Under the pieces are notes generated by a model. That model was not told where the DNA came from and did no database searches. It worked only from the letters and a program-made list of their open reading frames with translations. Below, piece after piece: positions 1-64,000 of a stretch of DNA of 64,000 bases. Numbering within the stretch: position 1 is the first letter of the stretch; each line of letters opens with the position of its first letter. A program made the position numbers and the translations under genes. Source of the DNA: an uncultured Gimesia sp. (lineage in GTDB: Bacteria; Planctomycetota; Planctomycetia; Planctomycetales; Planctomycetaceae). The stretch covers positions 42,026 to 106,025 of the forward strand of contig NZ_CAXBKP010000008.1 of assembly GCF_963976445.1 (NCBI RefSeq), in the 5' to 3' direction.

Positions 1-93
1 ACAGCAACCGATCCTGCGGATGCGAACCACGATGCTTACGCCGGTCAGGCATGAACTGGGCCAATCGTCAGAATAGAAATGACATCTTTGTGA

Positions 94-123
94 ACTTCGC
101 CGCTCGGATACATCGGATTGTCA
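94..123 (-). repeat. Left half of a degenerate attC-like site overlapping the stop codon of 121..756
   Basis: Minus strand reads TGACAATCCGATGTATCCGAGCGGCGAAGT from the stop codon. It aligns loosely with the site at 781..826. No convincing right arm was seen. Confidence 0.3.
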
Positions 124-756
124 ACTCATCCCAGAATCCATGTCGCGCCATGTTTCCACCGCACTACGGACACCTTTGACGAGCAAGTCGTGTCGTTCCG
201 GTCCTACGGCTTGTTGCATCAGGCTGAAGACATCTACAACAGCCGTCACATTCTGGGCCGCTTCCGCCAGCCAGTCGCGAAGCTGCTCGGAGTCCTCGGG
301 GGGATCATCCCAACCCTCGGGGTCATATCCCGCGAGAAACCAGGCCATGAAAGCAGCGTCCCCCAGTGGCGTATGAGCAGACTGCGGCATGTTTCTTACC
401 AGGCTCCACCACAGATCGCCGAGGCGTCGCAAGTCGTCCACCGATTGCGCACTCTCCAGCCAGATGTGTAATTCTGCCAGTACCCTCTCTACAAACTCGA
501 CATCCGCACGTTCCGGGGGTGCTTCACTCAGGGCAGCTTCAATTACGGCTACGGCAGCAATCACCGCCGGCTCCTTCCCTAGCTCAATCAGTATGATCGC
601 CCAGTCGGCCAGCTCTCCCGTTGGCAAGGCGCGCTCCGGGAAACACAAAGCCTCCACCAACATTGCGTCACGTTCTGTCAGTGAAAGTCCTGTCTCGAGA
701 GGCTGAGGTGGTTGACCGAGCCTTCCCAATGCGCGGTCGATCATTTCGTAGTCCAT
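121..756 (-). CDS. Hypothetical protein (orphan, acidic, helical)
   Basis: Long ORF (211 aa from the ATG at 756; the track starts at TTG 765). No motif recognised. Confidence 0.7.
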   Translation of the reverse strand: MDYEMIDRALGRLGQPPQPLETGLSLTERDAMLVEALCFPERALPTGELADWAIILIELGKEPAVIAAVAVIEAALSEAPPERADVEFVERVLAELHIWLESAQSVDDLRRLGDLWWSLVRNMPQSAHTPLGDAAFMAWFLAGYDPEGWDDPPEDSEQLRDWLAEAAQNVTAVVDVFSLMQQAVGPERHDLLVKGVRSAVETWRDMDSGMS

Positions 757-780
757 GTGTTGCAAGATCCCAGACGTTTT

Positions 781-826
781 AGCTAACAGAGCCGCTCGCG
801 GCTCCGCTTTCCTGCCATTGTTATTC
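781..826 (-). repeat. Short attC-like site / palindromic hairpin after the stop of 821..1348
   Basis: Minus strand GAATAAC-AATGGCAGGAAAGCG-GAGCCGC-GA-GCGGCTC-T-GTTAGCT: an AAC end overlapping the stop codon, an internal palindrome and a GTT end. Confidence 0.35.
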
Positions 827-1348
827 GACGATACTGACCATGCCGAGTGATTTGGTTTTTGCGATTAGCTCATCTGTAGAGTCAAATTTTAGTGAATTCT
901 CAACATGCAGTACTCGGCCATTTTTGCACCACACAAGTTCTCCATATCCGTGAACGAGGGACGCCCCATTCTTCAATTCCTCAAGTTTTTTCCAGCCGGG
1001 CAGTGAGCGAAGTGGTTTGTAGCCTTGAGTAACTGGCGTGCAGTCAATGTAGCGAAATGCGAGGTCGCTCTTCGGGTATCGGGTTTTGTAGTCGCGTTCA
1101 AATTCAGCAAAACGTTTACGCTGAAAAACCATAAAAGCCCAATCGACGTGGACCAGGAAAATCGTTTCAGAGTGAGAAGTTGCCTCAGCTACAGCACGCT
1201 GCACATCCTCGGCAGTCTTAAGTTGAGAAAACGTGAATTCCTGCATTAGTTCAACAGCCTGACCCTCAGGTTCCATGCGATCACAACCCGGCAAAGCGGA
1301 AAAAGACAAGGCAAATAAAAGCACGGAATGTAGCGAACATTGCGTCAT
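821..1348 (-). CDS. Hypothetical lipoprotein, possibly thioredoxin-like fold
   Basis: 175 aa with a hydrophobic N-terminus and lipobox-like ALPGC. Confidence 0.7.
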   Translation of the reverse strand: MTQCSLHSVLLFALSFSALPGCDRMEPEGQAVELMQEFTFSQLKTAEDVQRAVAEATSHSETIFLVHVDWAFMVFQRKRFAEFERDYKTRYPKSDLAFRYIDCTPVTQGYKPLRSLPGWKKLEELKNGASLVHGYGELVWCKNGRVLHVENSLKFDSTDELIAKTKSLGMVSIVE

Positions 1349-1633
1349 ATCTTAGGCGAACACCTTGAATTAGACTGAAATATTTCGATAGAACCCATTA
1401 TCGGCAGAGCTGGTGAAATTTTGTTTAACAGGATATGAATTGTCAAGCGAAATCTGAGGAAAGGGCTAAGTGAGCTGGAAAAGGCTCAGATCTCTTTGAT
1501 CTCTGTTCGCTAAGACGGCTTCCTGTCCATTCACCACTGCGGACAGTTGGCGGAAAATCAGTTCCTCTTCTGTGGCGTTCGGTCTCAAGTTCGGTTTAAT
1601 CAGAGCGATTGCTGTAGCACCTTGAACCGCTGG

Positions 1634-1927
1634 CTAGATTTTTCGAATCTCATAAGTAATTTTGCGGTGCAGTTCGTCATTTGGATTTTGCCACTCGCTG
1701 ACCCGACGCACGTGGCCTGCCCTTTCCAGAGTCTCTAGATCAGAGAGCTGCCACTTCGCTGGAAATGTCGTTGATAAGTCCTGGCCGGCTACTTCAATCC
1801 AGTGATATTGCCCAAACGGAAGATACCCCAGCCACTCAGTAACGTACGTGAATTGTCGCGACGGCTCACCTGCCAGCGCAGACAGCAATTGCTTGAGGAA
1901 TTCATGTTGTAGCTTTGTCAAATCCAT
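1634..1927 (-). CDS. Hypothetical protein (orphan)
   Basis: 97-aa ORF with ATG start, same orientation as its neighbours, no motif. Confidence 0.6.
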   Translation of the reverse strand: MDLTKLQHEFLKQLLSALAGEPSRQFTYVTEWLGYLPFGQYHWIEVAGQDLSTTFPAKWQLSDLETLERAGHVRRVSEWQNPNDELHRKITYEIRKI

Positions 1928-2025
1928 AAAGCATCACTTGAGTTAGACTGAATGATTTCAGTAGGGGTACAATAATAGGCAGGTCTCATTAATAATGCGC
2001 CCTACTCATCCTTTTAGCTTGTCGG

Positions 2026-2052
2026 GTGACACCGTGGCTTGCTCAACAGTGA
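2026..2052 (-). repeat. Degenerate REP-like copy, inverted relative to 2204..2263
   Basis: Minus strand TCACTGTTGAGCAAGCCACGGTGTCAC resembles TCACTGTCGGGCAAGCCGACAGTGGCAC. Confidence 0.55.
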
Positions 2053-2203
2053 TTACGCTTTATGGTTCAGGTCGGTTTTTCCTTGCTCGGGTGAAGGTAA
2101 GTAATTTGTTAATCTTAAAGACGAGATAATCATCGTGATTTCAATCAACATCATTTAAATGCTCTCCAATGACTGTCAAAATACAGTTGAATCAAAGTGA
2201 GTC

Positions 2204-2263
2204 TTCTCACTGTCGGGCAAGCCGACAGTGGCACACAACACAGTAAATACACTATAAAACAAG
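2204..2263 (+). repeat. REP-like palindromic repeat, copy 1
   Basis: Hairpin CACTGTCGG-GCAAG-CCGACAGTG (2208-2230) plus a tail gcacacaacacagtaaatacactataaaacaag. Near-identical to 5109..5169. Confidence 0.8.
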
Positions 2264-2320
2264 TGTGAAACAATAACATCTGGAAAAACACAAAAGCCCC
2301 CTGTTCAACGACACCGTCGA

Positions 2321-3934
2321 TCAGACTTCGATCGACTCGATCTCCGATACGAACCGACCTGCATCCTTACCCACAAACGAGGAGACCACGTTGAACACGG
2401 CGTCACTGAAGCCGCCGATGTTCAGGATGTCGTCTCGTTCCGGAGCCTGCGTTGAACCGTAAGGCTGGATGTCGATACAAACCAGCTTCGGATCAACCAC
2501 ACCAAGCCGCCTCTGGTTCTTCACGAACGTCTGCCACTCGGCCATCACACCGGTCGAACCATAGTGGCCCGCGCCAACCCAGCTCTCGTTGTCGCTCACC
2601 AGCACACAACCGGCAAACGCGCGTTTGCTCAATCGTGCATTGGCTTCGCGGAGCGGAACCGAACAGTCGGTTCCGCCGCCGCCGAACTTCGCCAGTCGCT
2701 CTGACAGACTCAGGATTGAGTCGGACGCATCAAAGCGAACGTCGTACGCCCGGGTATCGAACGGAATCACCACGCTGTCCGGATTACGCCGCAGAATGGC
2801 CGCCGCAAACAACGCCGCCACATCCACACAGCGCATCTTGCTGACAGCACCACGGCCCTGCCAACCCGTCGCAGGCGAACTCATCGAATAGGACGTATCC
2901 AAACCGATGACCACAGGCTCCACCAACTCCGGCACATTACCGCAGGCGATCTCAGCTGCAGTATGCAGGGCTGCTTTGATCTTGTGCGGAATTTCCGACG
3001 CCACATTCAGGTACGCTGCCAGGAACTGGTACGGAAACTGCCGTGAACGACGGATTGCCTTTTCGTCCGTCAATCGTTCGGCCACGTAATCCACCAGCGC
3101 ACTGTCTTTGAACACCTCGTGACGCAACAGCGTGTTAAGGTTCATCCGCAGCGCCTGCGGTCCCATCTGTCGGGCAATCGCCTTCCAGACCAACGGACCT
3201 TTGGCCGCATCGGCCAGCAGATCCCAACGCACAGACAGATCTTTCACAATCTCCGCCTGCGCTGCGTCCGTTTCTGCCTGTCGATATGCGATCAACGCCT
3301 GCACCTGTGCTGGCAGGTCAGCTTCCGTTGCAGGAGCCCACTTTTCAAGCTCCTTACCCGTCAGCCAACCAAACAGCGCACGTCGCGCATTGTCTTTTGG
3401 CGTTGGTCGCGCCATTCGCAACACATCGCGCAGACTCGGATCGTTGCCGATCGAAGCTGACAGCAACTTACCCACCGATGCCTCGTTCAGCCAGCGTTGA
3501 TACGCGCGCTGCAGACTAGACGACAAACTGCTACGACCGAACTGCCCCGAACGGATCATCTGGAACATCGTGCGCAGCACGCGGCCATTGTCCACCACCC
3601 GATCGAACACACGGTGCAGCAATTCGGTATTCCGCTTCGACAGAACCACCAACAACGCCGCCGGCATATCCTTCATGAAGGCACGCTCACGCGCGTAAAC
3701 CGCCAGCTGCGCCAGGAAGCGATTGTCATCGACCTGATCGATCAGTTTGTGTATCTCATCCAGCTGGCTCTGCGCGCTCGCATAGAACACGCCGTTGAAG
3801 CAGCCGGTGGCCGCCATCTGTGCCAGTGCCTGCTTCGGTGTGAACTTGTATGCCAGGCCTCCCGCTTCGTTGCGCGCGTTCGCGCGTGGCAGGTTACTTT
3901 TGCGACTGGAAAATAACGTTTTGTTGGCCATCAT
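2321..3934 (-). CDS. rsr: Ro60/Rsr TROVE-domain RNA-binding protein with C-terminal vWA domain
   Basis: 537 aa. TROVE hallmarks: N-terminal NEAGG.AY, AVYARE...[28 protein letters not shown]. vWA MIDAS-like DTSYSM, GGGTD and SDNE motifs. RBS AAAGGAGG at 3944-3937. Confidence 0.92.
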
Positions 3935-3955
3935 AGCCTCCTTTCAAAATAGGGG

Positions 3956-3996
3956 TCCGACGAAAACAGGATCAGTCAACGTTGACTGCAGTCGAA
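3956..3996 (-). promoter_or_regulatory. Miniature Y-RNA-like hairpin in the rsr 5' leader
   Basis: TTCGAC-TG-CAGTCAACGTTGACTG-ATCCTGT-TTTC-GTCGGA. The closing stem and flanks repeat the CGACTG.../...TTCGTCG motif of the upstream units around a perfect 16-bp palindrome (3973-3988). Confidence 0.45.
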
Positions 3997-4008
3997 CCAT
4001 GTAAGCAG

Positions 4009-4148
4009 CACTCGACGAAGTAATGGGCAGAGTTTTCCCTGTGACGTCGCACGCGCGGATCACAAGGTCCGAACCAAATTGAAAAGTTAAGTGGGCCGGG
4101 CAGGATTTGAACCAGCTTTGCCATGTACTCCACTCCGGCAGTCGAGTG
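4009..4148 (-). ncRNA. Y RNA-like unit Y4 (YrlA-like; D arm replaced by a longer hairpin)
   Basis: 8-bp terminal stem CACTCGAC/GTCGAGTG, 5' motif TGCCGGAGTGGAGTACATG, 3' motif ACTCTG...CTTC, T arm GCTGG-TTCAAAT-CCTGC. Lies immediately upstream of rsr. Confidence 0.8.
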
Positions 4149-4164
4149 AGTTTTGTTAAAAAAT

Positions 4165-4298
4165 GATCGACGAAGTTGTTGAACCAGAGTTTTTTTCCAA
4201 TGCTCTGCCAATTGAGCTACAGCGTGGCATGCTTAAACAGGGAACGCTGGTGGGGCTCGAACCCACAATAGTCATGTACTCCCATTCGGCAGTCGATC
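4165..4298 (-). ncRNA. yrlA: Y RNA-like unit Y3 (YrlA-type tRNA mimic)
   Basis: Stem GATCGAC/GTCGATC and motif TGCCGAATGGGAGTACATG. T arm GTGGG-TTCGAGC-CCCAC precedes a loop-closed acceptor stem CAGCGT/ACGCTG and D arm TAGCTC-AATTGGCA-GAGC, the permuted order known for YrlA. Confidence 0.85.
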
Positions 4299-4354
4299 CT
4301 GTTTAAAGTGACGTTGTAGTCCTCTCAGAAAGTCAATATTTCAGTTTCAAAAAA

Positions 4355-4497
4355 GACCGACGAAGTTGTGTACCAGAGTTTTTACGGTGCTCTAACCTTT
4401 GAGCTACGGCGCGACACGCTTTGTGAAATAGCGCCGGTGGGACTCGAACCCACAACCACCGGGATCTAAACCATGTACTCCAGTTCGGCAGTCGGTC
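4355..4497 (-). ncRNA. yrlA: Y RNA-like unit Y2 (YrlA-type tRNA mimic)
   Basis: Stem GACCGAC/GTCGGTC, motif TGCCGAACTGGAGTACATG pairing with ACTCTGG, T arm GTGGG-TTCGAGT-CCCAC, loop-closed acceptor CGGCGC/GCGCCG, D arm TAGCTC-AAAGGTTA-GAGC. Confidence 0.85.
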
Positions 4498-4553
4498 CTG
4501 TTTGAAAGTGATCATGTTATCCCAACGAATTGTTGGATTTTTATTACAACCTT

Positions 4554-4620
4554 CCAACGAAGGATTTGCTCAGACACGGGTTCTTTTTTACAGAAAGATG
4601 TAGTCCGAGCCGGCAGTTGG
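4554..4620 (-). ncRNA. Short Y RNA-like unit Y1 without a tRNA-like domain
   Basis: CCAAC-TGCCG-GCTCGGAC-TACAT...GTCTGAGC-AAATC-CTTC-GTTGG. Same stem, internal loop and ACAT signature as Y2-Y4, but capped by a simple hairpin. Confidence 0.7.
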
Positions 4621-4628
4621 TCGGTTTA

Positions 4629-4700
4629 AGACGCCAGTGGGAGTCGAACCCAGTTCCGACTGCTTTGCAGGCAGCCGCCCGACCATCAGGTTCCAGCGTC
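4629..4700 (-). tRNA. tRNA-Cys(GCA), non-canonical core, no encoded CCA
   Basis: GACGCTG GA ACCT GATGGTC GGGC G GCTGC CTGCAAA GCAGT CGGAA CTGGG TTCGACT CCCAC TGGCGTC T. U73 discriminator fits Cys. A10-C25 and C49-C65 are mismatched. Confidence 0.8.
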
Positions 4701-4707
4701 AGTGAAG

Positions 4708-4780
4708 TGCCCCCGTCAGGAATTGAACCTGATCTACGAGCTTCGCGGGCTCGCGTGCGAATCCGGCACACTCCAGGGAC
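4708..4780 (-). tRNA. tRNA-Arg(GCG), non-canonical core, C33, no encoded CCA
   Basis: GTCCCTG GA GTGT GCCGGATTC GCAC G CGAGC CCGCGAA GCTCG TAGA TCAGG TTCAATT CCTGA CGGGGGC A. All four stems pair, and A20 and C35 Arg identity elements are present. Confidence 0.8.
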
Positions 4781-4793
4781 CTCATATTCTCAG

Positions 4794-4864
4794 TACCTCG
4801 CCAGGGAGTTGAACCCCGTCTTATGGATTAGAAGACCACCGTGCGTCCATCACACTCGCAAGGC
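4794..4864 (-). tRNA. tRNA-Arg(TCT), non-canonical core, no encoded CCA
   Basis: GCCTTGC GA GTGT GATGGAC GCAC G GTGGT CTTCTAA TCCAT AAGA CGGGG TTCAACT CCCTG GCGAGGT A. A20 is present and there is a T31-T39 mismatch. Confidence 0.75.
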
Positions 4865-5108
4865 ATCCCATTATTAAGAACCAACGAAATCACAATCGCT
4901 GGCTGCCGATGAAAGACAGTGCACCATCGCCGGCGGTTCGCACCTTTCAGAAATCTTTCTGTCAGTTTCGCAGAATCAGCATGCGACGATGTCGGAAAAG
5001 GAGAGGCATAAAAAAAGGGATGAGGTAAAATCACTCACACAAGGTATCAGCGTTGTGTGCTACGGTTAGCATGTCCAATCGTGATTTCGATTCAAGTTTG
5101 AGTCTGTT

Positions 5109-5169
5109 TTCTCACTGTCGGGCCAGCCGACAGTGACACACGACACGGTAATTACATCTACAAAACAAG
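5109..5169 (+). repeat. REP-like palindromic repeat, copy 2
   Basis: TCACTGTCGG-GCCAG-CCGACAGTGA hairpin plus a tail similar to 2204..2263. Confidence 0.8.
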
Positions 5170-5191
5170 CCTTAAATGACCACACATGTAG

Positions 5192-5231
5192 AAACAAAAA
5201 GCCCCTGGTCCGATTTCTCAGACCAGGGGCT
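5192..5231 (-). terminator. Intrinsic terminator of katG
   Basis: 11-bp stem AGCCCCTGGTC/GACCAGGGGCT followed on the minus strand by TTTTGTTT, ~60 nt after the katG stop. Confidence 0.8.
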
Positions 5232-5294
5232 CGTTTCATTGACCGTCTCGAGTTTCCACTCGAATCGTCATTTATCAATCACTCACTCAAAAGA

Positions 5295-7724
<2,430 letters not shown>

Positions 7725-7763
7725 TCATTAATCCTCTTTATACATTATGGACACTTCCACCTA

Positions 7764-7800
7764 ATAGTTCCAATGCATTCTTGTAATGGTTGCCATGCAC
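7764..7800. promoter_or_regulatory. Candidate OxyR/LysR-type binding site upstream of katG
   Basis: ATAG-ttccaat-GCAT-tcttgta-ATGG-ttgccat-GCAC matches the 37-bp ATAG-N7-CTAT-N7-ATAG-N7-CTAT spacing, with partial identity only. Confidence 0.4.
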
Positions 7801-8348
7801 CGAAAGCATGGATGAAACCCAATACGTTACCCGCCAGTCAGCAGGTGTTGCCGTGTGACAGGCGTTGTTTTTTTCGCTTTCGTTTCATTTTCTTCCTCAT
7901 CAAAACGACCCCAAAAACCCCTAACCTGTTCTACAACAATGACTTGCCAACTACAGCTGTGCTTCATCCATTTGAAGTTCTACCGCAAAAAGCAATGACG
8001 ACACGATCCTGAGTGACCTGTTTGAAAACCAGGCTCGCGTCAAATTTGGGAATATCGCCCGGTTAAAGACTCCCCAAATGAGAATCACGTTTTTGCAAGG
8101 TATGAGATCAATTTGAGGCCGAACACTCTTAGCGTGATCCAGACTGTGCGCGGATGCCGTTCGGCTTTGACGTGCCCTCGTTGTCGCCATGAACCAACAG
8201 TGGCGAGCGATTGAAATTCCCGCAACCATTCCAATGCCAATCAGCTAGATGCTTCTTTACAAAAGGGCTATAAAGACCTGTCCAGAATATCCGAAACCAG
8301 CCCCACTTAAATGCGGCTCAAATTAGAACTACTATAAAGGTTGAAGTT

Positions 8349-8825
8349 ATGACGACAAATCCATTTCATGCCGTTGAACTCAAGAAATCTGATGCTCTGA
8401 AAATCATAAACTCCCTTGACGATATTAATCTCCGGGATGAGCTGGGGGCAACTTTATTACATTCCGCTATTGCTTATGACAATACTCCGATTGGGCTTAA
8501 ATTAATTAAAAAGGGTATCGACGTGAATGCAATAACTAAGAAAGGTCTAACCCCTCTGCATTTTTGTGCCATTTATCAGAACACCGAATTAACGAAAGCA
8601 ATCCTGGAGAATGGTGGGGACCCTTCGATAGCAGACCAAAATGGAAACACCCCTTTGTTGGATGCTGTTGGAGAACCAAAGGGAACCTATGAATTTTTAA
8701 AGTTGTTAGCCGACTTCTGTAGTCCGGAGCTAGCTTACCAAAATAATAATTATGGTATTTCACCAATTGATTTAGCAAAAAACAAGAACGATGCTGAAGC
8801 AGTCAAAATCATGACTTCTAATTAA
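8349..8825 (+). CDS. Ankyrin-repeat protein (possible immunity protein)
   Basis: Repeats G.TLLHSA, G.TPLHFC, GNTPLLDA, GISPIDLA. AT-rich. Confidence 0.85.
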   Translation: MTTNPFHAVELKKSDALKIINSLDDINLRDELGATLLHSAIAYDNTPIGLKLIKKGIDVNAITKKGLTPLHFCAIYQNTELTKAILENGGDPSIADQNGNTPLLDAVGEPKGTYEFLKLLADFCSPELAYQNNNYGISPIDLAKNKNDAEAVKIMTSN

Positions 8826-8842
8826 ACCGAAATCTATTGAAC

Positions 8843-9244
8843 GAAGACGATAAAGGGATCGGGGCCAGAATAATCGAGATCTGTCCCTTAAAAGTGACTT
8901 CTTAAATTAAATGGTGAAAGATTTATTGCACCACATTTCCCGCCAATTGGAACTGAATTACGATGGCATATACACCAAATGATTTTAAAAACGATGTTCT
9001 TAAAGAAATTGAAAAAGGATATGCCCCAGTTCGAATTGCGGAATTTGCCCAAGGCATTTATGAAGAACTGGATGTTGACTCTTCTACTGAATTTTTTTAT
9101 CGCATTCAAGGTGTAATGATGATGGAAATGGGCCCAGAATTTGTAATGACTGAAACTCAATTAAGAAATTACTTGGATAAAATCGTAGAAGATTTGAGCG
9201 AAGATTAACCTGAGTGTTTTCAAGAAGACGACAAAGGGATCAGG
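8843..9244 (+). repeat. Two ~20-bp direct repeats (8843-8862 and 9224-9244), each just after a small gene
   Basis: gaagacgaTaaagggatcGg versus gaagacgaCaaagggatcAgg. The first continues into an imperfect aaggga...tccctt inverted repeat. Confidence 0.6.
8963..9208 (+). CDS. Small acidic protein, putative polymorphic-toxin immunity protein
   Basis: 81 aa, AT-rich, with an MEMGPEF..TE..L pattern recalled from small immunity-like proteins. No search was run. Confidence 0.6.
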   Translation: MAYTPNDFKNDVLKEIEKGYAPVRIAEFAQGIYEELDVDSSTEFFYRIQGVMMMEMGPEFVMTETQLRNYLDKIVEDLSED

Positions 9245-9267
9245 TGATCGAGAACATTCAGAATTGT

Positions 9268-9756
9268 CTAGCGAAACTCCCAAAATGTGACAGTTACTTT
9301 TTGGGCCTTTGAAAGTGTGGACTTTGGGAATTGGAAACGGACATTACACCCGGTAAAGAACTTACCTTTATTCCATTCCATTCTCATTGGAGCGCTCTGA
9401 CTGGATAACACATGATCATTTTCGCCATATAAGTCCAGGCTTACAATCATCGTAATACTGTGTTCCCTCTTTCCAGGATAACCCCAGATAGCAATGTCAT
9501 TGTTGCCCACTTGTAAGTTTGTTGGAATAAACGGGAGTTTCTTCCGCGTCGCTTCGTCAAAGAAATATTTTTCTCTCCGTTTAAATGGGCCATCAAAAGA
9601 AATGGATGTCTGTCTCTGTTGAAAGCGTATGAGTGGCAAATCAATCATGGGAACATTGATTAATGCGAATACTCCAGAAGCAAGAAATACACGCCTGGAA
9701 CAGAACTCTTTTTCATTTTTCGATTCTGTTTCTTGATCAGTCATTGTAAAATTCAC
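9268..9756 (-). CDS. Hypothetical protein with Tat-like SRRVFL motif
   Basis: 162-aa AT-rich ORF. Confidence 0.6.
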   Translation of the reverse strand: MNFTMTDQETESKNEKEFCSRRVFLASGVFALINVPMIDLPLIRFQQRQTSISFDGPFKRREKYFFDEATRKKLPFIPTNLQVGNNDIAIWGYPGKREHSITMIVSLDLYGENDHVLSSQSAPMRMEWNKGKFFTGCNVRFQFPKSTLSKAQKVTVTFWEFR

Positions 9757-10028
9757 TCCCTGAGTATTGGACTGAAGAGCGCCTGCTGATTATATCGCAC
9801 GCACGAAAATGAGCCCAGAACAATCTCAGGATGCGACACAAGGCCTGTAAAGAGAGCAGATCTCACTAAAACAAGACCCGGGCCTGTAATCAACGCATTT
9901 CCATAATCGTTTTCAGTCAATCGAAATGGATTCCGGTCAGGTCTTGCTTGACCCGACCGTTCACGTCGCTGATACTAACGGGAACCACTTTACAAACCGT
10001 TAGACTCTACTCGCTCAGAGGTCACATC

Positions 10029-11693
10029 ATGCCAGCTGCGACAGCGCTTCCCTCGTTTGAACTAAAATCACGAACAGTATCGATGCTTCAGAGAATCACA
10101 ACGCTCGTGTTGACTGTAGCGGCATTCGCTCTGATCCTCGTTCCACAAACAACGGTGTCTGCGGCTGAGAAGACAGGCGACCCGAATATCATTTACATCC
10201 TTGCCGATGATATGGGCTATGGTGACATTCGGGCGCTCAATCCGGAATGTAAAATCGCGACGCCGCATCTGGATCAACTGGCGCAGGGGGGCATGATTTT
10301 TACCGACGCCCATTCCAGTTCGTCCGTCTGCACTCCGACCCGCTATGGAATTCTGACGGGCCGCTACAACTGGCGTTCGCGTTTGAAGAGTGGCGTGCTC
10401 TGGGGATTGTCCCGTCGTCTAATTGAACCCGACCGGTTGACCGTTCCGGAAATGCTGAAGCAGCATGGTTACTATACTGCCTGTGTAGGCAAATGGCATC
10501 TGGGCATGGACTGGACGCTCAAGCAGGGAGGCATCGCGACCGAACAATCATATAACAAAAAAACCAATCCCGGCTGGGAAGTCGATTATTCTCAGCCGAT
10601 TCAGAATGGACCGAACAGCGTCGGCTTCGATTACTTCTTCGGCATCAGCGCTTCGCTCGACATGCCACCTTATGTTTATATTGAAAACAACCGCAGTCAG
10701 GGCATTCCGACTGTGACCAAAGCCTTCTTTCGAGATGGGCCCGCGCACAAAGACTTTGAAGCCATCGACGTGCTGCCTCGCACCACCGACAAAACAGTAG
10801 AGATTATCAATCAACGGGCCGCTGCTGCGAAAAAGGGTAAACCGTTCTTCATTTATTTTCCACTCAATGCACCGCACACGCCGATTCTACCCACGCCCGA
10901 ATGGCAGGGAAAAAGCGGCATCAACGCCTACTGTGATTTCGTAATGCAGGTTGATGACACGGTCGGCCAGGTGATGCGTGCCCTCAAAGCGCAAGGTATT
11001 GAAAAGAATACGCTGATCATTTTCACTGCCGACAATGGTTGTTCGCCTGCCGCCAACTTAAAAGAGATCACCGACAAAGATCACCATCCCAGTTATCATT
11101 TCCGCGGCCACAAAGCCGACATCTATGAAGGCGGACACCGCGTTCCGTTCATCGCCAACTGGCCCGCCCACATTAAAGCGGGAACTCACTCGGATCAATT
11201 GACGTGCCTGACCGACCTCATGGCCACCGCGGCGGACATCGTCGGTGCGAAGCTTCCCGATGAAGCGGGCGTCGACAGTGTCAGCATTCTATCAGCGATG
11301 GAAGGCAAGGCAGACACGCCGCTCCGCGAAGCCGCCGTCCATCATTCGATTCGCGGCGCGTTTTCGATTCGCAAAGATCACTGGAAGCTGGAACTCTGTC
11401 CGGGTTCGGGGGGCTGGAGTTTTCCCAAGCCGGGTAAGGATAACCTGAGTGATCTCCCGGCGATTCAGTTGTATGACTTGAACAACGATGTGGGAGAACA
11501 GAAGAATCTGCAGGCCGAACACCCGGAGGTGGTCAAACAATTAACGACATTACTACAGAGCTACGCCGACAAAGGCCGCTCCACTCCCGGCAAGCCACAA
11601 CAGAACAACGGCGCGGTCGATATCTTCAAAGCCGGCAAGTCGGCGCAACAGATGAAGAAGCCGGCAAAGAAACGCCCCAAAAAGAAATCGTAG
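10029..11693 (+). CDS. Arylsulfatase (formylglycine-dependent sulfatase)
   Basis: ADDMGYGD, CTPTR (CxPxR), GKWHLG, HTP and ADNG motifs. The ATG at 10029 is preferred to the track start at 9948. Confidence 0.93.
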   Translation: MPAATALPSFELKSRTVSMLQRITTLVLTVAAFALILVPQTTVSAAEKTGDPNIIYILADDMGYGDIRALNPECKIATPHLDQLAQGGMIFTDAHSSSSVCTPTRYGILTGRYNWRSRLKSGVLWGLSRRLIEPDRLTVPEMLKQHGYYTACVGKWHLGMDWTLKQGGIATEQSYNKKTNPGWEVDYSQPIQNGPNSVGFDYFFGISASLDMPPYVYIENNRSQGIPTVTKAFFRDGPAHKDFEAIDVLPRTTDKTVEIINQRAAAAKKGKPFFIYFPLNAPHTPILPTPEWQGKSGINAYCDFVMQVDDTVGQVMRALKAQGIEKNTLIIFTADNGCSPAANLKEITDKDHHPSYHFRGHKADIYEGGHRVPFIANWPAHIKAGTHSDQLTCLTDLMATAADIVGAKLPDEAGVDSVSILSAMEGKADTPLREAAVHHSIRGAFSIRKDHWKLELCPGSGGWSFPKPGKDNLSDLPAIQLYDLNNDVGEQKNLQAEHPEVVKQLTTLLQSYADKGRSTPGKPQQNNGAVDIFKAGKSAQQMKKPAKKRPKKKS

Positions 11694-11704
11694 TCGAACC
11701 TGCG

Positions 11705-11730
11705 GAGCCCCGCACCAACGGGGCTCTTTC
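11705..11730 (+). terminator. Intrinsic terminator after the sulfatase
   Basis: GAGCCCCG-CACCAA-CGGGGCTC followed by TTTC. Confidence 0.6.
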
Positions 11731-12125
11731 TATCTTATTAACAGATATCACGTTACGCCGATTTACCAGCTATCAAACTAGGCCGCTTTGACAGAAAAAC
11801 TTGAAATTCCTGCGAATTACGGTTATCCTGAATCCTTGATTTTTCTCCTCTAGACTGTGTCTAGTTTTACTGTAACGTCTCCAAGGCCATTTGGACCGAG
11901 TCTATTAGATTGAGAGACGCTATGGTAAAATGCGATGCGATCTAGAGTAAGGTCAACCACACAAACTCTCCCAGCGAAATTCAGCCCGTCAGACAGTGGT
12001 GTCTGGCTACCGTCCCCCGATTTCGGCGGTTCCGACGGACCGGCAATACTTTCAATTGTCTCACCAGGTAACCCCACGAGATTATTGCAGTCTTACGGTT
12101 GCGGCCTGACAGGGATTGAACGCGT

Positions 12126-14765
12126 ATGTATGGTTCTTTCGTTCCACGAACTCTCATCGTCGGGTTCTCGGTTTTAAGTATCGTCACTCTGGCTGCTCCG
12201 GCTTGCTCGGTGATTCTGACAGTCCCGTCCGCTACCCAGGCAGCGCCGCTTCCTGCCCAGAAACCGGGAACGGCTCCCCAGGTTGATTTTGAAAAATCGG
12301 TGCGGCCGCTGTTTACCAAATATTGTCAGGACTGTCACGGCCCCGATGCCCGCGAAGGGGGGCTGCGTTTAACGAACCGCAAAAACATTCTGCTCCGCAA
12401 CGATTCCGGCGAGCCGGCGATTGTGGTGGGGAAAAGTGACTTGAGTATTCTGATCCATCGCGTTTCGACACAAGATGAAAAAGAACAGATGCCGCCCGCG
12501 GATGTCGGCGAGCATCTCACCAAACAGGAAATCCAGATTCTAAAACAGTGGATTGATCAGGGCGCGAATTGGCCCACCGAATCAGACGCACCGAAACACT
12601 GGGCTTACGTGCCACCCGTGAAAAGCCCGGTTCCGGAAATCCAGGGATCGGCTCGCATTAATAATCCGATTGACACGTATGTTGTCGAAAAACTGAATCA
12701 GCAGACACCGCCTCTCACACAAGCGCTCCAGGCCAGCCCCGCCCGTTTGCTGCGACGTGTTTCGCTCGACTTGATCGGCCTGCCGCCAACTCCCGAAGAT
12801 GTTCAGGCGTTTGAAAAAGATCCTTCACCGGCCGCCTATGAAAAGTATGTCGATTCGCTACTCAAGTCGCCGCGTTACGGAGAAAAGTGGGCCCGTCAAT
12901 GGCTCGACCTCGCCCGCTATGCCGACTCGAACGGATTTCAGGCGGACCAGCTGCGTGAGATGTGGCTCTATCGTGACTGGGTGATCAACTCGATCAATCA
13001 GGATCTCCCCTTTGATCAGTTTACGATTCAGCAGATTGCCGGCGACCTGATTCCCCAAGCCACACTCAGCCAGAAAATTGCCACCGGCTTTCATCGCTGC
13101 ACCACCTGTAATGTGGAAGCGGGCGTCGACCCAGAAGAGAACCGCGTGAATCAGATCTTTGACCGGGTGAATACCACCGGTCTGGTCTGGCTGGGAACGA
13201 CGTTTGAATGTGCACAGTGTCACAATCATAAATACGACCCCTTCTCACAGCAGGACTATTACCAGATCTTTGCGTTCTTCAACAACACGCCGCTGGAAGT
13301 CAAACAGGTCGGTAAAAGTGTGACATTTGAAGTGACCGGCCCCAAGTTGGCGTTACCTTTGAACCCCAAAGAAATCAAGACGAAAGACGAACTCACCAAC
13401 GAGCGACTTGCCCTGCAGAAGCAATTAAAGGCCCGCGAGAAAGCACTGGCGCAAGCGGTGTCCGAGTGGGAACAGACGACGCTCGCTTTACTGGAGAACA
13501 GCGAAGAAAGCGCCAAAGTCCCCGTTGCCTTACAAAAGATATTACGAACGGAAGCCGAAAAGCGAACGGGCAAACAGACCAAATCGCTCACCCAGTTTCA
13601 GCAGCAGCAGGATCAAACCTATGCCGACCTGGAAAAAGATCTCAATCAAATTAAGCACGAATTAAAAGCATTTGAACCAGATTCTACACTGGTGATGGTC
13701 GAGATGCCCGAGCCGCGGATGAACAACATTTTCAAGCGAGGCGATTTTCTGAGCAAAGGCGCCGAGGTCACACCGCAAACGCCGGACGCCCTGCATCCTC
13801 TCAAGACAAAAGCGACGCCAAGCCGTCTGGAATTTGCGAAATGGCTGGCGGCGAAAGAAAACCCACTGGTGGCCCGCGTGACCGTCAATCGCTGGTGGTC
13901 TCAATTTTTCGGCCAGGGCATTGTCGCGACCCAGGAAGACTTCGGCAGTCAAGGCGATGCACCAACGCATCCCGAACTGCTGGACTGGCTGGCGGTGGAG
14001 TTCATGGAACATAACTGGTCGATGAAACGGATTCACAAATTGATCGTGATGTCAGACACCTATCAACAGTCGACGAAAGTCACGCCGGAGTTATTAGAAG
14101 CCGATCCCTACAACAAGCTGTATACCCGCGGCCCCCGACTCCGTTTGTCAGCCGAAAGTATTCGCGATAATGCCCTGGCGATCAGCGGGCTGCTTTCCAC
14201 GAAAATGGGAGGCCCGCCCGTTTACCCGCCGCAACCGAAGGGACTTTGGCGGCACGTTGGTCGGAATGCCCCCAAGTATCTCACGTCGACTGCAGAAGAT
14301 CGCTACCGCAGAGGCGTGTACGTGATCTGGCGACGCAGTGCCCCTTATCCCAGCTTTACCAACTTCGACGCACCGGACCGGGGTGCCTGTGTGATCAATC
14401 GTTCGCGCACGAACACGCCGCTGCAGGCACTCACGCTGTTGAATGATCCCGCTTATGTGGAAATTGGTATTGGTCTCGCGAAACGACTGGCAACGAAAGG
14501 CATGGAAACCGAGCTGAGTGACCGCGAACGAATCGCCTATGCGTTTCGTCTGTGTGTGGCCCGTGAACCAAAGAAGGTGGAAGTCGATCACCTGACAAAA
14601 GTCTTTCAGCAGGAATTAAAATACTTCCAGGAGCATCCACAGGCGGCTCAAAAACTGATCTCCGCCGATCACCGCCCGGAAGGCGTCGGTGCTACGCGGA
14701 TGGCAGCCTGGCTGTATGTCGCAAACATCCTGTTGAATCTTGATGAAACAATTACGAAGGGCTAA
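12126..14765 (+). CDS. Planctomycete cytochrome c + DUF1549/DUF1553 (PSD1) protein
   Basis: CQDCH heme motif, [35 protein letters not shown] and [11 protein letters not shown]. Confidence 0.92.
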
Positions 14766-14767
14766 TC

Positions 14768-16192
14768 ATGAACGAGCATTTGCAACAGCTGCTGAATTAT
14801 ACCCGTCGTGAATTTTTTCAACGGGCCGGCATGGGGGTCGGCGGCGCTGCGTTGACTTCACTCCTGGCAAATGATCTGCAGGCGAAAACTCCCACTGGCG
14901 CCAATCCGATGGCGGCCCGCAAATCGCATTTTACACCCAAGGCGAAAAATGTAATCTTCCTGCACATGGTAGGAGCGCCCTCGCATCTCGATCTGTACGA
15001 TGCGAAACCCAAACTGCAAGAGCTGGATGGTCAACTGGTTCCCGACAAACTCTGGAAAGGGTTGCGGCTGGCGTTCATTCGCGAGCAACCCAAGCTGATG
15101 GGCAGTCCGTTTGCCTTCAACCAGCAAGGCGAAGCGGGCCTTTCCATTTCCGAGTTGATGCCGCACCTGGGCTCGGTTTCGGATGAACTCTGCATGATCC
15201 ATTCCTTGAAAACCGATCATTTCAATCACGCTCCCGCACAACTGTTTTTCCAGACGGGTTTCTCACGCTTTGGTCGCCCTTCTCTGGGATCCTGGGTGAA
15301 TTATGGTCTGGGTTCGGAAAACAGTAACCTGCCCGGCTTTGTGGTTTTGATTACGGGCAACGTCGCGGGAGCCGGCAACAGCTTGTGGGGTAGCGGTTTC
15401 CTTCCCAGCATCTATCAGGGTGTCGAATTTCGTTCTTCGGGAGATCCGGTTCTGTTTCTGTCGAATCCGAAAGGCATGACGGGTGAAGATCGCAAACGGA
15501 TTATTGACAGCGTGAATCATTTAAACAAAGTCCAGTTGGCCGACATCGGCGATCCTGAAATTGCGACCCGGATTAATCAATATGAAATGGCTTACCGCAT
15601 GCAGTCGGCCGTTCCCGAGCTGATGGACATTTCCAACGAGCCGAAGCACATTCACGAACAGTATGGCACCCAGCCGGGCAAAGCCAGCTTCGCGAATAAC
15701 TGCCTGTTGGCCAGACGACTGGTCGAGCGCGGCGTGCGATTCGTGCAACTGTTTGATCAGGGATGGGACCATCACGGCAGTCTGGTCAAAGGCCTTCAAA
15801 GGAAATGTAAACAGGTCGACCAGCCGATCACCGCGCTGATCAAAGACCTGAAACAGCGCGGACTGCTGGATGATACGCTGGTGGTCTGGGGCGCTGAGTT
15901 CGGCCGCACGCCGATGGTGCAGGGAGACCGCAAAGCACCCGGCCGCGATCATCATAAAGATGCCTACACGGTCTGGATGGCAGGCGGCGGTGTGAAACGC
16001 GGATTTGCATTTGGCAAAACCGACGATATTGGATTCCATGTTGCGGAAAACCCGATGCACGTGAACGATTTTCATGCCACGTTGCTGCATCTGCTCGGCA
16101 TGGACCATGAGCGGCTGACCTTCAAGTTTCAGGGACTCGACATGCGGGTCACTGGTGTTGCCGGCAATGTGGTTCCTGAGATTCTTGCCTGA
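14768..16192 (+). CDS. DUF1501 family protein (Tat-exported)
   Basis: TRREF Tat motif, [29 protein letters not shown] and GRDHH. Usual partner of PSD1. Confidence 0.92.
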
Positions 16193-16205
16193 CCAGAAAC
16201 GCGTG

Positions 16206-16661
16206 TCAGTCTTCGGTTCGCAGCATCGGCTGGACTTCGGTCACGAAATCGTTGGCATCGGTAAAGTTGCGATAGACCGACGCGAATCGCACAAAGGCAA
16301 CCCCATCAACGTCTTTCAAAACAGTCGAAACATGCTCGCCGATAAATCGCGACGGAACTTCGCGATCAAAATTCTCATAGATCTCGGCCTCGATCTGTGA
16401 AACGATGGCTTCAATTTCATCGGGGCTGACCGGTCTTTTGTAGCAGGCGGTCTCAATTCCCTTGACCATCTTGGTGCGATCAAAGGGGACACGGGCGCCA
16501 TCTTTCTTGATGACTTTCAGCGGCGACTCTTCGATCTTTTCGTAAGTCGTATAGCGTTTTCCGCAGGCCAGGCACTCTCGTCGTCGGCGCACACTAAAAG
16601 GTTGACTCAAACGTGAATCAATTACTTTCGTCTCACCATCACGACAAAAAGGGCACATCAT
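16206..16661 (-). CDS. nrdR: Transcriptional repressor NrdR
   Basis: CPFC...DSR...[17 protein letters not shown] zinc ribbon, ATP cone and [10 protein letters not shown]. Confidence 0.95.
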
Positions 16662-16843
16662 AAAGACGCGACTCCTGGTACTTAAACAACAGAACCCCCC
16701 CTTCACATTCCGGGAAAGTCTGCCTATTGATATTTAAAAATAGCATGATCGTATCCGATTCACCAGTCAATTGTTCAGAAATCCAGAATTTTTAGGGGTT
16801 TACGAAAATCAACTTCGATGAACATCGTTTGAAAATGAGCATG

Positions 16844-17026
16844 CTATTCGATCGGGCGATCCAGAATTTCTTCATGCGCCCGCGACTCGTCCACGTCGGC
16901 TTTCAAGTCGTTTAATGTGTCACGGAGTTCCGCTTTGACACCAAACGAGACGTAAACCAGCACCACCAGAAATGCCAAACCACTGGTCAGCAGCAAGATC
17001 GTCCAGATCGTCATCCATACATACAT
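16844..17026 (-). CDS. Small membrane protein associated with the symporter
   Basis: 60 aa with one TM helix, directly downstream of the SSS gene. Confidence 0.65.
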   Translation of the reverse strand: MYVWMTIWTILLLTSGLAFLVVLVYVSFGVKAELRDTLNDLKADVDESRAHEEILDRPIE

Positions 17027-17044
17027 GTTCTACTCTCACTAACT

Positions 17045-18574
17045 TCAGGAGGGAGTGCCTGAATCGATGGAATTCGGTTGTGTGGTTTTATCAGGAAATG
17101 CCAGCGACCCGGCGACATAAACAACAGTGGAAAATAGAAACGTCAGCAGTGTGAGGTGGGTCCCGTTGACATCCAGTGAGAACCATTGATTAATTCTTGT
17201 CACGCAAGGCCCCATCGCCGAGAGTCCCAGCAAGCCACCCAGAATGGCGCCAAGTGCGCCGATCTGACTGCCCCGTTTCCAGTATAAACCACCGACAACA
17301 GTGGGAATGGCACCCGAAAGATAGACGGCTCCGGTGACCGCGAGATAACCCCAGAGGTCACTGCTGACTTCATACCACAGCCCCCAGATCAACAGCATGG
17401 CCCCGATCACAAAGATAGCAATTCGTGTGACTAAAATCCGTGAACGCTGACTCATGGGACCAACCAGTGGTGCGACAATGTCCTGTGTAATCACGCCGCT
17501 CCAGCAGAGCAGATAGCTGTCGTGTGTCGACATAAAGGCGGCAATCATACCCGCGGTGACCAAACCCAGTAATCCGGTCGGCACCACTTTCGCCAGGAAA
17601 AGCGGCATCGCTGACAACGAAGTAATCGAACTATTGGTTTCGACCGCGTGTTCAAATTCCGCGAAGAGTTCTGGTTGTGAAGCGAAAAACGCGAATGTTC
17701 CAATACCCCAGAACACCGGCAAGGCACGTCGTGCCAGGAAGGAAACGGAGCTTAGTGCATACAGTTTCTGCGCCACCGCAGCGCTTTGACAGGAAAGCGT
17801 TCGTGCTGCGCTGGTCGGCCAGAGCATGGCCGCCGATCCAATAATGATCGTCATCTGGATGATTTGCAACCACCCGATGCCCGGCCCTTTCCCCGACGGA
17901 TTCTCAGAATTGAACGGGTTGAAGTAACCATTTTGTTGTGTGGTAATCGCCGCCAATCCGTCCCAGCCAATACTCCAGAAAACAACGCCGGTCACAATCA
18001 CCATGCCGGTTCCCAGAATCAAAAATTGAATCAGGTCGGTAATCACGACCGAGACCATGCCTCCGAGTACCGTGTAGAACAGCACGAGTAACAACAGGCC
18101 TGTCATGATCAGCTTGAGTGACATTTCATCCTGCAGACCGGAAATCGCGGTCAGGAACTGGGAACCGGCTTTCAGAAAGAGTCCCATATTCAACACGCCG
18201 GAAACCACCATTACGAGCGCTCCCACCACGCGCACCTTCTGCGAATAACGTTTTTCGTAATATTCCGGGATCGTCATGATCGAGGAATCGCGCAGCCGAT
18301 AGACGACAAATCCGGTCAGACCGATGATTAACACGGCCCCCGCTTCCAGAAATGCGAGGTACAAAGAAGCATATTGCTGCATAAAACCGAGTTCGGCCAT
18401 GTACATCACGGTGACCAGCCCGAGTTCGGTGCCCGTCATTGTCGCCAGAGCCATTCTGATACGGAGTTTTCGTCCTGCCACCAGATAATCAGACAGGTTT
18501 CCGACGTAACGATTGGCCCACAAACCAATTACGATCGAAGTTAGCAGGTAGCAACCGACGATCGACCAGTCCAT
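17045..18574 (-). CDS. Sodium:solute symporter family protein
   Basis: 509 aa, many TM helices, DYLVAGR, TIPEYYEKRYS, YTVLGGMVSVVITD and AAFMST. Confidence 0.9.
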   Translation of the reverse strand: MDWSIVGCYLLTSIVIGLWANRYVGNLSDYLVAGRKLRIRMALATMTGTELGLVTVMYMAELGFMQQYASLYLAFLEAGAVLIIGLTGFVVYRLRDSSIMTIPEYYEKRYSQKVRVVGALVMVVSGVLNMGLFLKAGSQFLTAISGLQDEMSLKLIMTGLLLLVLFYTVLGGMVSVVITDLIQFLILGTGMVIVTGVVFWSIGWDGLAAITTQQNGYFNPFNSENPSGKGPGIGWLQIIQMTIIIGSAAMLWPTSAARTLSCQSAAVAQKLYALSSVSFLARRALPVFWGIGTFAFFASQPELFAEFEHAVETNSSITSLSAMPLFLAKVVPTGLLGLVTAGMIAAFMSTHDSYLLCWSGVITQDIVAPLVGPMSQRSRILVTRIAIFVIGAMLLIWGLWYEVSSDLWGYLAVTGAVYLSGAIPTVVGGLYWKRGSQIGALGAILGGLLGLSAMGPCVTRINQWFSLDVNGTHLTLLTFLFSTVVYVAGSLAFPDKTTQPNSIDSGTPS

Positions 18575-18872
18575 CCAGGTGAAATTTGTATCGTAAAGAG
18601 AAATGGTCTGCTCCCCTTGGTCCTGGTTTCGAAGCTGAATTTCCTCATTTCACGGAAAACAGCGGAAAGGTTTCATTTAGCAGCGGTTGCAATCAAAGCC
18701 GATTCCTTTTACCATATGTCGCTTCGCAAATCGTCACGGCTCAATGACCGTTTGACCAGCAGGCTGATTCAGCCCATCTTGCGAACGAGACACCACTATG
18801 CCAATTTTGACAGTCAATTTCTAGAGTAACTGACTGGCTTCGAAATAACATCTATTATGAGGGGATGACACC

Positions 18873-19076
18873 GTGTCACTCGACAAAAGTTTGAAGAGCA
18901 AAAGTACGCTGGTTCGTGCACGTAACGTATTGAAGCGCGCAGAGCGTATTGAAAAATTGAAATTCGAAGATCGCTGGGTCGAAGGACAGGGCGCCCTTGG
19001 TTTGCCTAAAGTTCGTGTGGAAAAAATTTCGCTCGGCAAGAAGAAGAAAAAGAAGAAAGACGGCGAAGATGATTAA
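18873..19076 (+). CDS. PVC-superphylum small basic (signature) protein
   Basis: MSLDKSL...RNVLKRAERI.KL......W.EG...LGLPKV with a Lys-rich tail, the TIGR04137-type pattern. Confidence 0.85.
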   Translation: MSLDKSLKSKSTLVRARNVLKRAERIEKLKFEDRWVEGQGALGLPKVRVEKISLGKKKKKKKDGEDD

Positions 19077-19095
19077 TCGTCTGGTCGCGTAAGGG

Positions 19096-19130
19096 GAAGG
19101 AGAGTTCTCTGGTTCTGACAACTCTCCTTC
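19096..19130 (+). terminator. 11-bp hairpin downstream of the small basic protein gene
   Basis: GAAGGAGAGTT-N13-AACTCTCCTTC, with no clear U-tract. Confidence 0.4.
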
Positions 19131-19179
19131 ACTCCAACCCTTCACTTAAGCGCAGTACAATTCAACCGGGGAGCAAGGA

Positions 19180-20868
19180 ATGCACGCCCTGTATCTGCTA
19201 CGGGCTGCCGGAGGCACTTTCACACGACGTCGCTATCGTCGTGCCGCCCATTCTTTTCTCGCTCTTACAAAAGACTGCCGCCAGGTCCAGCAACAAACGC
19301 TGCGCCGTATTCTGCGCTTGAATGCCGATAGTGACTTCAGCCGGCAATGGAACCTGGACGACTCCTGCACGATCGAAGAGTTCCAGTCCCGCTTTCCGGT
19401 TTCTGACTACGAACGTTTCCGCCCGTATATTGATCGTGTCAAAAACGGTGAGACTTCGGCACTATTAGGAACGGCCAATCGACTGCTGATGTTTACGCTG
19501 AGCAGCGGCACGACTTCCGATTCCAAATTCATTCCGATTACCGAACCGTTTCTCAAAGATTATCGTCAGGGCTGGCAGAACTGGGGCATTCTGGCGTACG
19601 ACGATTTCCCTTCACTCAAATACCAAAACATCGTTCAACTCTCGAGTAATTTCGATAAGTTTCGCACTCCGGGAGGAACGCCTTGCGGAAATATCAGCGG
19701 GCTGGTTGCCGCCATGCAGAGCCCGGTTGTGAAATTACTTTACACCGTTCCCAGTGAAGTCTCACAGATTGATCAGGCGCAGTTGAAATATTACACGGCG
19801 ATCCGTCTCTCGCTGGCCGACCGCCACGTGGGCATGATCACGACGGCGAATCCGAGCACGCTGTTACATCTGGCACGATTCACTGACCAGCATCGGGAAT
19901 CACTGGTCCGCGATATCGCCGATGGCACACTGACGGGAGCCGACGAGCTTGATGCGACGATTTATCAGAAACTGAAACCACGCTTACAACGCAAGCAGAA
20001 ACAGCGGGCGAAGGAACTGGAATCGATTATCGAACGCACGGGGCATCTTTATCCGCGCGAGTTCTGGCCCGGTCTCTCCTTGCTGGCTGTCTGGATGGGC
20101 GGCAGTGCCGGGGCCTATCTGTCACAGCTCACTCCTTACTACGGCGACTTGCCGATCCGAGATCATGGTCTCTCTGCCAGTGAAGGCCGCATGACAATTC
20201 CATTAGAGTCAGGCACGTCGACCGGCGTATTGGATATCACCTCACACTTTTTCGAATTCGTTCCGGAAGATGAAGACCCGCTGACGTCAACCAATGTGCT
20301 CACCGCCGATCAACTAGAGACCGGGCGAAACTATTTTATTCTCCTCACGACACTGTCGGGCCTGTATCGTTATCACATCTGTGATGTCGTGCGTTGTACG
20401 GGCTTTTATCAAGCGACACCGCTGCTGGAATTTCTGCATAAGGGTGCGCATATTTCTAATCTGACCGGTGAGAAAATTACGGAATCACAGGTGGTCGATT
20501 CCGTTCGCCAGGCGGTTCAGATAACGTCACTGGAAATTGGTCAGTATTCACTGATCCCCAAATGGGACGAACCGCCCCATTATCAACTGTTGGTTGAAGA
20601 GGGGGCTGCTCTGGCTGCAACACAACTGCCCGAGTTGCTGAATCAGATTGATACGCTGCTGCAACAGTCCAATTGTGAGTATGAAGAGAAGCGCCAATCG
20701 GGGCGCCTCGCACCGCTGCAACTCTGCCCACTTGCCAAAGGGACCTGGCAACGTTTCGCGCAGGAACGACAGAAGAAACTGGGGGGCAGTATCGAACAAT
20801 ACAAGCACCCTTGCCTGATCCCCGAACTCGATTACGCGGCTCAAATTCTCGACCGCTTTTCAAACTGA
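19180..20868 (+). CDS. GH3 family acyl-adenylate/amido synthetase-like protein
   Basis: TLSSGTT, SASEG and GLYRY..CDVV motifs of GH3 proteins. Confidence 0.85.
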   Translation: MHALYLLRAAGGTFTRRRYRRAAHSFLALTKDCRQVQQQTLRRILRLNADSDFSRQWNLDDSCTIEEFQSRFPVSDYERFRPYIDRVKNGETSALLGTANRLLMFTLSSGTTSDSKFIPITEPFLKDYRQGWQNWGILAYDDFPSLKYQNIVQLSSNFDKFRTPGGTPCGNISGLVAAMQSPVVKLLYTVPSEVSQIDQAQLKYYTAIRLSLADRHVGMITTANPSTLLHLARFTDQHRESLVRDIADGTLTGADELDATIYQKLKPRLQRKQKQRAKELESIIERTGHLYPREFWPGLSLLAVWMGGSAGAYLSQLTPYYGDLPIRDHGLSASEGRMTIPLESGTSTGVLDITSHFFEFVPEDEDPLTSTNVLTADQLETGRNYFILLTTLSGLYRYHICDVVRCTGFYQATPLLEFLHKGAHISNLTGEKITESQVVDSVRQAVQITSLEIGQYSLIPKWDEPPHYQLLVEEGAALAATQLPELLNQIDTLLQQSNCEYEEKRQSGRLAPLQLCPLAKGTWQRFAQERQKKLGGSIEQYKHPCLIPELDYAAQILDRFSN

Positions 20869-21219
20869 GTTCGATGCAGCCTTCGGTTCCGACATAAAAC
20901 GGGAACGTGCGTCTGCTTAATCCCGCTTCCTAAAAACAGCCGCTGTTGATTACATCAGCATCAGTGCATGCATGCTGTTTCAAAATGTTGTTTTTTGGCA
21001 ACATGAACGGTCTCTGGTTTCCTGAATTCGTCCGTGTAAAAATCGCTGAAAATGAATGCAGTAACTGAGTTTTCGACAGATCAGATATTTAAGCGCTGCT
21101 TACATATTTAACCAGATACATTGACAGAATTGCATATCGCTACAATCCACACTTTGAATTTGAATTTTGTTTTAATTCTCTGTAATAATCTGAGGATTTT
21201 CTCGTTAGGTTCGTAATGA

Positions 21220-21813
21220 ATGGAAACAATACTAAGTAGATACGTTTACCTCCCAGAGGAACAGCAATTGGAAACTTCCCGACTCATTCTCAGACAGTGG
21301 TGTGAATCCGACCTGGATCCTTTTGCAAAGCTGAACGCAGATCCGAAAGTGATGCAATATTTTCCTGCAACACTCTCTTACGAACAGACTGCGCAGATGG
21401 TCGAACGTATCAAAACGCATTTTGACGAATATGGATTCGGTCTCTGGGCCGTTGAACTTAAAGAGGATGCCCAGTTCGTAGGCTTCATCGGCCTGGCGGT
21501 TCCCCGGTTCACGGCTTATTTTACTCCTTGCATCGAAATCGGCTGGCGGCTGGCGGTCCCGTTCTGGAATCAGGGTTATGCCAGTGAAGGCGCGCAAGCC
21601 GCACTCGAATTTGGATTCAATGAATGCAATCTGGACGAGGTTGTTTCCTTCACAGTTCCCGCCAATCGTGCCTCGCGACGGGTGATGGAAAAAATCGGTA
21701 TGTCCTATATCGACAACTTTGATCACCCTGCCCTGGAAGATGGCGATCCGCTCAAACGCCACGTGCTGTATCGCTTTTGCAAGACAGACTGGGACGCCCG
21801 ACAGCCCAACTGA
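21220..21813 (+). CDS. GNAT N-acetyltransferase, RimJ/RimL type
   Basis: LETSRLILR, EIGWRL...FWNQGYASEGA and N.ASRRVMEKIGM. Confidence 0.9.
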   Translation: METILSRYVYLPEEQQLETSRLILRQWCESDLDPFAKLNADPKVMQYFPATLSYEQTAQMVERIKTHFDEYGFGLWAVELKEDAQFVGFIGLAVPRFTAYFTPCIEIGWRLAVPFWNQGYASEGAQAALEFGFNECNLDEVVSFTVPANRASRRVMEKIGMSYIDNFDHPALEDGDPLKRHVLYRFCKTDWDARQPN

Positions 21814-21816
21814 CGC

Positions 21817-23244
21817 TTATTGCGATAACCGATCCAGAATATTCTTCGTGATCTGTTGCACCATCGGATCTTTCCCCCGTAAGCCGTGCGCCCAGTCAGT
21901 GCTGCCGACCGTGAAGACGGTGCCTCCGTTGGTATACATTCCCAGTATCGCCGCACCGACGCGGTCTTTGTCAAACCGGGCATACCACAGACTGTCTCCC
22001 GGGGCCCATTTCGCAGGACAGGAAGCGAGAATTTGAAACGTGCGTGGCGTGCCGTCTTTAAATGTTGGTACAGGCAGCCCCTCTTTCATTTCAAACTGGC
22101 AACCGTCGCACTCATAACCGACGATGGTATCTTTGCCGCCGAATTCGTCTCCCTGTTTGATGCCCGTTTTTTCAAATATCCAATGTTTGGGACGATGCAC
22201 TTGATAGGCTCCCGAACCATCCATGAACTGACCATGACTTTTGTGATAGCCGCCATAAAGAAACCCGACGCCCGTTAACTGATTCTCGGGGCGATTCACC
22301 AGATGATGACTCCAGAGTGTTGATAACAGACGATGATCTCCTTCCGGAAACAGCGGGTCCTGGTTATACCCTTGCTTCCAGCAGGTCAGCGCGCGACATC
22401 CCTCTTCACTGCGGACCTGCCAGCAGACTGAGTTCCCACTGAAAAAGGCGACGTTGCCTCCCTGCTTGATATAGCTCTCCAGATGGTCACGCATCGGTGC
22501 CGACCAGTATTCGTCGTGGCCAACACTCAGTACCAGTTTATAATGTTGCAGCAGTTCGGGATGTAATTCCAGATCGCTGTTGGCGGCGTAGTCGAGTTGA
22601 TATCCGTTGCTTTCGGCCCAGACGATGAAAGGATATTCCCAGTTCCCAAATTGTCCGGCCAGCGGACGATCAAAGGAGACACGATGCCCCTGCAGGTTCG
22701 CCCGGCCATGATAACTGTAAAGGCTGGAGCCTCCCCAGTTGTTGTAAGCGTTATACGTATTCGTGCTGAGTTGAATCAGAATTTTTGTCTGACTGCCCGG
22801 CTGTTTGGGACGCACGATAAAAAATAGATTCGTCTCAGCTGTTCGGGAATTCCGCTGGATGAACTTGCCGCCCCGATCGCGGACCGCCAGGCGGACTTGA
22901 TAATAACCGCTCTGCCAGGAATCGGGGATCGTCAGCTGAAAGGCTGCCGGCCAGTGACAGCCATGCGATGATGCATTCTCCGGAACAGGATATGCGGCAC
23001 CATTTTTACGGGACTCCTTGAAGACCGTCTTTTTTTCAGGACCGAGCCGCGTGATCTCGACAGAATATTCCGGCTCCGAACTGGAAAGATGAAAGGCGAC
23101 TTTGTCTCCCGGTTGATAACTCAACAGATTTGTATAACCTTCGATAAAAATCGAACCCGCATCATCATCCACAGCGAACGAGGGAGATGTAAACAGAACA
23201 ATCGCGCAAACAGCCAACAACACCCGGTAACAGATTTGATTCAT
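21817..23244 (-). CDS. Secreted N,N-dimethylformamidase beta-subunit-like protein
   Basis: Signal peptide; TYNAYNNWGG.SLY, VSFDRP, GHDEYWS, FFSGN...WQVR and GYE.DG motifs. Confidence 0.75.
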   Translation of the reverse strand: MNQICYRVLLAVCAIVLFTSPSFAVDDDAGSIFIEGYTNLLSYQPGDKVAFHLSSSEPEYSVEITRLGPEKKTVFKESRKNGAAYPVPENASSHGCHWPAAFQLTIPDSWQSGYYQVRLAVRDRGGKFIQRNSRTAETNLFFIVRPKQPGSQTKILIQLSTNTYNAYNNWGGSSLYSYHGRANLQGHRVSFDRPLAGQFGNWEYPFIVWAESNGYQLDYAANSDLELHPELLQHYKLVLSVGHDEYWSAPMRDHLESYIKQGGNVAFFSGNSVCWQVRSEEGCRALTCWKQGYNQDPLFPEGDHRLLSTLWSHHLVNRPENQLTGVGFLYGGYHKSHGQFMDGSGAYQVHRPKHWIFEKTGIKQGDEFGGKDTIVGYECDGCQFEMKEGLPVPTFKDGTPRTFQILASCPAKWAPGDSLWYARFDKDRVGAAILGMYTNGGTVFTVGSTDWAHGLRGKDPMVQQITKNILDRLSQ

Positions 23245-23377
23245 GGTCGTCTTCCTCAGTCAGTAAGGCCCGTCTTGAGAGTCATCTCAACTACCTTGAT
23301 CGTACCACTGGAGCACAGCCGTTTCTATTCACAAACGGGTCAATCCGGATTGGAATACGGCATTCTACTTCAACGGG

Positions 23378-24544
23378 CTATTTCAGAGCGTGACTCGACT
23401 GTCGATATTCCCGCGGCGACATGCCCATCAGCCTGCCGAACATGCGAATCATCGCTTCCTGATGCTGAAAGCCACAGCGAGCGGCGATCTGGGAAATGGG
23501 CAAATTGGTTTCCTGCAGCAATTTGGTGATGCGTTTTAATTTCGCCTGACGAATTTCACTCGCCGGTGATCGATGCAGGGCTTTTTGAAAGCGGTGCTCC
23601 AGAATCCGACGGGAGACATTCAATTGTTGAGTCAGATCTGACACCTGGATGGCTTCATGCGCATGCTGGCGGATGAATTGAATTGCTTCTCGAACGAGAT
23701 CGTCGGCAGCAAACAGCGTATCGGTGGAGGCCCGTTCTTCAATCGATAACGGAGGAATCAGAGTCGGCTCGTCTGGCGCAGGTTTTCCCTGAATCATCTG
23801 ATCCAGTAATGAGGCCGCTTCATAACCAACCACATGCGACGCCTGGTTAATACAGGACAGCGGAACCGGAGAGAGTGCCGACATCAGAGGATCGTGTTCG
23901 ATACTGAGGATGGCAACCTGATCCGGAATTTCCAGATGATGATTCACACAGACGGTCGCCACCTCACGTCCGACTTTACTCGTCCAGACCAAGAGCGCCA
24001 CGGGCTTGGGAAGCTCCCAGAGCCACTGTTTCAATCGCTGCTGCTGTTTTTGATAGTCGGCCTCTTTCGTCAATTCATAATACGGAAAATCAAAACAGAC
24101 TCCCTCTGCCTGTTCCACCGCAGTCTGAAACTCCTGCATGATGGTTTCAGGATAATGCAACGTTGGATCGGGACCGATGTAGCCGAACGAGCGGAAGCCT
24201 TTCTCCAGAAAAAACGAAGCCGCTAGATTCGCACAGCCTCGTTCATCGGAAACCACTTTGGGAATTTTGGATGAGTGCTTTCCCAACCACGAAACATTCA
24301 CCGCAGGCAGGCGCCGCTTGATGATCGAGTGCTGGATGCGGGCATCCGTCAGCCGACAAATGGTGCCATGACCATTCCAAGAGGCGGGAAACTGGAGCTG
24401 TTCTTTCAATCCCCGGAACTCAATCCAGAAATCCCAGCCCCCTTGTTCGAATGCGTAATCGGCAATTCCTTGAATCACCTGGCGACTCCAGTCGCTGGAA
24501 GTCTGGACTAACAAAGCAATTTTGCGACGTTCGGGAAACCTCAC
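23378..24544 (-). CDS. XylR-type regulator (periplasmic-binding-protein-like sensor + AraC HTH)
   Basis: RRKIALL N-terminus, LPKPVA, IPDQVAIL and C-terminal SRRILEHRF...GF...M.R.F...GMSPREYR. Divergent from the phosphonate operon. Confidence 0.88.
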   Translation of the reverse strand: MRFPERRKIALLVQTSSDWSRQVIQGIADYAFEQGGWDFWIEFRGLKEQLQFPASWNGHGTICRLTDARIQHSIIKRRLPAVNVSWLGKHSSKIPKVVSDERGCANLAASFFLEKGFRSFGYIGPDPTLHYPETIMQEFQTAVEQAEGVCFDFPYYELTKEADYQKQQQRLKQWLWELPKPVALLVWTSKVGREVATVCVNHHLEIPDQVAILSIEHDPLMSALSPVPLSCINQASHVVGYEAASLLDQMIQGKPAPDEPTLIPPLSIEERASTDTLFAADDLVREAIQFIRQHAHEAIQVSDLTQQLNVSRRILEHRFQKALHRSPASEIRQAKLKRITKLLQETNLPISQIAARCGFQHQEAMIRMFGRLMGMSPREYRQSSHALK

Positions 24545-24734
24545 TATTCAACCTGTTCTGTATCGTGAATCTGAAAAAAGCCTGTGCCTCTGTAGGTCAT
24601 CCTACAGGAACTCTGTGCGTTTTTGGTAAAGAAGCCATGAAGGCCATGTAAATATTGTTAATTTAACTGCGCGTTTTGTCATTGTATTCTGGCCTGAAAC
24701 CCCGATACTTTTCAATGCACAATGAAGTTTGACC

Positions 24735-24775
24735 GTAGCCTGGCGGAAAGTTTCCTGTTTTTTCCGCCAGGCTAC
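24735..24775. repeat. GTAG-ended 15-bp perfect inverted repeat (REP-like hairpin)
   Basis: GTAGCCTGGCGGAAA-N11-TTTCCGCCAGGCTAC. Confidence 0.75.
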
Positions 24776-24860
24776 GAACTTCTTTGGTGTGTTATTGCTG
24801 TCTGAATACAGCCAGGATGGATTTCTCTGTTTCTCCCATTTCGCGTTTCAAGAACGAATC

Positions 24861-26018
24861 ATGCCTTTAGCCACCTCTCAAACGAAATACGACGTCATTG
24901 TGATTGGCGGCGGCGTGCTGGGCGCGTTTCATGCCCTCTTTTCGATGCGCCGGGGCTTCAAAACCCTGTTGATCGAACGAAATCTGTTTCCCCAACAGGC
25001 GTCGATTCGTAATTTCGGCCTGATCATTCCAAGCGCAATGCCCGCGGGGATCTGGCGCGAACGTGCGTTGGCGTCCTGCGAGATCTATTCTGAATTAAGC
25101 GAGTTGCTGGGAATTCCTCTCCGCCGCGTGGGAACCCAATATCTGGCACACACAGACGAGGAAGCGGCTTTTTTAGAACGACTGGTACAAGAACAGAATG
25201 ATCCACTTTGCCCGACAAAATTTTTGAACGCGGAAGAAACAATCCGCACGAGCTGTTGTCTGAATCCGGAATTCTGCAAAGGGAGCCTCTTGTATCCACA
25301 AGACCTGCAGTTGAATCCGGGTCAGTTTTTCCGCGCGTTCGTCAACTGGATCACGTCTGCATCCGATTGTGATTATCTTCCGAAAACCACGGCGATCTCG
25401 ATTAAAGAAAGTGCCCGTCATAGTCAGGTTACCACCGCTGATGGCAGCCAGTTTCAGGCGAAACAGGTTTTTGTCTGCTCGGGAGCTGATTTGCAGACTC
25501 TCTATCCGGAACTCTATACAGCAGGAAACCTGCAGTACTGCAAGCTGCAGATGCTCAAGCTGTCGAATCCCGAAAACCGTACGCTGGGAACGAACATTGC
25601 ATCCCCGATCGCCTTGACGCGTTATCCGGCGTTTCTGAACGCCCAGTTCTCGCAAGGTATTTCGCTGGCGCTGCCCGCTCAGGAATTATTGGATCGGGGA
25701 ATTCAAATCTGGATCAGCCAAAATGAAAACAACGAATTTATTCTCGGTGATTCGCATGAATACACGGACGAACCACCAACTGAGTTTCTGTCTGGGGAAA
25801 TTGAATCGCTGATTCTCAATTATGCACGAAAGATGTTTGTGAATCTGGATTTTCATGTCACAGATCGCTGGTGTGGTATTTATACTGAGGAAAAGTCAGC
25901 AGGGCTGTTCCAGCACAATGTCAGTGATCGCGTGCAACTTGTCACAGGCATCGGCAGTAAGGGAATGACAACAGGGCCGGGGCTGGCTAAAGAAAATATT
26001 GGCCGACTCTCTCTTTAA
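24861..26018 (+). CDS. FAD-dependent oxidoreductase, phosphonate-associated (HpnW/TIGR03364-like)
   Basis: GGGVLG dinucleotide fold, ASIRNFG, ILGDSHEY and TGIGSKGMT, plus operon context. ATG at 24861 preferred. Confidence 0.8.
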   Translation: MPLATSQTKYDVIVIGGGVLGAFHALFSMRRGFKTLLIERNLFPQQASIRNFGLIIPSAMPAGIWRERALASCEIYSELSELLGIPLRRVGTQYLAHTDEEAAFLERLVQEQNDPLCPTKFLNAEETIRTSCCLNPEFCKGSLLYPQDLQLNPGQFFRAFVNWITSASDCDYLPKTTAISIKESARHSQVTTADGSQFQAKQVFVCSGADLQTLYPELYTAGNLQYCKLQMLKLSNPENRTLGTNIASPIALTRYPAFLNAQFSQGISLALPAQELLDRGIQIWISQNENNEFILGDSHEYTDEPPTEFLSGEIESLILNYARKMFVNLDFHVTDRWCGIYTEEKSAGLFQHNVSDRVQLVTGIGSKGMTTGPGLAKENIGRLSL

Positions 26019-26032
26019 TAAAGCAAAACCTG

Positions 26033-27382
26033 ATGTCAAACAATCGGAATCGAAACTGGCAGCTGATGACTCTGGCGAGTCTGTTTCTGGGATACGTCGG
26101 TTATTATATCTGCCGCTCCAACCTCGCGGTGGCAACGCCGCTGCTGTTGAAAGAATACGGCGGCATCGGGATCACAAAAATTCAAATCGGCACGGTGGCT
26201 TCCGTCGGGGTGATGCTGTACGCGATTGGGAAAATCTTCAATGGTTATCTGGCCGACTTCCTCGGCGGCCGCTTGCTATTTCTGACAGGCATGATTTGCT
26301 CGATTGTGTTTTCGATTCTGTTCGGTCTGGCTTCAGGCCTCGTGGCATTTATCATTGTCTGGGCCTGTAACCGGTATTTTCAGTCCATGGGCTGGGTGGC
26401 GCTGGTGAAGACGGCGTCCCGCTGGTATCCCGTCAAATGGCACGCAACCGTGATGGCGGTTCTGTCGCTCTCCTTTCTGTTCGGAGATGCCTTCGCGCGC
26501 CTCTACCTGGGCGGCCTGATCTTGCTGGGAGAGACCTATTCCTCGCTCGACTTTCTGGCAAACTGGCGCACCGTATTTTTTGTCGCCGCCGGCTCGTTAA
26601 CATTAATCACTCTCTTTGTGTTTTTCACTTTAAAGTCGAGTCCGAATGATGTGGGGCTGGAGGAACCCGAGGCCAACCCGACCAATGTGTTTGGGGCCGA
26701 AGGAAATCATGCCGAACGGATCTCCATCAAAGATGTTCTGAAGCCCCTGTTTGCCAGTCCATTATTCTGGTTGATCTGCATCATGAATTTCAGCCTGACG
26801 CTCGTGCGGGAGACATTCAATTTCTGGACGCCAACGTTTCTGAATGAAGTCGCCAAGTTTGATATCGGCCAGGCGGCAATCGGCAGTATGTTGTTTCCCC
26901 TGGTGGGAGGCTGTTCGACTTTACTGGCGGGAATTACCTCGGACCGTTTGCGAGGCCGACATGGTCGGGTCGTGCTTCCCAGTTTAATTCTACTGGTAAT
27001 TGCACTGAGCTTGCTGGCCACTATTGATGTCTCCGGCAAACCGGTTCTGGCACTCACGCTGCTGTCACTGGTCGCCTTTTTTCTGATGGCCCCCTATTCG
27101 TTTCTGTCCGGCGTGATGGCCATTGACCTGGGAGGCAAACGTGGCTGCTCGACGGTGGCGGGGCTCGTCGATTCCGCCGGTTATCTGGGTGCGATTTTAT
27201 CTGGTCATACGATCGGAATGATTGCCCAGTATTACGGCTGGAAGATGGCGTTTGGCGGTCTGGCCGGCATTTGTTGTACGGCGATTATCGCTGGCGCAGT
27301 CTACTGGCGGATTCAGGAACGGGACATGAATCTGGCAGAAGCACTCTCATCTGAACCCGAAAAGGAGTCTCCTGATGCCTGA
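26033..27382 (+). CDS. MFS transporter, GlpT/UhpT (organophosphate:Pi antiporter)-like
   Basis: GYVGYYICRSN, YAIGK..NG.LAD, FQSMGW and DSAGYLG motifs with about 12 TM helices. Confidence 0.85.
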   Translation: MSNNRNRNWQLMTLASLFLGYVGYYICRSNLAVATPLLLKEYGGIGITKIQIGTVASVGVMLYAIGKIFNGYLADFLGGRLLFLTGMICSIVFSILFGLASGLVAFIIVWACNRYFQSMGWVALVKTASRWYPVKWHATVMAVLSLSFLFGDAFARLYLGGLILLGETYSSLDFLANWRTVFFVAAGSLTLITLFVFFTLKSSPNDVGLEEPEANPTNVFGAEGNHAERISIKDVLKPLFASPLFWLICIMNFSLTLVRETFNFWTPTFLNEVAKFDIGQAAIGSMLFPLVGGCSTLLAGITSDRLRGRHGRVVLPSLILLVIALSLLATIDVSGKPVLALTLLSLVAFFLMAPYSFLSGVMAIDLGGKRGCSTVAGLVDSAGYLGAILSGHTIGMIAQYYGWKMAFGGLAGICCTAIIAGAVYWRIQERDMNLAEALSSEPEKESPDA

Positions 27383-27956
27383 GGTGAAACCTGATCTGAT
27401 TGTTGAGGAAATCCGAAAACGTTTCAGTGAAAAAGGAAGTGAGATGTACGTCGGAGAAGCGGTCTCACAGACAGAGCATGCGCTGCAAGCCGCTTTTGCT
27501 GCCGAGCAGGCAGGCGAAACTCCAGAGTTAGTCGTGGCCGCGCTCCTGCATGATATCGGTCATTTACTACATAAACACGATGCAGACTGTGCGACACAGG
27601 GCATTGATGATTTACATGAAAACATCGGCGCCCAGTGGCTGGTTCGATATTTTCCCCCCGCTGTGACCGAACCGATTCGTCTGCACGTCGATGCGAAACG
27701 CTATCGCTGTGCGACAGACGCGGAATATGCGTCTCGCTTGTCACCCGCTTCCGTTTTAAGTCTCCAGTTGCAGGGAGGGCCGTTTGATGAACTGGAATCA
27801 GCGGTGTTCGAACAGAACCCCTTCTCCCAAGATTCCCTGCGTCTGCGAACCTATGATGAAGCGGCTAAAATCCCCGGCCATGAAACACCGGAACTTGAGT
27901 ATTTTTTAACCTATGTCCAGCGCGTCCTGAAACAACAGGCCCTGGAAACAAACTGA
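27375..27956 (+). CDS. PhnZ-like HD-domain phosphonate oxygenase
   Basis: Y.GE.VSQ.EHALQ, LLHDIGH, HENIGA, HVDAKRY and S.LSLQLQGG. Confidence 0.85.
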   Translation: MPEVKPDLIVEEIRKRFSEKGSEMYVGEAVSQTEHALQAAFAAEQAGETPELVVAALLHDIGHLLHKHDADCATQGIDDLHENIGAQWLVRYFPPAVTEPIRLHVDAKRYRCATDAEYASRLSPASVLSLQLQGGPFDELESAVFEQNPFSQDSLRLRTYDEAAKIPGHETPELEYFLTYVQRVLKQQALETN

Positions 27957-28763
27957 ATGAAAGCCATTATGTCCTCCAACAAAATCCAACTCGTTATTTT
28001 CGACTGGGCGGGAACAACAATCGATCATGGTTGTTTTGCGCCGATTGCTGCCTTCATCAAAGCCTTCAAAGCCTGTGGCGTCGAACTGACACCCGCTCAG
28101 GCGCGTGGGCCGATGGGGCTGCATAAAAAGGATCATATTCGCAGCCTGTTTCAACTGGATGAGATCGCCGCCCAGTGGAAGTCAATCCACGAACGCCCCT
28201 GGTCGGAAGAGGATGTCGAACACATTTATGAAACGTTTATGCCGCTGCAGGTGAAAGAAGCGCAAGACTATACCGATCTGGTGCCTGGCTTGTGTGAAAC
28301 TCTTTCGCGGCTGAAAGAACGCGGCATCAAAATCGGTTCGACCACCGGATATCCGCGCATTGTGGCCAAACCCGTTTTGGAAGCAGCCAAAGCACAGGGA
28401 TATGCGCCCGATTTTTCTATGTGTGCCGACGAAGTTCCCGCGGGGCGACCTGCACCATGGATGATTTATCGGAACATGGAAGCACTGAATGTGTTTCCTC
28501 CCACGTCGGTAGTGAAAGTCGGCGATACGGTTCCCGACATCGAAGCCGGCTTGAATGCGGGCACGTGGACCGTGGGCTTGACGCAAACGGGCAGTGAAGT
28601 CGGTCTGACGGTCGCTGAATTTGAAGCGCTGGACAGCGATCAAAAAGCGAACGTGTTGCAAACCGCAGAAACAAAACTAAAAAACGCAGGGGCACACTTT
28701 GTGATTCCCACATTGAAGACACTTCCTGAAATCATCGAACAAATTGAAGCAAGCGAGAACTGA
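27957..28763 (+). CDS. phnX: Phosphonoacetaldehyde hydrolase
   Basis: DWAGT HAD nucleophile, Schiff-base Lys in [15 protein letters not shown] and KVGDT..DI.AG.NAG. Confidence 0.93.
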
Positions 28764-28764
28764 T

Positions 28765-29889
28765 ATGGACGCTGACATTCCTTATTTATTACTGACCCCC
28801 GGCCCGCTGACCACCACAAAGAGCGTGCGTGATGCGATGGGCGTCGATTATTCCACCTGGGACGTTGACTACAACCAGCGCGTCGTCGAAATTCGCGAAC
28901 GGCTGGTGCAACTGGCGACAAACGCCCCCGGATACACGGCTGTCCTGATGCAGGGAAGCGGCACCTTCGCCGTGGAAGCCACCATCGGTTCGGTGATTCC
29001 GCCTGACGGAAAACTGCTGGTGATTTCCAACGGTGCCTACGGAAATCGCATCGCACAAATTGCCAGTTGTTTGAAAATTCCACTTGTGGAACTTTCGTAC
29101 TCGGAAACGACACCGCCCGATCTCGATCAGATCCGCGCCACGCTGGCAGACGACACGGCGATCACGCATGTGGCGATGGTCCACTGTGAAACCACCACCG
29201 GCATGTTGAACCCGGCGGCGGAAATCGGGCAGATCGTTGCCGAGGCGGGCAAAGAATATATTCTGGACGCGATGTCTTCCTTCGGCGGGATTCCGCTTTC
29301 GATGGAAGCGTTCCATGTCGATTATCTGATTTCGTCGGCCAATAAATGCATTCAGGGTGTTCCCGGTTTTGGATTTGTGGTCGCCAATCAAAAGAAACTG
29401 GAACAGACGGCGGGTTACGCTCGCTCCTTGAGTCTGGATCTGTTTGACCAGTGGAATGAAATGGAACACAAAGGTGGAAAATGGAGATACACGTCCCCCA
29501 CGCATGTTGTGTGTGCGTTCCTGCAGGCTTTGAAAGAATTGGAAGCAGAGGGGGGCATCACTCAGCGGCATGCACGTTATGTGGAGAACCAAACGACGTT
29601 AGTCACAGCAATGCAACAGGCGGGGCTGCAAACGCTTCTGCCGCGCGAATTACAGTCCCCCATTATCACCTCGTTTTATTATCCCGACTCGCCGCTCTTT
29701 TCCTTCAATCAGTTTTATGATGAACTAAAAAAACGCCGGTATGTGATCTACCCGGGAAAAATCAGCCAGGCAGAGACTTTCCGTATCGGAAATATCGGCA
29801 ATGTCGTTCCTGCTGACATGCAGAATCTGGTTGAACAGATTGAACAGGTGTTAGATACTATGGCGATTTCTTCCGGCAAGACAGCATAA
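28765..29889 (+). CDS. phnW: 2-aminoethylphosphonate:pyruvate transaminase
   Basis: [27 protein letters not shown] Lys in SANKCIQG and [10 protein letters not shown]. Confidence 0.93.
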
Positions 29890-30064
29890 AAATATCCAGC
29901 AGATAAAAGTACACTTTCGGTTTTTGAAAAAGGCGTTTATAAAAAAGGTCACTTTTCTGTACTGATTCACAATCTTCGTGTCTCTGTGGTAATCAATCTC
30001 TCACTGTCTGAAATGCCATTCATTCAGACCGTGTTAACCAGATCATAGTAAGTCGTATCACATC

Positions 30065-31165
30065 ATGAGCGATCAATGTATCTCGATTGTCCTGACGGGC
30101 GATGATCCCCCATTACAGCGTACCGTGGTTTCACAACCCGAACTGCAACCGGGAGAAACTCTGGTTGAAATTCTGTGCTGTACGATTTGCGGAAGTGATC
30201 TGCATACCTACGAAGGCACACGGTCTACCCCCTGCCCGACCATTCTGGGACATGAAATGATTGGGCGCGTGGTTGACCTGAATTCCGAACTCCCGATACG
30301 GGATTATCTGGATCGCCCCGTTCAAATTGGTGATCGCATCACGTGGTCCGTCGCAGTTTCGTGTAAAGACTGCGAACAATGTCGCCGCGGTCTCACTCAA
30401 AAATGTACGAGACTGTTCAAATACGGGCATCAGCGTTTAACCGATCAGAATTATTTGAGTGGCGGCCTGGCCAGCCATTGTCATCTGGTCAAAGGGACGA
30501 CGATTTTCAAAGTACCGGAATCACTGCCCGACCAGGTCGCCAGCCCTGCGAACTGTGCGACCGCGACTGTGATGGCGGCCTTTCGTCTTGCCGGTGAAGT
30601 CCAGAACCAGTCCGTACTGATTTTGGGTGCGGGCATGCTGGGAGTCACCGCTTCTGCCGTCGCTCATGCGCAAGGCGCTGCATCGGTGATTGTGGCAGAC
30701 ATTGAACCAGCGCGTGTGAAACGCAGTCTTGAATTTGGCGCGACTCACACGGTCCTGGCGAAAAAAGAACAGCCGCTGCATGCCGAAATTCAACATCTGA
30801 CAGACGGACGAGGCGTTGACATCGTGTTCGACATGACAGGCGTTCCGGAAGTAATGGAAAGCGGTCTGGAGTCGCTGGCGATAGGCGGTCGTATGATTCT
30901 CGTCGGTGCGGTTTACCCGGCCCGTCCGATTCAGCTCTCAGCAGAAACAATGATTCGCAAGTTACTCAGGCTGGAAGGCATCCATAATTATATTGATCTC
31001 GACCTGGCAAACGCATTGAACTTTCTCGAGCGTTATCAGAACCGGTATCCGTTTCAGCGACTCAGCGAACATGCCTTCTCTCTGGATGAAGTCCCGGCTG
31101 CGTTTACCGAGTCTGCCAATCATCGTTCGTATCGCGTGGCGATTCTGCCACATCAATCAAACTGA
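30065..31165 (+). CDS. Zn-dependent alcohol dehydrogenase, phosphonate-associated (HpnZ/TIGR03366-like)
   Basis: CGSDLH, GHEM.G, C..C..C.......C structural Zn, PANCATAT and GAGMLG. Confidence 0.8.
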   Translation: MSDQCISIVLTGDDPPLQRTVVSQPELQPGETLVEILCCTICGSDLHTYEGTRSTPCPTILGHEMIGRVVDLNSELPIRDYLDRPVQIGDRITWSVAVSCKDCEQCRRGLTQKCTRLFKYGHQRLTDQNYLSGGLASHCHLVKGTTIFKVPESLPDQVASPANCATATVMAAFRLAGEVQNQSVLILGAGMLGVTASAVAHAQGAASVIVADIEPARVKRSLEFGATHTVLAKKEQPLHAEIQHLTDGRGVDIVFDMTGVPEVMESGLESLAIGGRMILVGAVYPARPIQLSAETMIRKLLRLEGIHNYIDLDLANALNFLERYQNRYPFQRLSEHAFSLDEVPAAFTESANHRSYRVAILPHQSN

Positions 31166-31166
31166 T

Positions 31167-32396
31167 TTAAAAATCGATTTCAGCCGACTGACCCAGATCG
31201 ATGCCACGTGCAGGACTGGCAACGCGACCATATCGACCGGTGGGTTGCTGTTGTGCTCTACGTTGGGGAGCACGCCGCGTCTGGGGACGGGCTTGAGCAA
31301 ACTGCTCTCTTTCCTGTGGCAGCGATGTTCGGGATGCTAGCTGTGCTTCGGGAGCAAAGGCCACGGTTTCGTTGACTTGATGACTCTCTGTTGGGCGTCC
31401 ACTGAATGGAATACGCGACTTAATGGGAAGCGGCCGTGATCTACGGCTGGCTCGGTCAGTTTGATCCAGACTGGCCAACTCGGTTTGCTCTTTCATCGCC
31501 GTTTCGAATTCATCTTCACTGTCATCAGGACCGTCATCAGGACCGTCATCAGGACCGTCATCAGGACTCTGTGAACGAATCACAAAATCCTTGTTTTCGG
31601 TCGCTGGCTGCTGTTTGGGTGCGTTGGCGGCCAGTTGTTGACCTGCGGGAAGATTCAATGCCGGGCTGCCTGCCATAATCCAACTGCCCCATTGTTGTTC
31701 GAGGGCTTCTACATTTTTGTATTTGTATAATTTGGCAATGGCTTCATCCCAGCCGTTCTTATGGGCGTCTTCCAGAAACATCAGATAGCGTTTTTTGCCG
31801 CCGGTCTGCAGCAGAAAGTCGGCCAGGGAATAACCTTCCGCATACAGTGTCAGTACCTTTTGCATTTCCGAAGGATATTCGGTCATGGCGAGCAGGCTTC
31901 TGAGGGGAATCCGTTTATTCGTTCCCATCACCTGACGATTCAATAACCGTTGGCGTTTCTTCTCTGATTCATGTTCGACGATAGTCGCTGCCCCTTCGTC
32001 GGCCCAGCGAGGCAGCGGTCGACGAAAGTGGCAGGCGAAGATCGTATGATTGACTTCGTGCGGGAGAACCGAATCCAAGATGCGTTCCAGTGATCCCTGG
32101 ATCTGCATGTCCCAACCAAAGACTTCTCCTCGGTCGAACGAAAACGTAGTCGCTCCGCCGGCACCATAGTTGCCGACTTTGACTTTAATCGGACACGGGG
32201 CATACCACTTGGGGAGCTCATGTCCCAGCCAGGTGATGGCCAGTTCTTTGCGATAGATCTCAGCAGCATCGCCCACCTGTTTGGCGATTTCCGGCGTTGG
32301 TGCGTGGGTGACGAAATTAGAGGTTTTGTAAGAGGCTCCCAGCGAAAAGAATGCAGCCAGGAATAAAACGAAACAGCGACAAAGTTGAGCTTCCAT
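31167..32396 (-). CDS. Secreted gluzincin-like metallopeptidase domain protein with low-complexity tail
   Basis: Signal peptide, LPHEVNH (HExxH) followed by PRWADEG. Confidence 0.7.
   Translation of the reverse strand: MEAQLCRCFVLFLAAFFSLGASYKTSNFVTHAPTPEIAKQVGDAAEIYRKELAITWLGHELPKWYAPCPIKVKVGNYGAGGATTFSFDRGEVFGWDMQIQGSLERILDSVLPHEVNHTIFACHFRRPLPRWADEGAATIVEHESEKKRQRLLNRQVMGTNKRIPLRSLLAMTEYPSEMQKVLTLYAEGYSLADFLLQTGGKKRYLMFLEDAHKNGWDEAIAKLYKYKNVEALEQQWGSWIMAGSPALNLPAGQQLAANAPKQQPATENKDFVIRSQSPDDGPDDGPDDGPDDSEDEFETAMKEQTELASLDQTDRASRRSRPLPIKSRIPFSGRPTESHQVNETVAFAPEAQLASRTSLPQEREQFAQARPQTRRAPQRRAQQQPTGRYGRVASPARGIDLGQSAEIDF
31521..31567. repeat. 12-bp tandem repeat, about 4 copies (encodes PDDG)
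   Basis: (gtcatcaggacc)x3 plus an 11-bp partial copy. Confidence 0.9.
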
Positions 32397-32837
32397 GCCC
32401 TCTTGTTCCTTATTGTTGCAGCCGAAGATGCGGGTCTTCGACTGACACACTCTCAATTGATTGTAACGGGATAGTTTTTGGGTCGATCACTCGAAATGGG
32501 TTTTTGAGATATGATCGTTGGAAGAACCTGAGGTTCCTGTTGCCTGAATCGATTGTCGGTGAATTCCATTCACACAAAACAAAGTGAGTCAGGTAAGGGA
32601 TGCTTAATGCAAACGTGAGGCCAATGGTTCGAAAATAACGCGTTTTGTTTTCAGAACCAGAGAAGTAGATGCCATAAGCCATAGAAGACACAAGGCTTAC
32701 AGATTTCTGCTGCAAATATTGTAAGAATGACTGCTGTCAAATTTGATCCCAAACGGGATTGTAGAAATTGCAAAGCGGCCCCGATCACGCAGGGGAATGC
32801 AAATTTTACAATTCAGAAATCGACGCAGACGCAAGGT

Positions 32838-33101
32838 TTAGAAACGAAGTCGCGCGAAGACCCAACCTAAGAGGAAGCCGACCAGCATCAGAATTCCCAG
32901 CTCGGTAATCCGCTGGGTCTGGCTCTGTGTCGCATTGAAAAACGCCTGAAAGGCAAACCCCAGCACCATGAAGAGCGCCGCACCATATTTACCAAAACGA
33001 ACCCGAACTTCTCCCGGTGGCTCTGCCGGTTCACCTGCCTGCACTGGAGAAGCCGGTTCCTGACTAGGATCGTCTGACGGGGAAGGGTTCTCCGGCTTCA
33101 C
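32838..33101 (-). CDS. Small two-TM membrane protein
   Basis: 87 aa, 2 bp downstream of obgE. Confidence 0.7.
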   Translation of the reverse strand: MKPENPSPSDDPSQEPASPVQAGEPAEPPGEVRVRFGKYGAALFMVLGFAFQAFFNATQSQTQRITELGILMLVGFLLGWVFARLRF

Positions 33102-33103
33102 GA

Positions 33104-34105
33104 TCAGGCCTCAACTTCCAGATCTTGCAGTTCATTGATAATCATCCGGACCAGTTTTTCGAGATTGTTGCCGGTAGCAGAAGAGATTTGCATCACCGGA
33201 TGTCCTAACTCTTCTTCCAGCAGCTCGGCGATCGGTTCCGCATCAGGCAGTTCGCTTTTGGTGACCACAAGAATTTCCGGGCGTTCCATCAGTGTGGGAT
33301 CATAGAGACGCATCTCTTCCCTGATCTGACGGTAGTTCTGAATCGGATCGGTCTGGTCCATGGGTGAAGGTTCGACCAAGTGCACGAGCACCCGTGTTCG
33401 CTCGACATGCCTCAAGAATTCATGACCCAGCCCCACGCCTGCATGGGCACCTTCGATCAGGCCGGGGATATCCGCCATCACGAATTGATGGTCAAAACCA
33501 ACTCGAACCAGGCCTAAATTAGGATATTTCGTGGTAAACGGGTAGTCTGCAATTTCGGGATGCGCCTTGGACAGCCGACTGAGCAACGTTGATTTGCCGG
33601 CATTGGGTTTCCCGACCAGTCCGACGTCGGCGATCAGTTTCAGTTCGAGTGAAATATCACGCAGTTCTCCCAGGCCTCCCTTTTCAAACTCGCGAGGTGC
33701 CTGATGGGTCGGGGTCGCAAAATGACGATTGCCGCGGCCCCCATTTCCCCCTTTGGCTACGACCACGCGATCGCCGCTCTTCTTCATATCGCGTAACAGA
33801 TGCCCACGTTTACTGTCCAATACCAGCGTTCCTGGCGGGACCATAATGAGTAAGTCCTGGCCAGATCTCCCGCTCTTCAAATTCGACGCCCCGCGTCCGC
33901 CGGGATCGGCATTCCAATGCTTGTGGCCGATGATGTTGGCTAAGCTATTGACGTTCACATCAGCCAGGACGACAACATCACCACCCTTGCCCCCGTCGCC
34001 CCCGTTCGGACCACCGCGCGGCACATGGGCTTCCCTTCGGAAACTGGCAGACCCATCTCCACCATCGCCCGCTTTACAATAAATATCAACTCGATCTACA
34101 AACAT
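33104..34105 (-). CDS. obgE: GTPase ObgE/CgtA
   Basis: MFVD..I...AG.GG.G..SFRRE..VP.GGP.GGDGG, G.PNAGKSTL, DYPFTT, DIPGLIEGA and TKSE. Confidence 0.97.
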   Translation of the reverse strand: MFVDRVDIYCKAGDGGDGSASFRREAHVPRGGPNGGDGGKGGDVVVLADVNVNSLANIIGHKHWNADPGGRGASNLKSGRSGQDLLIMVPPGTLVLDSKRGHLLRDMKKSGDRVVVAKGGNGGRGNRHFATPTHQAPREFEKGGLGELRDISLELKLIADVGLVGKPNAGKSTLLSRLSKAHPEIADYPFTTKYPNLGLVRVGFDHQFVMADIPGLIEGAHAGVGLGHEFLRHVERTRVLVHLVEPSPMDQTDPIQNYRQIREEMRLYDPTLMERPEILVVTKSELPDAEPIAELLEEELGHPVMQISSATGNNLEKLVRMIINELQDLEVEA

Positions 34106-34638
34106 AATGTTCCGTCTACTGTCACTTTTGAATGCTACGTATTCCGCTCTGAAACGCGTTCGGCCCCGAAAACAATTCCGGCACTGATTTGGGGGAACGG
34201 GGAATTGCGACGCCCGTCATACACGTCAGAAGGAATACACTTCGTATCTTCTTTGATTTCATTGACTTAAGAGTCAACCACTGGCCTCATTTTTCGCACT
34301 TTGTTTTCGATTTGTGGAAACGAACAACCCTGCATTTTCCAGCATGACAACTCGAAGATCGTCTCGACGACAACCTGCTACAAAGTACGGCAGGGATTAT
34401 CCATTGTAGATGGTCTCCTTGAAAATACGAGAGCCGATTCGTGCTTTCTTATACAATCCCAGCTATGAAAGGGGAGCCGCAACGATTCTCCTGACTTTCT
34501 CTGAAACAAACCTCCGGCAAACATGTTCATTAAACCTTTTCCAGGCAGTCACTTACAACATTTCCATCTCCCTAATTTCGGATTGACCCGCTTTCGACCT
34601 CCTTTTATACTCCCGCTCCCCTGAATTTCCCCGCAAGG

Positions 34639-35700
34639 ATGCGACAAAGGAATGACGTGATGAGTTCCCTGCCTGTAAGGTCGGTAATCGAGTTTTCCCA
34701 ATTTGATCAGTTACGTGATGCGCGCGATATCATTTTCAGCGAGGCTGATGCGCTGCGCCAGATGGGTCACACCCTGGGAACAGAACTCTGCGACGCCGTC
34801 GATTTAATTCTGTCCCGCAAGGGAGCTGTCATCTTAACCGGCATGGGTAAAGCAGGGTTGATCGCACAAAAAATCTGCGCCACACTCTCATCAACGGGCA
34901 CACGTTCCCATTTTCTGCATCCAGCAGAAGCCATTCACGGCGACCTGGGCTGCCTGCATTCTGATGATACCGTGCTGGCACTTTCCAACAGTGGTGAAAC
35001 AGAAGAGCTACGGCGTCTGCTCCCGCTCTTTCAAAAAATGAACCTGCCTACTATCAGCATCACGGCTCGCAAGACAAGTACGCTCGGCCGCGCTTCTCAA
35101 GTTGTGTTGTGCCTGGGAAATTTAGAAGAAGCAGGCCCGCATCAGTTGGCACCTTCCACAACAACGACTGCGATGCTGGCGATGGGGGATGCCTTATCGC
35201 TGGTGATCAGCAAAGCCCGCGGATTCACACCGCTACAATTTGCCACTTTTCATCCCGGAGGAAATCTGGGACGAAAACTGACTCAAATCAATGAAGTCAT
35301 GCGTCCGCGAGACGAAGTGCGTGTGACACATGAAACCAGTTCCATCCGCGAAGCTTTTGTCAGCTTGAGTTGCCCCGGCCGTCGCAGTGGCGCTGTGATT
35401 ATTGTCGATGATTCCGATCGAGTCGCAGGTATCTTTACCGACAGTGACCTTGCCCGACTGCTGGAAGAACGCCGCGATGTGCAACTGGACCGACCGATCT
35501 CTGAAGTTATGACAGCCCAACCGACCACCATTCAATCCGATGCTTCTCTGGAAACAGCAGTCACGCTGTTAAAAACGCGCAAACTCAGTGAACTGCCGGT
35601 CGTTGATCAACGTCAGCATTTAGCTGGTTTGATCGATATTACCGACGTCATCGGCTGGCAGCCTCAACTGGAACCAACCGAAGACAAACAGGCGGGCTAA
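34639..35700 (+). CDS. kdsD: KpsF/GutQ arabinose-5-phosphate isomerase (SIS + CBS)
   Basis: TGMGKAG, HPAEAIHGDLG, SNSGET, APST.TTA.LAMGDAL, HPGG.LG and GIFTD.DL.R. Confidence 0.92.
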   Translation: MRQRNDVMSSLPVRSVIEFSQFDQLRDARDIIFSEADALRQMGHTLGTELCDAVDLILSRKGAVILTGMGKAGLIAQKICATLSSTGTRSHFLHPAEAIHGDLGCLHSDDTVLALSNSGETEELRRLLPLFQKMNLPTISITARKTSTLGRASQVVLCLGNLEEAGPHQLAPSTTTTAMLAMGDALSLVISKARGFTPLQFATFHPGGNLGRKLTQINEVMRPRDEVRVTHETSSIREAFVSLSCPGRRSGAVIIVDDSDRVAGIFTDSDLARLLEERRDVQLDRPISEVMTAQPTTIQSDASLETAVTLLKTRKLSELPVVDQRQHLAGLIDITDVIGWQPQLEPTEDKQAG

Positions 35701-35782
35701 CCCGCTTTCGATTTTCCTTTCTGACACTCCTCTCTTTCATTTTCACTCTTTCATTTTCAATAGAAACGACTTTTCCAATTCC

Positions 35783-38700
35783 ATGACCGGAGCCATTCAA
35801 TATAACAGGAATGGATTATTCGATCGCCTGATCGCAAACCGGCTGTTGTTAACTTGGGTGACAACACTCTCTTTGACCGGCGCGTATCTGGTGTATGCGC
35901 AGGCGCTGCAGCATGTCATCAAGGAAAAAATCATTCGACGTGAATTTCCGAAAGAGGTCTTCACGTCTCCCGCCCATTCTTCGGGGAGTAACGAAAAGGC
36001 CAAGACCTATCTGCCTGAAATCCCCTGGGCCGCCGATGCCCGCTATCAGTTCAAGGACGAAAACGTCTTCATTTATACTGAGAGCTGGAAACAGGAAGAG
36101 CAAAAAAAAGCGGCCCGCTTAAAGCCGTTTGCCATGTTGATGTTCGACAAAAAAAAGGGGGAATCTGAAGCTCCGTTTGCCCTGATGAGTGAACAAGCGC
36201 TGGTCCGGTTTGAACAACCGTTTGGAATCAAACATACCGACCCCGGTCGGATGATTGCCGGCTCTCTGGAAGGCGATGTAAAAATTACAGGGCCCAACGG
36301 GCTGATCATTTATGGACGAAATTTCTTCTATGACGAATCGTCAATGAATATCTGGAGCGACCATGAAGTCCAGTTCGCATACGGAGATCATCGCGGACGC
36401 GCCCGTGGCATCGAAATGAAACTGATTCCGTCTGCCGAGAAACCAAAGGAACTCAAGCCGGCGGCGGACGGCATTCGTGAAATTGTGCTTCGCCGCGACG
36501 TCCATATGATACTGGCATTGAAGAAAGAGGAGGCAGCAAAAGCTTCTGAGACTGGTATCGCACGTTTTGCCACGGTCAAAAGCACGGGCAGTTTCACCTT
36601 TAATTTAGAAACGAATCAGGGCACGTTCACAGATACCGTACGCGTACATCATCCGACCAATGCCTACCAGGCTGATACCCTGGATTGCGACAAACTACAA
36701 CTACAGTTCGTTCGCAAAGCAGAATCCAATGCAGAGAATGAAGCAACAGTAACTGAGCAAGCAGAAAACAGACGACCATCCAACCATAGTAGTGGCAAAC
36801 TGGAATTTGCGGAACTGGTGGCAACAGGCACGAACGTCATACTGATTTCCGAAGAAAACCAGTTTTCAGGCAGGATGACCCGATTCTCTTATAATGAACA
36901 GACGAAGACGATCGTCCTCACAGACGAACGCGATGTGCGTGTTAAGCAACAATCATCGAAACTCCAATGTCCCGAGATTATCGTCCAGCAGAATGAAGAG
37001 GGCCGCCTGGAAACGATTCTCTGTAACGGAGCTGGCTGGATCATACACACTGATTCCAAGACCGGGCAAATTTCGATGGCGGCGCAGTGGGCCAAACTGA
37101 TGAAAAAATCGATCGACCCGGAAACCCAACTGGAGATGATCGAATTACAGCAGCAGTGTATTGTCAGACAGCCCAACGAACAATTTGCACTGCGGGCGCA
37201 AAATATCAAACTGTGGTTGAAAGGAGATTTACCTTCCTTGAAACAGTCTGATTCGCTCAAACAAAAACAACACCCGTCTGCTGACGGCAGTGCTGAAGAC
37301 AGTGCTGAAGACAGTGCTGACAACAGTGACGTACAGAGCAAGCTTGATCCCTATAAAATGATTGCGGTACGCGATGTGGACATCTCCAGTCCTCAACTTA
37401 GCGGAACTACCAAACGACTCGAAATCTGGTTTGACCAGGCGACGTCACCGCAGTCGGCTCCCAATGCCCCACTCAGCCAGCAGCCGCAGTTAAGGCGCGC
37501 CCCTGTCAAACAGGTTGCGTTTGCTGTTAACGATACAATCCCTTCGCGCGAAGCGCGCACGAGAAATGTGAGCGGACCGTTTTCTGATCCCGGAAGAAGG
37601 CGTCTTCCCACCAATCAACGGTTACAAGCGGATTCCCCGGAAGGGCGCACGGTTCTCCCGTCTCGTAGAAAATCCGTGTTTTCGATGGATGATCAAAAAC
37701 CAGAAGAACCACCCGAGCCGGTGATCGTGAAAGCCGATCTGATGAAATTGCGTGTGACGAAAAATACACGCGGCAAAGCAGAAGTGGTAGAGGTCTGGAC
37801 CCAAGGTAATGTTTCGGTGCAGCAGCTGCAGGGCAAAACGGAAAAGCCGTTACACATTACTGGAAACCAGCTCCACATTGAAAACAAAGGTGAGAACGAC
37901 CAGATCCTGCATGTGATTGGTAAGCCGGCAAAAATCAACGCACAGGGGGCCCAGATTGAGGGCGAAAATATTTTTCTTTACCGCCTGGAAAACAAAGCTA
38001 AGGTCGAAGGGAAAGGGCTGTTACTGTTGCCGGTACGTGGCGGTAAAAAGTCGTCAGCCGGCCTGTTATCAGGCGCTGATGGCATTACTCAGGAACACAG
38101 CCTGACGAAACCCGGCAAGGAAGAAGAAAATGACCAGGATCAAGTTCTGGAAATTCACTGGGATCAGGAAATGGTCTTCGACGGATTGACGGCGAATTTC
38201 TTCGGCAAAGTCAGAACCAATATGGGAGACAATCGCCTGCGATGCCAGGAGATGGAAGTCATTCTGTCCGACCGCGTCTCGTTTACGAAAAAACAACCGA
38301 AAGATCAAAAACCCAACGTCCATTTCATCACCTGTCGGGACGGCGTCGAAGTGGAAAGCAACGAGTATCTGGAAAACAGATTGGTCGGTATCCGCCGCGC
38401 CAGCTTCTGGCAAATGAACGTCGATCAGCAAACCGGGAATGCGGAAGCCCGCGGCCCGGGTTGGTTGATTTTGTGGCGACGAGAAAATACAGACCAATCG
38501 AATTCAGAATCCAACGTATCACAAGCCAACCGGCCTCAAAAAACAGACTCCGACAGCTGGGCTTACACGCGAATCGATTTTAACGGCAAGATGGCCGGCA
38601 ATGTGGAACAACGAAGCACCACGTTTGATGATCGCGTGCAGATTACCCACGGCAGTGTGAAACGTCCACTAGACACTATTGATCCTGACAAACTGCCTCC

Positions 38701-39061
38701 CAATGCCGGCCGGATGCGGAGCAACAGCCTGAAACTGATTCAGCATGAAATCAATGGCCAGAAGAAAAAATTTATCTCGATGCTGGCAAAAGGGAATGCA
38801 GAATTTGAGGGGAACGCGCTCGTCAAAAATAAAAGGGCTCCGACGAGTCAATCCTTTAGTGCCAGCGCCGATACCATCAGCTTTGATGAATCGAAAGACC
38901 TGTACATGTTGCGTTCCTTCGGCAATCGCAAGGCAACCCTCCGCCGGTTTTCACGTGTGGGCAGCGATCCCACCCAAAGCGTGGCCCAGCAAATCGAGTT
39001 CGCTCCTGCTCATGACCGGGTCACATTACACGGCGTAACCGGGATACAAGGGTTGCCCTGA
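35783..39061 (+). CDS. Large membrane-anchored beta-rich protein, possibly LptC/LptA/OstA-like
   Basis: 1092 aa with one N-terminal TM helix and repeated beta-strand motifs (L.CDKLQL, A.G.V, GNV.V.Q, L.C..MEV). Lies directly after kdsD. Confidence 0.6.
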   Translation: MTGAIQYNRNGLFDRLIANRLLLTWVTTLSLTGAYLVYAQALQHVIKEKIIRREFPKEVFTSPAHSSGSNEKAKTYLPEIPWAADARYQFKDENVFIYTESWKQEEQKKAARLKPFAMLMFDKKKGESEAPFALMSEQALVRFEQPFGIKHTDPGRMIAGSLEGDVKITGPNGLIIYGRNFFYDESSMNIWSDHEVQFAYGDHRGRARGIEMKLIPSAEKPKELKPAADGIREIVLRRDVHMILALKKEEAAKASETGIARFATVKSTGSFTFNLETNQGTFTDTVRVHHPTNAYQADTLDCDKLQLQFVRKAESNAENEATVTEQAENRRPSNHSSGKLEFAELVATGTNVILISEENQFSGRMTRFSYNEQTKTIVLTDERDVRVKQQSSKLQCPEIIVQQNEEGRLETILCNGAGWIIHTDSKTGQISMAAQWAKLMKKSIDPETQLEMIELQQQCIVRQPNEQFALRAQNIKLWLKGDLPSLKQSDSLKQKQHPSADGSAEDSAEDSADNSDVQSKLDPYKMIAVRDVDISSPQLSGTTKRLEIWFDQATSPQSAPNAPLSQQPQLRRAPVKQVAFAVNDTIPSREARTRNVSGPFSDPGRRRLPTNQRLQADSPEGRTVLPSRRKSVFSMDDQKPEEPPEPVIVKADLMKLRVTKNTRGKAEVVEVWTQGNVSVQQLQGKTEKPLHITGNQLHIENKGENDQILHVIGKPAKINAQGAQIEGENIFLYRLENKAKVEGKGLLLLPVRGGKKSSAGLLSGADGITQEHSLTKPGKEEENDQDQVLEIHWDQEMVFDGLTANFFGKVRTNMGDNRLRCQEMEVILSDRVSFTKKQPKDQKPNVHFITCRDGVEVESNEYLENRLVGIRRASFWQMNVDQQTGNAEARGPGWLILWRRENTDQSNSESNVSQANRPQKTDSDSWAYTRIDFNGKMAGNVEQRSTTFDDRVQITHGSVKRPLDTIDPDKLPPNAGRMRSNSLKLIQHEINGQKKKFISMLAKGNAEFEGNALVKNKRAPTSQSFSASADTISFDESKDLYMLRSFGNRKATLRRFSRVGSDPTQSVAQQIEFAPAHDRVTLHGVTGIQGLP
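37288..37329. repeat. 12-bp tandem repeat (SAED)
   Basis: cagtgctgaaga x2, cagtgctgacaa, then a partial copy. Confidence 0.85.
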
Positions 39062-39190
39062 CCCGATTTCAGGCTGAATTTATAGAATCATTCTTTTTTC
39101 CGATGTCAATCTCGCCTACAATTAACGTAGGAAGTTTGCTGCCTGTTTCAGCGCTTCCATCGCCAGATATCTATCAGGGAAACGGTAACC

Positions 39191-40819
39191 ATGTCTGTCC
39201 AGAAAGATCAACCTTCACGATTCCGATCCGAGTCGGCAGCTTCTGTTGTGAAGCAACTGACTAGCGCAGGACGACTGAGTGGTCTTATCCGCGGGTATCA
39301 CTGGCTGCTCATCATCACTTTGATGGTTGGCCTGTCTCAACCGACTTTCGCACAGAACCCGCGTACCCGGGAAGCCTACCAGCGACAATACGAAACCCTG
39401 CAAAACAACTTTCAAAACAAACTGAAACAGTTGGCCGCCAATTGCCAGCAGGAACAGCAGCTGGAAGGCCTGCAGACGATTTCCCAATTGCTGACAGCAC
39501 TAGAAGACTTCGATCCGCAATCGAATTCCCTGCCCAGCGCTGTGCGTGCGGAAATCCCACTCAATCTACCCCCGGCAGAACGTAACTGGCGATTGAAGTT
39601 GCGCAACTTGCAGGACCAGCAGGCGAACACTCTGTTTGTCTTCTCACGCAATGTATTACACGCGGGTTTACCCAGCTATGCCTATGATATGATTCTGGAG
39701 ACGGCTTATCATAACCCAGACCATCGCTCGGTCAGACTGATCCTGGGTTATGTACGTAATGGCGACGCATGGGTCACCCCGTTTGAAAAAGAGATGCAGG
39801 ATCGGAAACAGGTCTGGCACGAAAAATATGGCTGGTTGCCGGCAGCACACGTCGCCCGTTATGAAAGGGGAGAACGTTATGTGAACGGTCGCTGGAAGTC
39901 GGCCGCTCAGGAAGCAGAAATCAGACGCGACTTTCGAAATGCCTGGCAAATCAAGACGGAACACTTTCTGATCAAAACCAATCACAGTCTGGAAATGGGT
40001 GTGAAACTGGCGACAGAAATGGAAGATTTTCATCGCTATTTCCATCAAACCTTCGTCGGCTTCTTTAAGACACCGGAGCAATTGCGAAAATTATTTGAAG
40101 GTGCCAGAAACCCTTTTCAAAGACGAAACAACAATTCTCAACACGTCATGCACTACTACCGGACCCGCAACGAATATTTGCAGCGGTTACAGAAAGAGAT
40201 TCCGCAAATTGCACTAACGCATGGCATCTACCTGTTCGGCGATCGGATCTCGCACTTTTATCATCGCCCCGATGCAGCAGGCGATTTGGGAACCCTGTAT
40301 CACGAAGCCACGCATCAGCTGTTTTATGAAACCGGTTCTCTGCGCAGCAATAGACAGGTCGGCGAGAAAAATCATTTCTGGGCCATTGAAGGCATCGCCT
40401 GCTACATGGAATCGTTTGAGAAGGACGGCAATGTTTTTCGAGCCGGCAACCCGAATCATATCCGCTTCAACGCGGCCCGCTATCGGCTGCTGGAAGACGA
40501 ATATTATGTTCCCCTGGAAACGTACGCCGCCATGGGCCGCCAGGCCTTTCAAACCAGTCCGAACATCAGCCCCAACTATAGTCAGGCATCCGGGCTGTCT
40601 CATTTCTTCATGCACGCCAAACGTGGGGAATACCGAGACGCCTTTATCAATCAGATGTCACAGCTTTACAGCTTCAACTCCCGCGTTCGTAATAACGCGA
40701 ATACGCTGGATGAGCTGACCGGCCAGTCTTATAGTGAGCTGGATCAAGAGTACAAAGCCTACTCGGCAGCGCTGCAAAAAGCCCTTGATGAACGTGCTCT
40801 CAGCCTGCAGACTAAATAA
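39191..40819 (+). CDS. DUF1570-like putative metallopeptidase domain protein
   Basis: TLYHEATHQL, WAIEGIACYME and YSQASGLSHFFM. Confidence 0.7.
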   Translation: MSVQKDQPSRFRSESAASVVKQLTSAGRLSGLIRGYHWLLIITLMVGLSQPTFAQNPRTREAYQRQYETLQNNFQNKLKQLAANCQQEQQLEGLQTISQLLTALEDFDPQSNSLPSAVRAEIPLNLPPAERNWRLKLRNLQDQQANTLFVFSRNVLHAGLPSYAYDMILETAYHNPDHRSVRLILGYVRNGDAWVTPFEKEMQDRKQVWHEKYGWLPAAHVARYERGERYVNGRWKSAAQEAEIRRDFRNAWQIKTEHFLIKTNHSLEMGVKLATEMEDFHRYFHQTFVGFFKTPEQLRKLFEGARNPFQRRNNNSQHVMHYYRTRNEYLQRLQKEIPQIALTHGIYLFGDRISHFYHRPDAAGDLGTLYHEATHQLFYETGSLRSNRQVGEKNHFWAIEGIACYMESFEKDGNVFRAGNPNHIRFNAARYRLLEDEYYVPLETYAAMGRQAFQTSPNISPNYSQASGLSHFFMHAKRGEYRDAFINQMSQLYSFNSRVRNNANTLDELTGQSYSELDQEYKAYSAALQKALDERALSLQTK

Positions 40820-40924
40820 GCATTCCTAATAAAATATTGCCCACGGTTTTGCTGTCCTCCGGCTCCCTTCTCTCTCAATACGCCCCCTGCCAACCAGTGA
40901 AATTGACATAAGTCCGATAACCAC

Positions 40925-41194
40925 GTGGATGACATAGAACCCAACTGGGACGTGTTCCACAATGTTATCGGCCTGTTCAAACTCTGGGCCGAAGACGGTT
41001 ACCGAAAGAACAAGTACCATCAAAGGCTCTGCGAGATCGCCGAAGCTATTGAACTCCCCGCGAACTCACCAACTTACAAAATAATAAACTGCGTGAAAGC
41101 TCCCGTTGATGAGCAGGCTAAGCTAGTGCTACATCGCTGGCGGTTCGGGCTGTGGAAGTGTGTTTTGAGCTGGGGTGAAGCTGATCGTCCGTAA
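40925..41194 (+). CDS. Hypothetical ORF or gene fragment
   Basis: 89 aa. Its 3' end overlaps the IS remnant. Confidence 0.3.
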   Translation: MDDIEPNWDVFHNVIGLFKLWAEDGYRKNKYHQRLCEIAEAIELPANSPTYKIINCVKAPVDEQAKLVLHRWRFGLWKCVLSWGEADRP

Positions 41195-41382
41195 TGCCCA
41201 CGAAGGCCTGAAAGCGGATGCAAACCACGAACATGCTGGAACGTCAGAATAAGGAATTAAGACGGCGTACCCGCGTGGCGGGCATGTCGCCCAAAGAGGC
41301 ATCGTTACTGAGACTGGTGACCGCGATCCTGGTGGAGCTGAGCTACGACTGGGAAACCGGCATGAGAGACCTGACGATTTAG
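41173..41382 (+). mobile_element. IS256-family transposase remnant (internally deleted, frameshifted)
   Basis: GVKLIVRNAHEGLKA (cf. LIVSDAHEGL) joined in another frame to TTNMLERQNKELRRRTRVAGMSPKEASLLRLVTAILVELSYDWETG, a typical IS256 C-terminus. Confidence 0.85.
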
Positions 41383-41801
41383 TAATGATCTCAGAAATCG
41401 AAGGCTACTGAAACATACAGAACATTTGCTTTTTTCGGATAATAAAACACGAATAAACTATACAAACATGCCGTTTTATGTTAACTATAATGTACACACC
41501 CCTTTAGATTTTGACCGCATTCTTTTGGCTTTTGATGTTACATTCCCCAGGGAGCTCCCTAGTACTTTCAGAAATCATCTTTGATGAATGTTTCATTGCA
41601 TGTAGTCCGTCTCGAAACAATTTCAATTAAAGAGCTTTTCTATGAATGAGTAATACGCGGGAACACATGACCTCAAGAACGAAGAACATGCAAATAGGGG
41701 CCATTTTTGTTAGCGATTTGGGAGAAAAACACTCCCTCTTTCTGAAATGATGATTCAGAATTCGCGTGTTGTTAAAATTCTAATTTAGGAAAGAGTTTGA
41801 G

Positions 41802-42617
41802 ATGAATACAAAACAAGTATTTTATGCCGCACTATTTGTTACTTTTGTCCAACTAGCCAGTGCTCAAAGCGCTCTCGCACAATATTATTTTGAACGAGAT
41901 CCAACGAGTTACGTAAGGGTAGTCGACGACATGGCAGCCGCTGTAATTGGATACGACTTATGGAATACTATTCCTCCATACAATAGTATTCCGTATCTCA
42001 ACGATCTAGATGTGGACAATTCAGATACAGGAGAGCAATCCCTGATCGCTGCGTTAACTAGCTCAGTGAGTACATCCTCTACTGTAATAGGCTATGTCAC
42101 AGCGTCTTCCAATACACAAATGACGTTCAACCCTGACTTAGTTGCCAATGGTCAGGTCTCTGCTCTTGCTATCAACACAGCGATCGCTGCATTGGATAGT
42201 GGGACTTATGAAGGTAGTCTTGCTATATTAAGTTCTACTGGTAGTAATACAAGAGCGATATGTTCGGCTAAGTTTACACTAAAAAATTCGCAAACTAACG
42301 CACCTCCGACACAAGTGAAATTAAAAATCAGACAGAGTATTTCACTCACGGATGATCCTGATTTTTTTTGGGTCCCTTCGCATAGTTTTTCCATTTATAA
42401 AAACGGATCATCGACAGCGTCATTAACATCTTCTTCTGATGGAGAAGTGACATTCATCGATCCAGCTGCAGTTCACGGTGACTATTATACTATTACCGGG
42501 ACAGTGAGTGCGGAGGGGGGGGTATCTAAATCAGGTCCATTACAGGCCCATCAAATGCTCCTGTTGGGTGGTAGCTGTGAGGTAACAGGTGAAGCCGAAG
42601 TTTCAGTTGTTCCTTAA
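41802..42617 (+). CDS. Secreted Ser/Thr-rich hypothetical protein
   Basis: 271 aa, signal peptide ending ALA-Q, RBS GGAAAGAG, AT-rich. Confidence 0.75.
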   Translation: MNTKQVFYAALFVTFVQLASAQSALAQYYFERDPTSYVRVVDDMAAAVIGYDLWNTIPPYNSIPYLNDLDVDNSDTGEQSLIAALTSSVSTSSTVIGYVTASSNTQMTFNPDLVANGQVSALAINTAIAALDSGTYEGSLAILSSTGSNTRAICSAKFTLKNSQTNAPPTQVKLKIRQSISLTDDPDFFWVPSHSFSIYKNGSSTASLTSSSDGEVTFIDPAAVHGDYYTITGTVSAEGGVSKSGPLQAHQMLLLGGSCEVTGEAEVSVVP

Positions 42618-42886
42618 TCATGTTTGAAGATATTCTATTCAATTGAGAAGAATAGAGTTTTATGCAGGAAGCAATTCACTTGACGGTGAATTGCTTCACT
42701 TTGTTCTTGATTCCCAAGTTCGCCCGATGGCGGCCGCGTGTGACCCGCTGAAAGTGGTCACGATTACTACCCGCGAAATTCTTTGACCCGTCTGGAATCC
42801 AGGTCATCCAAAATATCCAAGGAAGTCAATTTAACGTATGTGTGCGCTCTGAGTTGATCAGTTACCCTTGCGCGCTGAGAGTTAAT

Positions 42887-43141
42887 ATGCCCCACTTCAT
42901 CCGAATTGTGAGCCCCAGAAACTATCGAGTTTACGAGCTGATAAAAGAGCACTTCGACGCGACCTGCGACGACATCACCTTTGAGTCGTTGTGCCTCTAT
43001 TACAACCATAATCGAACCGCAGTTGTAACGGCCCTACAGATCCTTCAGCTTCATCGTTTCATTTCGCAGTGCGAACGTCATCGCTATCACCCGATTGATC
43101 GCAAGCCGCTGTTGATGCCGTTCAGAGGGGGTGTGAAATGA
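42887..43141 (+). CDS. Small hypothetical protein, possible winged helix
   Basis: 84 aa. Its stop overlaps the start of the next long ORF (ATGA at 43138). Confidence 0.4.
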   Translation: MPHFIRIVSPRNYRVYELIKEHFDATCDDITFESLCLYYNHNRTAVVTALQILQLHRFISQCERHRYHPIDRKPLLMPFRGGVK

Positions 43142-43233
43142 TGCGGTATCGAATTCACAAACTGATTGAATTATTTGATACGCCCGTTGGGTTCACGCTG
43201 ATTTTCGTGACGCTGGGGCCGCTTGTTTTAAGA

Positions 43234-43647
43234 ATGATCAGTCCGATTTTCGTTTTGAGTGCCTTGCTGCTGCCCGGCTGCCAGGGTGGAACATCAGAAC
43301 ACGGCCCTACCGGGTCGTTATCGGGAAAAGTGACTTATAAAGGCGAGCCGGTCAAAGAAGGCATGGTTCAATTTAACAACCCCGAAAAAGGTTTTGGCGG
43401 TCAGGCCGTAATCAGTGAAGAGGGAACCTATACCGTGACCAACAATGTCGGTGGTCTGGTGACGGGAACCTATCAGGTGAGTGTTGTTCCGCCGATGATT
43501 GAAAAGTCGTTTGGCCCAGACACGCCTCCCTCCGAAGTTCCGAAAGAAATGCCCAACATTCCGCAAAAATATCATTATCCCAAGACCAGCGGTTTGAGCA
43601 TCGAAATCAAAGCAGGCGAAAACACATTCGATATCGACATGCAATAA
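43234..43647 (+). CDS. Planctomycete carboxypeptidase-regulatory-like lipoprotein
   Basis: Lipobox LLLPGC, GKVTYKGEPV..G.V.F, G.Y.VSV and IP.KY.....SGL..EIK.GEN.FDI.M. Confidence 0.85.
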   Translation: MISPIFVLSALLLPGCQGGTSEHGPTGSLSGKVTYKGEPVKEGMVQFNNPEKGFGGQAVISEEGTYTVTNNVGGLVTGTYQVSVVPPMIEKSFGPDTPPSEVPKEMPNIPQKYHYPKTSGLSIEIKAGENTFDIDMQ

Positions 43648-43696
43648 AGCAGCATTGATTTCTTTCGAAACGGCTTTGCGGCTTTCAAAACAAGCC

Positions 43697-43737
43697 AACA
43701 GGTGATGCACTATTTTCATGCATCACCTGTTTTTTTT
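43697..43737 (+). terminator. Intrinsic terminator
   Basis: AACAGGTGATGCA-N9-TGCATCACCTGTT followed by a T run. Confidence 0.85.
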
Positions 43738-43961
43738 GCTCCTCTCACGAACGAAGGGCCGCTCTCCGTTTCTCTATGCCTCATTCGGGTAGCCATGACG
43801 ATCGCCTGGACCACCAGAATCAACTGATTCACACAATAATCCTACGCAAAAGCGGATTGATTCATGTCGAATGCGGCTTTATGATCGATTGATCCTCTAC
43901 TGTTATTAGTATTCATGAAGAACTCGTTCTGCCAGGCTGCTCGCGAAGAAAGAACTCGATC

Positions 43962-46382
43962 ATGCATCGGTCACTGATATATTGTTGGTCAGGAATTCTA
44001 CTCCTGCTCACCGGGACGTCTGCCTATGCTGAAACGGATGCGGCTCCGTTTGTCTCCGGTTTTGACCGGTTTGCCCGGCACGCAGAAATCGAACCCCAGG
44101 TCGGCGGCAAACTGTTACTGAGTGAACTCAGTTGTACCGCCTGCCATCAGACAGACCGTTCCGACCTGGCACCCAAAGGGGGACCGCGATTGACGGGCGT
44201 CGGGAACCGCCTGCAACAGCAATGGCTCCAGGAGTATCTGACGGCACCCCATGCGGTCAAACCGGGCTCCACCATGCCCGATATGCTGCAGCATTTACCG
44301 GCGGAAGAAAAACGTCAGACGATTGCAGCACTATCGGCATTTCTGATGTCACAACAAACAGAGTTCCCCACGATCAAAGCGACCGGTGCCAATCCGGTGC
44401 CTTATGAATTCTGGAAGAAGGGCAACGTCGAACGGGGGCAGGAGCTGTATCACAAGATCGGCTGCGTCGCCTGCCACGAACCTGATGAAACGTACGAGCC
44501 CGGTGAAACCAAAATTTCTCCCACCGATCAAATGCTGGCACAACTCGATCCGGAAGATATCATCGAAATGGGCCTGGCGGCGAAAATGCGTCCCGTCAAA
44601 TCGGTGCCACACGGTGATCTGCCCGCTAAGTACACGCGAAAAGTATTGACGTTTTTTCTACTGAATCCGGAACAGACGCGCCCCGCAGGCCGCATGCCGC
44701 AATTGAAATTGAAAGCGGTCGAAGCCGCCGACATCGCCGCGTATCTGCTCCGCGATCAGAAAACTCAACCCGCAGAGAACACTGCCGACAACGATTCCGC
44801 TCTGGTGGCAGAAGGGCGGAAACTGTTCGTTCAATTGCAATGCGTGAATTGTCATGCGGCACAAAACCTGAAACCAGAACAGTTCGCGAAACCGCTGGCG
44901 ACGTTAAACGCGAAAGCGTCGACAAGCTGCATTGGTCAGTCCCAGAAAGGCCTGCCTCACTATCCTTTGGATCAACAGCAGCAAGCAGCGATTCAACAGG
45001 CATTAGCCCACCTGTCCCAGAAACAGAAACCAGAACCCAAACAACAGTTGGCCTTTCAATTGCTGCAACTGAACTGTTATGCCTGTCACGAACGGGACAA
45101 ACTAGGGGGCGTCGGCTTCAATCGCAAGCCTTATTTCGAAACTGTCGGCCGTGTGGACCTCGGTGATGAAGGCCGGATTCCTCCCACGCTAACAGGCATC
45201 GGCTTTAAGCTGCAGAAAAAATGGCTGGCGAAAGTGTTGAGCGGCAAAGGCGATTTGCGATTTCACATGCAGGCCCGTATGCCGGTCTTTCCTAAATCAA
45301 CTGTCGGTTCGCTCCCGGTGAATTTCGAACAAGCGGACAACAGCCAGAAACAGCAATCAGATAAACAAGTCTTCCCCGATCATGGCAAGCTGGCCTCTTC
45401 AGGTCGCGTGATGCTGGAGACCGGCTGCATTCAATGCCATCCGATTCGCGGCGAAAGCATGCCGGGCGTGGTGGGCACTGATCTGGGTGATGTGACCAAC
45501 CGTGTGCATGCACAGTGGTTTCACGAATTTCTGCTCGATCCGGCTTCCTTGAAACCTCGCACTCGCATGCCGACGTTTTTCCCTGATGGAAAAAGTCAGA
45601 ATAAAACACTGTTCGACGGCAACGTGGATCGACAGATCGCGTCTCTCTGGTCCTACTTGAAAGCAGGATCAAAACAGCCGCTGCCGGAAAAAATCCTGGA
45701 AGCGAAATCAAAGAACTACGAGCTGGTTCCTGAAACGCGGCCGATCATTCTACGGACCTTTATGCAGGAGGCGGGAACGCATGCGATTGCCGTGGGTTTC
45801 CCGGAAAAAGTACACATCGCCTTTGATGCCGAACAGGTCCGGCCAGCGATCGCCTGGAAAGGACGGTTCCTCGATGCACAAGGAACCTGGTTTATTCGCT
45901 TCGCACCGCCGGCGATTCCATTGGACAAAAATCCCGTTCTCCTGCCCGCTGGAGCGCCGCTGGCACTCTTGAATAAACCAGGCCAGCCGTGGCCCGAATT
46001 CTCTGCGAAAGACAACAAATATCAATTTCAAGGCTATCGCGTTGACAAAGGGGGAGTTCCCACCTTTCTGTATCGCTTCGGACAATATGAGATTGAAGAT
46101 CGCATCGCCCCCGGGGAAAAGCAATCCCTGAAGCGAACCATTAAGATCAAAAGCGGCCCCAGTTCCGGGGCACAGACGAATCTCTGGTTCCGCGGTTTAA
46201 CAGGGAAATCGTTGAAACGGTTCCATCCCGCTACGGTGACGAATCAGGCTGGCTTGACGGTTTCTGTTGCGAACGCGTCACCGAAGACGAGTAAACTCCG
46301 CGAGATTGAGGGCGAACTCGACTGGATCATTCCAGTTCCCGCTGCTGAAACCACCACAATTGAGGTGACATACCAATGGTAA
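43962..46382 (+). CDS. Multiheme cytochrome c protein (5 CxxCH)
   Basis: CTACH, CVACH, CVNCH, CYACH and CIQCH; repeated (K/R)MP axial-Met motifs; signal peptide. Confidence 0.88.
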   Translation: MHRSLIYCWSGILLLLTGTSAYAETDAAPFVSGFDRFARHAEIEPQVGGKLLLSELSCTACHQTDRSDLAPKGGPRLTGVGNRLQQQWLQEYLTAPHAVKPGSTMPDMLQHLPAEEKRQTIAALSAFLMSQQTEFPTIKATGANPVPYEFWKKGNVERGQELYHKIGCVACHEPDETYEPGETKISPTDQMLAQLDPEDIIEMGLAAKMRPVKSVPHGDLPAKYTRKVLTFFLLNPEQTRPAGRMPQLKLKAVEAADIAAYLLRDQKTQPAENTADNDSALVAEGRKLFVQLQCVNCHAAQNLKPEQFAKPLATLNAKASTSCIGQSQKGLPHYPLDQQQQAAIQQALAHLSQKQKPEPKQQLAFQLLQLNCYACHERDKLGGVGFNRKPYFETVGRVDLGDEGRIPPTLTGIGFKLQKKWLAKVLSGKGDLRFHMQARMPVFPKSTVGSLPVNFEQADNSQKQQSDKQVFPDHGKLASSGRVMLETGCIQCHPIRGESMPGVVGTDLGDVTNRVHAQWFHEFLLDPASLKPRTRMPTFFPDGKSQNKTLFDGNVDRQIASLWSYLKAGSKQPLPEKILEAKSKNYELVPETRPIILRTFMQEAGTHAIAVGFPEKVHIAFDAEQVRPAIAWKGRFLDAQGTWFIRFAPPAIPLDKNPVLLPAGAPLALLNKPGQPWPEFSAKDNKYQFQGYRVDKGGVPTFLYRFGQYEIEDRIAPGEKQSLKRTIKIKSGPSSGAQTNLWFRGLTGKSLKRFHPATVTNQAGLTVSVANASPKTSKLREIEGELDWIIPVPAAETTTIEVTYQW

Positions 46383-47947
46383 AACAGTCCCATTTATTCC
46401 TGCTGACGCTGGTTCTGGCCACAGTCACGACAACGCTAGCCCGAACCGAACGGGTCTGCGCCGAGAGCGAAGACGATTACTATCGCCTCGTTTCGATTAT
46501 GACGCCGAAAGCCCAGACCGAATCGCGGGCAAAGAACTGGAAACCCGCGTCTGGTGATCTGGTGCTTGAGGTAAGCGGCCTCGCCGTACTCGATGATCAG
46601 CGTGTGGCCGTTGCGATTCGGAAAGGGGAAATCTGGATTCTGGATGGCGTGTATGACGAGCCTCCGAAGAATGTGACTTACAAACGCTTCGCCACCGCCC
46701 TGCATGAACCGCTGGGACTGATCTGGAAAGACGGCGCGTTTTATACTGTGCAGCGCAGCGAATTGACACGAATTCGTGATACCGATGGCGACGGGACCGC
46801 CGATGAATATCTGACCGTTGCCAAAGGCTGGGGTGTGACAGGCCACTATCATGAATACGCCTACGGCCCCGAACTCGACCATGATGGGAATCTGTGGCTC
46901 ACCTTAAATATCGGCCTGGGGCTCAAGAAGGAACACAAAGCACGAGCTGTGACCGACCCGACACTCGGATTTTCACAAGGTCGCTGGCGTGGCTGGGGCA
47001 TGAAATGCACGCCCGAGGGCAAACTGATTCCCGTCTGCGCTGGCATGCGTTCCCCTTCCGGACTGGGCGCGAATCGCGAAGGTGACATGTTCTACACCGA
47101 TCAGCAAGGCAACTGGGTCGCCACCAACACTCTGCATCACATGCGCGAAGGAGCGTTCTTCCATCATGTCGAAGCGCTGGCTTCGATGAACCTGGAAGGC
47201 TCTCCGATTCAGGGCATCAAAACGATTCCGAACGGACTCCCTTTTCCTGAAGCGATCAAACGCATGCCGCAACTGAAGCCGCCCGCTGTCTGGTTTCCGT
47301 ATAAGAAAGCGGGACAGTCGGCGACGGACATCATGCTGGATAACAGCGGCGGTAAGTTCGGTCCGTTCGACGGTCAATTTTTTGTCGGCGAATTCACACA
47401 AGCAGCCATGCATCGTGTCTTCCTGGAAAAAGTGGATGGCGAATACCAGGGCGCCTGTTTTCCGTTTCGCGAAGGCTTCGCATCAGCGGTCTTGCGGATG
47501 GATCAGGGAACCGACGGTAGCGTGTTTGTCGGTCTGACAAATCGCGGCTGGAGCAGTCTGGGAACGGCATCCTACGGACTGCAGCGTCTGATCTGGACGG
47601 GTAAGACGCCGTTTGAAATCAAAGAGATGCGAGCACAGCCGGACGGCTTTGCACTGGTTTTCACACAACCCGTGGATCTAAAAACCGCGGTCGACCCGAA
47701 GTCTTACAAGCTGAAAAGTTATACCTACACCTATCACTCGTCCTACGGCAGTGATGAGATTCTCAACAAAGAGTTGAAGATTGACGCCATCACAGTCTCG
47801 GATGACGGATTAAGAGTCCAATTGAAAACGAACGGACTGCGGCCCCTTTACGTTCATGAACTGCTTGCCGACGGCGTGAAAAATAAAGACGGGCAGCCGT
47901 TATTGCACCCGCAGGCGTATTACACGTTGAATCGCATTCCAAAATGA
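46376..47947 (+). CDS. Secreted beta-propeller dehydrogenase-like protein, partner of the cytochrome
   Basis: LHEPLGL, YHEYAYGP, G.RSP.G, DQQGNWV, YQGACFPF and GLTNRGW. Confidence 0.75.
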   Translation: MVKQSHLFLLTLVLATVTTTLARTERVCAESEDDYYRLVSIMTPKAQTESRAKNWKPASGDLVLEVSGLAVLDDQRVAVAIRKGEIWILDGVYDEPPKNVTYKRFATALHEPLGLIWKDGAFYTVQRSELTRIRDTDGDGTADEYLTVAKGWGVTGHYHEYAYGPELDHDGNLWLTLNIGLGLKKEHKARAVTDPTLGFSQGRWRGWGMKCTPEGKLIPVCAGMRSPSGLGANREGDMFYTDQQGNWVATNTLHHMREGAFFHHVEALASMNLEGSPIQGIKTIPNGLPFPEAIKRMPQLKPPAVWFPYKKAGQSATDIMLDNSGGKFGPFDGQFFVGEFTQAAMHRVFLEKVDGEYQGACFPFREGFASAVLRMDQGTDGSVFVGLTNRGWSSLGTASYGLQRLIWTGKTPFEIKEMRAQPDGFALVFTQPVDLKTAVDPKSYKLKSYTYTYHSSYGSDEILNKELKIDAITVSDDGLRVQLKTNGLRPLYVHELLADGVKNKDGQPLLHPQAYYTLNRIPK

Positions 47948-47967
47948 GCCAGACGGTAAGAGATGCA

Positions 47968-48555
47968 TCAATTCAAAAAGCCACGTTCGCGTAATTCCTG
48001 AATGTTGCCGGGCGCACTTTCCCAGACGCGTTCGGCGGCGTAGCGCATGATGGCGATGCCCCCCATGCCGGGCGGGGCGCTCAGAATGGCGGTGTGCTCT
48101 TCTTCTTCGTCGTCAAGCTGCTTGTTTAATTTGGCGACCGCCTCTTCGATACTGTCGCTGACGATACGTTCGGGGCCGCTGGTATTAGAGAACTTCAGAT
48201 TCGAAAAGCCGGCGGTGCGGGAAAGTAGAAACGCCGCTAAGTCGGCTTCTTCCTGTTCTTCGAAGAAGTTGCTAAACTCCGGTTCCATATGATCGGGTCT
48301 GATGATCATCGGACGGGTGACGCTGACTTCCCCTTTCCGAATCGTGACCGTCGAACCGGCTTCCGAAGCGCCGCAGACCAGATAATAAGGCAGCTTCTGA
48401 TCGCCGAACGTGAACAGAGAAAAATTCACGGGACGTTCAACCCGTACCGCTGTCCATATTTCGAAGAAACGCTGTTCATCGAACTCGTGAGAAAAATTCA
48501 TCAGGTTCCAACCGGGGTGAAGAGAAAAAACGGAGGGTTTGAACTTCTTGATCAA
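47968..48555 (-). CDS. Conserved hypothetical protein
   Basis: 195-aa ORF co-oriented with the upstream gene. The start is uncertain. Confidence 0.7.
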   Translation of the reverse strand: MIKKFKPSVFSLHPGWNLMNFSHEFDEQRFFEIWTAVRVERPVNFSLFTFGDQKLPYYLVCGASEAGSTVTIRKGEVSVTRPMIIRPDHMEPEFSNFFEEQEEADLAAFLLSRTAGFSNLKFSNTSGPERIVSDSIEEAVAKLNKQLDDEEEEHTAILSAPPGMGGIAIMRYAAERVWESAPGNIQELRERGFLN

Positions 48556-48564
48556 AGGCGTGTG

Positions 48565-49644
48565 TTAGCTGAGCTTTTTCAACTTACTGACTCGACCGAC
48601 TGAGACCCATTCGGTGACAAACAGATTGCCATCGTGATCAAAACAGGCATCGTGTGGGTGAATAAATCGCCCGGCTTCCCAGGTTTTGGGTTGCTTACGA
48701 ATTTGAAAGCCATCCAGGACTCGATTTGTCCAGTCCTGATTGTAACCTAAATGAGTGATGACTTTGTTGTTTTTGTCAAACAGGGTAACCCGTGCATGGA
48801 GATCGGAAACGACCATCGTCTCACCCTGAATATCAATATCGGCTGGAAAGCTGACCGTATTGACAAAACCCACGTGTTTTCCATCCAAAGTGAAATATTG
48901 CAAACGGTGGTTTGCCCGGTCGCAGACGGCGATTTTGGGTGTGCCATCCCGCTGATCAAGCCACATACCATGAGGCGTTTTCATCTTGCCGGCCTCGGTC
49001 CCACTGCCACCCCAGCTGAATTCGAACTTGCCGTCTTTCGTATACTTATGGATGTAATGCGAGCCATAACCGTCGCCGACATAAAATCCCCCATCGGGGG
49101 CAAAGGCGATGTTTGTGGGGCTGTAGCGAACTTTGTCGTCCTTGTAATGTTCGGGAGCCGCAGGACGGCCGATCGTCCAGACCACATCCCCTTTCAGATT
49201 CGTCTTGGCGACCACTCCATGTTTCGTGTCTGAAAGATATAGAAACTCTTCAGAGCCTTCTTTGCGAACATCAATGCCATGTCCGCCGCCATGATATTCC
49301 TTGCCGAAAGACCGCACAAACTTTCCATCAGGGTCAAAAACCACGATCGCATCCATGGGCGTTTTTGAATGTGCGCGATGTTTGATATAAATCAAGCCGG
49401 CTTCGTCGACACACACGCCGTGCGTTTCGCCCCACTGAATGTGTTTGGGAACGTCACCCCAACCATGGATCGCCTCGTATTGGAACGCGCCTTCACCCAG
49501 CACCGGATTCTTGACACCGGCTTTGTCTTCCGCACCGAGAATTGCGGGCGCGAAAAAGCTTCCCACGACCGCGCTACCAGCGGTTTTCAGGAAGTGGCGG
49601 CGAGAGTCGGAAGGGTGCGAATGCTGCAAGGAACGCTGATCCAT
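48565..49644 (-). CDS. Tat-exported NHL-repeat (peptidylglycine monooxygenase-like) beta-propeller
   Basis: SRRHFLK Tat signal, SPTNIAFAP, DGYGSHYIH, PHG.W.D, DRANHRLQ and HPHDACFD. Confidence 0.85.
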   Translation of the reverse strand: MDQRSLQHSHPSDSRRHFLKTAGSAVVGSFFAPAILGAEDKAGVKNPVLGEGAFQYEAIHGWGDVPKHIQWGETHGVCVDEAGLIYIKHRAHSKTPMDAIVVFDPDGKFVRSFGKEYHGGGHGIDVRKEGSEEFLYLSDTKHGVVAKTNLKGDVVWTIGRPAAPEHYKDDKVRYSPTNIAFAPDGGFYVGDGYGSHYIHKYTKDGKFEFSWGGSGTEAGKMKTPHGMWLDQRDGTPKIAVCDRANHRLQYFTLDGKHVGFVNTVSFPADIDIQGETMVVSDLHARVTLFDKNNKVITHLGYNQDWTNRVLDGFQIRKQPKTWEAGRFIHPHDACFDHDGNLFVTEWVSVGRVSKLKKLS

Positions 49645-49966
49645 AAAATTGACCTGGTATTAAAAGTTTCAAACAAGTTTCCATAATCCACAATAAGCGA
49701 AATCGCATTGTTAACTTGATCTTAACGGAGACATTGCCCTGTTCTCAATTGTGGATCGCAAAAAATAGGGTATTCTGACAATGTTCTCCGCACGTTCGTC
49801 CCTGTTTCGGGCTGCGCAAGCAGAGTCTTCGCAATTAAGATGGTCTTTGGAAAACGGTTATGGTATGAGATAAAGTACGAGAAAAATACAGCTTAGATGA
49901 CCTGACTCTGGTCTGTCTTTAACTTCATCAATTCCTGCTACTGCCCGTAACAAGGAATGGAACGCC

Positions 49967-50869
49967 ATGTACACAACGCGAATCTTGACTTTTTTGTTCA
50001 CCACCAGTGCCCTGATTTTGTTAACCATTGGTGGGCCAGTTACTGCCGATGATCAATCCACCGGGTCAAACGACTTGCGCATCGACTCAGTTCTGGTCAG
50101 CTTAATTGAGCAGGTCGAAGTGCCCGCGCGCGAAGTTGGTCAGCTCAATGAAATGCGGGTGAAGGAAGGCATGGCAGTTCAAAAAGGGGACGTTCTGGCA
50201 CAGATTGAAGTTACCGAAGCGGTGCTGTTAATGCAGCAGGCAAAACTGGAATTTCACATGGCGCTTCTCAAAGTAGAAAATGACGTGAATCTTCGTTTTG
50301 CCCAAAAGTCATATGAAGTGGCGAAAGCGGAACTGCAGCGGGCGGAAGATTCGATCAAGAAATACCCCAAGAGCATTTCCAAAACCGAACTGGACCGTTT
50401 GAAGCTCACGGCAGAAAAAGCGGAGCTGGAAATTGAACAGGCGGCCGAAGAAGCCAAGACCGTAAAACTGGAAGCCGAGTTCAAACGAAACGCCGAACGG
50501 ATTGCAGAGCTGGCCGTGCAGCGACGTAAAGTGATCTCGCCAATCACGGGAATGGTCGTGCAGATTATGACCAGAGAGGGTGAGTGGGTCCGCCCCGGCG
50601 ATACGGTCCTGCGAATCTTAAAGCTGGATCGTCTGCGTGCAGAAGGACTGATCAATGCGTCGCGGCTGCAGGAGCGGGATTTGAAAAATCGGCCCGTGGT
50701 ATTGCTCGTCAATCCGGGAACCAAACAGCAGATCGAATTCAAAGGCAAAGTTTCGTTTATCAGTCCCGAAGTCAATCCGGTCAATAACCAGACACGTGTC
50801 TGGGCCGAGATTGAAAACCCGGAGCTGAAGCTCAAACCGGGTATGCGGGCTTCCCTGATCATCAAATAA
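49967..50869 (+). CDS. HlyD/RND membrane-fusion protein
   Basis: Lipoyl-like half motifs (V.EG..V.KG..L and SPITG.V), coiled coil and GKVSFISP.V.P......V.AE..N....LKPGM. Confidence 0.9.
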   Translation: MYTTRILTFLFTTSALILLTIGGPVTADDQSTGSNDLRIDSVLVSLIEQVEVPAREVGQLNEMRVKEGMAVQKGDVLAQIEVTEAVLLMQQAKLEFHMALLKVENDVNLRFAQKSYEVAKAELQRAEDSIKKYPKSISKTELDRLKLTAEKAELEIEQAAEEAKTVKLEAEFKRNAERIAELAVQRRKVISPITGMVVQIMTREGEWVRPGDTVLRILKLDRLRAEGLINASRLQERDLKNRPVVLLVNPGTKQQIEFKGKVSFISPEVNPVNNQTRVWAEIENPELKLKPGMRASLIIK

Positions 50870-50903
50870 ACTTCCTTCGATTGAGAAAGCCACTGCCGCC
50901 ATC

Positions 50904-53117
50904 ATGTCGTTCGGCCTACAAGATTTTTCGAACCAGGCACTGCGTCTACGAATGCGATTGGATCTGCAGGTCCAGCCGTTGCAGTTCGGCGGCTCGACCT
51001 ATTGGGGCATCAAAGATCCGATCTCGCTGCAATACTATCAACTGCGCGACGAAGAATATTTCATCCTGAAACAGCTGGACGGCTGTGCTTCCTTCGAGGC
51101 GATTCGACGACAATACGAACAACGCTTTCTGCCTCAAAAACTAGATGCATCACATCTGCAGGGATTTTTATCGCGTCTGCATCAGTCGGGACTGATCATC
51201 GCCGATGCGATTGGCCAGGGTGAAATTCTGCTGGAGCGGCAGACAGAAAAACGACGACGGGCACTCCGGTCCCGCTGGATGAACCCGTTGGCGATTCGTT
51301 TTCGCGGCATCGATCCTCACCGTTTTTTAAACTGGCTGCAGCCTTGGGCGGCGCTCTGTTTTACTCCCCTGTTTCTGCTGGCGTCACTCGTACTGATGAT
51401 CGCTGCGACCACTTTAATTTTGACACACGTGGACACAGTGGCCACACAACTGCCCGACTTCACGACCTTTTTTGAAGCAAAGAATCTACTGCTGCTCGGC
51501 TTCAGTCTGGCGCTGGTAAAAATGGTACACGAACTGGGGCATGCGCTCGCCTGCAAACAGTTTGGGGGAGAGTGTCATGAAATGGGTGTCATGCTGCTGG
51601 CGTTCATTCCCTGCCTGTACGTCAATGTCAGTGACGCCTGGACGATGCCCAATAAATGGCATCGGATCATGGTGAGTTCGGCGGGCATCTTTGTCGAACT
51701 GGTCATCTCGTCTGTCTGTGTGTTTCTGTGGTGGTTTTCCTATCCGGGCCTGTTTCACTCCTTGTGTCTGAACATTGTTTTTGTCTGTTCGGTGAGTACC
51801 CTGTTACTGAATGGTAACCCCCTGCTGCGTTATGATGGATACTATATCCTGCTGGACCTGATCGAGGTTCCGAACCTGAGGCAACGCGCACAATCGATCG
51901 TATCCAACCGACTGCATCACTGGTTCTTCGGACACAAGGCCGATATTCTGCTCAAAGAACCGCGACGGCTACGACGATTTCTGTTTGCGTATGGGGTTGC
52001 CTCGATCATCTATCGCTGGTTTATTGTAATCGTAATTCTGAGCGTCTGTTATTATGTGCTGGAACCGTATGGTCTGGAGATCATCGCGCAGGTCATGGGA
52101 GCCTTTGTTCTGATGGGAATGTTACTCGTGCCTTTGAAGTCCGGTCTCAACGAAATTCAGACGTATTCCAAAGCAGGTCAAATTCATTGGCAGCGTTTTC
52201 TGATTCGTACCGCGATTGTCCTGATTCTGCTGGCTGGCGCGATCTTCATTCCCGTGCCTCATCGAATCACCGCCCCCGCACTGATCGAACTCAAAGATGC
52301 CAAGCCCGTGTATGTGACGGCTCCCGGTTTTCTCAAAACGGCAGCGGCGGCTCAAACGGAACTCAAGCCAGGTTCCTTGATTGCCGAACTGCAGAATGAT
52401 CAAATCGAGAAGGACCTTCTCAAGCTGACAGGCTTGATCAATCAGCAGGAAATCCGCATCTCCACACTGAAGAAACGCCAACTGGATGATCCGGAAGCCG
52501 CCCAGGAACTCCCCACTGCGCAAGAGCATCTGGTCGATCTGAAAGAGCAACTCCAGCAACGGCAGACAGATCAGCGGCGGCTCAGTTTGAAAGCCCCCAT
52601 CGCTGGCACCTTGATTCCCGCGCCCCCCAAACCGGCTTCGCAAGAAAAGGGCTCACTTTCCAGCTGGTCGGGCTCGCCGCTGGATCTGGAAAATCGGAAC
52701 TGTTTTCTGGAGCGGGGAACCTGGCTCTGCTCGGTCGGCGATCCCAATCAGCTTCAGGCGCGCCTGATTGTCGATCAGGAAAATGTCGAGTTTATCGCTC
52801 CTGGTCAGTCCGTGCGCATTCTGCTGGATGAATATCCGGGGAGCATTTTTAAGGGCACCATTCAGGAAATTGCAGAAATCGACATTGAAGACTTACATCC
52901 GAATCTGATTCATCGCGAAGAAATCACCACGGAACTCGATCCCGCGGGCAAACGACAATTGAGCAATACCTCGTATCTGGCTCGAGTCACCCTGGAGGCT
53001 CCTGCCGAACAACCGTTGATTCACTCGTCGGGGCAGGCAAAAATCGCAGTCGCGCCGGAATCGCTGGGGAAAAAAACGTATCGGCAGCTCAGAAAAACCA
53101 TTCGCCTGTTCCAATAA
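50904..53117 (+). CDS. M50 (site-2) metalloprotease-HlyD fusion with N-terminal PqqD-like domain
   Basis: HELGH, NGNPLLRYDGYY, N-terminal IKDP....YYQL...EY.IL..LDG, and a C-terminal MFP region (L.APIAG, V.PGQ.V). Confidence 0.85.
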   Translation: MSFGLQDFSNQALRLRMRLDLQVQPLQFGGSTYWGIKDPISLQYYQLRDEEYFILKQLDGCASFEAIRRQYEQRFLPQKLDASHLQGFLSRLHQSGLIIADAIGQGEILLERQTEKRRRALRSRWMNPLAIRFRGIDPHRFLNWLQPWAALCFTPLFLLASLVLMIAATTLILTHVDTVATQLPDFTTFFEAKNLLLLGFSLALVKMVHELGHALACKQFGGECHEMGVMLLAFIPCLYVNVSDAWTMPNKWHRIMVSSAGIFVELVISSVCVFLWWFSYPGLFHSLCLNIVFVCSVSTLLLNGNPLLRYDGYYILLDLIEVPNLRQRAQSIVSNRLHHWFFGHKADILLKEPRRLRRFLFAYGVASIIYRWFIVIVILSVCYYVLEPYGLEIIAQVMGAFVLMGMLLVPLKSGLNEIQTYSKAGQIHWQRFLIRTAIVLILLAGAIFIPVPHRITAPALIELKDAKPVYVTAPGFLKTAAAAQTELKPGSLIAELQNDQIEKDLLKLTGLINQQEIRISTLKKRQLDDPEAAQELPTAQEHLVDLKEQLQQRQTDQRRLSLKAPIAGTLIPAPPKPASQEKGSLSSWSGSPLDLENRNCFLERGTWLCSVGDPNQLQARLIVDQENVEFIAPGQSVRILLDEYPGSIFKGTIQEIAEIDIEDLHPNLIHREEITTELDPAGKRQLSNTSYLARVTLEAPAEQPLIHSSGQAKIAVAPESLGKKTYRQLRKTIRLFQ

Positions 53118-53287
53118 CACCTCAACCCATACTTTGCAGACTTCTTATTTTAATATTAATGTTGGGTGCAAGATCGACATTTCCAGATTGGTGCTGAATT
53201 GCTAGAATTCTCCGATTCACTGTAAATCACGAATATTTCATTATAAAACTCGATCTAAACTGAGTCCGGCGGCATGGAGGCTTCCCG

Positions 53288-54250
53288 ATGACCGATTCAC
53301 AAAACAACCCCCTTCCCTCTTTGAAGATTGTCGTTCTGTCTGGTGGGGAATCGGCTGAACGCGAAATTAGTCTGCAGAGTGGCGAGGCAGTGTCACACGT
53401 GTTGTCGTCACGCGGGCATCAGGTCAAAACCGTCGATCCGTCTCTGATCGATCTCGACACTTACGACTGGGGCGACTGTGATGTTGTCTTTATCGCACTA
53501 CACGGAACCTATGGAGAAGACGGCACGATTCAAACCACATTGGATCGGCTGGGAATTCCCTATTCCGGTTGTGACGCGGCGACTTCCAAACTGGCTTTCA
53601 GTAAGTCGGCTTCGAAAGAGCGGTTTATTCAACACAATGTGAACACTCCTTCGTATGTTCTGATTCACGAATCGGATAATGCCAAGCGCATCGCACAGCA
53701 TGCCCGCAGTATGGGTTATCCCCTCGTCGTGAAGCCCGACGCACAAGGCTCCAGTCTAGGCGTCTCGATTGTACAAACTCCCGAAGAACTGCCGCAGGCA
53801 CTGGCACGATGTTTCCACTATGACTCGTTCGGCATTCTTGAATCTGCCATCAAAGGGACCGAATGGACGGTCAGCGTCGTTGACGGTCAGGTCTTGCCAT
53901 TGATCCAGATTCAGACACCACACGACTTCTTTGACTATGAAGCCAAGTATCACGAAGATTCGACGCAATACCTGTTTGAATTCGACCTGCCCACGAACGT
54001 GATTCAATCCATCATCAAAACGGGCGTCAATGCCTGTGAAGCGTTGGGTACGACGGGCATTGTCCGTGTTGACCTCCTGCTGGACCGTTTTCAACAACCC
54101 TGGGTTCTGGAAGTGAATACGATCCCCGGATTCACCGATCACAGCCTGGTCCCGAAAGCAGCCGCGCAAGCGGGCATCGATTTTGGCGAACTGTGCGAAC
54201 GTGCTCTCGCCGAATGCCTGACGCAGGCTGCCCACAAGCCGCACAATTGA
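53288..54250 (+). CDS. ddl: D-alanine--D-alanine ligase
   Basis: GG.SAEREISL.SG, LHG..GEDG..Q, KP...GSS.G, DYEAKY and EVNTIPGFT.HSL.P. Confidence 0.96.
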   Translation: MTDSQNNPLPSLKIVVLSGGESAEREISLQSGEAVSHVLSSRGHQVKTVDPSLIDLDTYDWGDCDVVFIALHGTYGEDGTIQTTLDRLGIPYSGCDAATSKLAFSKSASKERFIQHNVNTPSYVLIHESDNAKRIAQHARSMGYPLVVKPDAQGSSLGVSIVQTPEELPQALARCFHYDSFGILESAIKGTEWTVSVVDGQVLPLIQIQTPHDFFDYEAKYHEDSTQYLFEFDLPTNVIQSIIKTGVNACEALGTTGIVRVDLLLDRFQQPWVLEVNTIPGFTDHSLVPKAAAQAGIDFGELCERALAECLTQAAHKPHN

Positions 54251-54468
54251 TACAGCCTCACTAAGTGGCTCGTTTCGACGAGGAATCGCGACTTTTCTGC
54301 GGAGCGCCACAACTCGAGTGGTCTGAGATTGCGATAACCATACTAGAGGAGCGGTGCGCTCGCCCCCGGTTGCGCGCTCTGTGTTGACACTGCTGCGAAC
54401 AAGTTCGCGTGCAGTGTCCGGGAAGAAATTCATTTCTGATCAGAAGTTAACACCATCAACAAGAGCGT

Positions 54469-55449
54469 ATGAGTCCTAAAAAACCAAGAAAAAAACGGCC
54501 TGTGAAACCAAAGGTCGAAGAGATTGAGGAAGAAGAGGAAGAGCTCGAAGAAGAAGCTTTTGCGCTGAGCCCCGCTAGTCTGCTGCATGCCCTGTTCCGC
54601 CCCAAGGTTTTACTGGCGCTGGCGGGTATCGCTTCGGGACTGTTTTTCTACCAGAAACTCGAACAGCACATTCCCGATTTATCGCAGCGTGAAGAATATC
54701 AGATTGCCACCAAAGATCTTGCATTGATTCCTGCGCCACCCCATTATGTTCCGATTGACATTGTCGATCAGGTCATCAAACGGGGCCCGCTGCCCGAGCA
54801 GGTCTCGCTGCTGGACCAGGGACTCGTCCTGAAAGTCGCCGAAGCATTTGAGAAACACCCCTGGGTGCAGAATGTCGTTTCGGTACGCAAGACGAATACG
54901 GTAGTAGTGGAAGTCGTGTTCCGCAAGCCGGCGGCGATGGTCGAAGGCAAGCAGGGAATGTTTCCGGTGGACAATGAAGGTGTTCTGCTGCCGCCCGAAG
55001 ATTTTTCGGTTTCCGATGCCCGACGTTACCCGGTCATTACAGGAATTCAATCGGTGCCTGAGGGCCCTGCGGGAACGTTCTGGGGTGATCTGACAGTGAC
55101 GGGAGCCGCACAACTGGCAGAAGCACTCGGCCCGCACTGGAAAGAACTCGAAATTGTTTCCATCGAAGCGCCGCCGCGCACGACAGCCGTGCTTTCTCTG
55201 GATGATTTGATTTACCGTTTGATTACCACCGGCGGTTCGGAAATCGTCTGGGGCCGTTCGCCGAAGAGTCAACGGCGCGGCGAGTTACGCGTCGATCAGA
55301 AAATCGGCAAGCTGGAAAAATATTACCGCGACTACGGCGGCTTTGATCGTCCGCATGGCCCGTATGAAATCGACATCCGCCACTGGCAGGAAATTTCCCG
55401 CCGCCCGCTCCGCCAGCAAAGTAACCAACGCACGCTGATGCGTCGCTGA
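54469..55449 (+). CDS. ftsQ: FtsQ/DivIB-like protein
   Basis: Single TM helix, POTRA-like region (F..HPWV..V..V.K), P.A.V.....VD.EG.LL and IDIR; follows ddl as in dcw clusters. Confidence 0.6.
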   Translation: MSPKKPRKKRPVKPKVEEIEEEEEELEEEAFALSPASLLHALFRPKVLLALAGIASGLFFYQKLEQHIPDLSQREEYQIATKDLALIPAPPHYVPIDIVDQVIKRGPLPEQVSLLDQGLVLKVAEAFEKHPWVQNVVSVRKTNTVVVEVVFRKPAAMVEGKQGMFPVDNEGVLLPPEDFSVSDARRYPVITGIQSVPEGPAGTFWGDLTVTGAAQLAEALGPHWKELEIVSIEAPPRTTAVLSLDDLIYRLITTGGSEIVWGRSPKSQRRGELRVDQKIGKLEKYYRDYGGFDRPHGPYEIDIRHWQEISRRPLRQQSNQRTLMRR

Positions 55450-55634
55450 AGTTACCGATCAACTCCCGAGTTTGGCTGCCCCTATTTCAGGACGCCTGAA
55501 AATATATTCAATCTGCTGGCAATCTCCTGTTATTATGATGAAATCCTGAGTCGATGCAGGTAGATTGATCGTCAAGAACAACAGGTTTCCTGTTTCACGA
55601 CTTTGTATCAATCAGACCTGACAGGAGTATTGAT

Positions 55635-56366
55635 ATGCATTGGGAAGACACAGTCCAAGACTATCGCGAACAAGGTTTTGTGCATGTCCCCGCATTCTAT
55701 TCGGCAGAGCAACTCGCTCAAATTAAGGCGGCCATTGAGCACTATAATCAGGCCGTTGTTCCCACCGTTCCCGAGAGTGATGTCGTCTTTGAAGCCGACG
55801 GCCAGGCGATTCGTAACTGTTGGCGGATGCACACTCACGATCCTTTCTTTGCACAACTCCCCGCGGAAGAACGGCTGCAAACATTGATCGCCGCGCTGGT
55901 GAAGGGGACGCCGCTCTGTAAGGGAGTGGAAACCTTCAACAAGCCGGCGCGAGTGGGCTCGGGCGTTCCCCCGCATCAGGACAACGCGTATTTCTGCCAG
56001 GAACCGCCGGATGTGCTCACCGTCTGGGTCGCGATGGATGATGTCACGCCGGAAAATGGACCGGTGCAATATCTGGCTGGGTCTCATCTGGATGGTCTGC
56101 GGGAGCACACGCCCTCTGGTGTCAAAGGAAATTCGTTCGGGCTGACAGAATCGGTGGATGAAGCGAGCGCCTCAGTCGCCCTGTTAACGAAAGGGGACAT
56201 TCTGATTCATCACTGTCAGACGATTCATTTCAGCGCCCCGAATGTGAGCGACCAGCCGCGGCTCGGATTGCTGATGGTCTTTCGTGGCGACCACACACAG
56301 GACTCTCCCGAGATGAAAGACGCTTATCACCGGGCGCGGGCTTTGCTGGAATCGAGTCAGAGTTGA
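55635..56366 (+). CDS. Phytanoyl-CoA dioxygenase family Fe(II)/2OG enzyme
   Basis: PPHQD (HxD), VWVAMDD...ENG....GSH, distal H and R. Confidence 0.88.
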   Translation: MHWEDTVQDYREQGFVHVPAFYSAEQLAQIKAAIEHYNQAVVPTVPESDVVFEADGQAIRNCWRMHTHDPFFAQLPAEERLQTLIAALVKGTPLCKGVETFNKPARVGSGVPPHQDNAYFCQEPPDVLTVWVAMDDVTPENGPVQYLAGSHLDGLREHTPSGVKGNSFGLTESVDEASASVALLTKGDILIHHCQTIHFSAPNVSDQPRLGLLMVFRGDHTQDSPEMKDAYHRARALLESSQS

Positions 56367-56737
56367 GCCGCGATGCTTGCTTGACCTGACAGACTCTGTT
56401 TATATCAAGTGTTCACATTTCTGTGCGAAAACAGACCAATTCGGGAAACAGAATTACTTTCCCGTGATTTAAACCAGCTTGAGTACCCCGTTCTGCTTGA
56501 TTTTCCCTCTTTTGACACTTACATACGTTGAATCAACGGGCCTTTCGGGTTCTGATAGGAAGCAATTGTCCGTTTATTGACTTCAAAAAAATAGTGTCCT
56601 AAAATCGCTAACTTAGCATTGTTTAATAATTCAACGGAAAGAACAGGGAGAGAATCGATTCTGCGTGGCTGAGAGATCAGGTCGTAGATCACCATTTTTC
56701 GGTTCTTATTTCGCTCGCCAAATAAAACTAAAGGGGA

Positions 56738-58702
56738 ATGACAACGATGAGTGACCAGGCTAACGAAAACATTGAAAGTGTTCTTCATGAAACTCGCTCA
56801 TTTCCGCCACCAGCCGAGTTTGCCGAACAAGCCAACATTTCCAGCATGGAAGAGTATCAGGAGCTGTGGAACCGTGCAAAGGAAGATCCCGTTGGCTTCT
56901 GGGACGACCTGGCACAGGGACTGGAATGGTCTCAGCCTTACGAAAACGTTCTCGAAGGAGAAATGCCCGAGACCAAATGGTTCACGGGTGGCAAGATCAA
57001 TGCGTCGGTGAACTGCATCGACCGTCACCTGGATAGCTGGCGCAAAAACAAAGCCGCCATCGTCTGGGAAGGCGAGCCCGGCGACTCACGCGTGCTGCGT
57101 TATCAGGACCTGTACCGTGAAGTCTGTAAGTTTGCGAACTGCCTGAAAAAACTGGGCATCGAGACTGGTGACCGTGTGACACTTTATATGCCGATGGTGC
57201 CGGAACTGGCTATCGCCATGCTTGCCTGCTCGCGCATTGGAGCGACGCACTCGATCATCTTCGGGGGATTCAGTGCCGATGCAATCGCCGACCGTAACAA
57301 CGATGCCCAGGCCAAACTGGTCATTACCGCTGATGGAGGCTGGCGACGTGGAAAGAATATTCCGCTGAAGGAAGCCGTTGACAACAGCATGGAAAAATCA
57401 CCCAGCGTCGAGAAAGTCGTCGTCTACCGTCGCACCGGTTGTAAAGTCGACATGGTGCCCGACCGCGATTACTGGTGGCACGATCTGATGGATGGTGCTT
57501 CCGCGGAATGTGATCCTGTCGAACTCGACAGCGAACACCCGCTATTCATTCTTTATACTTCGGGAAGTACCGGCAAGCCCAAGGGCGTACAACACTCAAC
57601 CGGCGGTTATCTGCTGGGCACAATGATGACGTCCCAGTGGGTCTTCGATCTAAAAGAAGATGATACCTACTGGTGTACCGCCGACATCGGCTGGATTACC
57701 GGACACAGTTACATCGTTTACGGCCCTCTCGCCAACGGTGCAACCACCGTGATGTATGAAGGCGCCCCCAACTGGCCCGATGAAGGACGCTTCTGGGAAA
57801 TCATCGAAAAATATCAGGTCAATATTTTCTACACCGCACCAACGGCGATTCGCGCGTTTATCAAATGGGGCGATGAATGGCCGAACAAATACGATCTCTC
57901 CAGCCTGCGTCTGCTGGGAACCGTGGGTGAGCCGATCAATCCTGAATCTTGGATGTGGTATCACACGGTCATTGGACAGGAACGCTGCCCGATTGTCGAT
58001 ACGTGGTGGCAGACAGAAACCGGCGGCATCATGATGAGCCCACTGCCCGGCGTGACCGCAACCAAACCCGGCAGTTGTACAACTCCCCTGCCCGGCGTGG
58101 TGCCTGATATCGTGAGTGCCGATGGCGAAAGCCTGGACGACAATCAGGGCGGCTTGCTCGTAGTACGGCAACCGTGGCCTCATATGCTGCGAACCTTGTA
58201 CGGCGATCACGATCGATTCAAAGAAGTTTACTTCAGTACGATTGCAGGTTGCTATCTGGCTGGTGACAGTGCCCGCCGCGATGAAGATGGTTACTACTGG
58301 ATCATGGGCCGCATCGATGATGTGATCAATGTATCCGGCCATCGTCTGAGTACCATGGAAGTGGAAAGTGCGCTGGTTTCTCATCCGAAAGTGGCGGAAG
58401 CCGCTGTGGTGGGTTACCCGCACGAAATGAAGGGGGAAGGCATTTGCTGCTTTGTGACTTTGACTACCGATGACGGTCCCGAAGAACTCAAGCAGGAACT
58501 AAAACAACACGTGCGAACCCAGATTGGTGTCGTCGCGACTCCCGATCAGATTCGCTTTGCCGCCGCCCTGCCAAAAACGCGTAGCGGTAAAATTATGCGA
58601 CGTCTGTTAAGAGACATCGCTGCTGGCCGCGAAAGTGTGGGCGACACAACGACTCTCGAAGACTTGAACGTACTCGCGAGTCTGAAACAGAGTGATGAGT
58701 AA
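56738..58702 (+). CDS. acs: Acetyl-CoA synthetase
   Basis: [42 protein letters not shown] and [12 protein letters not shown]. Confidence 0.97.
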
Positions 58703-58819
58703 CTCGTTTCAGAAGTGTTACAATGAAATGTAGTGCGTGAGCACAAACAGCAATTTCGCAGGATGGCCGTTTGCTGGCCATCCTGCTGTTCTTTATCACA
58801 AGTCGATTAAGGTGCGCTG

Positions 58820-59602
58820 ATGTCCGATGACCAACTCTCTGAACTGTTTGAGCAGGTACGAGAAGGGGCGCTTTCCGTGGAACAGGCGATGACACAGTTC
58901 CAGGTTCAAGAGCATCATAAATCGGCCATTCTGCCTTCAGCCAATATCGATCTGGATCGCAGTTCGCGCTGCGGTTACCCCGAAGTCATTTACTGCGAAG
59001 GTAAGACGCCGACCACGATTGTCGAGATCTTTACACTGTTACTGGAATCGAAACAGCGTTGTCTGGGGACGCGTATTTCGGAAGAACAGGCGGAAACGGT
59101 CCTCAAACAATTTCCGCAGGCCATTTACAATCAAACAGCGCGGACGATTCGTATTCCGAAACAAGATGCGGCCTCTGATGAAGAACTCATCGCCGGCGAA
59201 ATCGCCGTTCTGACCGCGGGCACCAGTGATCAACCTGTGGCGGAAGAGGCCATTGAAACCTTGATCTGGATGGGTTATCAACCCGACTTCATCCTGGATG
59301 TCGGCGTCGCGGGCCCGCATCGTCTGCAGGAACAACTGCCGCGTATTCAGAATGTATCCGCGATTGTTGTCGCCGCCGGCATGGAAGGGGCGCTCCCTTC
59401 GGTCGTCGGAGGCTGGGTCTCTTGCCCCGTGATTGCAGTTCCTACCAGCGTCGGTTACGGCGCGAGTCTGGGCGGCATCGCGGCACTGTTAGGCATGTTA
59501 AACTCTTGTGCCGCCAATGTAACCGTGGTTAATATTAATGCAGGCTTCAAAGCGGGCTTCATCGCCGGCTTGATCGCCGACCAGAAACGCTCGACTTCCT
59601 GA
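58820..59602 (+). CDS. larB: Nickel pincer cofactor biosynthesis protein LarB
   Basis: D.DR..R.G.PEVIY..GKT, AGTSD.PVAEEA, DVGVAG.HRL, AGMEGALPSVVGG, PTSVGYG and NSCA. Confidence 0.9.
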   Translation: MSDDQLSELFEQVREGALSVEQAMTQFQVQEHHKSAILPSANIDLDRSSRCGYPEVIYCEGKTPTTIVEIFTLLLESKQRCLGTRISEEQAETVLKQFPQAIYNQTARTIRIPKQDAASDEELIAGEIAVLTAGTSDQPVAEEAIETLIWMGYQPDFILDVGVAGPHRLQEQLPRIQNVSAIVVAAGMEGALPSVVGGWVSCPVIAVPTSVGYGASLGGIAALLGMLNSCAANVTVVNINAGFKAGFIAGLIADQKRSTS

Positions 59603-59636
59603 GACTTTGACCTACCGACGAATAGAGAGCCCTGCC

Positions 59637-61139
59637 ATGAAAAAATCCTCCCTGCGTTTTGTGCTCTGTCTTTTGCTACTGAATTTCTTCGCCGTCTGTT
59701 CTGTTTCTTATTCAGTTCAAGCTGCTGAAGAAAAACCAGCCTTACAACCAATCGTACGGGTTGTTGATTTAGATGTCGGCGAATCCACCACAGTCACGCT
59801 CAGTAATGGCGCACAGGTCAATGTCAAACTGCTGGACTTGAAAGAGACCCGCGATCCGGTTCGCAACGCGGTACGCAGTGCGATTGTCACCGTGGATGTA
59901 GACGGAAAAACAATTGCACTCGAATCGGGCATGTATAATCTGCCACAAATAATTGGTCGCGTGCAGATCGATTGCTCCATTACCGGCGGTTACAACTCGA
60001 ACGGCACGCCGGCGTTCTGGGGACTCGACAAAGACGCTCGTCTCCGTTTCTGGCCCGCCGGTTCGCCGCTGATCAAACCCGGTTCGTTTATCTATCCCGT
60101 CGATCAACGCTGGTTCGCGACTCGCACCTGGTATGACAATGAACCGGTCGACGGTGGCACGAAAATTCTTCCGAAAATTTATTATCACAGTGGCCTCGAT
60201 ATCGGCGGTGCAGAGAAACTGACAAAGGTCATCGCCGCCACCGATGCGATTGTGGTTTCTTCGGGCAATGATGTGCTGGACGGACACAAGAAGGATACGC
60301 CGGTCGCGCAGCGATATGACGTGGTCTATCTGCTGGATGCGCGAGGCTGGTATTACCGTTATAGCCACCTGCACGAAATCAACGATCACATTCGCCCCGG
60401 ACGTTTAATCAAGCAGGGAGAAGAGATCGGCGTGCTTGGCAAGAAAGGCGCCAGTGGTGGCTGGTCGCATCTGCATTTTGAAATCAAGAGCCGCCAACCT
60501 TCGGGAAAATGGGGCACGCAAGCCGGGTACCCCTTTCTGTGGGAAGCGTACCGCACTCAATATCATCCCCCGCTGATCGCCAACAGCCGCCGCAAACATT
60601 TTCTCAAAGCCGGTGATTCCACGGTTCTGAAAGGAACACAATCTTACAGTATCGACAACAGCATCCAGAGCTATGAATGGACCTTTACCGATGGCACAAC
60701 CGCGACCGGACCGGAAGTGAATCGCACCTACAATCAGCCGGGTACTTATAGTGAAATTCTGAAAGTCACCGACAAAGCGGGCAACGTCGATTACGATTTC
60801 GCTGAAGTGCATGTGCTCGATCCAAAGAACATGGAACTGTATGTGCCGCGGATTCATGCCTCTTACTGGCCTTCGCTTAAAAACAGAGTCGGCGAACCGA
60901 TCACGTTCAAAGTCCGTACGTTTGGCAACACCAGCGGCAACGAGATCTGGGACTTCGGTGATGGCAGCCCGACCGTCCGTGTGAAATCAGACGGTAATGT
61001 GAAACCGTTGAATGAAGATGGTTACGCGATCACCCAGCACACGTTTCAGAAACCGGGCGATTATCTGGTGAAAGTGGAACGCAGCCGCGAAGATGGCGTG
61101 CCAGCAACCACACGGTTGCATGTGCGGGTCGAACCGTAA
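59637..61139 (+). CDS. Secreted M23 peptidase with two PKD domains
   Basis: HSGLD, YSHL, HLHFE; PKD motifs SYEWTF.DG and WDFGDGS. Confidence 0.8.
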   Translation: MKKSSLRFVLCLLLLNFFAVCSVSYSVQAAEEKPALQPIVRVVDLDVGESTTVTLSNGAQVNVKLLDLKETRDPVRNAVRSAIVTVDVDGKTIALESGMYNLPQIIGRVQIDCSITGGYNSNGTPAFWGLDKDARLRFWPAGSPLIKPGSFIYPVDQRWFATRTWYDNEPVDGGTKILPKIYYHSGLDIGGAEKLTKVIAATDAIVVSSGNDVLDGHKKDTPVAQRYDVVYLLDARGWYYRYSHLHEINDHIRPGRLIKQGEEIGVLGKKGASGGWSHLHFEIKSRQPSGKWGTQAGYPFLWEAYRTQYHPPLIANSRRKHFLKAGDSTVLKGTQSYSIDNSIQSYEWTFTDGTTATGPEVNRTYNQPGTYSEILKVTDKAGNVDYDFAEVHVLDPKNMELYVPRIHASYWPSLKNRVGEPITFKVRTFGNTSGNEIWDFGDGSPTVRVKSDGNVKPLNEDGYAITQHTFQKPGDYLVKVERSREDGVPATTRLHVRVEP

Positions 61140-61304
61140 TAGCAAAGCGCGCGAAACCGGTTCACATTTCGCGATTTATAACGGATGTACTGGCGAATTC
61201 TCTGCTGGCATTTGGTCAGCGGCGGTTTTACAATGGTTTCTTTACCACGTACATTCTACGAAATCTGAATCTCGCTTGTTCTCCCTGCCCGGAATTTGCC
61301 TTCC

Positions 61305-63164
61305 ATGAAATTTTCGCTGCTGACGTCCTGTTTGACACTCTGTTTATTAAATTCGGCTCTGCTCGATTCTCTCTCCGCAGCGCCCATTGAAGCCCGCAAG
61401 CCGGATTTGTCGATCGATTTCAAAACGCCCGTCGAAACTCGCTTGCAGCCTTTGCGAAAACAGTCCACACTGATTCACTCCGCCATTGGTGTGACCCGAA
61501 AAGAAACCCCGATCCCCTGTGTTTTTTCAAAAGAGGATCTGGATCTCAATACCGGGAAAATACGAATTCTGCTGATTGGTGGCCTGGATGGATCGAAGTC
61601 GTCCGTCGATGCGGTGATTAATGCCGTCGACTGGTTTTATGGTGCGGAAGCAGCAAAACCTCTGCGAGAAAAGTTCTCACTCTCAGCGGTTCCGATTGCG
61701 AATCCGGATGGCTGGGTTTTACAGCGGGGCCCGAAAAATGCATCACACGGGAACCCGACCCGCGGCTATCCGCCACTGGGTTCCTCTTATCACAGCCCGA
61801 CAAAACCCGAAACCGAATATCTGTGGCGCTGGATTGGTATGCACGCCCCCGATCTCGTGATTGATGTGCGGGAAGGAAATCGATTTCAGTGGGTGATTCC
61901 TGTTGACGCCCTTTCCTCGGCGCGGAAACTGGGTAAACAACTGCAGCCACAAGTCCGACCGGTGTTTGGCTGGGAACTGGTTTCCAGCCTGGCTTACAAG
62001 TCACCTTCGCAGACAGGACGTTTACCTGCACTCGCACTCGAAGTTCCCCCGAAGAACGCACCCGCGTTTCTTCCGGCTCTGTTGACGGGAATCCAGAATA
62101 GTCCATTCCAAGGTCCTTCTCCAGCGCGGCTGGAACTGATGCGCCGTTTGCAGCGTACGCCGATTCAAGTCGCCACGCAACTTTCCAAAGTGTATGGCAA
62201 CGACCTGGGACGAATTTCCTACCTGCCTGTGGTCTCGCTGATCAGTCAAATTCGTCTCGGCGAACTGACGGGCGACCAGAGCCGACTGCCTCATGTGGAA
62301 CAGATCACGCAGAAGTATCTTGCTAAAAATCCGAACCCACTCAACAGCCGCGGAGGAGGCGGTGTGATCGCCGGGCATCTGTTGTTTTCCGAACTGGCCA
62401 AAGCGACCGGCAATCAGCAGTATCTGGAGCTCGCCAAACAGGCTGCGGATTTGGGGTTTGACGAACAGGGAAACTTTCGTGAATCGATGCCGCATCATGT
62501 GGAAATGAGTGATGCGGTTTTCATGTCGTGCCCGATTCTCGCCGTTGTCGGCCGTTTAACGGGAGAACCACGGTATTACGAAATGGCTTTGCGTCACTGG
62601 CGATTCATTCAGAAACTGGATCAGCGACCGGATGGCATTTATCGCAATTCACCGCTCAGTGATGCAGCGTGGGGACGCGGAAACGGTTTCCCCGCATTGG
62701 GTCTGGCACTGGTACTCTCTGAGTTGCCGTTGAATTCTCCGCTACGACAAGAGTTCATTGACGGGCATCGTCTGCATCTGGAAGCACTCGCCCGGCATCA
62801 AGACCCAACCGGCATGTGGCATCAGGTGATTGATCATCCCGAAAGTTATCGTGAGATGACCAGCACCTGCATGATTACGTTTGCGATGATTCGCGGCATC
62901 CGGGAAGGCTGGCTCGATGAAAAACAGTACACGCCGATCATTGAACGGGCCTGGAACGCGATCAAAACCCGCGTCGCCTTTGATGGCTCGCTCGTTGATG
63001 TTTGCACGGGAACCGGGAAACAGACCAGTGTTCGCGGCTATTTCGACCGCATGGCGATTCTGGGAATGGATTCGCGTGGCGGAGCGATGGCGTTTCTGGT
63101 TTCCAATGAAATGGCTCAGTGGCTCAATGAACGGGAAAATGCCGAACAGCAGAAACTGGATTGA
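61305..63164 (+). CDS. Degenerate M14-like domain fused to glycoside hydrolase family 88/105
   Basis: N-terminal ANPDG and DLVIDV; C-terminal D..FM..P, W.RGNG, WHQV, ESY.E.TSTCM and DVC.GT. Confidence 0.75.
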   Translation: MKFSLLTSCLTLCLLNSALLDSLSAAPIEARKPDLSIDFKTPVETRLQPLRKQSTLIHSAIGVTRKETPIPCVFSKEDLDLNTGKIRILLIGGLDGSKSSVDAVINAVDWFYGAEAAKPLREKFSLSAVPIANPDGWVLQRGPKNASHGNPTRGYPPLGSSYHSPTKPETEYLWRWIGMHAPDLVIDVREGNRFQWVIPVDALSSARKLGKQLQPQVRPVFGWELVSSLAYKSPSQTGRLPALALEVPPKNAPAFLPALLTGIQNSPFQGPSPARLELMRRLQRTPIQVATQLSKVYGNDLGRISYLPVVSLISQIRLGELTGDQSRLPHVEQITQKYLAKNPNPLNSRGGGGVIAGHLLFSELAKATGNQQYLELAKQAADLGFDEQGNFRESMPHHVEMSDAVFMSCPILAVVGRLTGEPRYYEMALRHWRFIQKLDQRPDGIYRNSPLSDAAWGRGNGFPALGLALVLSELPLNSPLRQEFIDGHRLHLEALARHQDPTGMWHQVIDHPESYREMTSTCMITFAMIRGIREGWLDEKQYTPIIERAWNAIKTRVAFDGSLVDVCTGTGKQTSVRGYFDRMAILGMDSRGGAMAFLVSNEMAQWLNERENAEQQKLD

Positions 63165-63293
63165 TGACACATCAATTTGGACGGCTGATTATCTTGCATT
63201 TTGGGTAAAAATCGTCGCTGATTCAATCACTGTTGGCAAGCCAAGCCTTAGTGCAGACAGACAAGTAAGAGTACAACCATCAAAGTAAGCTTC

Positions 63294-63434
63294 GTAGGGA
63301 GCGGACCCATGTGTCCGCCCGCCTTGCGAAGGGATGATTTTTATCACACATAGGTTGGGATCAGTTAGAATGTTCGGCCTTCTGCGTGTGAACTACGTCG
63401 ATACCGCGGGTGGACACACGGGTCCCACCCCTAC
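63294..63434. repeat. GTAG-type REP doublet (REPIN-like inverted pair)
   Basis: GTAGGGAGCGGACCCATGTGTCCGCCCGC (63294-63322) and inverted GTAGGGGTGGGACCCGTGTGTCCACCCGC (63434-63406). Confidence 0.8.
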
Positions 63435-63467
63435 CAGTTGACTCGATTGGCACGAGAAACGGCCCGT

Positions 63468-64000
63468 TTATTTATCGAGCCAGCTACTGAGCGTGACCTT
63501 TAAGGTCATCAGCTTATCATTTCGTTTGAGTTCGACATCCACGGTATCGCCGGCTGACTTTTTGCCAATCAGATCGACGAGCCCCTGAAAGCTTTCGACA
63601 TCCTTTCCATCGAATTTGACAATGAGGTCGCCCGATCGAATGCCGGCTTTTTGTGCCGCTAATCCCTCTGAGACATCCCCCACAAGACAGCCGTCCCTGC
63701 CACTGACGTCACCACTTGAAATGCCGAGCATTGCATCACTGTCGCGTGCCTGGAAGCGGGTGGAGGGAATGGCTTTTCTCAAATCGTCTAATGCAAGCTC
63801 ATTCAGCGGATGCCCTTTGATCAAATAGAAGGTATCAAACTTTCGAATCCGTTTGATAAACCGCAGGCCCAGTTCGGCGCCGCTCCAGCGTGCGCCGAGC
63901 GCGACATAGCGTACTCGCCCTGGGGCATTGTTCTCATTCTGTGGGTATTTGGCGATCTCTTCTGCCGTCCACAATTTGATGGTACCGCCCCGCTTTCTGA
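63468..64000 (-). CDS. PDZ-domain protein, C-terminal part (5' end outside the window)
   Basis: LGIS...V..V..G..A.KAGIRSGDLIVKFDG. The frame is open to the window edge (RKRGGTIKLWTAE). Confidence 0.8.
   Translation of the reverse strand, partial: RKRGGTIKLWTAEEIAKYPQNENNAPGRVRYVALGARWSGAELGLRFIKRIRKFDTFYLIKGHPLNELALDDLRKAIPSTRFQARDSDAMLGISSGDVSGRDGCLVGDVSEGLAAQKAGIRSGDLIVKFDGKDVESFQGLVDLIGKKSAGDTVDVELKRNDKLMTLKVTLSSWLDK

Follow-up and report, generated by a model that had tools for sequence, protein, structure and literature searches.

The window (the whole 64,000-nt stretch of DNA analysed here) carries on its minus strand three tRNA genes (4629-4864), followed by four Y-like RNAs (4005-4626), a mini hairpin (3950-4001) and the gene rsr (2321-3934). 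The initial annotation had described these tRNAs, Y RNAs and rsr as a single, tightly packed same-strand unit, and all of its parts are indeed found, in that orientation. The 2.9-kb unit is bracketed by two copies of a direct repeat that are 80% identical over about 100 nt, one upstream (5106-5205, with a REP-like hairpin at 5113-5136) and one directly past the rsr stop codon (2201-2300, hairpin at 2207-2230). (The 30-nt hairpin core of this repeat, by itself, occurs ~20 times in the genome.) Downstream of rsr no gene is conserved across 80 loci, and the three small ORFs below position 2000 have no match in Pfam, NCBIfam or PADLOC. Upstream of the unit lies katG (5295-7676), as had been noted initially, but this adjacency is incidental: katG has its own strong terminator at 5199-5232, and in the closest relative it is located 7 Mb away from rsr. 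Membership of katG in the unit is ruled out on these two grounds.

The rsr gene encodes a 537-residue Ro60/TROVE protein with a vWA domain. Its ATG start (3934-3932) is preceded by the ribosome-binding site AAAGGAGG at 3944-3937. Pfam models score 45 bits for TROVE (cut-off 23) and 52 bits for vWA_Ro60 (cut-off 27.7), residues 13-521 align to residues 20-530 of Deinococcus radiodurans Rsr (PDB 2NVO; E 1e-26), and the DxSxS metal-site motif is present as LDTSYS. The features that define membership of the Ro60/Rsr family (TROVE followed by a Ro60-type vWA domain, the metal-site motif, and a full length of ~530 residues) are thus all in place. The narrow NCBIfam Rsr equivalog model yields 100 bits against a 900-bit cut-off, and the protein is therefore to be regarded as a distant orthologue. 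Planctomycetota genomes contain 252 relatives of it at 72-84% identity.

That several different Y RNAs precede rsr had been proposed from the outset, and the modules of these RNAs do differ when they are analysed with R1, a covariance model built from 71 planctomycete Y units. In the underlying alignment 95.8% of cells are paired, compared with 34-48% in slid controls, and compensatory changes are seen at 24 of 35 pairs. Y RNAs 2 (4350-4501; R1 145.7 bits) and 3 (4160-4302; R1 105 bits) match over the whole model and have the complete YrlA architecture: a closing stem with internal loop, a T arm, a closed acceptor-like stem and a D arm, with covariation support (alignment A1). The other two were absent from the R1 training set. 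Y RNA 1 (4547-4626; 38.4 bits, E 3e-9; fold z -3.2) is of a short type, consisting of the Ro-binding stem and a small hairpin with no tRNA-like module, and its closing helix begins 2-3 nt past the discriminator of the adjoining tRNA-Cys. Y RNA 4 (4005-4151; 57.2 bits, E 5e-14), which belongs to the 5' motif repeat family D1, combines the Ro-binding stem and a T arm with a long hairpin where the D arm would be. The mini Y-like hairpin in the rsr leader (3950-4001; 14.8 bits, E 0.003; fold z -2.5) consists of the Y closing stem and a short inner hairpin, and ends ~10 nt before the rsr ribosome-binding site. Eight of 10 genus members retain it, and its closing stem shows a compensatory change (CGAC/GTCG versus CGGC/GCCG); the closest relative has another hairpin in its place.

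All of these Y units, on the same minus strand as rsr, lie within 700 nt upstream of it, inside the 4 kb that is part of the definition of bacterial Y RNAs. Scores with the Rfam YrlA model (RF02553) are 46.4 bits for Y RNA 2 and 34.8 bits for Y RNA 3, below the gathering score of 69 bits, and relatives score 32-46 bits; at Rfam gathering thresholds only the tRNAs pass. A further module, resembling helices H69-H71 of 23S rRNA, is present in Y RNAs of 28 of 79 related loci. Direct alignment to a same-genus 23S sequence supported this likeness; neither Rfam LSU nor an E. coli BLAST search gave a match, and the genome assembly is without that 23S segment.

The three minus-strand tRNA genes detected by ARAGORN are, in order of approach to rsr, tRNA-Arg(TCT) (4793-4864), tRNA-Arg(GCG) (4707-4780) and tRNA-Cys(GCA) (4629-4700). 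Their Rfam tRNA scores are low (35-40 bits). All three have a G8/G14/C21/A48 core, and G8/G14/A48 departs from the usual U8/A14/Y48; tRNA-Cys additionally has U73 and no encoded CCA. In an alignment of 43 tRNA-Cys sequences 98.8% of cells are paired, compensatory changes are seen at 11 of 19 pairs and the GCA anticodon is invariant; U73 is found in 44 of 44 relatives and G8/G14/A48 in 38 of 44. The core of tRNA-Arg(GCG) is conserved in most orthologues, and the Arg types mostly retain 7/7 acceptor and 5/5 T-stem pairs. (The C33 of tRNA-Arg(GCG) was considered as a family trait and rejected, since only 8 of 30 orthologues have it.) With an intact cloverleaf, conserved anticodon and identity elements, these have the sequence attributes expected of functional tRNAs, and the conserved core, U73 and compensatory changes suggest that they are under selection. 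At 66 of 72 positions tRNA-Arg(TCT) is identical to the Arg(TCG) of the closest relative, of which it is the orthologue after an anticodon change; the nine same-genus rsr loci with flanking sequence have Arg(TCG) and/or Arg(GCG), and then Cys. The initial proposal that these tRNAs are supernumerary is borne out: 20 odd tRNAs are distributed over three sites of the genome beside a complete housekeeping set.

The sole part of the region upstream of the tRNAs that is conserved across all ten genus loci is the block GCGAACC-N16-TGTCT (4914-4941, minus strand), which resembles ECF-sigma-type promoters, is placed ~50-75 nt before the first tRNA, and is a candidate promoter of the unit. A sigma-70 consensus was not found in this upstream region. 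The block is not seen before the other tRNA array fragments of the genome or before RtcB, and no promoter motif or repeat is common to all three fragments. A leader-peptide attenuator was considered on account of a 15-codon ORF at 5009-4962 (MPLLFRHRRMLILRN) with four CGN Arg codons, and discarded, the ORF being unconserved even in the closest relative.

The nature of the unit emerges from a comparison of the 56 planctomycete rsr loci for which 3 kb or more of upstream sequence is available. Same-strand tRNAs are present upstream of rsr in 40 of them (up to 29 within 4 kb), with ten or more in 14 loci. Of the 40 tRNA-bearing loci, 33 have Cys(GCA) as their last tRNA; then come 1-8 Y RNAs, and then rsr. 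Often an HNH endonuclease, an Rnl-type RNA ligase, an SPFH-YbjN protein or RtcB is part of the island. In one relative (G010) the array, an RNA ligase, Y RNAs, rsr and RtcB all lie on one strand, and RtcB, Rnl and HNH recur in other related loci. In the genome analysed here the array is split over three sites: a 12-tRNA block followed by a 2OG oxygenase and RNA ligase (contig C18), a 5-tRNA block followed by HNH (contig C2), and the last three tRNAs, which stayed with the Y RNAs and rsr. These three constitute a subgroup with the G8/G14/A48 core that remained attached when the island split in the genus. Segment 2321-4864 is, then, the broken-off and co-inherited tail of a planctomycete island of spare tRNA array, Y RNAs and Ro60, for which we found no description in the literature that could be searched. 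A tRNA array unit, as defined, has at least 20 tRNAs at a density of at least 2 per kb; there are three in the window and 12 in the largest fragment of this genome, which share with such units the supernumerary character of their tRNAs, and the full definition applies to relatives (e.g., locus L013, with 29 tRNAs in 2.9 kb).

This comparison also bears on the absence of Rtc genes, which the initial annotation had listed as a feature of a candidate new system; a separate, Rtc-independent system is not supported. There are indeed none in the window. The genome has a single RtcB (contig C54), unlinked to rsr, and neither RtcA nor RtcR, so that the Salmonella-type rsr-yrlBA-rtcBA arrangement (rtcB and rtcA in the same operon, RtcR nearby) does not apply. 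On the other hand, in relatives rsr is immediately followed by RtcB, and an RNA ligase of the Rnl type lies inside the locus; lack of Rtc genes is therefore not a property of the island. What had been proposed as a candidate new system is instead the 3' end of a widespread one.

Within the genus, rsr is present in 11 of 19 members (and in 2 of 11 class relatives), and the tRNA trio and Y RNAs are found only in members that have rsr. Gain or loss affects the entire unit, with trio, Y RNAs and rsr present or absent together. The array on C18 is found in 18 of 19 members; because this main array persists in members without rsr, tRNA array and Ro60 are not mutually dependent. This separability is one reason for asking whether the linkage is by descent only, the Y RNAs having arisen from adjacent array tRNAs by tandem duplication and the trio serving as processing signals or being drifting copies, with no functional tie between tRNA supply and Ro60. 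The Y modules are, after all, derived from tRNA (T arm, D arm, acceptor-like stem), and the changed anticodon of the Arg(TCG) orthologue suggests that its decoding is under relaxed constraint. Mere descent does not, however, readily explain why the trio is kept in every rsr-bearing genus member and is absent otherwise, why cloverleaf, GCA anticodon and U73 are conserved across families with compensatory changes, or why a special core is common to the Arg and Cys tRNAs nearest rsr across species. We regard this explanation as unlikely.

It is reasonably probable, in our estimate, that the terminal segment of this conserved RNA island (tRNA array, Y array and rsr, in that order) is expressed through a single precursor. 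Its promoter would lie some 50-75 nt ahead of tRNA-Arg; RNase P and RNase Z would cut out the CCA-less tRNAs, and the cut past the discriminator of tRNA-Cys would at the same time make the 5' end of Y RNA 1. Rsr would then bind and stabilise each Y RNA through the common closing stem 5' ACUGCCGNNNNGGAGUACAU ... CUCUG-N7-CUUCGUCG 3', and the differing modules (two tRNA mimics, a T arm with hairpin, and a short hairpin) would determine which partners or substrates it engages when structured RNA of the translation apparatus is surveyed, degraded or repaired. The co-made tRNAs would supply extra decoders for Arg and Cys, and the mini Y in the rsr leader may allow Rsr to sense its own level. A precedent exists in Mycobacterium smegmatis, where a single precursor gives rise to both YrlA and YrlB, and RNase P acts on YrlA (PMC4201824). 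Counting for the scheme as a processing link is the fixed spacing between tRNA-Cys and the first Y motif, which is 10-11 nt in 27 of 43 related loci. Counting against it are the want of a promoter motif common to the three array fragments or RtcB, the U-runs that follow Y RNAs 2 and 3, at which transcription could end before reaching rsr, the Y scores below Rfam YrlA gathering, and the loss of the mini Y leader in the closest relative.

Another alternative is that of a conflict island of phage or mobile origin, in which toxins that cut tRNA or rRNA would be countered jointly by spare tRNAs, ligases and Ro60/Y particles, and the Y RNAs would serve as decoys or sensors. There is overlap with the single-precursor explanation, but defence comes first here. 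Phages do carry Ro-like genes in tRNA islands with HNH (Myxococcus phage Mx1, at 40.6% identity, and Streptomyces phage Jollison), and the patchy distribution of rsr, the HNH genes within arrays, the direct repeats on both sides of the unit and the 23S H69-H71-like Y module of some relatives would all fit. Yet phage structural or integrase genes are absent next to the unit, the only PADLOC matches for Rsr and its neighbours are generic HNH and 2OG ones, no toxin partner was found, and rsr occupies a similar coordinate (242-292 kb) in four of the complete genus genomes. A conflict island of this kind seems unlikely to us.

A more ambitious possibility, and one to which we give little credence for the present, is that of programmable Ro60 surveillance in planctomycetes. 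A single island would encode a library of Y RNAs imitating different parts of the translation machinery, the tRNA elbow here and a 23S H69-H71-like segment in relatives, and its precursor would also yield a dedicated set of core-rewired Arg and Cys tRNAs. The Y modules would be adaptors or baits through which Rsr, with the linked RNA ligases, reaches tRNA and rRNA that have been damaged, or the damaging agents themselves, and the rewired tRNAs would escape the same damage. (What this could mean for the tRNAs is that G8, for example, could not become the UV-crosslinking 4-thiouridine.)

A conserved locus that joins Y RNAs to spare tRNAs provides comparative material on the roles of bacterial Y RNA modules and on the purpose of long spare tRNA arrays: a genome may have as many as eight Y RNAs with differing equipment, abutted by a defined subgroup of tRNAs, and repair ligases come and go. 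The window holds the minimal unit that evolution has kept together (two or three tRNAs, Y RNAs and rsr) and would be a convenient test construct.

Compared with the known bacterial Ro60/YrlA-YrlB systems (Salmonella rsr-yrlBA-rtcBA, M. smegmatis, D. radiodurans; Chen et al. 2014, PMC4201824), the unit likewise has a TROVE + vWA gene immediately preceded by same-strand Y RNAs, at least one Y RNA with T arm, D arm and closed acceptor-like stem in the YrlA order, a GNCGAA-like motif on the 5' strand and also a Y RNA of the short hairpin type, and in some relatives RtcB follows rsr. It differs in the number of Y-like elements (4-5 here and up to eight in relatives, as against two to four described), in the sub-threshold Rfam YrlA scores, in having tRNA genes inside the unit and, for this genome, in the lack of RtcA and RtcR and the unlinked RtcB; relatives have extra module types, including the 23S-like one. 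With tRNA array units (Tran et al. 2016, PMC4758250) and L-arrays (Santamaria-Gomez et al. 2021, PMC8421152) the island shares closely packed same-strand tRNAs that are spare copies of the housekeeping set, a patchy distribution and an HNH homing endonuclease as neighbour. The Anabaena array is regulated together with rtcB under translational stress; Ro60, TROVE and Y RNAs are unmentioned in either paper. The locus here, unlike those arrays, retains only a three-gene tail, and the tRNAs nearest rsr have the G8/G14/A48 core. The tRNA islands of large phages (mycobacteriophages, in which Chen et al. reported YrlA-like RNAs (PMC4201824), Streptomyces phages and Myxococcus phage Mx1) similarly place a Ro-like gene among many tRNAs and an HNH endonuclease. 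The planctomycete unit, in contrast, is chromosomal and without phage genes, shares no more than 40.6% identity with its best phage relative, and has a tight order, from tRNAs to Y array to rsr.

The rsr gene of the window (3934-2321, minus strand) is a 537-aa ORF with TROVE and vWA_Ro60 domains. Its product can be aligned over its full length to D. radiodurans Rsr (2NVO; E 1e-26), retaining the vWA metal-site motif in that alignment, and as a query against Planctomycetota genomes it has 252 relatives with 72-84% identity. All parts of the tRNA/Y RNA/rsr unit are on the minus strand. ARAGORN identifies three tRNA genes, Arg(TCT) at 4864-4793, Arg(GCG) at 4780-4707 and Cys(GCA) at 4700-4629, and a repeat search places four copies of a five-prime motif between tRNA-Cys and rsr.

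The genome containing the window has a complete ordinary set of tRNAs and 20 odd ones in three clusters: 12 on contig C18, 5 on contig C2 and the trio of the window, which is thus supernumerary. Its members (4629-4864) have G8, G14, C21 and A48 in place of the usual U8, A14, A21 and Y48. The same core is found at related loci in Cys(GCA) (38 of 44) and also in Arg(GCG) and Arg(TCG), while the usual U8/A14/A21 prevails among the other array tRNAs; across species, the G8/G14/C21/A48 core is a specific mark of those Arg(NCG) and Cys tRNAs next to the Y RNA array. An A13/A22 mismatch is present in the tRNA-Cys of most relatives, and U73 in all 44 that were tabulated. In an alignment of 43 tRNA-Cys sequences, 98.8% of stem cells are paired, compensatory changes occur at 11 of 19 pairs and the GCA anticodon is invariant. 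By these sequence measures, the tRNA genes are not decaying. The Arg(TCT) of the window and the Arg(TCG) of the closest relative are orthologues (66 of 72 positions identical), the window's gene having a changed anticodon; C33 of Arg(GCG) is shared by only 8 of 30 orthologues.

Paired motifs, 5' GACUGCCG-N-GGAGUACAU and CUCUG-N7-CUUCGUCG 3', also precede related rsr genes. An alignment of 71 units of the T-arm plus D-arm type underlies the proposed Y RNA structure of six helices: closing stem, second stem, three-pair junction stem, T arm, closed acceptor-like stem and D arm. Of the alignment's cells, 95.8% are paired, as against 34-48% when partners are slid; 24 of 35 pairs show compensatory changes, and none of 500 shuffles matched the observed pairing and compensation values. 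A covariance model made from it and run on the window recovers Y RNA 2 (4350-4501, 146 bits) and Y RNA 3 (4160-4302, 105 bits), both in the training set, as well as Y RNA 4 (4005-4151, 57 bits), Y RNA 1 (4547-4626, 38 bits) and the mini hairpin (3950-4001; 15 bits, E 0.003), which are outside it, all on the minus strand. Thus the initial annotation's count, four Y-like RNAs and a mini hairpin, was right. In 8 of 10 genus members, the mini Y in the rsr leader retains its stem by compensatory change. It could have a feedback role, though not an essential one, because the closest relative has its mini Y replaced.

Of 19 genus members, 11 have rsr. Flanking sequence of rsr was obtained for nine other genus genomes, and in all of them two or three tRNAs adjoin the gene: Arg(TCG) and/or Arg(GCG), then Cys. 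The tRNA and Y RNA stretch is limited to genomes with rsr, whereas the C18-type array, at a distant site, occurs in 18 of the 19, whether rsr is there or not. Thus the trio, the Y RNAs and rsr are present or absent together, as a single unit that can be separated from the main array. (In the window it is bracketed by direct repeats of ~100 nt, at 2201-2300 and 5106-5205, which are 80% identical and each hold a REP-like hairpin otherwise present in ~20 scattered copies in the genome.) The katG gene (7676-5295), earlier noted as lying directly upstream, does precede the unit in the window, but this adjacency is not conserved and katG is closed by its own 15-bp terminator.

A survey of planctomycete rsr loci, proposed in the initial annotation, shows a wider association. 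Among the 56 related loci for which the upstream sequence reaches 3 kb or more, same-strand tRNAs lie upstream of rsr in 40, at least three in 35 and at least 10 in 14, with a maximum of 29 within the 4-kb flank; Cys(GCA) is the last tRNA in 33 of the 40, and related loci have one to eight copies of the paired Y motifs. Ancestrally, then, a long array of spare tRNAs was followed by a Y RNA array and rsr. Protein ORFs recur inside these islands: an HNH endonuclease (9 loci), an uncharacterised 201-aa protein (20 loci) and, inserted in the tRNA array in 28 of 80 loci, an SPFH/Band 7 domain fused to a YbjN domain (e.g., 559 aa at L055:1162-2841). No conserved gene was found 3' of rsr in related loci. 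In G010, a genome of another family, one strand carries 15 tRNAs, an unknown ORF, tRNA-His, an Rnl-type RNA ligase (PF09414), Y RNAs, rsr and RtcB; beyond G010, three loci have the ligase inside them and two or three have RtcB after rsr. The claimed lack of linked Rtc genes accordingly holds for the window's own genome, with RtcB on contig C54 and RtcA and RtcR absent from the genome as searched, but not for these relatives.

A Y RNA type of ~165 nt, present in 28 of 79 related loci (e.g., L011:2658-2824, L013:3159-3325 and L014:3068-3243) and absent from the window, contains AUGACGGUCCUAAGGUAGCGA, a 21-nt identity to the 23S rRNA H69/H70 junction. Gapped similarity extends to the H71 region (local score 57-63; shuffles, mean 27, maximum 46), and the module is undetected by Rfam and by E. 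coli BLAST. This type looks like a Y RNA bearing an rRNA-mimic module.

The same island parts are present, dispersed, in the window's own genome. The 12-gene array (C18:75478-76754; L010:8479-9755) is followed by a T-arm-containing element, GTTGGGTTCGATTCCCATC (L010:9756-9960), which is missing from the ARAGORN tRNA calls, and by ORFs (L010:9954-12159) for a 2OG-Fe(II) oxygenase, an uncharacterised 260-aa protein and an RNA ligase (PF09414) of the same type as that of G010. The five-gene array (Phe, Glu, Ser, Ser, His; C2:196540-197057, L009:8541-9058) directly precedes an HNH endonuclease ORF (L009:9090-9686), and nine related rsr loci have homologues of this endonuclease within their arrays. 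Far from rsr, two tandem RNAs with T arm, closed acceptor-like stem and D arm (C12:39854-40200; L008:7855-8200) come after a DUF7873 gene, with an EndoV-like gene and a DUF6940 gene nearby; the first scores 37 bits with the lineage covariance model and the second opens with the Y-type motif TCGACTGCCGGAAG.

We infer a promoter, a processing route and a function for the unit. The sole block before the first tRNA that is conserved across the genus, GCGAACC-N16-TGTCT (4941-4914), resembles ECF-sigma promoters and is a candidate promoter; no sigma-70 promoter match was found there. (A 15-codon ORF upstream of the Arg tRNAs, MPLLFRHRRMLILRN at 5009-4962 on the minus strand, has four CGN arginine codons; it shows no conservation in genus relatives and is therefore probably due to chance.) None of the three tRNAs encodes CCA, so their 3' ends must be formed by endonucleolytic cleavage. 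The closing helix of Y RNA 1 starts 2-3 nt past the tRNA-Cys discriminator, and the first Y motif follows tRNA-Cys by 10-11 nt in 27 of 43 loci; with this fixed short spacing, the cut at the tRNA-Cys 3' end would also generate the 5' end of the Y RNA. This would match M. smegmatis, whose YrlA and YrlB come from a single precursor and whose YrlA is RNase P-sensitive (PMC4201824). By analogy with studied systems, Rsr would bind the stem common to the Y RNAs, and their differing modules would set its partners or targets.

The components have precedents. Long spare tRNA arrays have been described, in Planctomycetes as well, with accounts of an adjacent HNH gene and of joint regulation with rtcB (PMC4758250, PMC8421152), as has Ro60 with Y RNAs (PMC4201824). 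In the literature searched, no paper combined 'tRNA array' with TROVE or Y RNA, which is absence of evidence only. The window's Y RNAs fit YrlA as described by Chen et al., with its GNCGAA-type motif and tRNA-like module (PMC4201824), in layout and 5'-strand motif, but are non-members by Rfam's own threshold: its YrlA model matches two of the four motif copies, with 46 and 35 bits, below the gathering score of 69. Deposited phage genomes also have Ro-like genes within tRNA islands with HNH, and in this respect resemble the planctomycete islands at loci with HNH.

Follow-up and report, generated by a model that had tools for sequence, protein, structure and literature searches.

Introduction

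Characterisation of bacterial Y RNAs is limited to three species, with about two RNAs each. [quoted passage not shown] The locus described here, which lies in a 64,000-nt window (the whole stretch of DNA that was analysed) from a Gimesia-like planctomycete, raises the question of how many partner RNAs, and of how many kinds, a single bacterial Ro60 protein may have. The original prediction placed four structurally different Y-RNA-like genes in tandem at this locus and set them against one or two Y RNAs per characterised locus, a figure that understates the literature: at least two Y RNAs are present in each of the three characterised species, some genomes have multiple YrlA-like matches close to rsr, and Yrn2, tRNAAsp and Yrn1 have been described as one polycistron, Yrn2-tRNAAsp-Yrn1 (Chen et al. 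2014, PMC4201824). Bacterial Y RNAs lie at most 4 kb from rsr on the same strand, are modular and, in D. radiodurans, are co-transcribed with a tRNA; the YrlA family (Rfam RF02553) is known from S. Typhimurium, M. smegmatis and more than 250 species (PMC4201824). Our literature search found no paper linking a Y RNA or Ro60 to Planctomycetes or to tRNA arrays.

We consider it highly probable that the locus belongs to a planctomycete rsr stress operon, composed of spare tRNAs, modular Y RNAs with one Rsr-binding helix and differing effector domains, and Rsr itself. Because the multi-unit layout is repeated across the phylum, a single Ro60 protein probably works with a whole set of RNAs. The features, all on the minus strand and in the order three tRNAs, Y units, rsr, are as follows.

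4914–4941, minus strand: promoter-like motif GCGAACC-N15-CTGTCT, about 50 nt 5′ of the first tRNA
4793–4864, minus strand: tRNA-Arg(TCT), non-canonical (G8, G14); ARAGORN, Rfam tRNA 39.9 bits
4707–4780, minus strand: tRNA-Arg(GCG), non-canonical (G8, G14); ARAGORN, Rfam tRNA 36.4 bits
4629–4700, minus strand: tRNA-Cys(GCA), non-canonical (G8, G14); ARAGORN, Rfam 32.9 bits
4554–4620, minus strand: Y unit A, short Y RNA, 67 nt; terminal helix CCAAC/GTTGG and a second helix, no tRNA-like domain; YrlB/Yrn2-like
4521–4537, minus strand: scar hairpin TCCAAC-aattc-GTTGGG; joined 5′ and 3′ strands of a unit of about 180 nt (class L), interior deleted
4355–4497, minus strand: Y unit B, YrlA-like, 143 nt; terminal helix GACCGAC/GTCGGTC; predicted Rsr-binding helix, T arm, closed acceptor-like stem, D arm
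4165–4298, minus strand: Y unit C, second YrlA-like unit, 134 nt; terminal helix GATCGAC/GTCGATC; old paralogue of B
4009–4148, minus strand: Y unit D, 140 nt; terminal helix CACTCGAC/GTCGAGTG; T arm (central mismatch), 8-bp acceptor-like stem, long hairpin replacing the D arm
3954–3998, minus strand: mini unit E in the rsr leader, 45 nt; Y-type closing helix GGUUCGAC-UGC.../...UUUUCGUCGGACC, 6-bp hairpin and U run
2321–3934, minus strand: rsr, Ro60 orthologue, 537 aa; Pfam TROVE and vWA_Ro60; Shine-Dalgarno GGAGG at 3941–3937

Results

Layout of the array and the Ro60 gene

The Ro60 gene expected beside the Y-like units is present directly downstream of them. Its product combines a TROVE ring with a vWA domain and matches D. 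radiodurans Rsr (2NVO) over its full length (E 1.3e-26, residues 13–521), as well as the Ro60 structures 9NEN and 1YVP. The NCBIfam Rsr model gives 100 bits, far under its 900-bit equivalog cut-off, so that the protein is divergent from the curated equivalog. The three ORFs 3′ of rsr have no family matches and are not kept with rsr beyond close relatives.

The Y units lie 20–690 nt 5′ of rsr on its own strand, within the 4 kb of a Ro60/Rsr gene at which YrlA RNAs are placed. All four predicted units were recovered. In each of A–D the two ends pair perfectly into a terminal helix, and the four have in common a 5′ element, YRAC-UGCCG..GGAGUACAU (as DNA, (C/T)(G/A)AC-TGCCG..GGA(G/C)TACAT), and a 3′ element, CUUCGUYG (CTTCGT(C/T)G). 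The array holds more than four elements, as the 45-nt mini unit (3998–3954) and the deletion scar (4537–4521) join the four full units. A lax regular expression for helix plus motif returned 125 mostly spurious matches over the whole genome, and a stricter 5′ motif was therefore adopted. This strict motif has 10 matches on both strands of the 7.09-Mb genome, four of them inside the 600-bp array, and the 3′ partner motif is absent at all four of the outside matches that were inspected; from these counts and the missing partner at the inspected sites, we take the array motifs to be more than a chance occurrence.

The units differ in what their terminal helices enclose. Units B and C, which are 69% identical, have the predicted circularly permuted order of T arm, closed acceptor-like stem and D arm, as seen in the Rfam YrlA alignments and in covariation among 66 homologues, and both retain a canonical tRNA core (U8, A14, GG and T loop). 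Unit D has the T arm and the acceptor-like stem, the latter with one C·U mismatch in the window copy, and lacks a D arm; unit A has no tRNA-like part. An anticodon arm or open acceptor end was found in none of them. Characterised Y RNAs measure 80–130 nt, a range that B, C and D exceed (134–143 nt) and that A (67 nt) falls short of. Unit A has a fold z-score of −2.84, whereas B, C and D on their own score weakly (−0.7 to −1.9).

A shared end module

The ends of the units form a single module, consisting of a helix NNCGAC/GUCGNN, an internal loop with UGCCG on the 5′ side and CUUC on the 3′ side, and a helix GGAGU/ACUCU followed by ACAU, which is kept in 356 distinct planctomycete units. It aligns base for base with the binding module of YrlA (CGAC-UGCC here, CGAA-UGCU in YrlA) and, being homologous to the site at which YrlA binds Rsr, is expected to dock on Rsr. 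The GNCGAA-type motif that the original prediction gave as a mark of YrlA RNAs does not hold here in its strict form. GNCGAAN0-1G matches the 5′ strand of the closing stem in only 11 of the 356 distinct planctomycete units and is absent from the RNA strand here, where GACGAAG, the reverse complement of the 3′ strand, fits it by accident on the wrong strand; the planctomycete 5′ consensus is CCGAC-UGCCG, that is, CGAC-UG as against the CGAA-UG of YrlA.

Rfam at gathering thresholds finds only two tRNAs in the window, and E-value mode was consequently needed. Searched in this way, B (46.4 bits, E 8e-9, full model length) and C (34.8 bits, E 2e-5) match YrlA significantly, which upholds the expected family match for these two units, although both fall under the 69-bit gathering score; A and D have no YrlA match. 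Scores across the genus run from 35 to 53 bits, and none of the 22 genus genomes reaches the gathering score (best 53.2 bits).

The genome also holds an orphan YrlA-like, tRNA-like element without a Y-type stem, and a similar one occurs in a relative without rsr. Together with the canonical tRNA core of B and C, which the neighbouring tRNAs do not have, this would suit RNAs that act independently of Rsr and are tied to rsr only through co-regulation, perhaps drawing off tRNA-modifying enzymes, toxins that target tRNAs, or ribosomes in the manner of a sponge or decoy. We regard this as very unlikely, because the sole feature common to all classes is the closing helix and loop homologous to the YrlA Rsr-binding module, and because in this genome the units are seen beside rsr alone, as judged by the strict motif and the four inspected off-array sites.

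Conservation and covariation among planctomycetes

For the classes of the window, 25 to 66 distinct sequences each were available from planctomycete rsr loci, and their helices are 85–100% paired, with compensatory changes. In class A (38 distinct homologues), 97.2% of cells are paired, compared with 16–42% when slid; both sides have changed in 7 of the 13 pairs, and the covariation score was reached by none of 500 shuffles. Pairing in the B/C class (66 homologues) is 100% in the terminal helix, 99.7% in the T stem, 85% in the second helix and 97% in the acceptor-like stem, where five of six pairs covary. The main helices of class D (25 distinct homologues) are 94–100% paired, with compensatory changes in every helix. 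In keeping with Y RNAs in general, the terminal helix is 100% paired, with compensatory changes, in all three classes tested, and the loop and second helix beside it are also conserved. The compensatory variation originally noticed between stems is present among the paralogues of the window and is much stronger among homologues.

The wider arrays follow the same plan. In 79 planctomycete loci, counted where at least 1400 nt of flank was available, 1 to 9 full units lie 5′ of rsr, with a mode of 4, and a looser scan for helix-closed YRAC-UGC...YCGT gave 391 forward matches against 51 in reverse. Two YrlA-type paralogues are maintained per genome, sometimes three. Within the genus, B and C form separate orthologous clades (support for the C clade 90/91), so the proposed paralogous expansion stands for B and C as paralogues but not as a recent or local event; judged by their homologues, the classes are ancient and common to several planctomycete orders.

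These data also bear on whether the units have any function at all. Adjacent tRNAs do yield sub-threshold YrlA matches (the Tyr-Gly tandem on C33, and 9 of 14 control genomes), the locus sits within tRNA arrays, and one class has been deleted here, all of which would fit tandem tRNA pseudogenes or repeat remnants that mimic YrlA to the covariance model. Such remnants would not be expected to lack an anticodon arm and open acceptor end, to keep their order and position among relatives, or to show strong purifying selection and compensatory changes in all classes across orders of Planctomycetota; we disfavour this explanation as extremely improbable. Structured Y RNAs under selection remain the preferred reading of the array.

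A deleted class and a leader element

At the position of the scar hairpin, relatives L004–L012 carry a 178–189-nt unit, TCCAACTGCC...CTTCGTTGGG, of which the closing strands alone remain in the window, L002 and L003. This L class has no Rfam match. In relatives it includes a 21–29-nt exact copy of 23S rRNA H69–H71; the 23S sequences used for this comparison come from complete genomes of the genus, since 23S is missing from this assembly. A more far-reaching reading, which we offer tentatively and hold to be doubtful, is that planctomycete Rsr works with a conserved Y RNA panel of at least five classes, each offering a different mimic of translation RNAs (a complete tRNA core in B/C, only a T arm and acceptor-like stem in D, H69–H71 in L of relatives), the whole being co-transcribed with G8/G14 spare tRNAs under an ECF-type stress promoter.

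Mini unit E ends 20 nt 5′ of the rsr start codon, has a fold z-score of −3.25 and contains an inner hairpin that scores terminator-like. It is kept in the genus, where CGAC/GUCG becomes CGGC/GCCG in one compensatory change. Y-like units ending at most 60 nt from the rsr ATG were found in 45 unit-locus pairs (about 44 loci), mostly 16–28 nt before it. Through unit E, Rsr may control its own production.

Extended to the whole array, the same idea would make the units one long structured 5′ leader of rsr, with Rsr operators or attenuators acting in cis and not released as stable RNAs. The units are indeed on the strand of rsr and run straight to its ribosome-binding site; no more than 60 nt separate the ATG from the end of E, or from that of the last unit at about 44 other loci, with a U run by the Shine-Dalgarno sequence; U runs follow most units, and a sigma-70 promoter scan found none in the array. 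However, five conserved classes with covarying inner domains and complete tRNA-like cores are hard to explain by operators alone, the distance from array to rsr is often more than 1 kb among planctomycete loci, and the Y RNAs of Salmonella and D. radiodurans are processed from operon transcripts and accumulate stably (PMC4201824). A purely cis-acting leader is therefore unlikely, and we continue with the reading of the units as separate Y RNAs of an rsr operon.

Upstream tRNAs and a predicted promoter

Counterparts of the three upstream tRNAs are found elsewhere. The tRNA-Arg(TCT) of the window is the orthologue of the tRNA-Arg(TCG) of relatives, and the genome has a second copy of the isoacceptor; tRNA-Arg(GCG) is kept in relatives' arrays, with a housekeeping tRNA-Arg(ACG) elsewhere in the genome; and a canonical tRNA-Cys lies on contig C11. 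Arrays of relatives hold 16 or more tRNAs. Wherever tRNA-Cys(GCA) precedes it, the short Y unit begins 0–8 nt after that tRNA (38 loci, as distinct short-unit sequences). Here unit A starts 8 nt past the tRNA-Cys discriminator, which suggests that its 5′ end would be made by tRNA 3′ processing.

Both blocks of the GCGAACC-N15-CTGTCT motif are identical in 12 of 12 genus loci, while the 15-nt spacer is fixed in length and variable in sequence. Among loci whose upstream flank was long enough, the looser form GAACY-N14-17-YGTC(T/A) occurs there 52 times forward and 6 times in reverse, usually 30–80 nt before the first tRNA or Y unit. By comparison with ECF promoter consensus sequences we take the blocks to be of the ECF-sigma type, with GAAC as −35 and GTCT as −10, and the motif to be a predicted promoter. 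A further candidate Y RNA overlapping it, "unit 0" (about 4942–4879, 3′ TTTCGTTGG), was rejected as it has no 5′ motif; it is better read as promoter and leader, given the conserved blocks around a variable spacer of fixed 15-nt length.

Discussion

Comparison with known Y RNAs

The closest known relatives of B and C are the YrlA RNAs, which share with them the same-strand position beside rsr, a closing stem whose 5′ strand is conserved, a T arm, a closed acceptor-like stem, a D arm and a canonical tRNA core. Unlike in YrlA, the B/C-type motif is one or two bases off GNCGAAN0-1G, the scores stay under 69 bits, conservation extends to the 3′ strand (CUUCGUCG) and to a second helix, GGAGU/ACUCU followed by ACAU, and 2–3 paralogues occur per genome. 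Unit A resembles YrlB of S. Typhimurium and M. smegmatis and Yrn2 of D. radiodurans in being short, without a full tRNA-like domain, and in sharing its locus with a YrlA-type RNA. Their sequences show no detectable relationship, however, and A has the planctomycete binding module and adjoins tRNA-Cys(GCA).

A parallel in layout is the D. radiodurans Yrn2-tRNAAsp-Yrn1 locus, which also has Y RNAs and a tRNA 5′ of rsr on the same strand, is transcribed as one stress-induced precursor and encodes more small RNAs (Chen et al. 2000, 2014). In contrast, the locus here begins with three tRNAs, each a non-canonical extra copy, where relatives have 16 or more; four full Y units follow (up to 9 in other loci), and the binding module is of the YrlA type rather than the metazoan type. 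Thermus phage phiLo encodes Yrl1 and Yrl2 5′ of phiRo60, so that multiple Y-like RNAs again lie upstream of a Ro60 gene; these are recognised by a CGAA-type motif and the 5′–3′ stem (PMC12135203). That system comprises two units in a phage genome, with in vitro tests of binding (PMC12135203), whereas the present one, described from its sequence, has more units and classes. The vertebrate Y1, Y3, Y4 and Y5 RNAs are similar in being 2–4 paralogues with a common Ro-binding stem and a differing loop domain, but each is a Pol III gene with a promoter of its own, tRNA-like modules are absent from them, and there is no sign of common descent of the paralogue sets.

Proposed mechanism and significance

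The arrangement, as it emerges from sequence, structure, covariation, synteny and conservation, suggests how the operon might work. The predicted ECF-type promoter (4941–4914) would drive a single transcript that runs through the tRNAs, the Y RNAs, the relic of a fifth Y RNA and the leader element into the rsr mRNA, and tRNA-processing and other ribonucleases would release the individual RNAs. The ends of the Y RNAs, formed by the shared paired module, would then dock on Rsr. The inner domains, absent from A, comprise a complete tRNA-like core in B and C and, in D, a T arm, acceptor-like stem and long hairpin; on the model of Yrn1 and PNPase in D. radiodurans, they would act as gates to Rsr or as tethers between it and various partners. 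Several effector RNAs for one Ro60, as the original prediction had it, would fit this combination of a common binding module with differing inner domains. Unit E, with its Y-type stem, terminator-like hairpin and U run by the Shine-Dalgarno sequence, may provide feedback of Rsr on rsr, and makes a testable case of Ro60 autoregulation.

Should the doubtful view of the panel as mimics of translation RNAs be true, the locus would be a module devoted to surveying or repairing translation RNAs that are damaged or attacked, or to acting as a decoy for them, and the first case of a Y RNA that mimics rRNA; confirmation of the L class in relatives would carry Y RNA mimicry beyond tRNA to rRNA. Annotation based on Rfam misses all of these RNAs, as none reaches the gathering score. 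In planctomycetes, Y arrays are fused to unusual tRNA arrays under a conserved predicted ECF-type promoter, and the rsr loci of this phylum, with their distinct covarying Y classes, form a natural comparative panel for the function of effector domains.

A conserved array of Y-RNA-like units upstream of rsr

Judged on its sequence, the conserved array of predicted Y RNAs at this locus of a Gimesia-like planctomycete is real. All features between 4009 and 4620, together with the flanking tRNA genes, the leader element E and rsr, lie on the minus strand, and a spacer of 330 nt separates the katG terminator region from the first tRNA gene.

Features of the rsr locus (window coordinates)
5295-7676, minus: katG, catalase-peroxidase (KatG); its end at 5295 lies upstream of the tRNA/Y RNA/rsr unit
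5232-5199, minus: strong 15-bp terminator between katG and the tRNA/Y RNA/rsr unit
4864-4793, minus: tRNA-Arg(TCT)
4780-4707, minus: tRNA-Arg(GCG)
4700-4629, minus: tRNA-Cys(GCA)
4620-4554, minus: unit A, 67 nt; terminal helix CCAAC/GTTGG
4497-4355, minus: unit B, 143 nt; terminal helix GACCGAC/GTCGGTC
4298-4165, minus: unit C, 134 nt; terminal helix GATCGAC/GTCGATC
4148-4009, minus: unit D, 140 nt; terminal helix CACTCGAC/GTCGAGTG
3998-3954, minus: element E, 45 nt
3941-3937, minus: Shine-Dalgarno GGAGG of rsr
3934-2321, minus: rsr ORF, 537 aa

The 537-aa ORF is, on domain content and homology, a Ro60/Rsr orthologue: it carries the Pfam domains TROVE and vWA_Ro60, its full length aligns with D. 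radiodurans Rsr (2NVO, E 1.3e-26), and human and Xenopus Ro60 match as well. Its score of 100 vs 900 bits for the curated NCBIfam Rsr equivalog marks it as divergent. Rsr is found in 13 of the 22 genus genomes and is also widespread across Planctomycetota. The ORFs downstream of rsr (1634-1927, 821-1348 and 121-765) have no family match and are not conserved with it. Some planctomycete genomes have a second rsr gene, and each copy is accompanied by a Y-RNA array: isolates HK-STAS-PLAN-18 (loci L023 and L035) and G1-WW12-08 (L021 and L051) are examples.

The terminal helices of A, B, C and D all pair perfectly, and the four units share the 5′ motif YRAC-TGCCG..GGA(G/C)TACAT and the 3′ motif CTTCGTYG, as originally described. 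The strict 5′ motif has only ten matches on both strands of the 7.09-Mb genome, four of which are units A-D, and the 3′ partner motif is absent at the four other matches inspected; the observation is thus real and lies far beyond chance. When the Rfam YrlA model is used with E-value reporting, B (46.4 bits, E 8e-9) and C (34.8 bits, E 2e-5) match over the whole model, and their alignments display the order of T arm, closed acceptor-like stem and D arm. Both units fall short of the gathering score of 69 bits, and the model finds no match in A or D. As no genus genome holds a YrlA match over threshold, routine annotation misses all these RNAs. Sub-threshold YrlA matches are non-specific, falling also on adjacent tRNAs (Tyr-Gly on contig C33; 9 of 14 control genomes), so that the case is built on the closing module, rsr adjacency and covariation rather than on the Rfam score.

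Orphan elements built of a T arm, a closed acceptor-like stem and a D-like arm, scoring 36-38 bits against YrlA, are present in the same genome (G000:C12:39855-39979, plus strand) and in genomes G020 (C1:2734580-2734705) and G004 (C1:4822853-4822975). They bear no Y-type closing motif and lie away from rsr, which G004 lacks altogether, and the element is not a tandem tRNA.

Recurrence, covariation and age of the units

We observe the array in its sequence, structure, covariation and synteny. A total of 98 rsr loci were scanned for a helix-closed YRAC-UGC...[AC]CAU ... YCGU unit, and the 79 loci whose upstream sequence spans 1400 nt or more hold 1 to 9 full units each, with a mode of four (25 loci), five in 16, six in 9, seven in 4, eight in 2 and nine in 1. 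A looser helix-closed YRAC-UGC...YCGT scan gave 391 matches on the rsr strand vs 51 on the opposite strand.

Many orthologues exist for each window class, and covariation was counted in MAFFT alignments with structures named by the author or by RNAalifold, the counts not modelling kinship. Class A is represented by 38 distinct sequences, each beginning 0-8 nt after tRNA-Cys(GCA); standard pairs fill 97.2% of cells vs 16-42% with the partners slid, both-side changes occur in 7 of 13 pairs, and the observed covariation score was reached by none of 500 shuffles. Within the 66 non-redundant B/C sequences the terminal helix is paired in 100% of cells (4/7 pairs covary), the T stem in 99.7% (3/5), the acceptor-like stem in 97% (5/6) and the invariant D stem in 100%, while a second helix, GGAGU/ACUCU, is paired in 85% with some covariation; slid controls for these helices give 2-63%. 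The main helices of class D (25 distinct sequences) are 94-100% paired, with compensatory changes in every helix, including the long hairpin that stands in for the D arm; the window copy has one C.U mismatch in its acceptor-like stem.

B and C share 69% identity, vs 82-90% between each and its own orthologues in other species, and form separate clades within the genus (support 96/94 and 90/91). Since the unit classes also reappear in other families and orders, this diversity is old and maintained and does not reflect a recent local expansion.

The closing module and predicted Rsr binding

A GNCGAA-type Ro-binding motif had been cited for YrlA RNAs; strict GNCGAAN0-1G is found in only 11 of 356 distinct units here. 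The mention of such a motif probably arose because the plus-strand reading of the 3′ motif, GACGAAG, fits the published form (4355-4365, 4165-4175 and 4009-4020); as a Ro motif it was rejected, the T and D arms and rsr placing it on the wrong strand for the RNA. The 356 distinct full units have the 5′ consensus CCGAC-UGCCG-N4-5-GGAGUACAU and the 3′ consensus C(U)UCGUCG, and a base-for-base alignment sets Rfam YrlA cggCGA-AUGCu ... cUuG-UCGccg against CCGAC-UGCCG ... CUUC-GUCGG here. Because the module common to all units aligns with the Rsr-binding region of YrlA, Rsr binding is their natural, predicted common function.

The L class and the rsr leader

Between A and B lies a scar hairpin, TCCAAC-aattc-GTTGGG (4537-4521), at a position where most relatives have a Y-like L unit of 170-190 nt, TCCAACUGCC...CUUCGUUGGG (for example L010:608-794, and about 1470-1660 of L101 in genome G011). 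The window and the two relatives nearest to it have lost all but the two closing strands, the mark of a shared internal deletion. The L unit includes AUGACGGUCCUAAGGUAGCGA, identical to the 3′ strand of H69 and the linker to H71 in domain IV of 23S rRNA; of 44 distinct units, 24 match exactly over 21 nt, and the identity extends to as much as 29 nt, H69 loop included, in loci L005, L008 and L069. Downstream come an H71-like mini hairpin and then GUGAAUGG, and in complete genus genomes the 16-mer is present only in 23S rRNA and the L unit. By sequence, the L class looks like an rRNA-mimicking Y RNA.

In element E the Y-type closing helix (GGUUCGAC-UGC.../...UUUUCGUCGGACC) encloses a 6-bp hairpin with a U run after it; the element ends 20 nt upstream of the rsr ATG. 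Genus members conserve it, and the switch from CGAC/GUCG to CGGC/GCCG among them is a compensatory change in an otherwise fixed core. Phylum-wide, 45 unit-locus pairs (about 44 loci) have a Y-like unit, 45-143 nt long, that ends no more than 60 nt before the rsr start, mostly at 16-28 nt, with a U run and GGAGG next. Relatives carry a REP/MITE-like palindromic repeat, GCATTAAAGGGGTCTGGTCTC...GAGACCAGACCCCTTTAATGC, whose insertion point within the locus differs: it sits between the last Y unit and rsr in L002, L003, L005, L008, L009 and L010, and in L005 also before the L unit. The L003 copy seems to have taken the place of the leader mini unit.

Associated tRNA genes and a promoter-like motif

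Canonical Cys-GCA, Arg-TCT and Arg-ACG genes are found elsewhere among the genome's 64 tRNA genes, which makes the locus tRNAs surplus copies. All three (4629-4864) have G8/G14 in place of U8/A14, and none of the three genes encodes CCA; G8 and G14 are found together in 43/48 Cys(GCA), 23/25 Arg(GCG) and 27/28 Arg(TCG) array tRNAs of the phylum. In the window, Arg(TCT) is built on the tRNA body that relatives use for Arg(TCG), an anticodon shift. Relatives' tRNA arrays (loci L019-L098) reach at least 16 genes; tRNA-Cys(GCA) ends the array in most loci where tRNAs were found, and a short Y unit comes next in 38 distinct-sequence loci. Two further compact arrays in this genome, G000:C18:75478-76754 (12 genes) and G000:C2:196540-197057 (5 genes), include several tRNAs with unusual bases at position 8 or 14, and with the three window tRNAs make about 20 accessory genes beside the housekeeping set.

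Ahead of the first tRNA, in every one of the 12 genus loci, GCGAACC is separated from CTGTCT by 15 variable nucleotides (window 4941-4914, minus); the fixed spacing between two conserved blocks suggests a promoter signature. Looser GAACY-N14-17-YGTC(T/A) matches number 52 forward vs 6 reverse in upstream regions, usually 30-80 nt ahead of the first tRNA or first Y unit. ECF-sigma promoters have the form GGAAC-N16-17-GTC/CGT, which the conserved motif presumably resembles.

Proposed mechanism and relation to known systems

We infer the following scheme for the transcription, processing, Rsr binding, effectors and feedback of the array. A stress-responsive promoter would probably yield one precursor of tRNAs, Y RNAs and rsr mRNA, in which tRNA 3′ processing after tRNA-Cys would make the 5′ end of Y RNA A, while endonucleolytic cleavage, with trimming as far as the closing helices, would free the remaining units. 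The variable inner domains could give Rsr different partners or gating properties; the precedents are Yrn1, which in D. radiodurans tethers Rsr to PNPase, and YrlA, with its tRNA-like surface (PMC4201824; bioRxiv 10.1101/312249). With element E, the ribosome-binding site would have a Y-type helix and a terminator-like hairpin next to it, an arrangement that may suit free-Rsr feedback or read-through attenuation.

In the survey of Chen et al. 2014, 254 bacteria and 22 phages had YrlA-like sequences no further than 4 kb from rsr, 355 in total and hence several at some loci (PMC4201824). Characterised loci had been credited with one or two Y RNAs, but each characterised species has at least two, and D. 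radiodurans makes a Yrn2-tRNAAsp-Yrn1 precursor (PMC4201824). That one Ro60 can have several Y RNAs, and that these can be co-transcribed with a tRNA, was therefore already known. The planctomycete arrays differ from those loci in their size and class diversity, in a binding motif of variant form, in units whose 3′ strand and second helix are conserved, in the D-type variant and leader mini unit, in the fusion of Y arrays to non-canonical tRNA arrays and in the conserved promoter motif. In the literature searched, no paper connects Planctomycetes or tRNA arrays with Y RNA or Ro60, and the phylum-wide locus that joins tRNAs and Y RNAs to rsr appears not to have been described there. The most novel lead is the L class, which lies just outside this genome.

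What the first reader, a model, noticed from the sequence alone, without database searches (positions are those of the whole stretch)
4629..4864. Three tRNAs share a rewired tertiary core: G8, G14, C21, A48
Seen: all three cloverleaves have G8, G14, C21 and A48 in place of the near-universal U8, A14, A21 and Y48. They still keep G18G19, the TTCRA T loop and identity elements (A20/C35 for Arg, U73 for Cys). The same four changes in three otherwise dissimilar tRNAs argue against random decay, and the neighbouring Y-RNA mimics keep the canonical T8/A14/A21. Known: U8-A14-A21 is a core triple, and s4U8 is the near-UV crosslinking site. Inference: an alternative-core tRNA class, possibly UV-insensitive or invisible to nucleases or sensors that read the standard core.
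Basis: partly seen in the sequence, partly recalled or inferred. Interest (0 to 1): 0.85.

Follow-up and report, generated by a model that had tools for sequence, protein, structure and literature searches.

The report
Spare tRNAs with purine-purine core
Three extra tRNA genes beside the RNA-surveillance gene rsr carry G8, G14 and A48 in place of the usual U8, A14 and a pyrimidine at 48. They are the worn tail of a large spare-tRNA operon found in many planctomycetes, so the odd core is an inherited, selected design rather than decay.

Summary
tRNA-Arg(UCU), tRNA-Arg(GCG) and tRNA-Cys(GCA) on the minus strand at 4629-4864 all have G8, G14, C21 and A48. None of this genome's housekeeping tRNAs does.

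The three genes are not a stand-alone curiosity. They are the 3' tail of a "tRNA array, then Y RNAs, then rsr" locus found upstream of rsr in about 50 of 80 Planctomycetota loci, with up to 29 tRNAs.

Across more than 100 orthologues, G8, G14 and A48 are each kept in 86-98% of genes, and the stems show many compensatory changes. Position 21 varies freely, so C21 is not part of the signature. A48 occurs in 92 of 101 G8/G14 tRNAs but in 3 of 147 U8/A14 tRNAs.

The window's Arg(UCU) is an anticodon-shifted orthologue of the array's Arg(UCG).

I read the core as an alternative in which two stacked tertiary layers, 8-14 and 15-48, change together. It is inherited in three tRNA lineages and recurs in two unrelated phage tRNAs. 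A UV/s4U8 rationale is unlikely because no ThiI gene is detectable. Evasion of nucleases is untested.

I class this as a new variant of a known kind, of moderate to high interest.

The parts
4794..4864 (-). tRNA-Arg, anticodon UCU. G8 at 4857, G14 at 4851, C21 at 4845, A48 at 4819. It is an orthologue of the array's tRNA-Arg(UCG) with the anticodon changed from TCG to TCT. It has a U31-U39 mismatch.
   Evidence: RF00005, 39.9 bits; 92% identical to Arg(tcg) of L012; the 31-39 'tt' state occurs in 1 of 30.
4708..4780 (-). tRNA-Arg, anticodon GCG, with C33. G8 at 4773, G14 at 4767, C21 at 4759, A48 at 4733.
   Evidence: 36.4 bits; 92% identical to Arg(gcg) of L001, L011 and L026. C33 occurs in 8 of 28 orthologues.
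4629..4700 (-). tRNA-Cys, anticodon GCA, with U73. G8 at 4693, G14 at 4687, C21 at 4681, A48 at 4654, plus A15. This copy has two stem mismatches (A10-C25 and C49-C65) that no orthologue has.
   Evidence: 32.9 bits; each mismatch occurs in 1 of 42; the G315 orthologue scores 42.8 bits.
4364..4481 (-). YrlA-like Y RNA with a canonical tRNA-like D/T module.
   Evidence: RF02553, 46.4 bits, E 8e-9, below the gathering score of 69.
4161..4299 (-). Second YrlA-like Y RNA.
   Evidence: RF02553, 34.8 bits; 72% identical to the first unit.
4007..4153 (-). Third Y-like unit, directly upstream of rsr.
   Evidence: 77% identical to the corresponding stretch of same-genus genome G344. No Rfam match of its own.
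2321..3934 (-). rsr, a Ro60 orthologue with TROVE and vWA_Ro60 domains.
   Evidence: PF05731, PF25045; 72-84% identical homologues in 80 Planctomycetota loci.
5199..5232 (-). Intrinsic terminator of the upstream katG-like gene. It marks the upstream boundary of the tRNA/Y RNA/rsr unit.
   Evidence: 15-bp stem followed by a T run. (peroxidase domain in ORF 5295-7676).

Best explanation
The three genes are real, supernumerary ('spare') tRNAs. They are the 3' tail of a long tRNA array fused to Y RNA genes and rsr. This locus is patchily distributed but conserved across Planctomycetota. In this genome it has broken into three pieces, and this is the last piece.

Their shared G8/G14/A48 is a heritable alternative tertiary core. 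The U8-A14 reverse-Hoogsteen layer is replaced by a purine-purine G8-G14 pair. The stacked Levitt layer R15-Y48 is replaced by A15 or C15 facing A48, usually with a 4-nt variable loop. C21 is incidental.

What is shown: the core states are kept by purifying selection in three separate tRNA lineages (Cys-GCA, Arg-UCG/CCG and Arg-GCG), while the stems evolve by compensatory change and the identity elements stay fixed.

What is inferred: the RNAs fold into a normal L shape, are charged by the host ArgRS and CysRS, and decode Arg and Cys codons as a back-up pool. They would be made from the same transcript as the Y RNAs and Rsr, and processed at the 6-12 nt spacers by RNase P and a 3' nuclease, with CCA added afterwards. 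The two layer changes are coupled for steric reasons, because wider purine-purine pairs in adjacent stacked layers must move together.
For: 1. Locus. Same-strand tRNA arrays lie in the 4 kb upstream of rsr in about 50 of 80 loci. Their order is conserved and ends ...Arg(tcg) Arg(gcg) Cys(gca). The full array in G315 has 29 tRNAs in 3.7 kb, followed by YrlA and rsr.

2. Conservation of the core.
- Cys: G8 40/44, G14 42/44, A48 43/44, A15 43/44.
- Arg(gcg): G8 28/29, G14 28/29, A48 25/29.
- Arg(tcg): G8 28/31, G14 27/31, A48 29/31.

3. Coupling. A48 occurs in 92/101 G8/G14 tRNAs and in 3/147 U8/A14 tRNAs. The 15-48 combinations are AA 57 and CA 30 in the G8/G14 class, against AT 103 and GC 33 in the U8/A14 class.

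4. Selection for a working tRNA. Within each orthologue group, 95-99% of stem cells are paired and 8-10 of 21 pairs show double compensatory changes. RNAalifold finds 14/21 such pairs for Arg and 13/20 for Cys. G18G19A20 is invariant in all 53 Arg genes, the T loop TTCRA is invariant, U73 is present in 42/42 Cys genes, and Cys keeps the A13-A22 mismatch typical of bacterial tRNA-Cys.

5. Separate lineages. In a tree built without the core and anticodon columns, the G8/G14 tRNAs form three separate clades of 36, 32 and 24.

6. Recurrence elsewhere. The same trio occurs in Streptomyces phage Stanimal tRNA-Pro and in tRNA-Phe of an IMG/VR phage contig.

7. Housekeeping tRNAs are canonical.

8. 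Accessory distribution. Both rsr and the G8/G14-type Cys tRNA are present in 2 of 4 same-genus genomes, and they co-occur.

9. Precedents for each layer separately. H. volcanii tDNA-Thr has G8 with G14 (PMC2584109). Eukaryotic tRNA-Ala has R15/A48 coupled to another purine-purine pair, explained by the longer pair geometry (PMC7566577).
Against: - There is no expression, processing or charging evidence.
- The pairing geometry of G8-G14 and N15-A48 is inferred, not modelled.
- The raw 8/14/48 association rests on few independent lineages. Phylogenetically independent contrasts gave 2-4 concordant, 0 discordant, median p 0.25.
- This genome's copies show wear. Cys has two unique stem mismatches and scores 10 bits below its G315 orthologue. 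Arg(UCU) has U31-U39. The array is split over three contigs. The same-genus genome G344 keeps only the last ~18 nt of the third gene.
- RF00005 scores of 33-40 bits are about half those of housekeeping tRNAs (66-75 bits).
Confidence: 0.6

Rival explanations
1. The core change is adaptive orthogonality. G8/G14/A48 would make these spare Arg and Cys tRNAs unreadable to a factor that recognises the standard core of housekeeping tRNAs, such as a tRNA-targeting toxin or nuclease, or a modification enzyme. Alternatively it would mark them for selective handling by the co-encoded Rsr/Y RNA machinery. Either way the back-up pool survives or is processed when the main pool is attacked.
For: - The trio is strictly conserved in accessory tRNAs that are physically tied to an RNA-surveillance module.
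- Housekeeping tRNAs never have it.
- It recurs in phage tRNAs, where escape from host tRNA nucleases is an established theme (established knowledge, not tested here).
- The array also avoids A34 for Arg by using GCG, so it does not depend on the host TadA editing enzyme.
- In Salmonella, rsr belongs to an operon induced by damaged tRNA (literature, from memory).
Against: - Only the Arg(NCG) and Cys members carry this core. Most array tRNAs keep U8-A14 (175 of 338).
- No nuclease, toxin or dedicated enzyme gene is conserved next to the locus. Only rsr is shared.
- I know of no factor that reads bases 8, 14 and 48 in this way.
Confidence: 0.15
2. In this particular genome the three genes are relics. 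They would be leftovers of a once complete array, decaying without function, and their shared core would be mere inheritance from functional ancestors.
For: - The array is fragmented into C2, C18 and C8 pieces.
- Cys has two mismatches found in no orthologue and the lowest score, 32.9 bits.
- Arg(UCU) has a U31-U39 mismatch.
- The same-genus genome G344 has already lost most of the third gene.
- Two of four same-genus genomes lack the whole locus.
Against: - All three still form 7/4/5/5 cloverleaves with intact T loops, G18G19 and identity elements, and all pass the RF00005 gathering score.
- Arg(GCG) is 92% identical to orthologues in other families.
- rsr and the Y RNAs downstream are intact.
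- The anticodon change TCG to TCT restores an AGA reader, which the rest of this genome's spare set lacks. That looks selected rather than random.
Confidence: 0.15
3. They do not serve translation. They would be tRNA-shaped partners or substrates of Rsr, for example decoys, scaffolds or processing signals that release the 5' end of the first Y RNA.
For: - They lie within 8 nt of the first Y-like RNA and on the same strand as rsr.
- The Y RNAs of this family are themselves tRNA mimics (PMC4201824).
Against: - Anticodons, A20/C35 and U73 are conserved in the way real identity elements are.
- In relatives the same genes sit in arrays that cover 18 or more amino acids, which fits a decoding set.
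- A pure processing signal would not need anticodon-stem covariation.
Confidence: 0.06
4. The core protects against UV. Without U8 there is no s4U8, so no near-UV crosslink to C13.
For: G8 removes the s4U8 site. Rsr is linked to UV resistance in Deinococcus (literature, from memory).
Against: - The only PF02568 (ThiI) match in the genome is a 45-position stretch inside MnmA, so the organism probably makes no s4U8 at all.
- Most other array tRNAs keep U8.
Confidence: 0.03

Closest known systems
[quoted passage not shown]
   Same: Both are dense same-strand runs of supernumerary tRNA genes that duplicate the housekeeping isoacceptors. Both have a patchy distribution suggesting horizontal transfer and low tRNA-model scores. 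Planctomycetes are listed among the phyla with such arrays.
   Different: Here the array is fused to Y RNA genes and rsr. Neither paper mentions Ro60. Three of its lineages carry a fixed G8/G14/A48 core. The window holds only a 3-gene remnant.
Rsr (Ro60) with YrlA Y RNAs (Salmonella, Mycobacterium smegmatis, mycobacteriophages; PMC4201824)
   Same: A TROVE+vWA protein gene is preceded on the same strand by tRNA-mimicking YrlA-like RNAs.
   Different: No rtcBA/rtcR genes are present. Genuine tRNA genes lie directly upstream. The YrlA matches fall below the Rfam gathering score (46 and 35 bits against 69).
Haloferax volcanii tDNA-Thr(TGT) with G8 and G14 (PMC2584109)
   Same: G replaces U8 and G replaces A14 in the same tRNA. 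The authors read this as a Hoogsteen G8-G14 pair, and the gene has a low covariance-model score.
   Different: That is a single archaeal housekeeping gene. No link to position 48 was reported and no conserved family was shown.
Eukaryotic tRNA-Ala(AGC) with R15/A48 coupled to A54/A58 (PMC7566577)
   Same: A purine at 48 makes a purine-purine Levitt layer, and it always occurs together with a second purine-purine tertiary pair. The authors explain this by the longer pair geometry.
   Different: The partner layer there is 54-58; here it is 8-14, and T54/A58 stay canonical. [quoted passage not shown]
E. coli tRNA-Cys core: G15-G48 and A13-A22-A46 (Hou et al. 1993; Hauenstein et al. 2004; from memory and as cited in PMC7566577)
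   Same: The array Cys tRNAs keep A13-A22 with A46 and have a purine-purine 15-48 layer.
   Different: The 15-48 layer is A15-A48 rather than G15-G48, and U8-A14 is also replaced.
Ro-like genes inside tRNA clusters of large phages (Myxococcus phage Mx1, Streptomyces phage Stanimal)
   Same: The Ro60 homologue is embedded among many supernumerary tRNA genes. One Stanimal tRNA (Pro) has G8/G14/A48.
   Different: The phage Ro proteins are only 22-41% identical. Their tRNA genes are interspersed with protein genes, and there is no conserved gene order shared with the planctomycete array.

Membership tests
Elongator tRNA (Rfam RF00005) | Cloverleaf with 7-bp acceptor, 4-bp D, 5-bp anticodon and 5-bp T stems, and a score at or above the gathering score of 29 bits. 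| tested here: met
   The three score 39.9, 36.4 and 32.9 bits. Stems are supported by compensatory changes in orthologues.
Elongator tRNA (Rfam RF00005) | Elbow elements: G18G19 and a T54-T55-C56-R57-A58 T loop. | tested here: met
   Present in all three and invariant in 42 Cys and 58 Arg orthologues.
Elongator tRNA (Rfam RF00005) | Canonical core: U8-A14 reverse Hoogsteen pair with A21, and an R15-Y48 Levitt pair. | tested here: not met
   All three have G8, G14, C21 and A48, with A15 or C15.
Elongator tRNA (Rfam RF00005) | Processed, CCA-ended, aminoacylated and used on ribosomes. | not testable with these tools
   CCA is not encoded, as in the housekeeping genes.
tRNA array unit / L-array | At least 20 tRNA genes at 2 or more per kb (PMC4758250). 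| tested here: not met
   The window has 3 genes in 236 bp. The criterion is met in orthologous loci: 29 genes in 3.7 kb in G315 and 21-29 in L001, L003, L012, L014, L026, L042 and L056. The window therefore holds a fragment of such an array.
tRNA array unit / L-array | Supernumerary genes that duplicate housekeeping isoacceptors, with a patchy distribution suggesting horizontal transfer. | tested here: met
   Housekeeping Cys(GCA), Arg(UCU) and Arg(ACG) exist elsewhere in the genome. The locus is present in 2 of 4 same-genus genomes. rsr is 72-84% identical across orders.
tRNA array unit / L-array | Induced under translational stress (the Anabaena case, PMC8421152). | not testable with these tools
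   The only hint is a short leader ORF plus an intrinsic terminator directly before the first array tRNA in G315, L015 and this genome's C2 fragment.
Rsr-YrlA module | A TROVE+vWA Ro60 protein with a YrlA-like RNA within 4 kb (PMC4201824). | tested here: met
   PF05731 and PF25045 match. RF02553 matches of 46.4 and 34.8 bits lie 430-550 nt upstream, below the gathering score of 69 but with E values of 8e-9 and 2e-5.
tRNA-Sec (RF01852) | UCA anticodon, 8/5 or 9/4 acceptor/T geometry, 6-bp D stem, long variable arm, and a score of at least 47 bits. | tested here: not met
   The Cys gene scores 35.1 bits. Its anticodon is GCA, it has a 7/5 geometry in orthologues (G49-C65 in 40/42), and its variable loop is 5 nt.
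tRNA pseudogene | Loss of stem pairing and of invariant loop bases, with no constraint among homologues. | tested here: inconclusive
   Not met for the lineages, which are 95-99% paired with invariant loops. The window's own Cys has two unique mismatches and Arg(UCU) has one. The array is fragmented in this genome and further truncated in G344.

The most novel reading that the evidence does not exclude
G8-G14 with N15-A48 would be a functional 'orthogonality mark' rather than a neutral structural alternative. It would distinguish a stress-induced spare tRNA pool from the housekeeping pool. Something that disables or reads standard-core tRNAs, such as a toxin, phage nuclease or modification enzyme, would then leave the spare pool intact. 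Alternatively, the co-encoded Rsr/Y RNA particle would handle the spare pool selectively. On this reading the tRNA array/Y RNA/rsr operon is a self-contained translation-rescue system.
Probability: 0.15. Interest if true: 0.85.

Novelty: new variant of a known kind. Interest (0 to 1): 0.62.

Why it matters
U8-A14 and R15-Y48 are among the most conserved features of tRNA. They are built into the models of every tRNA-finding program.

Here, more than 100 bacterial tRNA genes in three lineages replace both layers together and keep the replacement under purifying selection. That gives a natural, ready-made test of how the tRNA core tolerates two stacked purine-purine layers, and of which enzymes read the core.

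It extends to bacteria a coupling rule so far described only for eukaryotic tRNA-Ala, in a paper that states such pairs are absent from bacteria.

It also shows that these tRNAs belong to a widespread operon that ties a spare tRNA set to Ro60/Y RNA surveillance. I found no paper describing that operon. The link could explain why Ro60 genes sit among tRNA genes in large phages, and what bacterial Ro60 does.

In practical terms, such tRNAs score about half as high as normal ones and are easily missed or labelled as pseudogenes.

Tried and rejected
- **G14-C21 as a fifth D-stem pair.** This was my first idea, with G8 docking on the extra pair. I rejected it because position 21 is C42/A35/G12/T12 in the G8/G14 class.
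- **tRNA-Sec-like fold for Cys.** ARAGORN drew an 8/4 form and RF01852 gave 35 bits. I rejected it because orthologues keep G49-C65 (40/42), so the 8th acceptor pair is an artefact of this copy's C49-C65 mismatch.
- **UV/s4U8.** No ThiI gene is detectable.
- **Conserved protein neighbours.** A search for nucleases, ligases or synthetases found none. Only rsr is shared among the 80 loci.
- **Direct phage origin.**
  - There is no close DNA match in 50,697 phage records.
  - IMG/VR holds 4 Rsr relatives. The closest (68%) has no tRNAs beside it.
  - In Mycobacterium phage Myrna the Ro gene is not inside the tRNA cluster.
- **MFE folding of single sequences**. This was uninformative, because the housekeeping tRNAs misfold as well. 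It suggested a 2-nt register-shifted 6-bp D stem for Arg(GCG) that uses G14. This cannot be tested because the GUGUG/GCACG arm never varies, and it is impossible in Cys.
- **L015 as an independent reversion of the core.** Its 'Arg(tcg)' has U8/A14/U48 but the body of the U8/A14-type Arg(tct) lineage, so it is an anticodon shift and not a core switch.
- **Phylogenetically independent test of the G8/G14-A48 coupling.** It was concordant but underpowered.
- **Sigma-70 promoter scan.** Nothing turned up upstream of the tRNAs.
Full report
**1. What is in the window**

On the minus strand ARAGORN finds tRNA-Arg(UCU) at 4864-4793, tRNA-Arg(GCG) at 4780-4707 and tRNA-Cys(GCA) at 4700-4629. Rfam RF00005 scores them 39.9, 36.4 and 32.9 bits against a gathering score of 29. 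The spacers between them are 12 and 6 nt.

Downstream on the same strand lie two YrlA-like Y RNAs. These match RF02553 at 46.4 and 34.8 bits, below the gathering score of 69 but with E values of 8e-9 and 2e-5. A third Y-like unit follows, and then rsr at 3934-2321, which has TROVE and Ro60-vWA domains. Upstream, a katG-like gene ends with a strong terminator at 5232-5199, so the tRNA/Y RNA/rsr block is a unit of its own.

**2. The observation**

Structure-based numbering gives G8, A9, G14, C21, G26 and A48 in all three tRNAs. The window coordinates are listed under 'parts'. G18G19 and the TTCRAYT T loop are intact. Both Arg tRNAs have A20 and C35, and Cys has U73. The Y RNAs keep a canonical UAGCUCA...AGAGC D arm.

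I laid out the whole genome (7.09 Mb, 60 contigs) and found 64 tRNAs. Every housekeeping tRNA has T8/A14, a purine at 21 and a pyrimidine at 48. Among the other 61 tRNAs, G8 and G14 occur once (an array tRNA-Asn), and A48 and C21 never occur. The housekeeping Cys(GCA), Arg(UCU), Arg(ACG) and Arg(UCG) score 66-75 bits.

**3. What the three genes belong to**

rsr homologues at 72-84% identity occur in 80 Planctomycetota loci. These include Planctomycetaceae, Pirellulaceae, Stieleria, Rhodopirellula and Bythopirellula.

In about 50 of these loci the 4 kb upstream of rsr, on the same strand, holds a tRNA array. Arrays reach 29 genes within the fetched stretch, and the gene order is conserved, ending ...His Thr(tgt) Arg(cct) Arg(ccg) Arg(tcg) Arg(gcg) Cys(gca). 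I fetched one array in full, from G315. It has 29 tRNAs from Phe to Cys in 3.7 kb, followed by YrlA and rsr.

The window's trio is therefore the last three genes of that array.

In this genome two other clusters of low-scoring tRNAs match earlier segments of the same order:
- C2:196540-197057 holds Phe, Glu, Ser, Ser, His.
- C18:75478-76754 holds Glu, Lys, Thr, Gly, Pro, Asn, Trp, Leu, Asp, Leu, Tyr, Leu.

So here the array is broken into three pieces.

The locus is accessory. Of four same-genus genomes, two have rsr and two do not. Strong matches to the G8/G14-type Cys tRNA occur only in genomes that also have rsr; one rsr-negative genome (G357) has a weak match whose locus nevertheless holds a G8/G14/A48 Cys/Arg tail. 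The same-genus genome G344 has Arg(gcg)+Cys followed by rsr, and retains only the last ~18 nt of the third gene. The tail is eroding in this genus.

Apart from rsr, no protein gene is conserved beside the locus.

**4. The window's Arg(UCU) is a shifted Arg(UCG)**

Its closest relatives are array Arg(tcg) genes, up to 92% identical, and it occupies their position in the order. The array's true Arg(tct) lies further upstream in other genomes and has a canonical T8/A14/A21/T48 core in 13 of 13 cases.

The opposite shift also occurs. L015's 'Arg(tcg)' has the body and the U8/A14/U48 core of the Arg(tct) lineage. The core type therefore travels with the tRNA body and not with the anticodon.

**5. 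Does the four-base signature hold in homologues?**

I numbered 409 upstream tRNAs.

| Lineage | G8 | G14 | A48 | Position 21 |
|---|---|---|---|---|
| Cys(gca) | 40/44 | 42/44 | 43/44 | C19 A13 G6 T6 |
| Arg(gcg) | 28/29 | 28/29 | 25/29 | C16 A7 T5 G1 |
| Arg(tcg) | 28/31 | 27/31 | 29/31 | A16 C7 G5 T3 |

Cys(gca) also has A15 in 43/44.

Arg(ccg) exists as two lineages. One has U8/A14 with Y48 (8 genes) and the other has G8/G14 with A48 (5 genes).

Three of the four positions are therefore a conserved set. Position 21 varies freely and is not part of it.

Over all well-folded class I array tRNAs:
- A48 accompanies G8/G14 in 92 of 101 and U8/A14 in 3 of 147.
- Position 15 opposite A48 is A (57) or C (30). 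The U8/A14 class has the usual A15-U48 (103) or G15-C48 (33).
- The G8/G14 class mostly has a 4-nt variable loop (87/101) and A9 (84/101).

**6. Are they under selection as tRNAs?**

Within each orthologue group, 95-99% of stem cells are paired and 8-10 of 21 pairs show double compensatory changes. RNAalifold on 53 Arg sequences returns a clean cloverleaf with 14 of 21 pairs compensated, and G18-G19-A20 is invariant. On 42 Cys sequences, 13 of 20 predicted pairs are compensated.

T54-T55-C56-R57-A58 is invariant, and U73 is present in 42 of 42 Cys genes. Cys keeps the A13-A22 mismatch (with A46) that marks bacterial tRNA-Cys. This rules out decay for the lineages.

The window's own copies are slightly worn. 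Cys has A10-C25 and C49-C65, each seen in 1 of 42, and scores 32.9 bits against 42.8 for the G315 orthologue. Arg(UCU) has U31-U39.

**7. Shared descent or repeated invention?**

The three window tRNAs are 62-67% identical to each other, which is no more than random tRNA pairs. With the core and anticodon columns removed:
- The Cys consensus is closest to Leu and Gly array tRNAs.
- Arg(gcg) is closest to Arg(cct), which has a U8/A14 core.

A tree built on those 56 columns puts the G8/G14 tRNAs in three separate clades: Cys with 36 members, Arg-tcg/ccg with 32 (including the window's Arg(UCU)), and Arg-gcg with 24. At least 9 state changes are required. Deep branches of such a short alignment are unreliable.

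The tree-aware test of the G8/G14-A48 coupling has too few contrasts. It gave 2-4 concordant and 0 discordant, with median p 0.25. The coupling is therefore strongly suggested but not statistically proven.

There is independent support from outside the phylum. Streptomyces phage Stanimal tRNA-Pro and an IMG/VR phage tRNA-Phe both have G8/G14/A48.

A second flavour also exists in array Asn, His and Gln genes: G8/G14/C21/C48 with a 5-nt loop ending GAC. Other array members carry still other 8-14 combinations:
- A8-U14 in Thr-GGU and Lys-CUU.
- U8-G14 in Thr-UGU.
- A8-A14 in Ser-GCU.
- C8-A14 in Tyr.

**8. How it probably works**

Shown:
- The sequence states and their conservation.
- The linkage to rsr and the Y RNAs.
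- The canonical housekeeping set.

Inferred:
- G8-G14 replaces the U8-A14 reverse-Hoogsteen pair. Grosjean and colleagues read the same combination in H. volcanii tDNA-Thr as a Hoogsteen G8-G14 pair (PMC2584109).
- A48 faces A15 or C15 in the Levitt layer stacked on that pair.
- The layers change together because purine-purine pairs are longer and neighbouring layers must shift with them. Westhof and colleagues made this argument for R15/A48 coupled to A54/A58 in eukaryotic tRNA-Ala, and they state such pairs are not seen in bacteria or archaea (PMC7566577).
- The RNAs would be cut out of a polycistronic precursor, receive CCA (not encoded, as in the housekeeping genes) and be charged through the conserved A20/C35 and U73/GCA elements.

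**9. Purpose**

The only ThiI-family hit in the genome is the PP-loop region of MnmA. Evasion of a factor that reads the core remains possible but has no direct support.

G315 and L015 share a 37-38-codon leader (MLTIIRSYLG...PLRL) followed by a strong terminator immediately before the first tRNA. This genome's C2 fragment has a 22-codon ORF plus a terminator before tRNA-Phe. Three other loci that I checked have neither.

That design fits a spare tRNA pool released when translation stalls, as shown for the Anabaena L-array (PMC8421152). The window's tail is now separated from that head and must rely on another promoter, which I could not identify.

**10. Comparison with what is known**

tRNA arrays in Planctomycetes are listed in two surveys, but neither mentions Ro60. 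No paper in the library holds both 'tRNA array' and 'Rsr'. Chen et al. 2014 discarded YrlA candidates that overlapped tandem tRNA genes.

Ro-like genes occur in 348 phage records. In the two whose neighbourhood I opened, Mx1 and Stanimal, the gene sits among tRNA genes. In Myrna it does not.

'G8-G14' in a tRNA context appears once in the library.

I therefore class the finding as a new variant of a known kind. These are genuine array tRNAs, but they carry a conserved two-layer core substitution not described for bacteria.

**11. Limits**

- There is no 3D modelling.
- Numbering rests on ARAGORN plus my own anchoring to the anticodon and T loop. A few oddly shaped genes are misnumbered and were filtered out by stem quality.
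- Many loci come from metagenome bins.

Noticed in passing
L113 (G315:C12) 990-4676 minus strand; also L001, L003, L012, L014, L026, L042, L056 at 1-3500: A conserved operon-like locus: up to 29 same-strand tRNA genes covering about 18 amino acids, then YrlA-like Y RNAs, then rsr. It occurs in about 50 of 80 Planctomycetota rsr loci. I found no paper describing it.
   Followed up: partly
L113 4690-4876 (minus); L015 about 1680-1880; G000 C2 = L084 2416-2535: A short leader ORF is followed by a strong intrinsic terminator immediately before the first array tRNA (Phe). The ORF is MLTIIRSYLG...PLRL* in G315 and L015, and MTIFRSPEEQRKVIRSVCSIWS* in this genome. This looks like an attenuator. Three other loci I checked lack it.
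   Followed up: partly
window 4708-4780 (anticodon loop at about 4742-4748): tRNA-Arg uses the anticodon GCG, whereas bacteria normally use ACG edited to ICG. It also has C33 instead of the universal U33. C33 is shared by 8 of 28 orthologues. The array set as a whole needs no A34 editing for Arg.
   Followed up: partly
G000 C2:196540-197057 and C18:75478-76754 (L084, L083): Two further clusters of low-scoring supernumerary tRNAs in this genome match earlier segments of the array order. The array is split into three places here.
   Followed up: partly
L113 1630-1704; L091 1247-1321: The array tRNA-Thr(UGU) has U8-G14, a D loop without a clear G18G19 (GACTGAGAA) and a T loop TGCGAAT, that is G55 instead of U55. 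The elbow may be rewired as well.
   Followed up: no
L113 2121-2208 and 2217-2310; L001 1543-1634; L012 1767-1956: Array tRNA-Ala genes of 88-94 nt have a 20-26 nt variable region. They are class II-like Ala tRNAs or carry an insert.
   Followed up: no
L014 1345, L019 861, L022 3547/3618, L026 1046, L029 870: ARAGORN calls these 70-nt array members 'tRNA-Met(cat)', but they have no proper D stem and some have an odd T loop (GTGCGAC). They may be D-arm-less tRNAs or something else.
   Followed up: no
L114 (G344:C1) about 5140-5160: The same-genus genome keeps only the last ~18 nt of the gene orthologous to the window's Arg(UCU). The array tail is being eroded in this genus.
   Followed up: yes
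L082 1474-1547 (Streptomyces phage Stanimal tRNA-Pro); L110 6991-7066 (IMG/VR tRNA-Phe): Unrelated phage tRNAs carry the same G8/G14/A48 trio. Both phages also encode a Ro-like protein near their tRNA genes.
   Followed up: partly
L113 6926-7281 (minus); L002 8743-9100 (minus): A tmRNA gene lies about 2-5 kb from the array/rsr locus in two genomes. This may be coincidence.
   Followed up: no
G000 housekeeping tRNAs: No tRNA gene encodes CCA. A large share of them are followed by CTT directly after the discriminator base.
   Followed up: no
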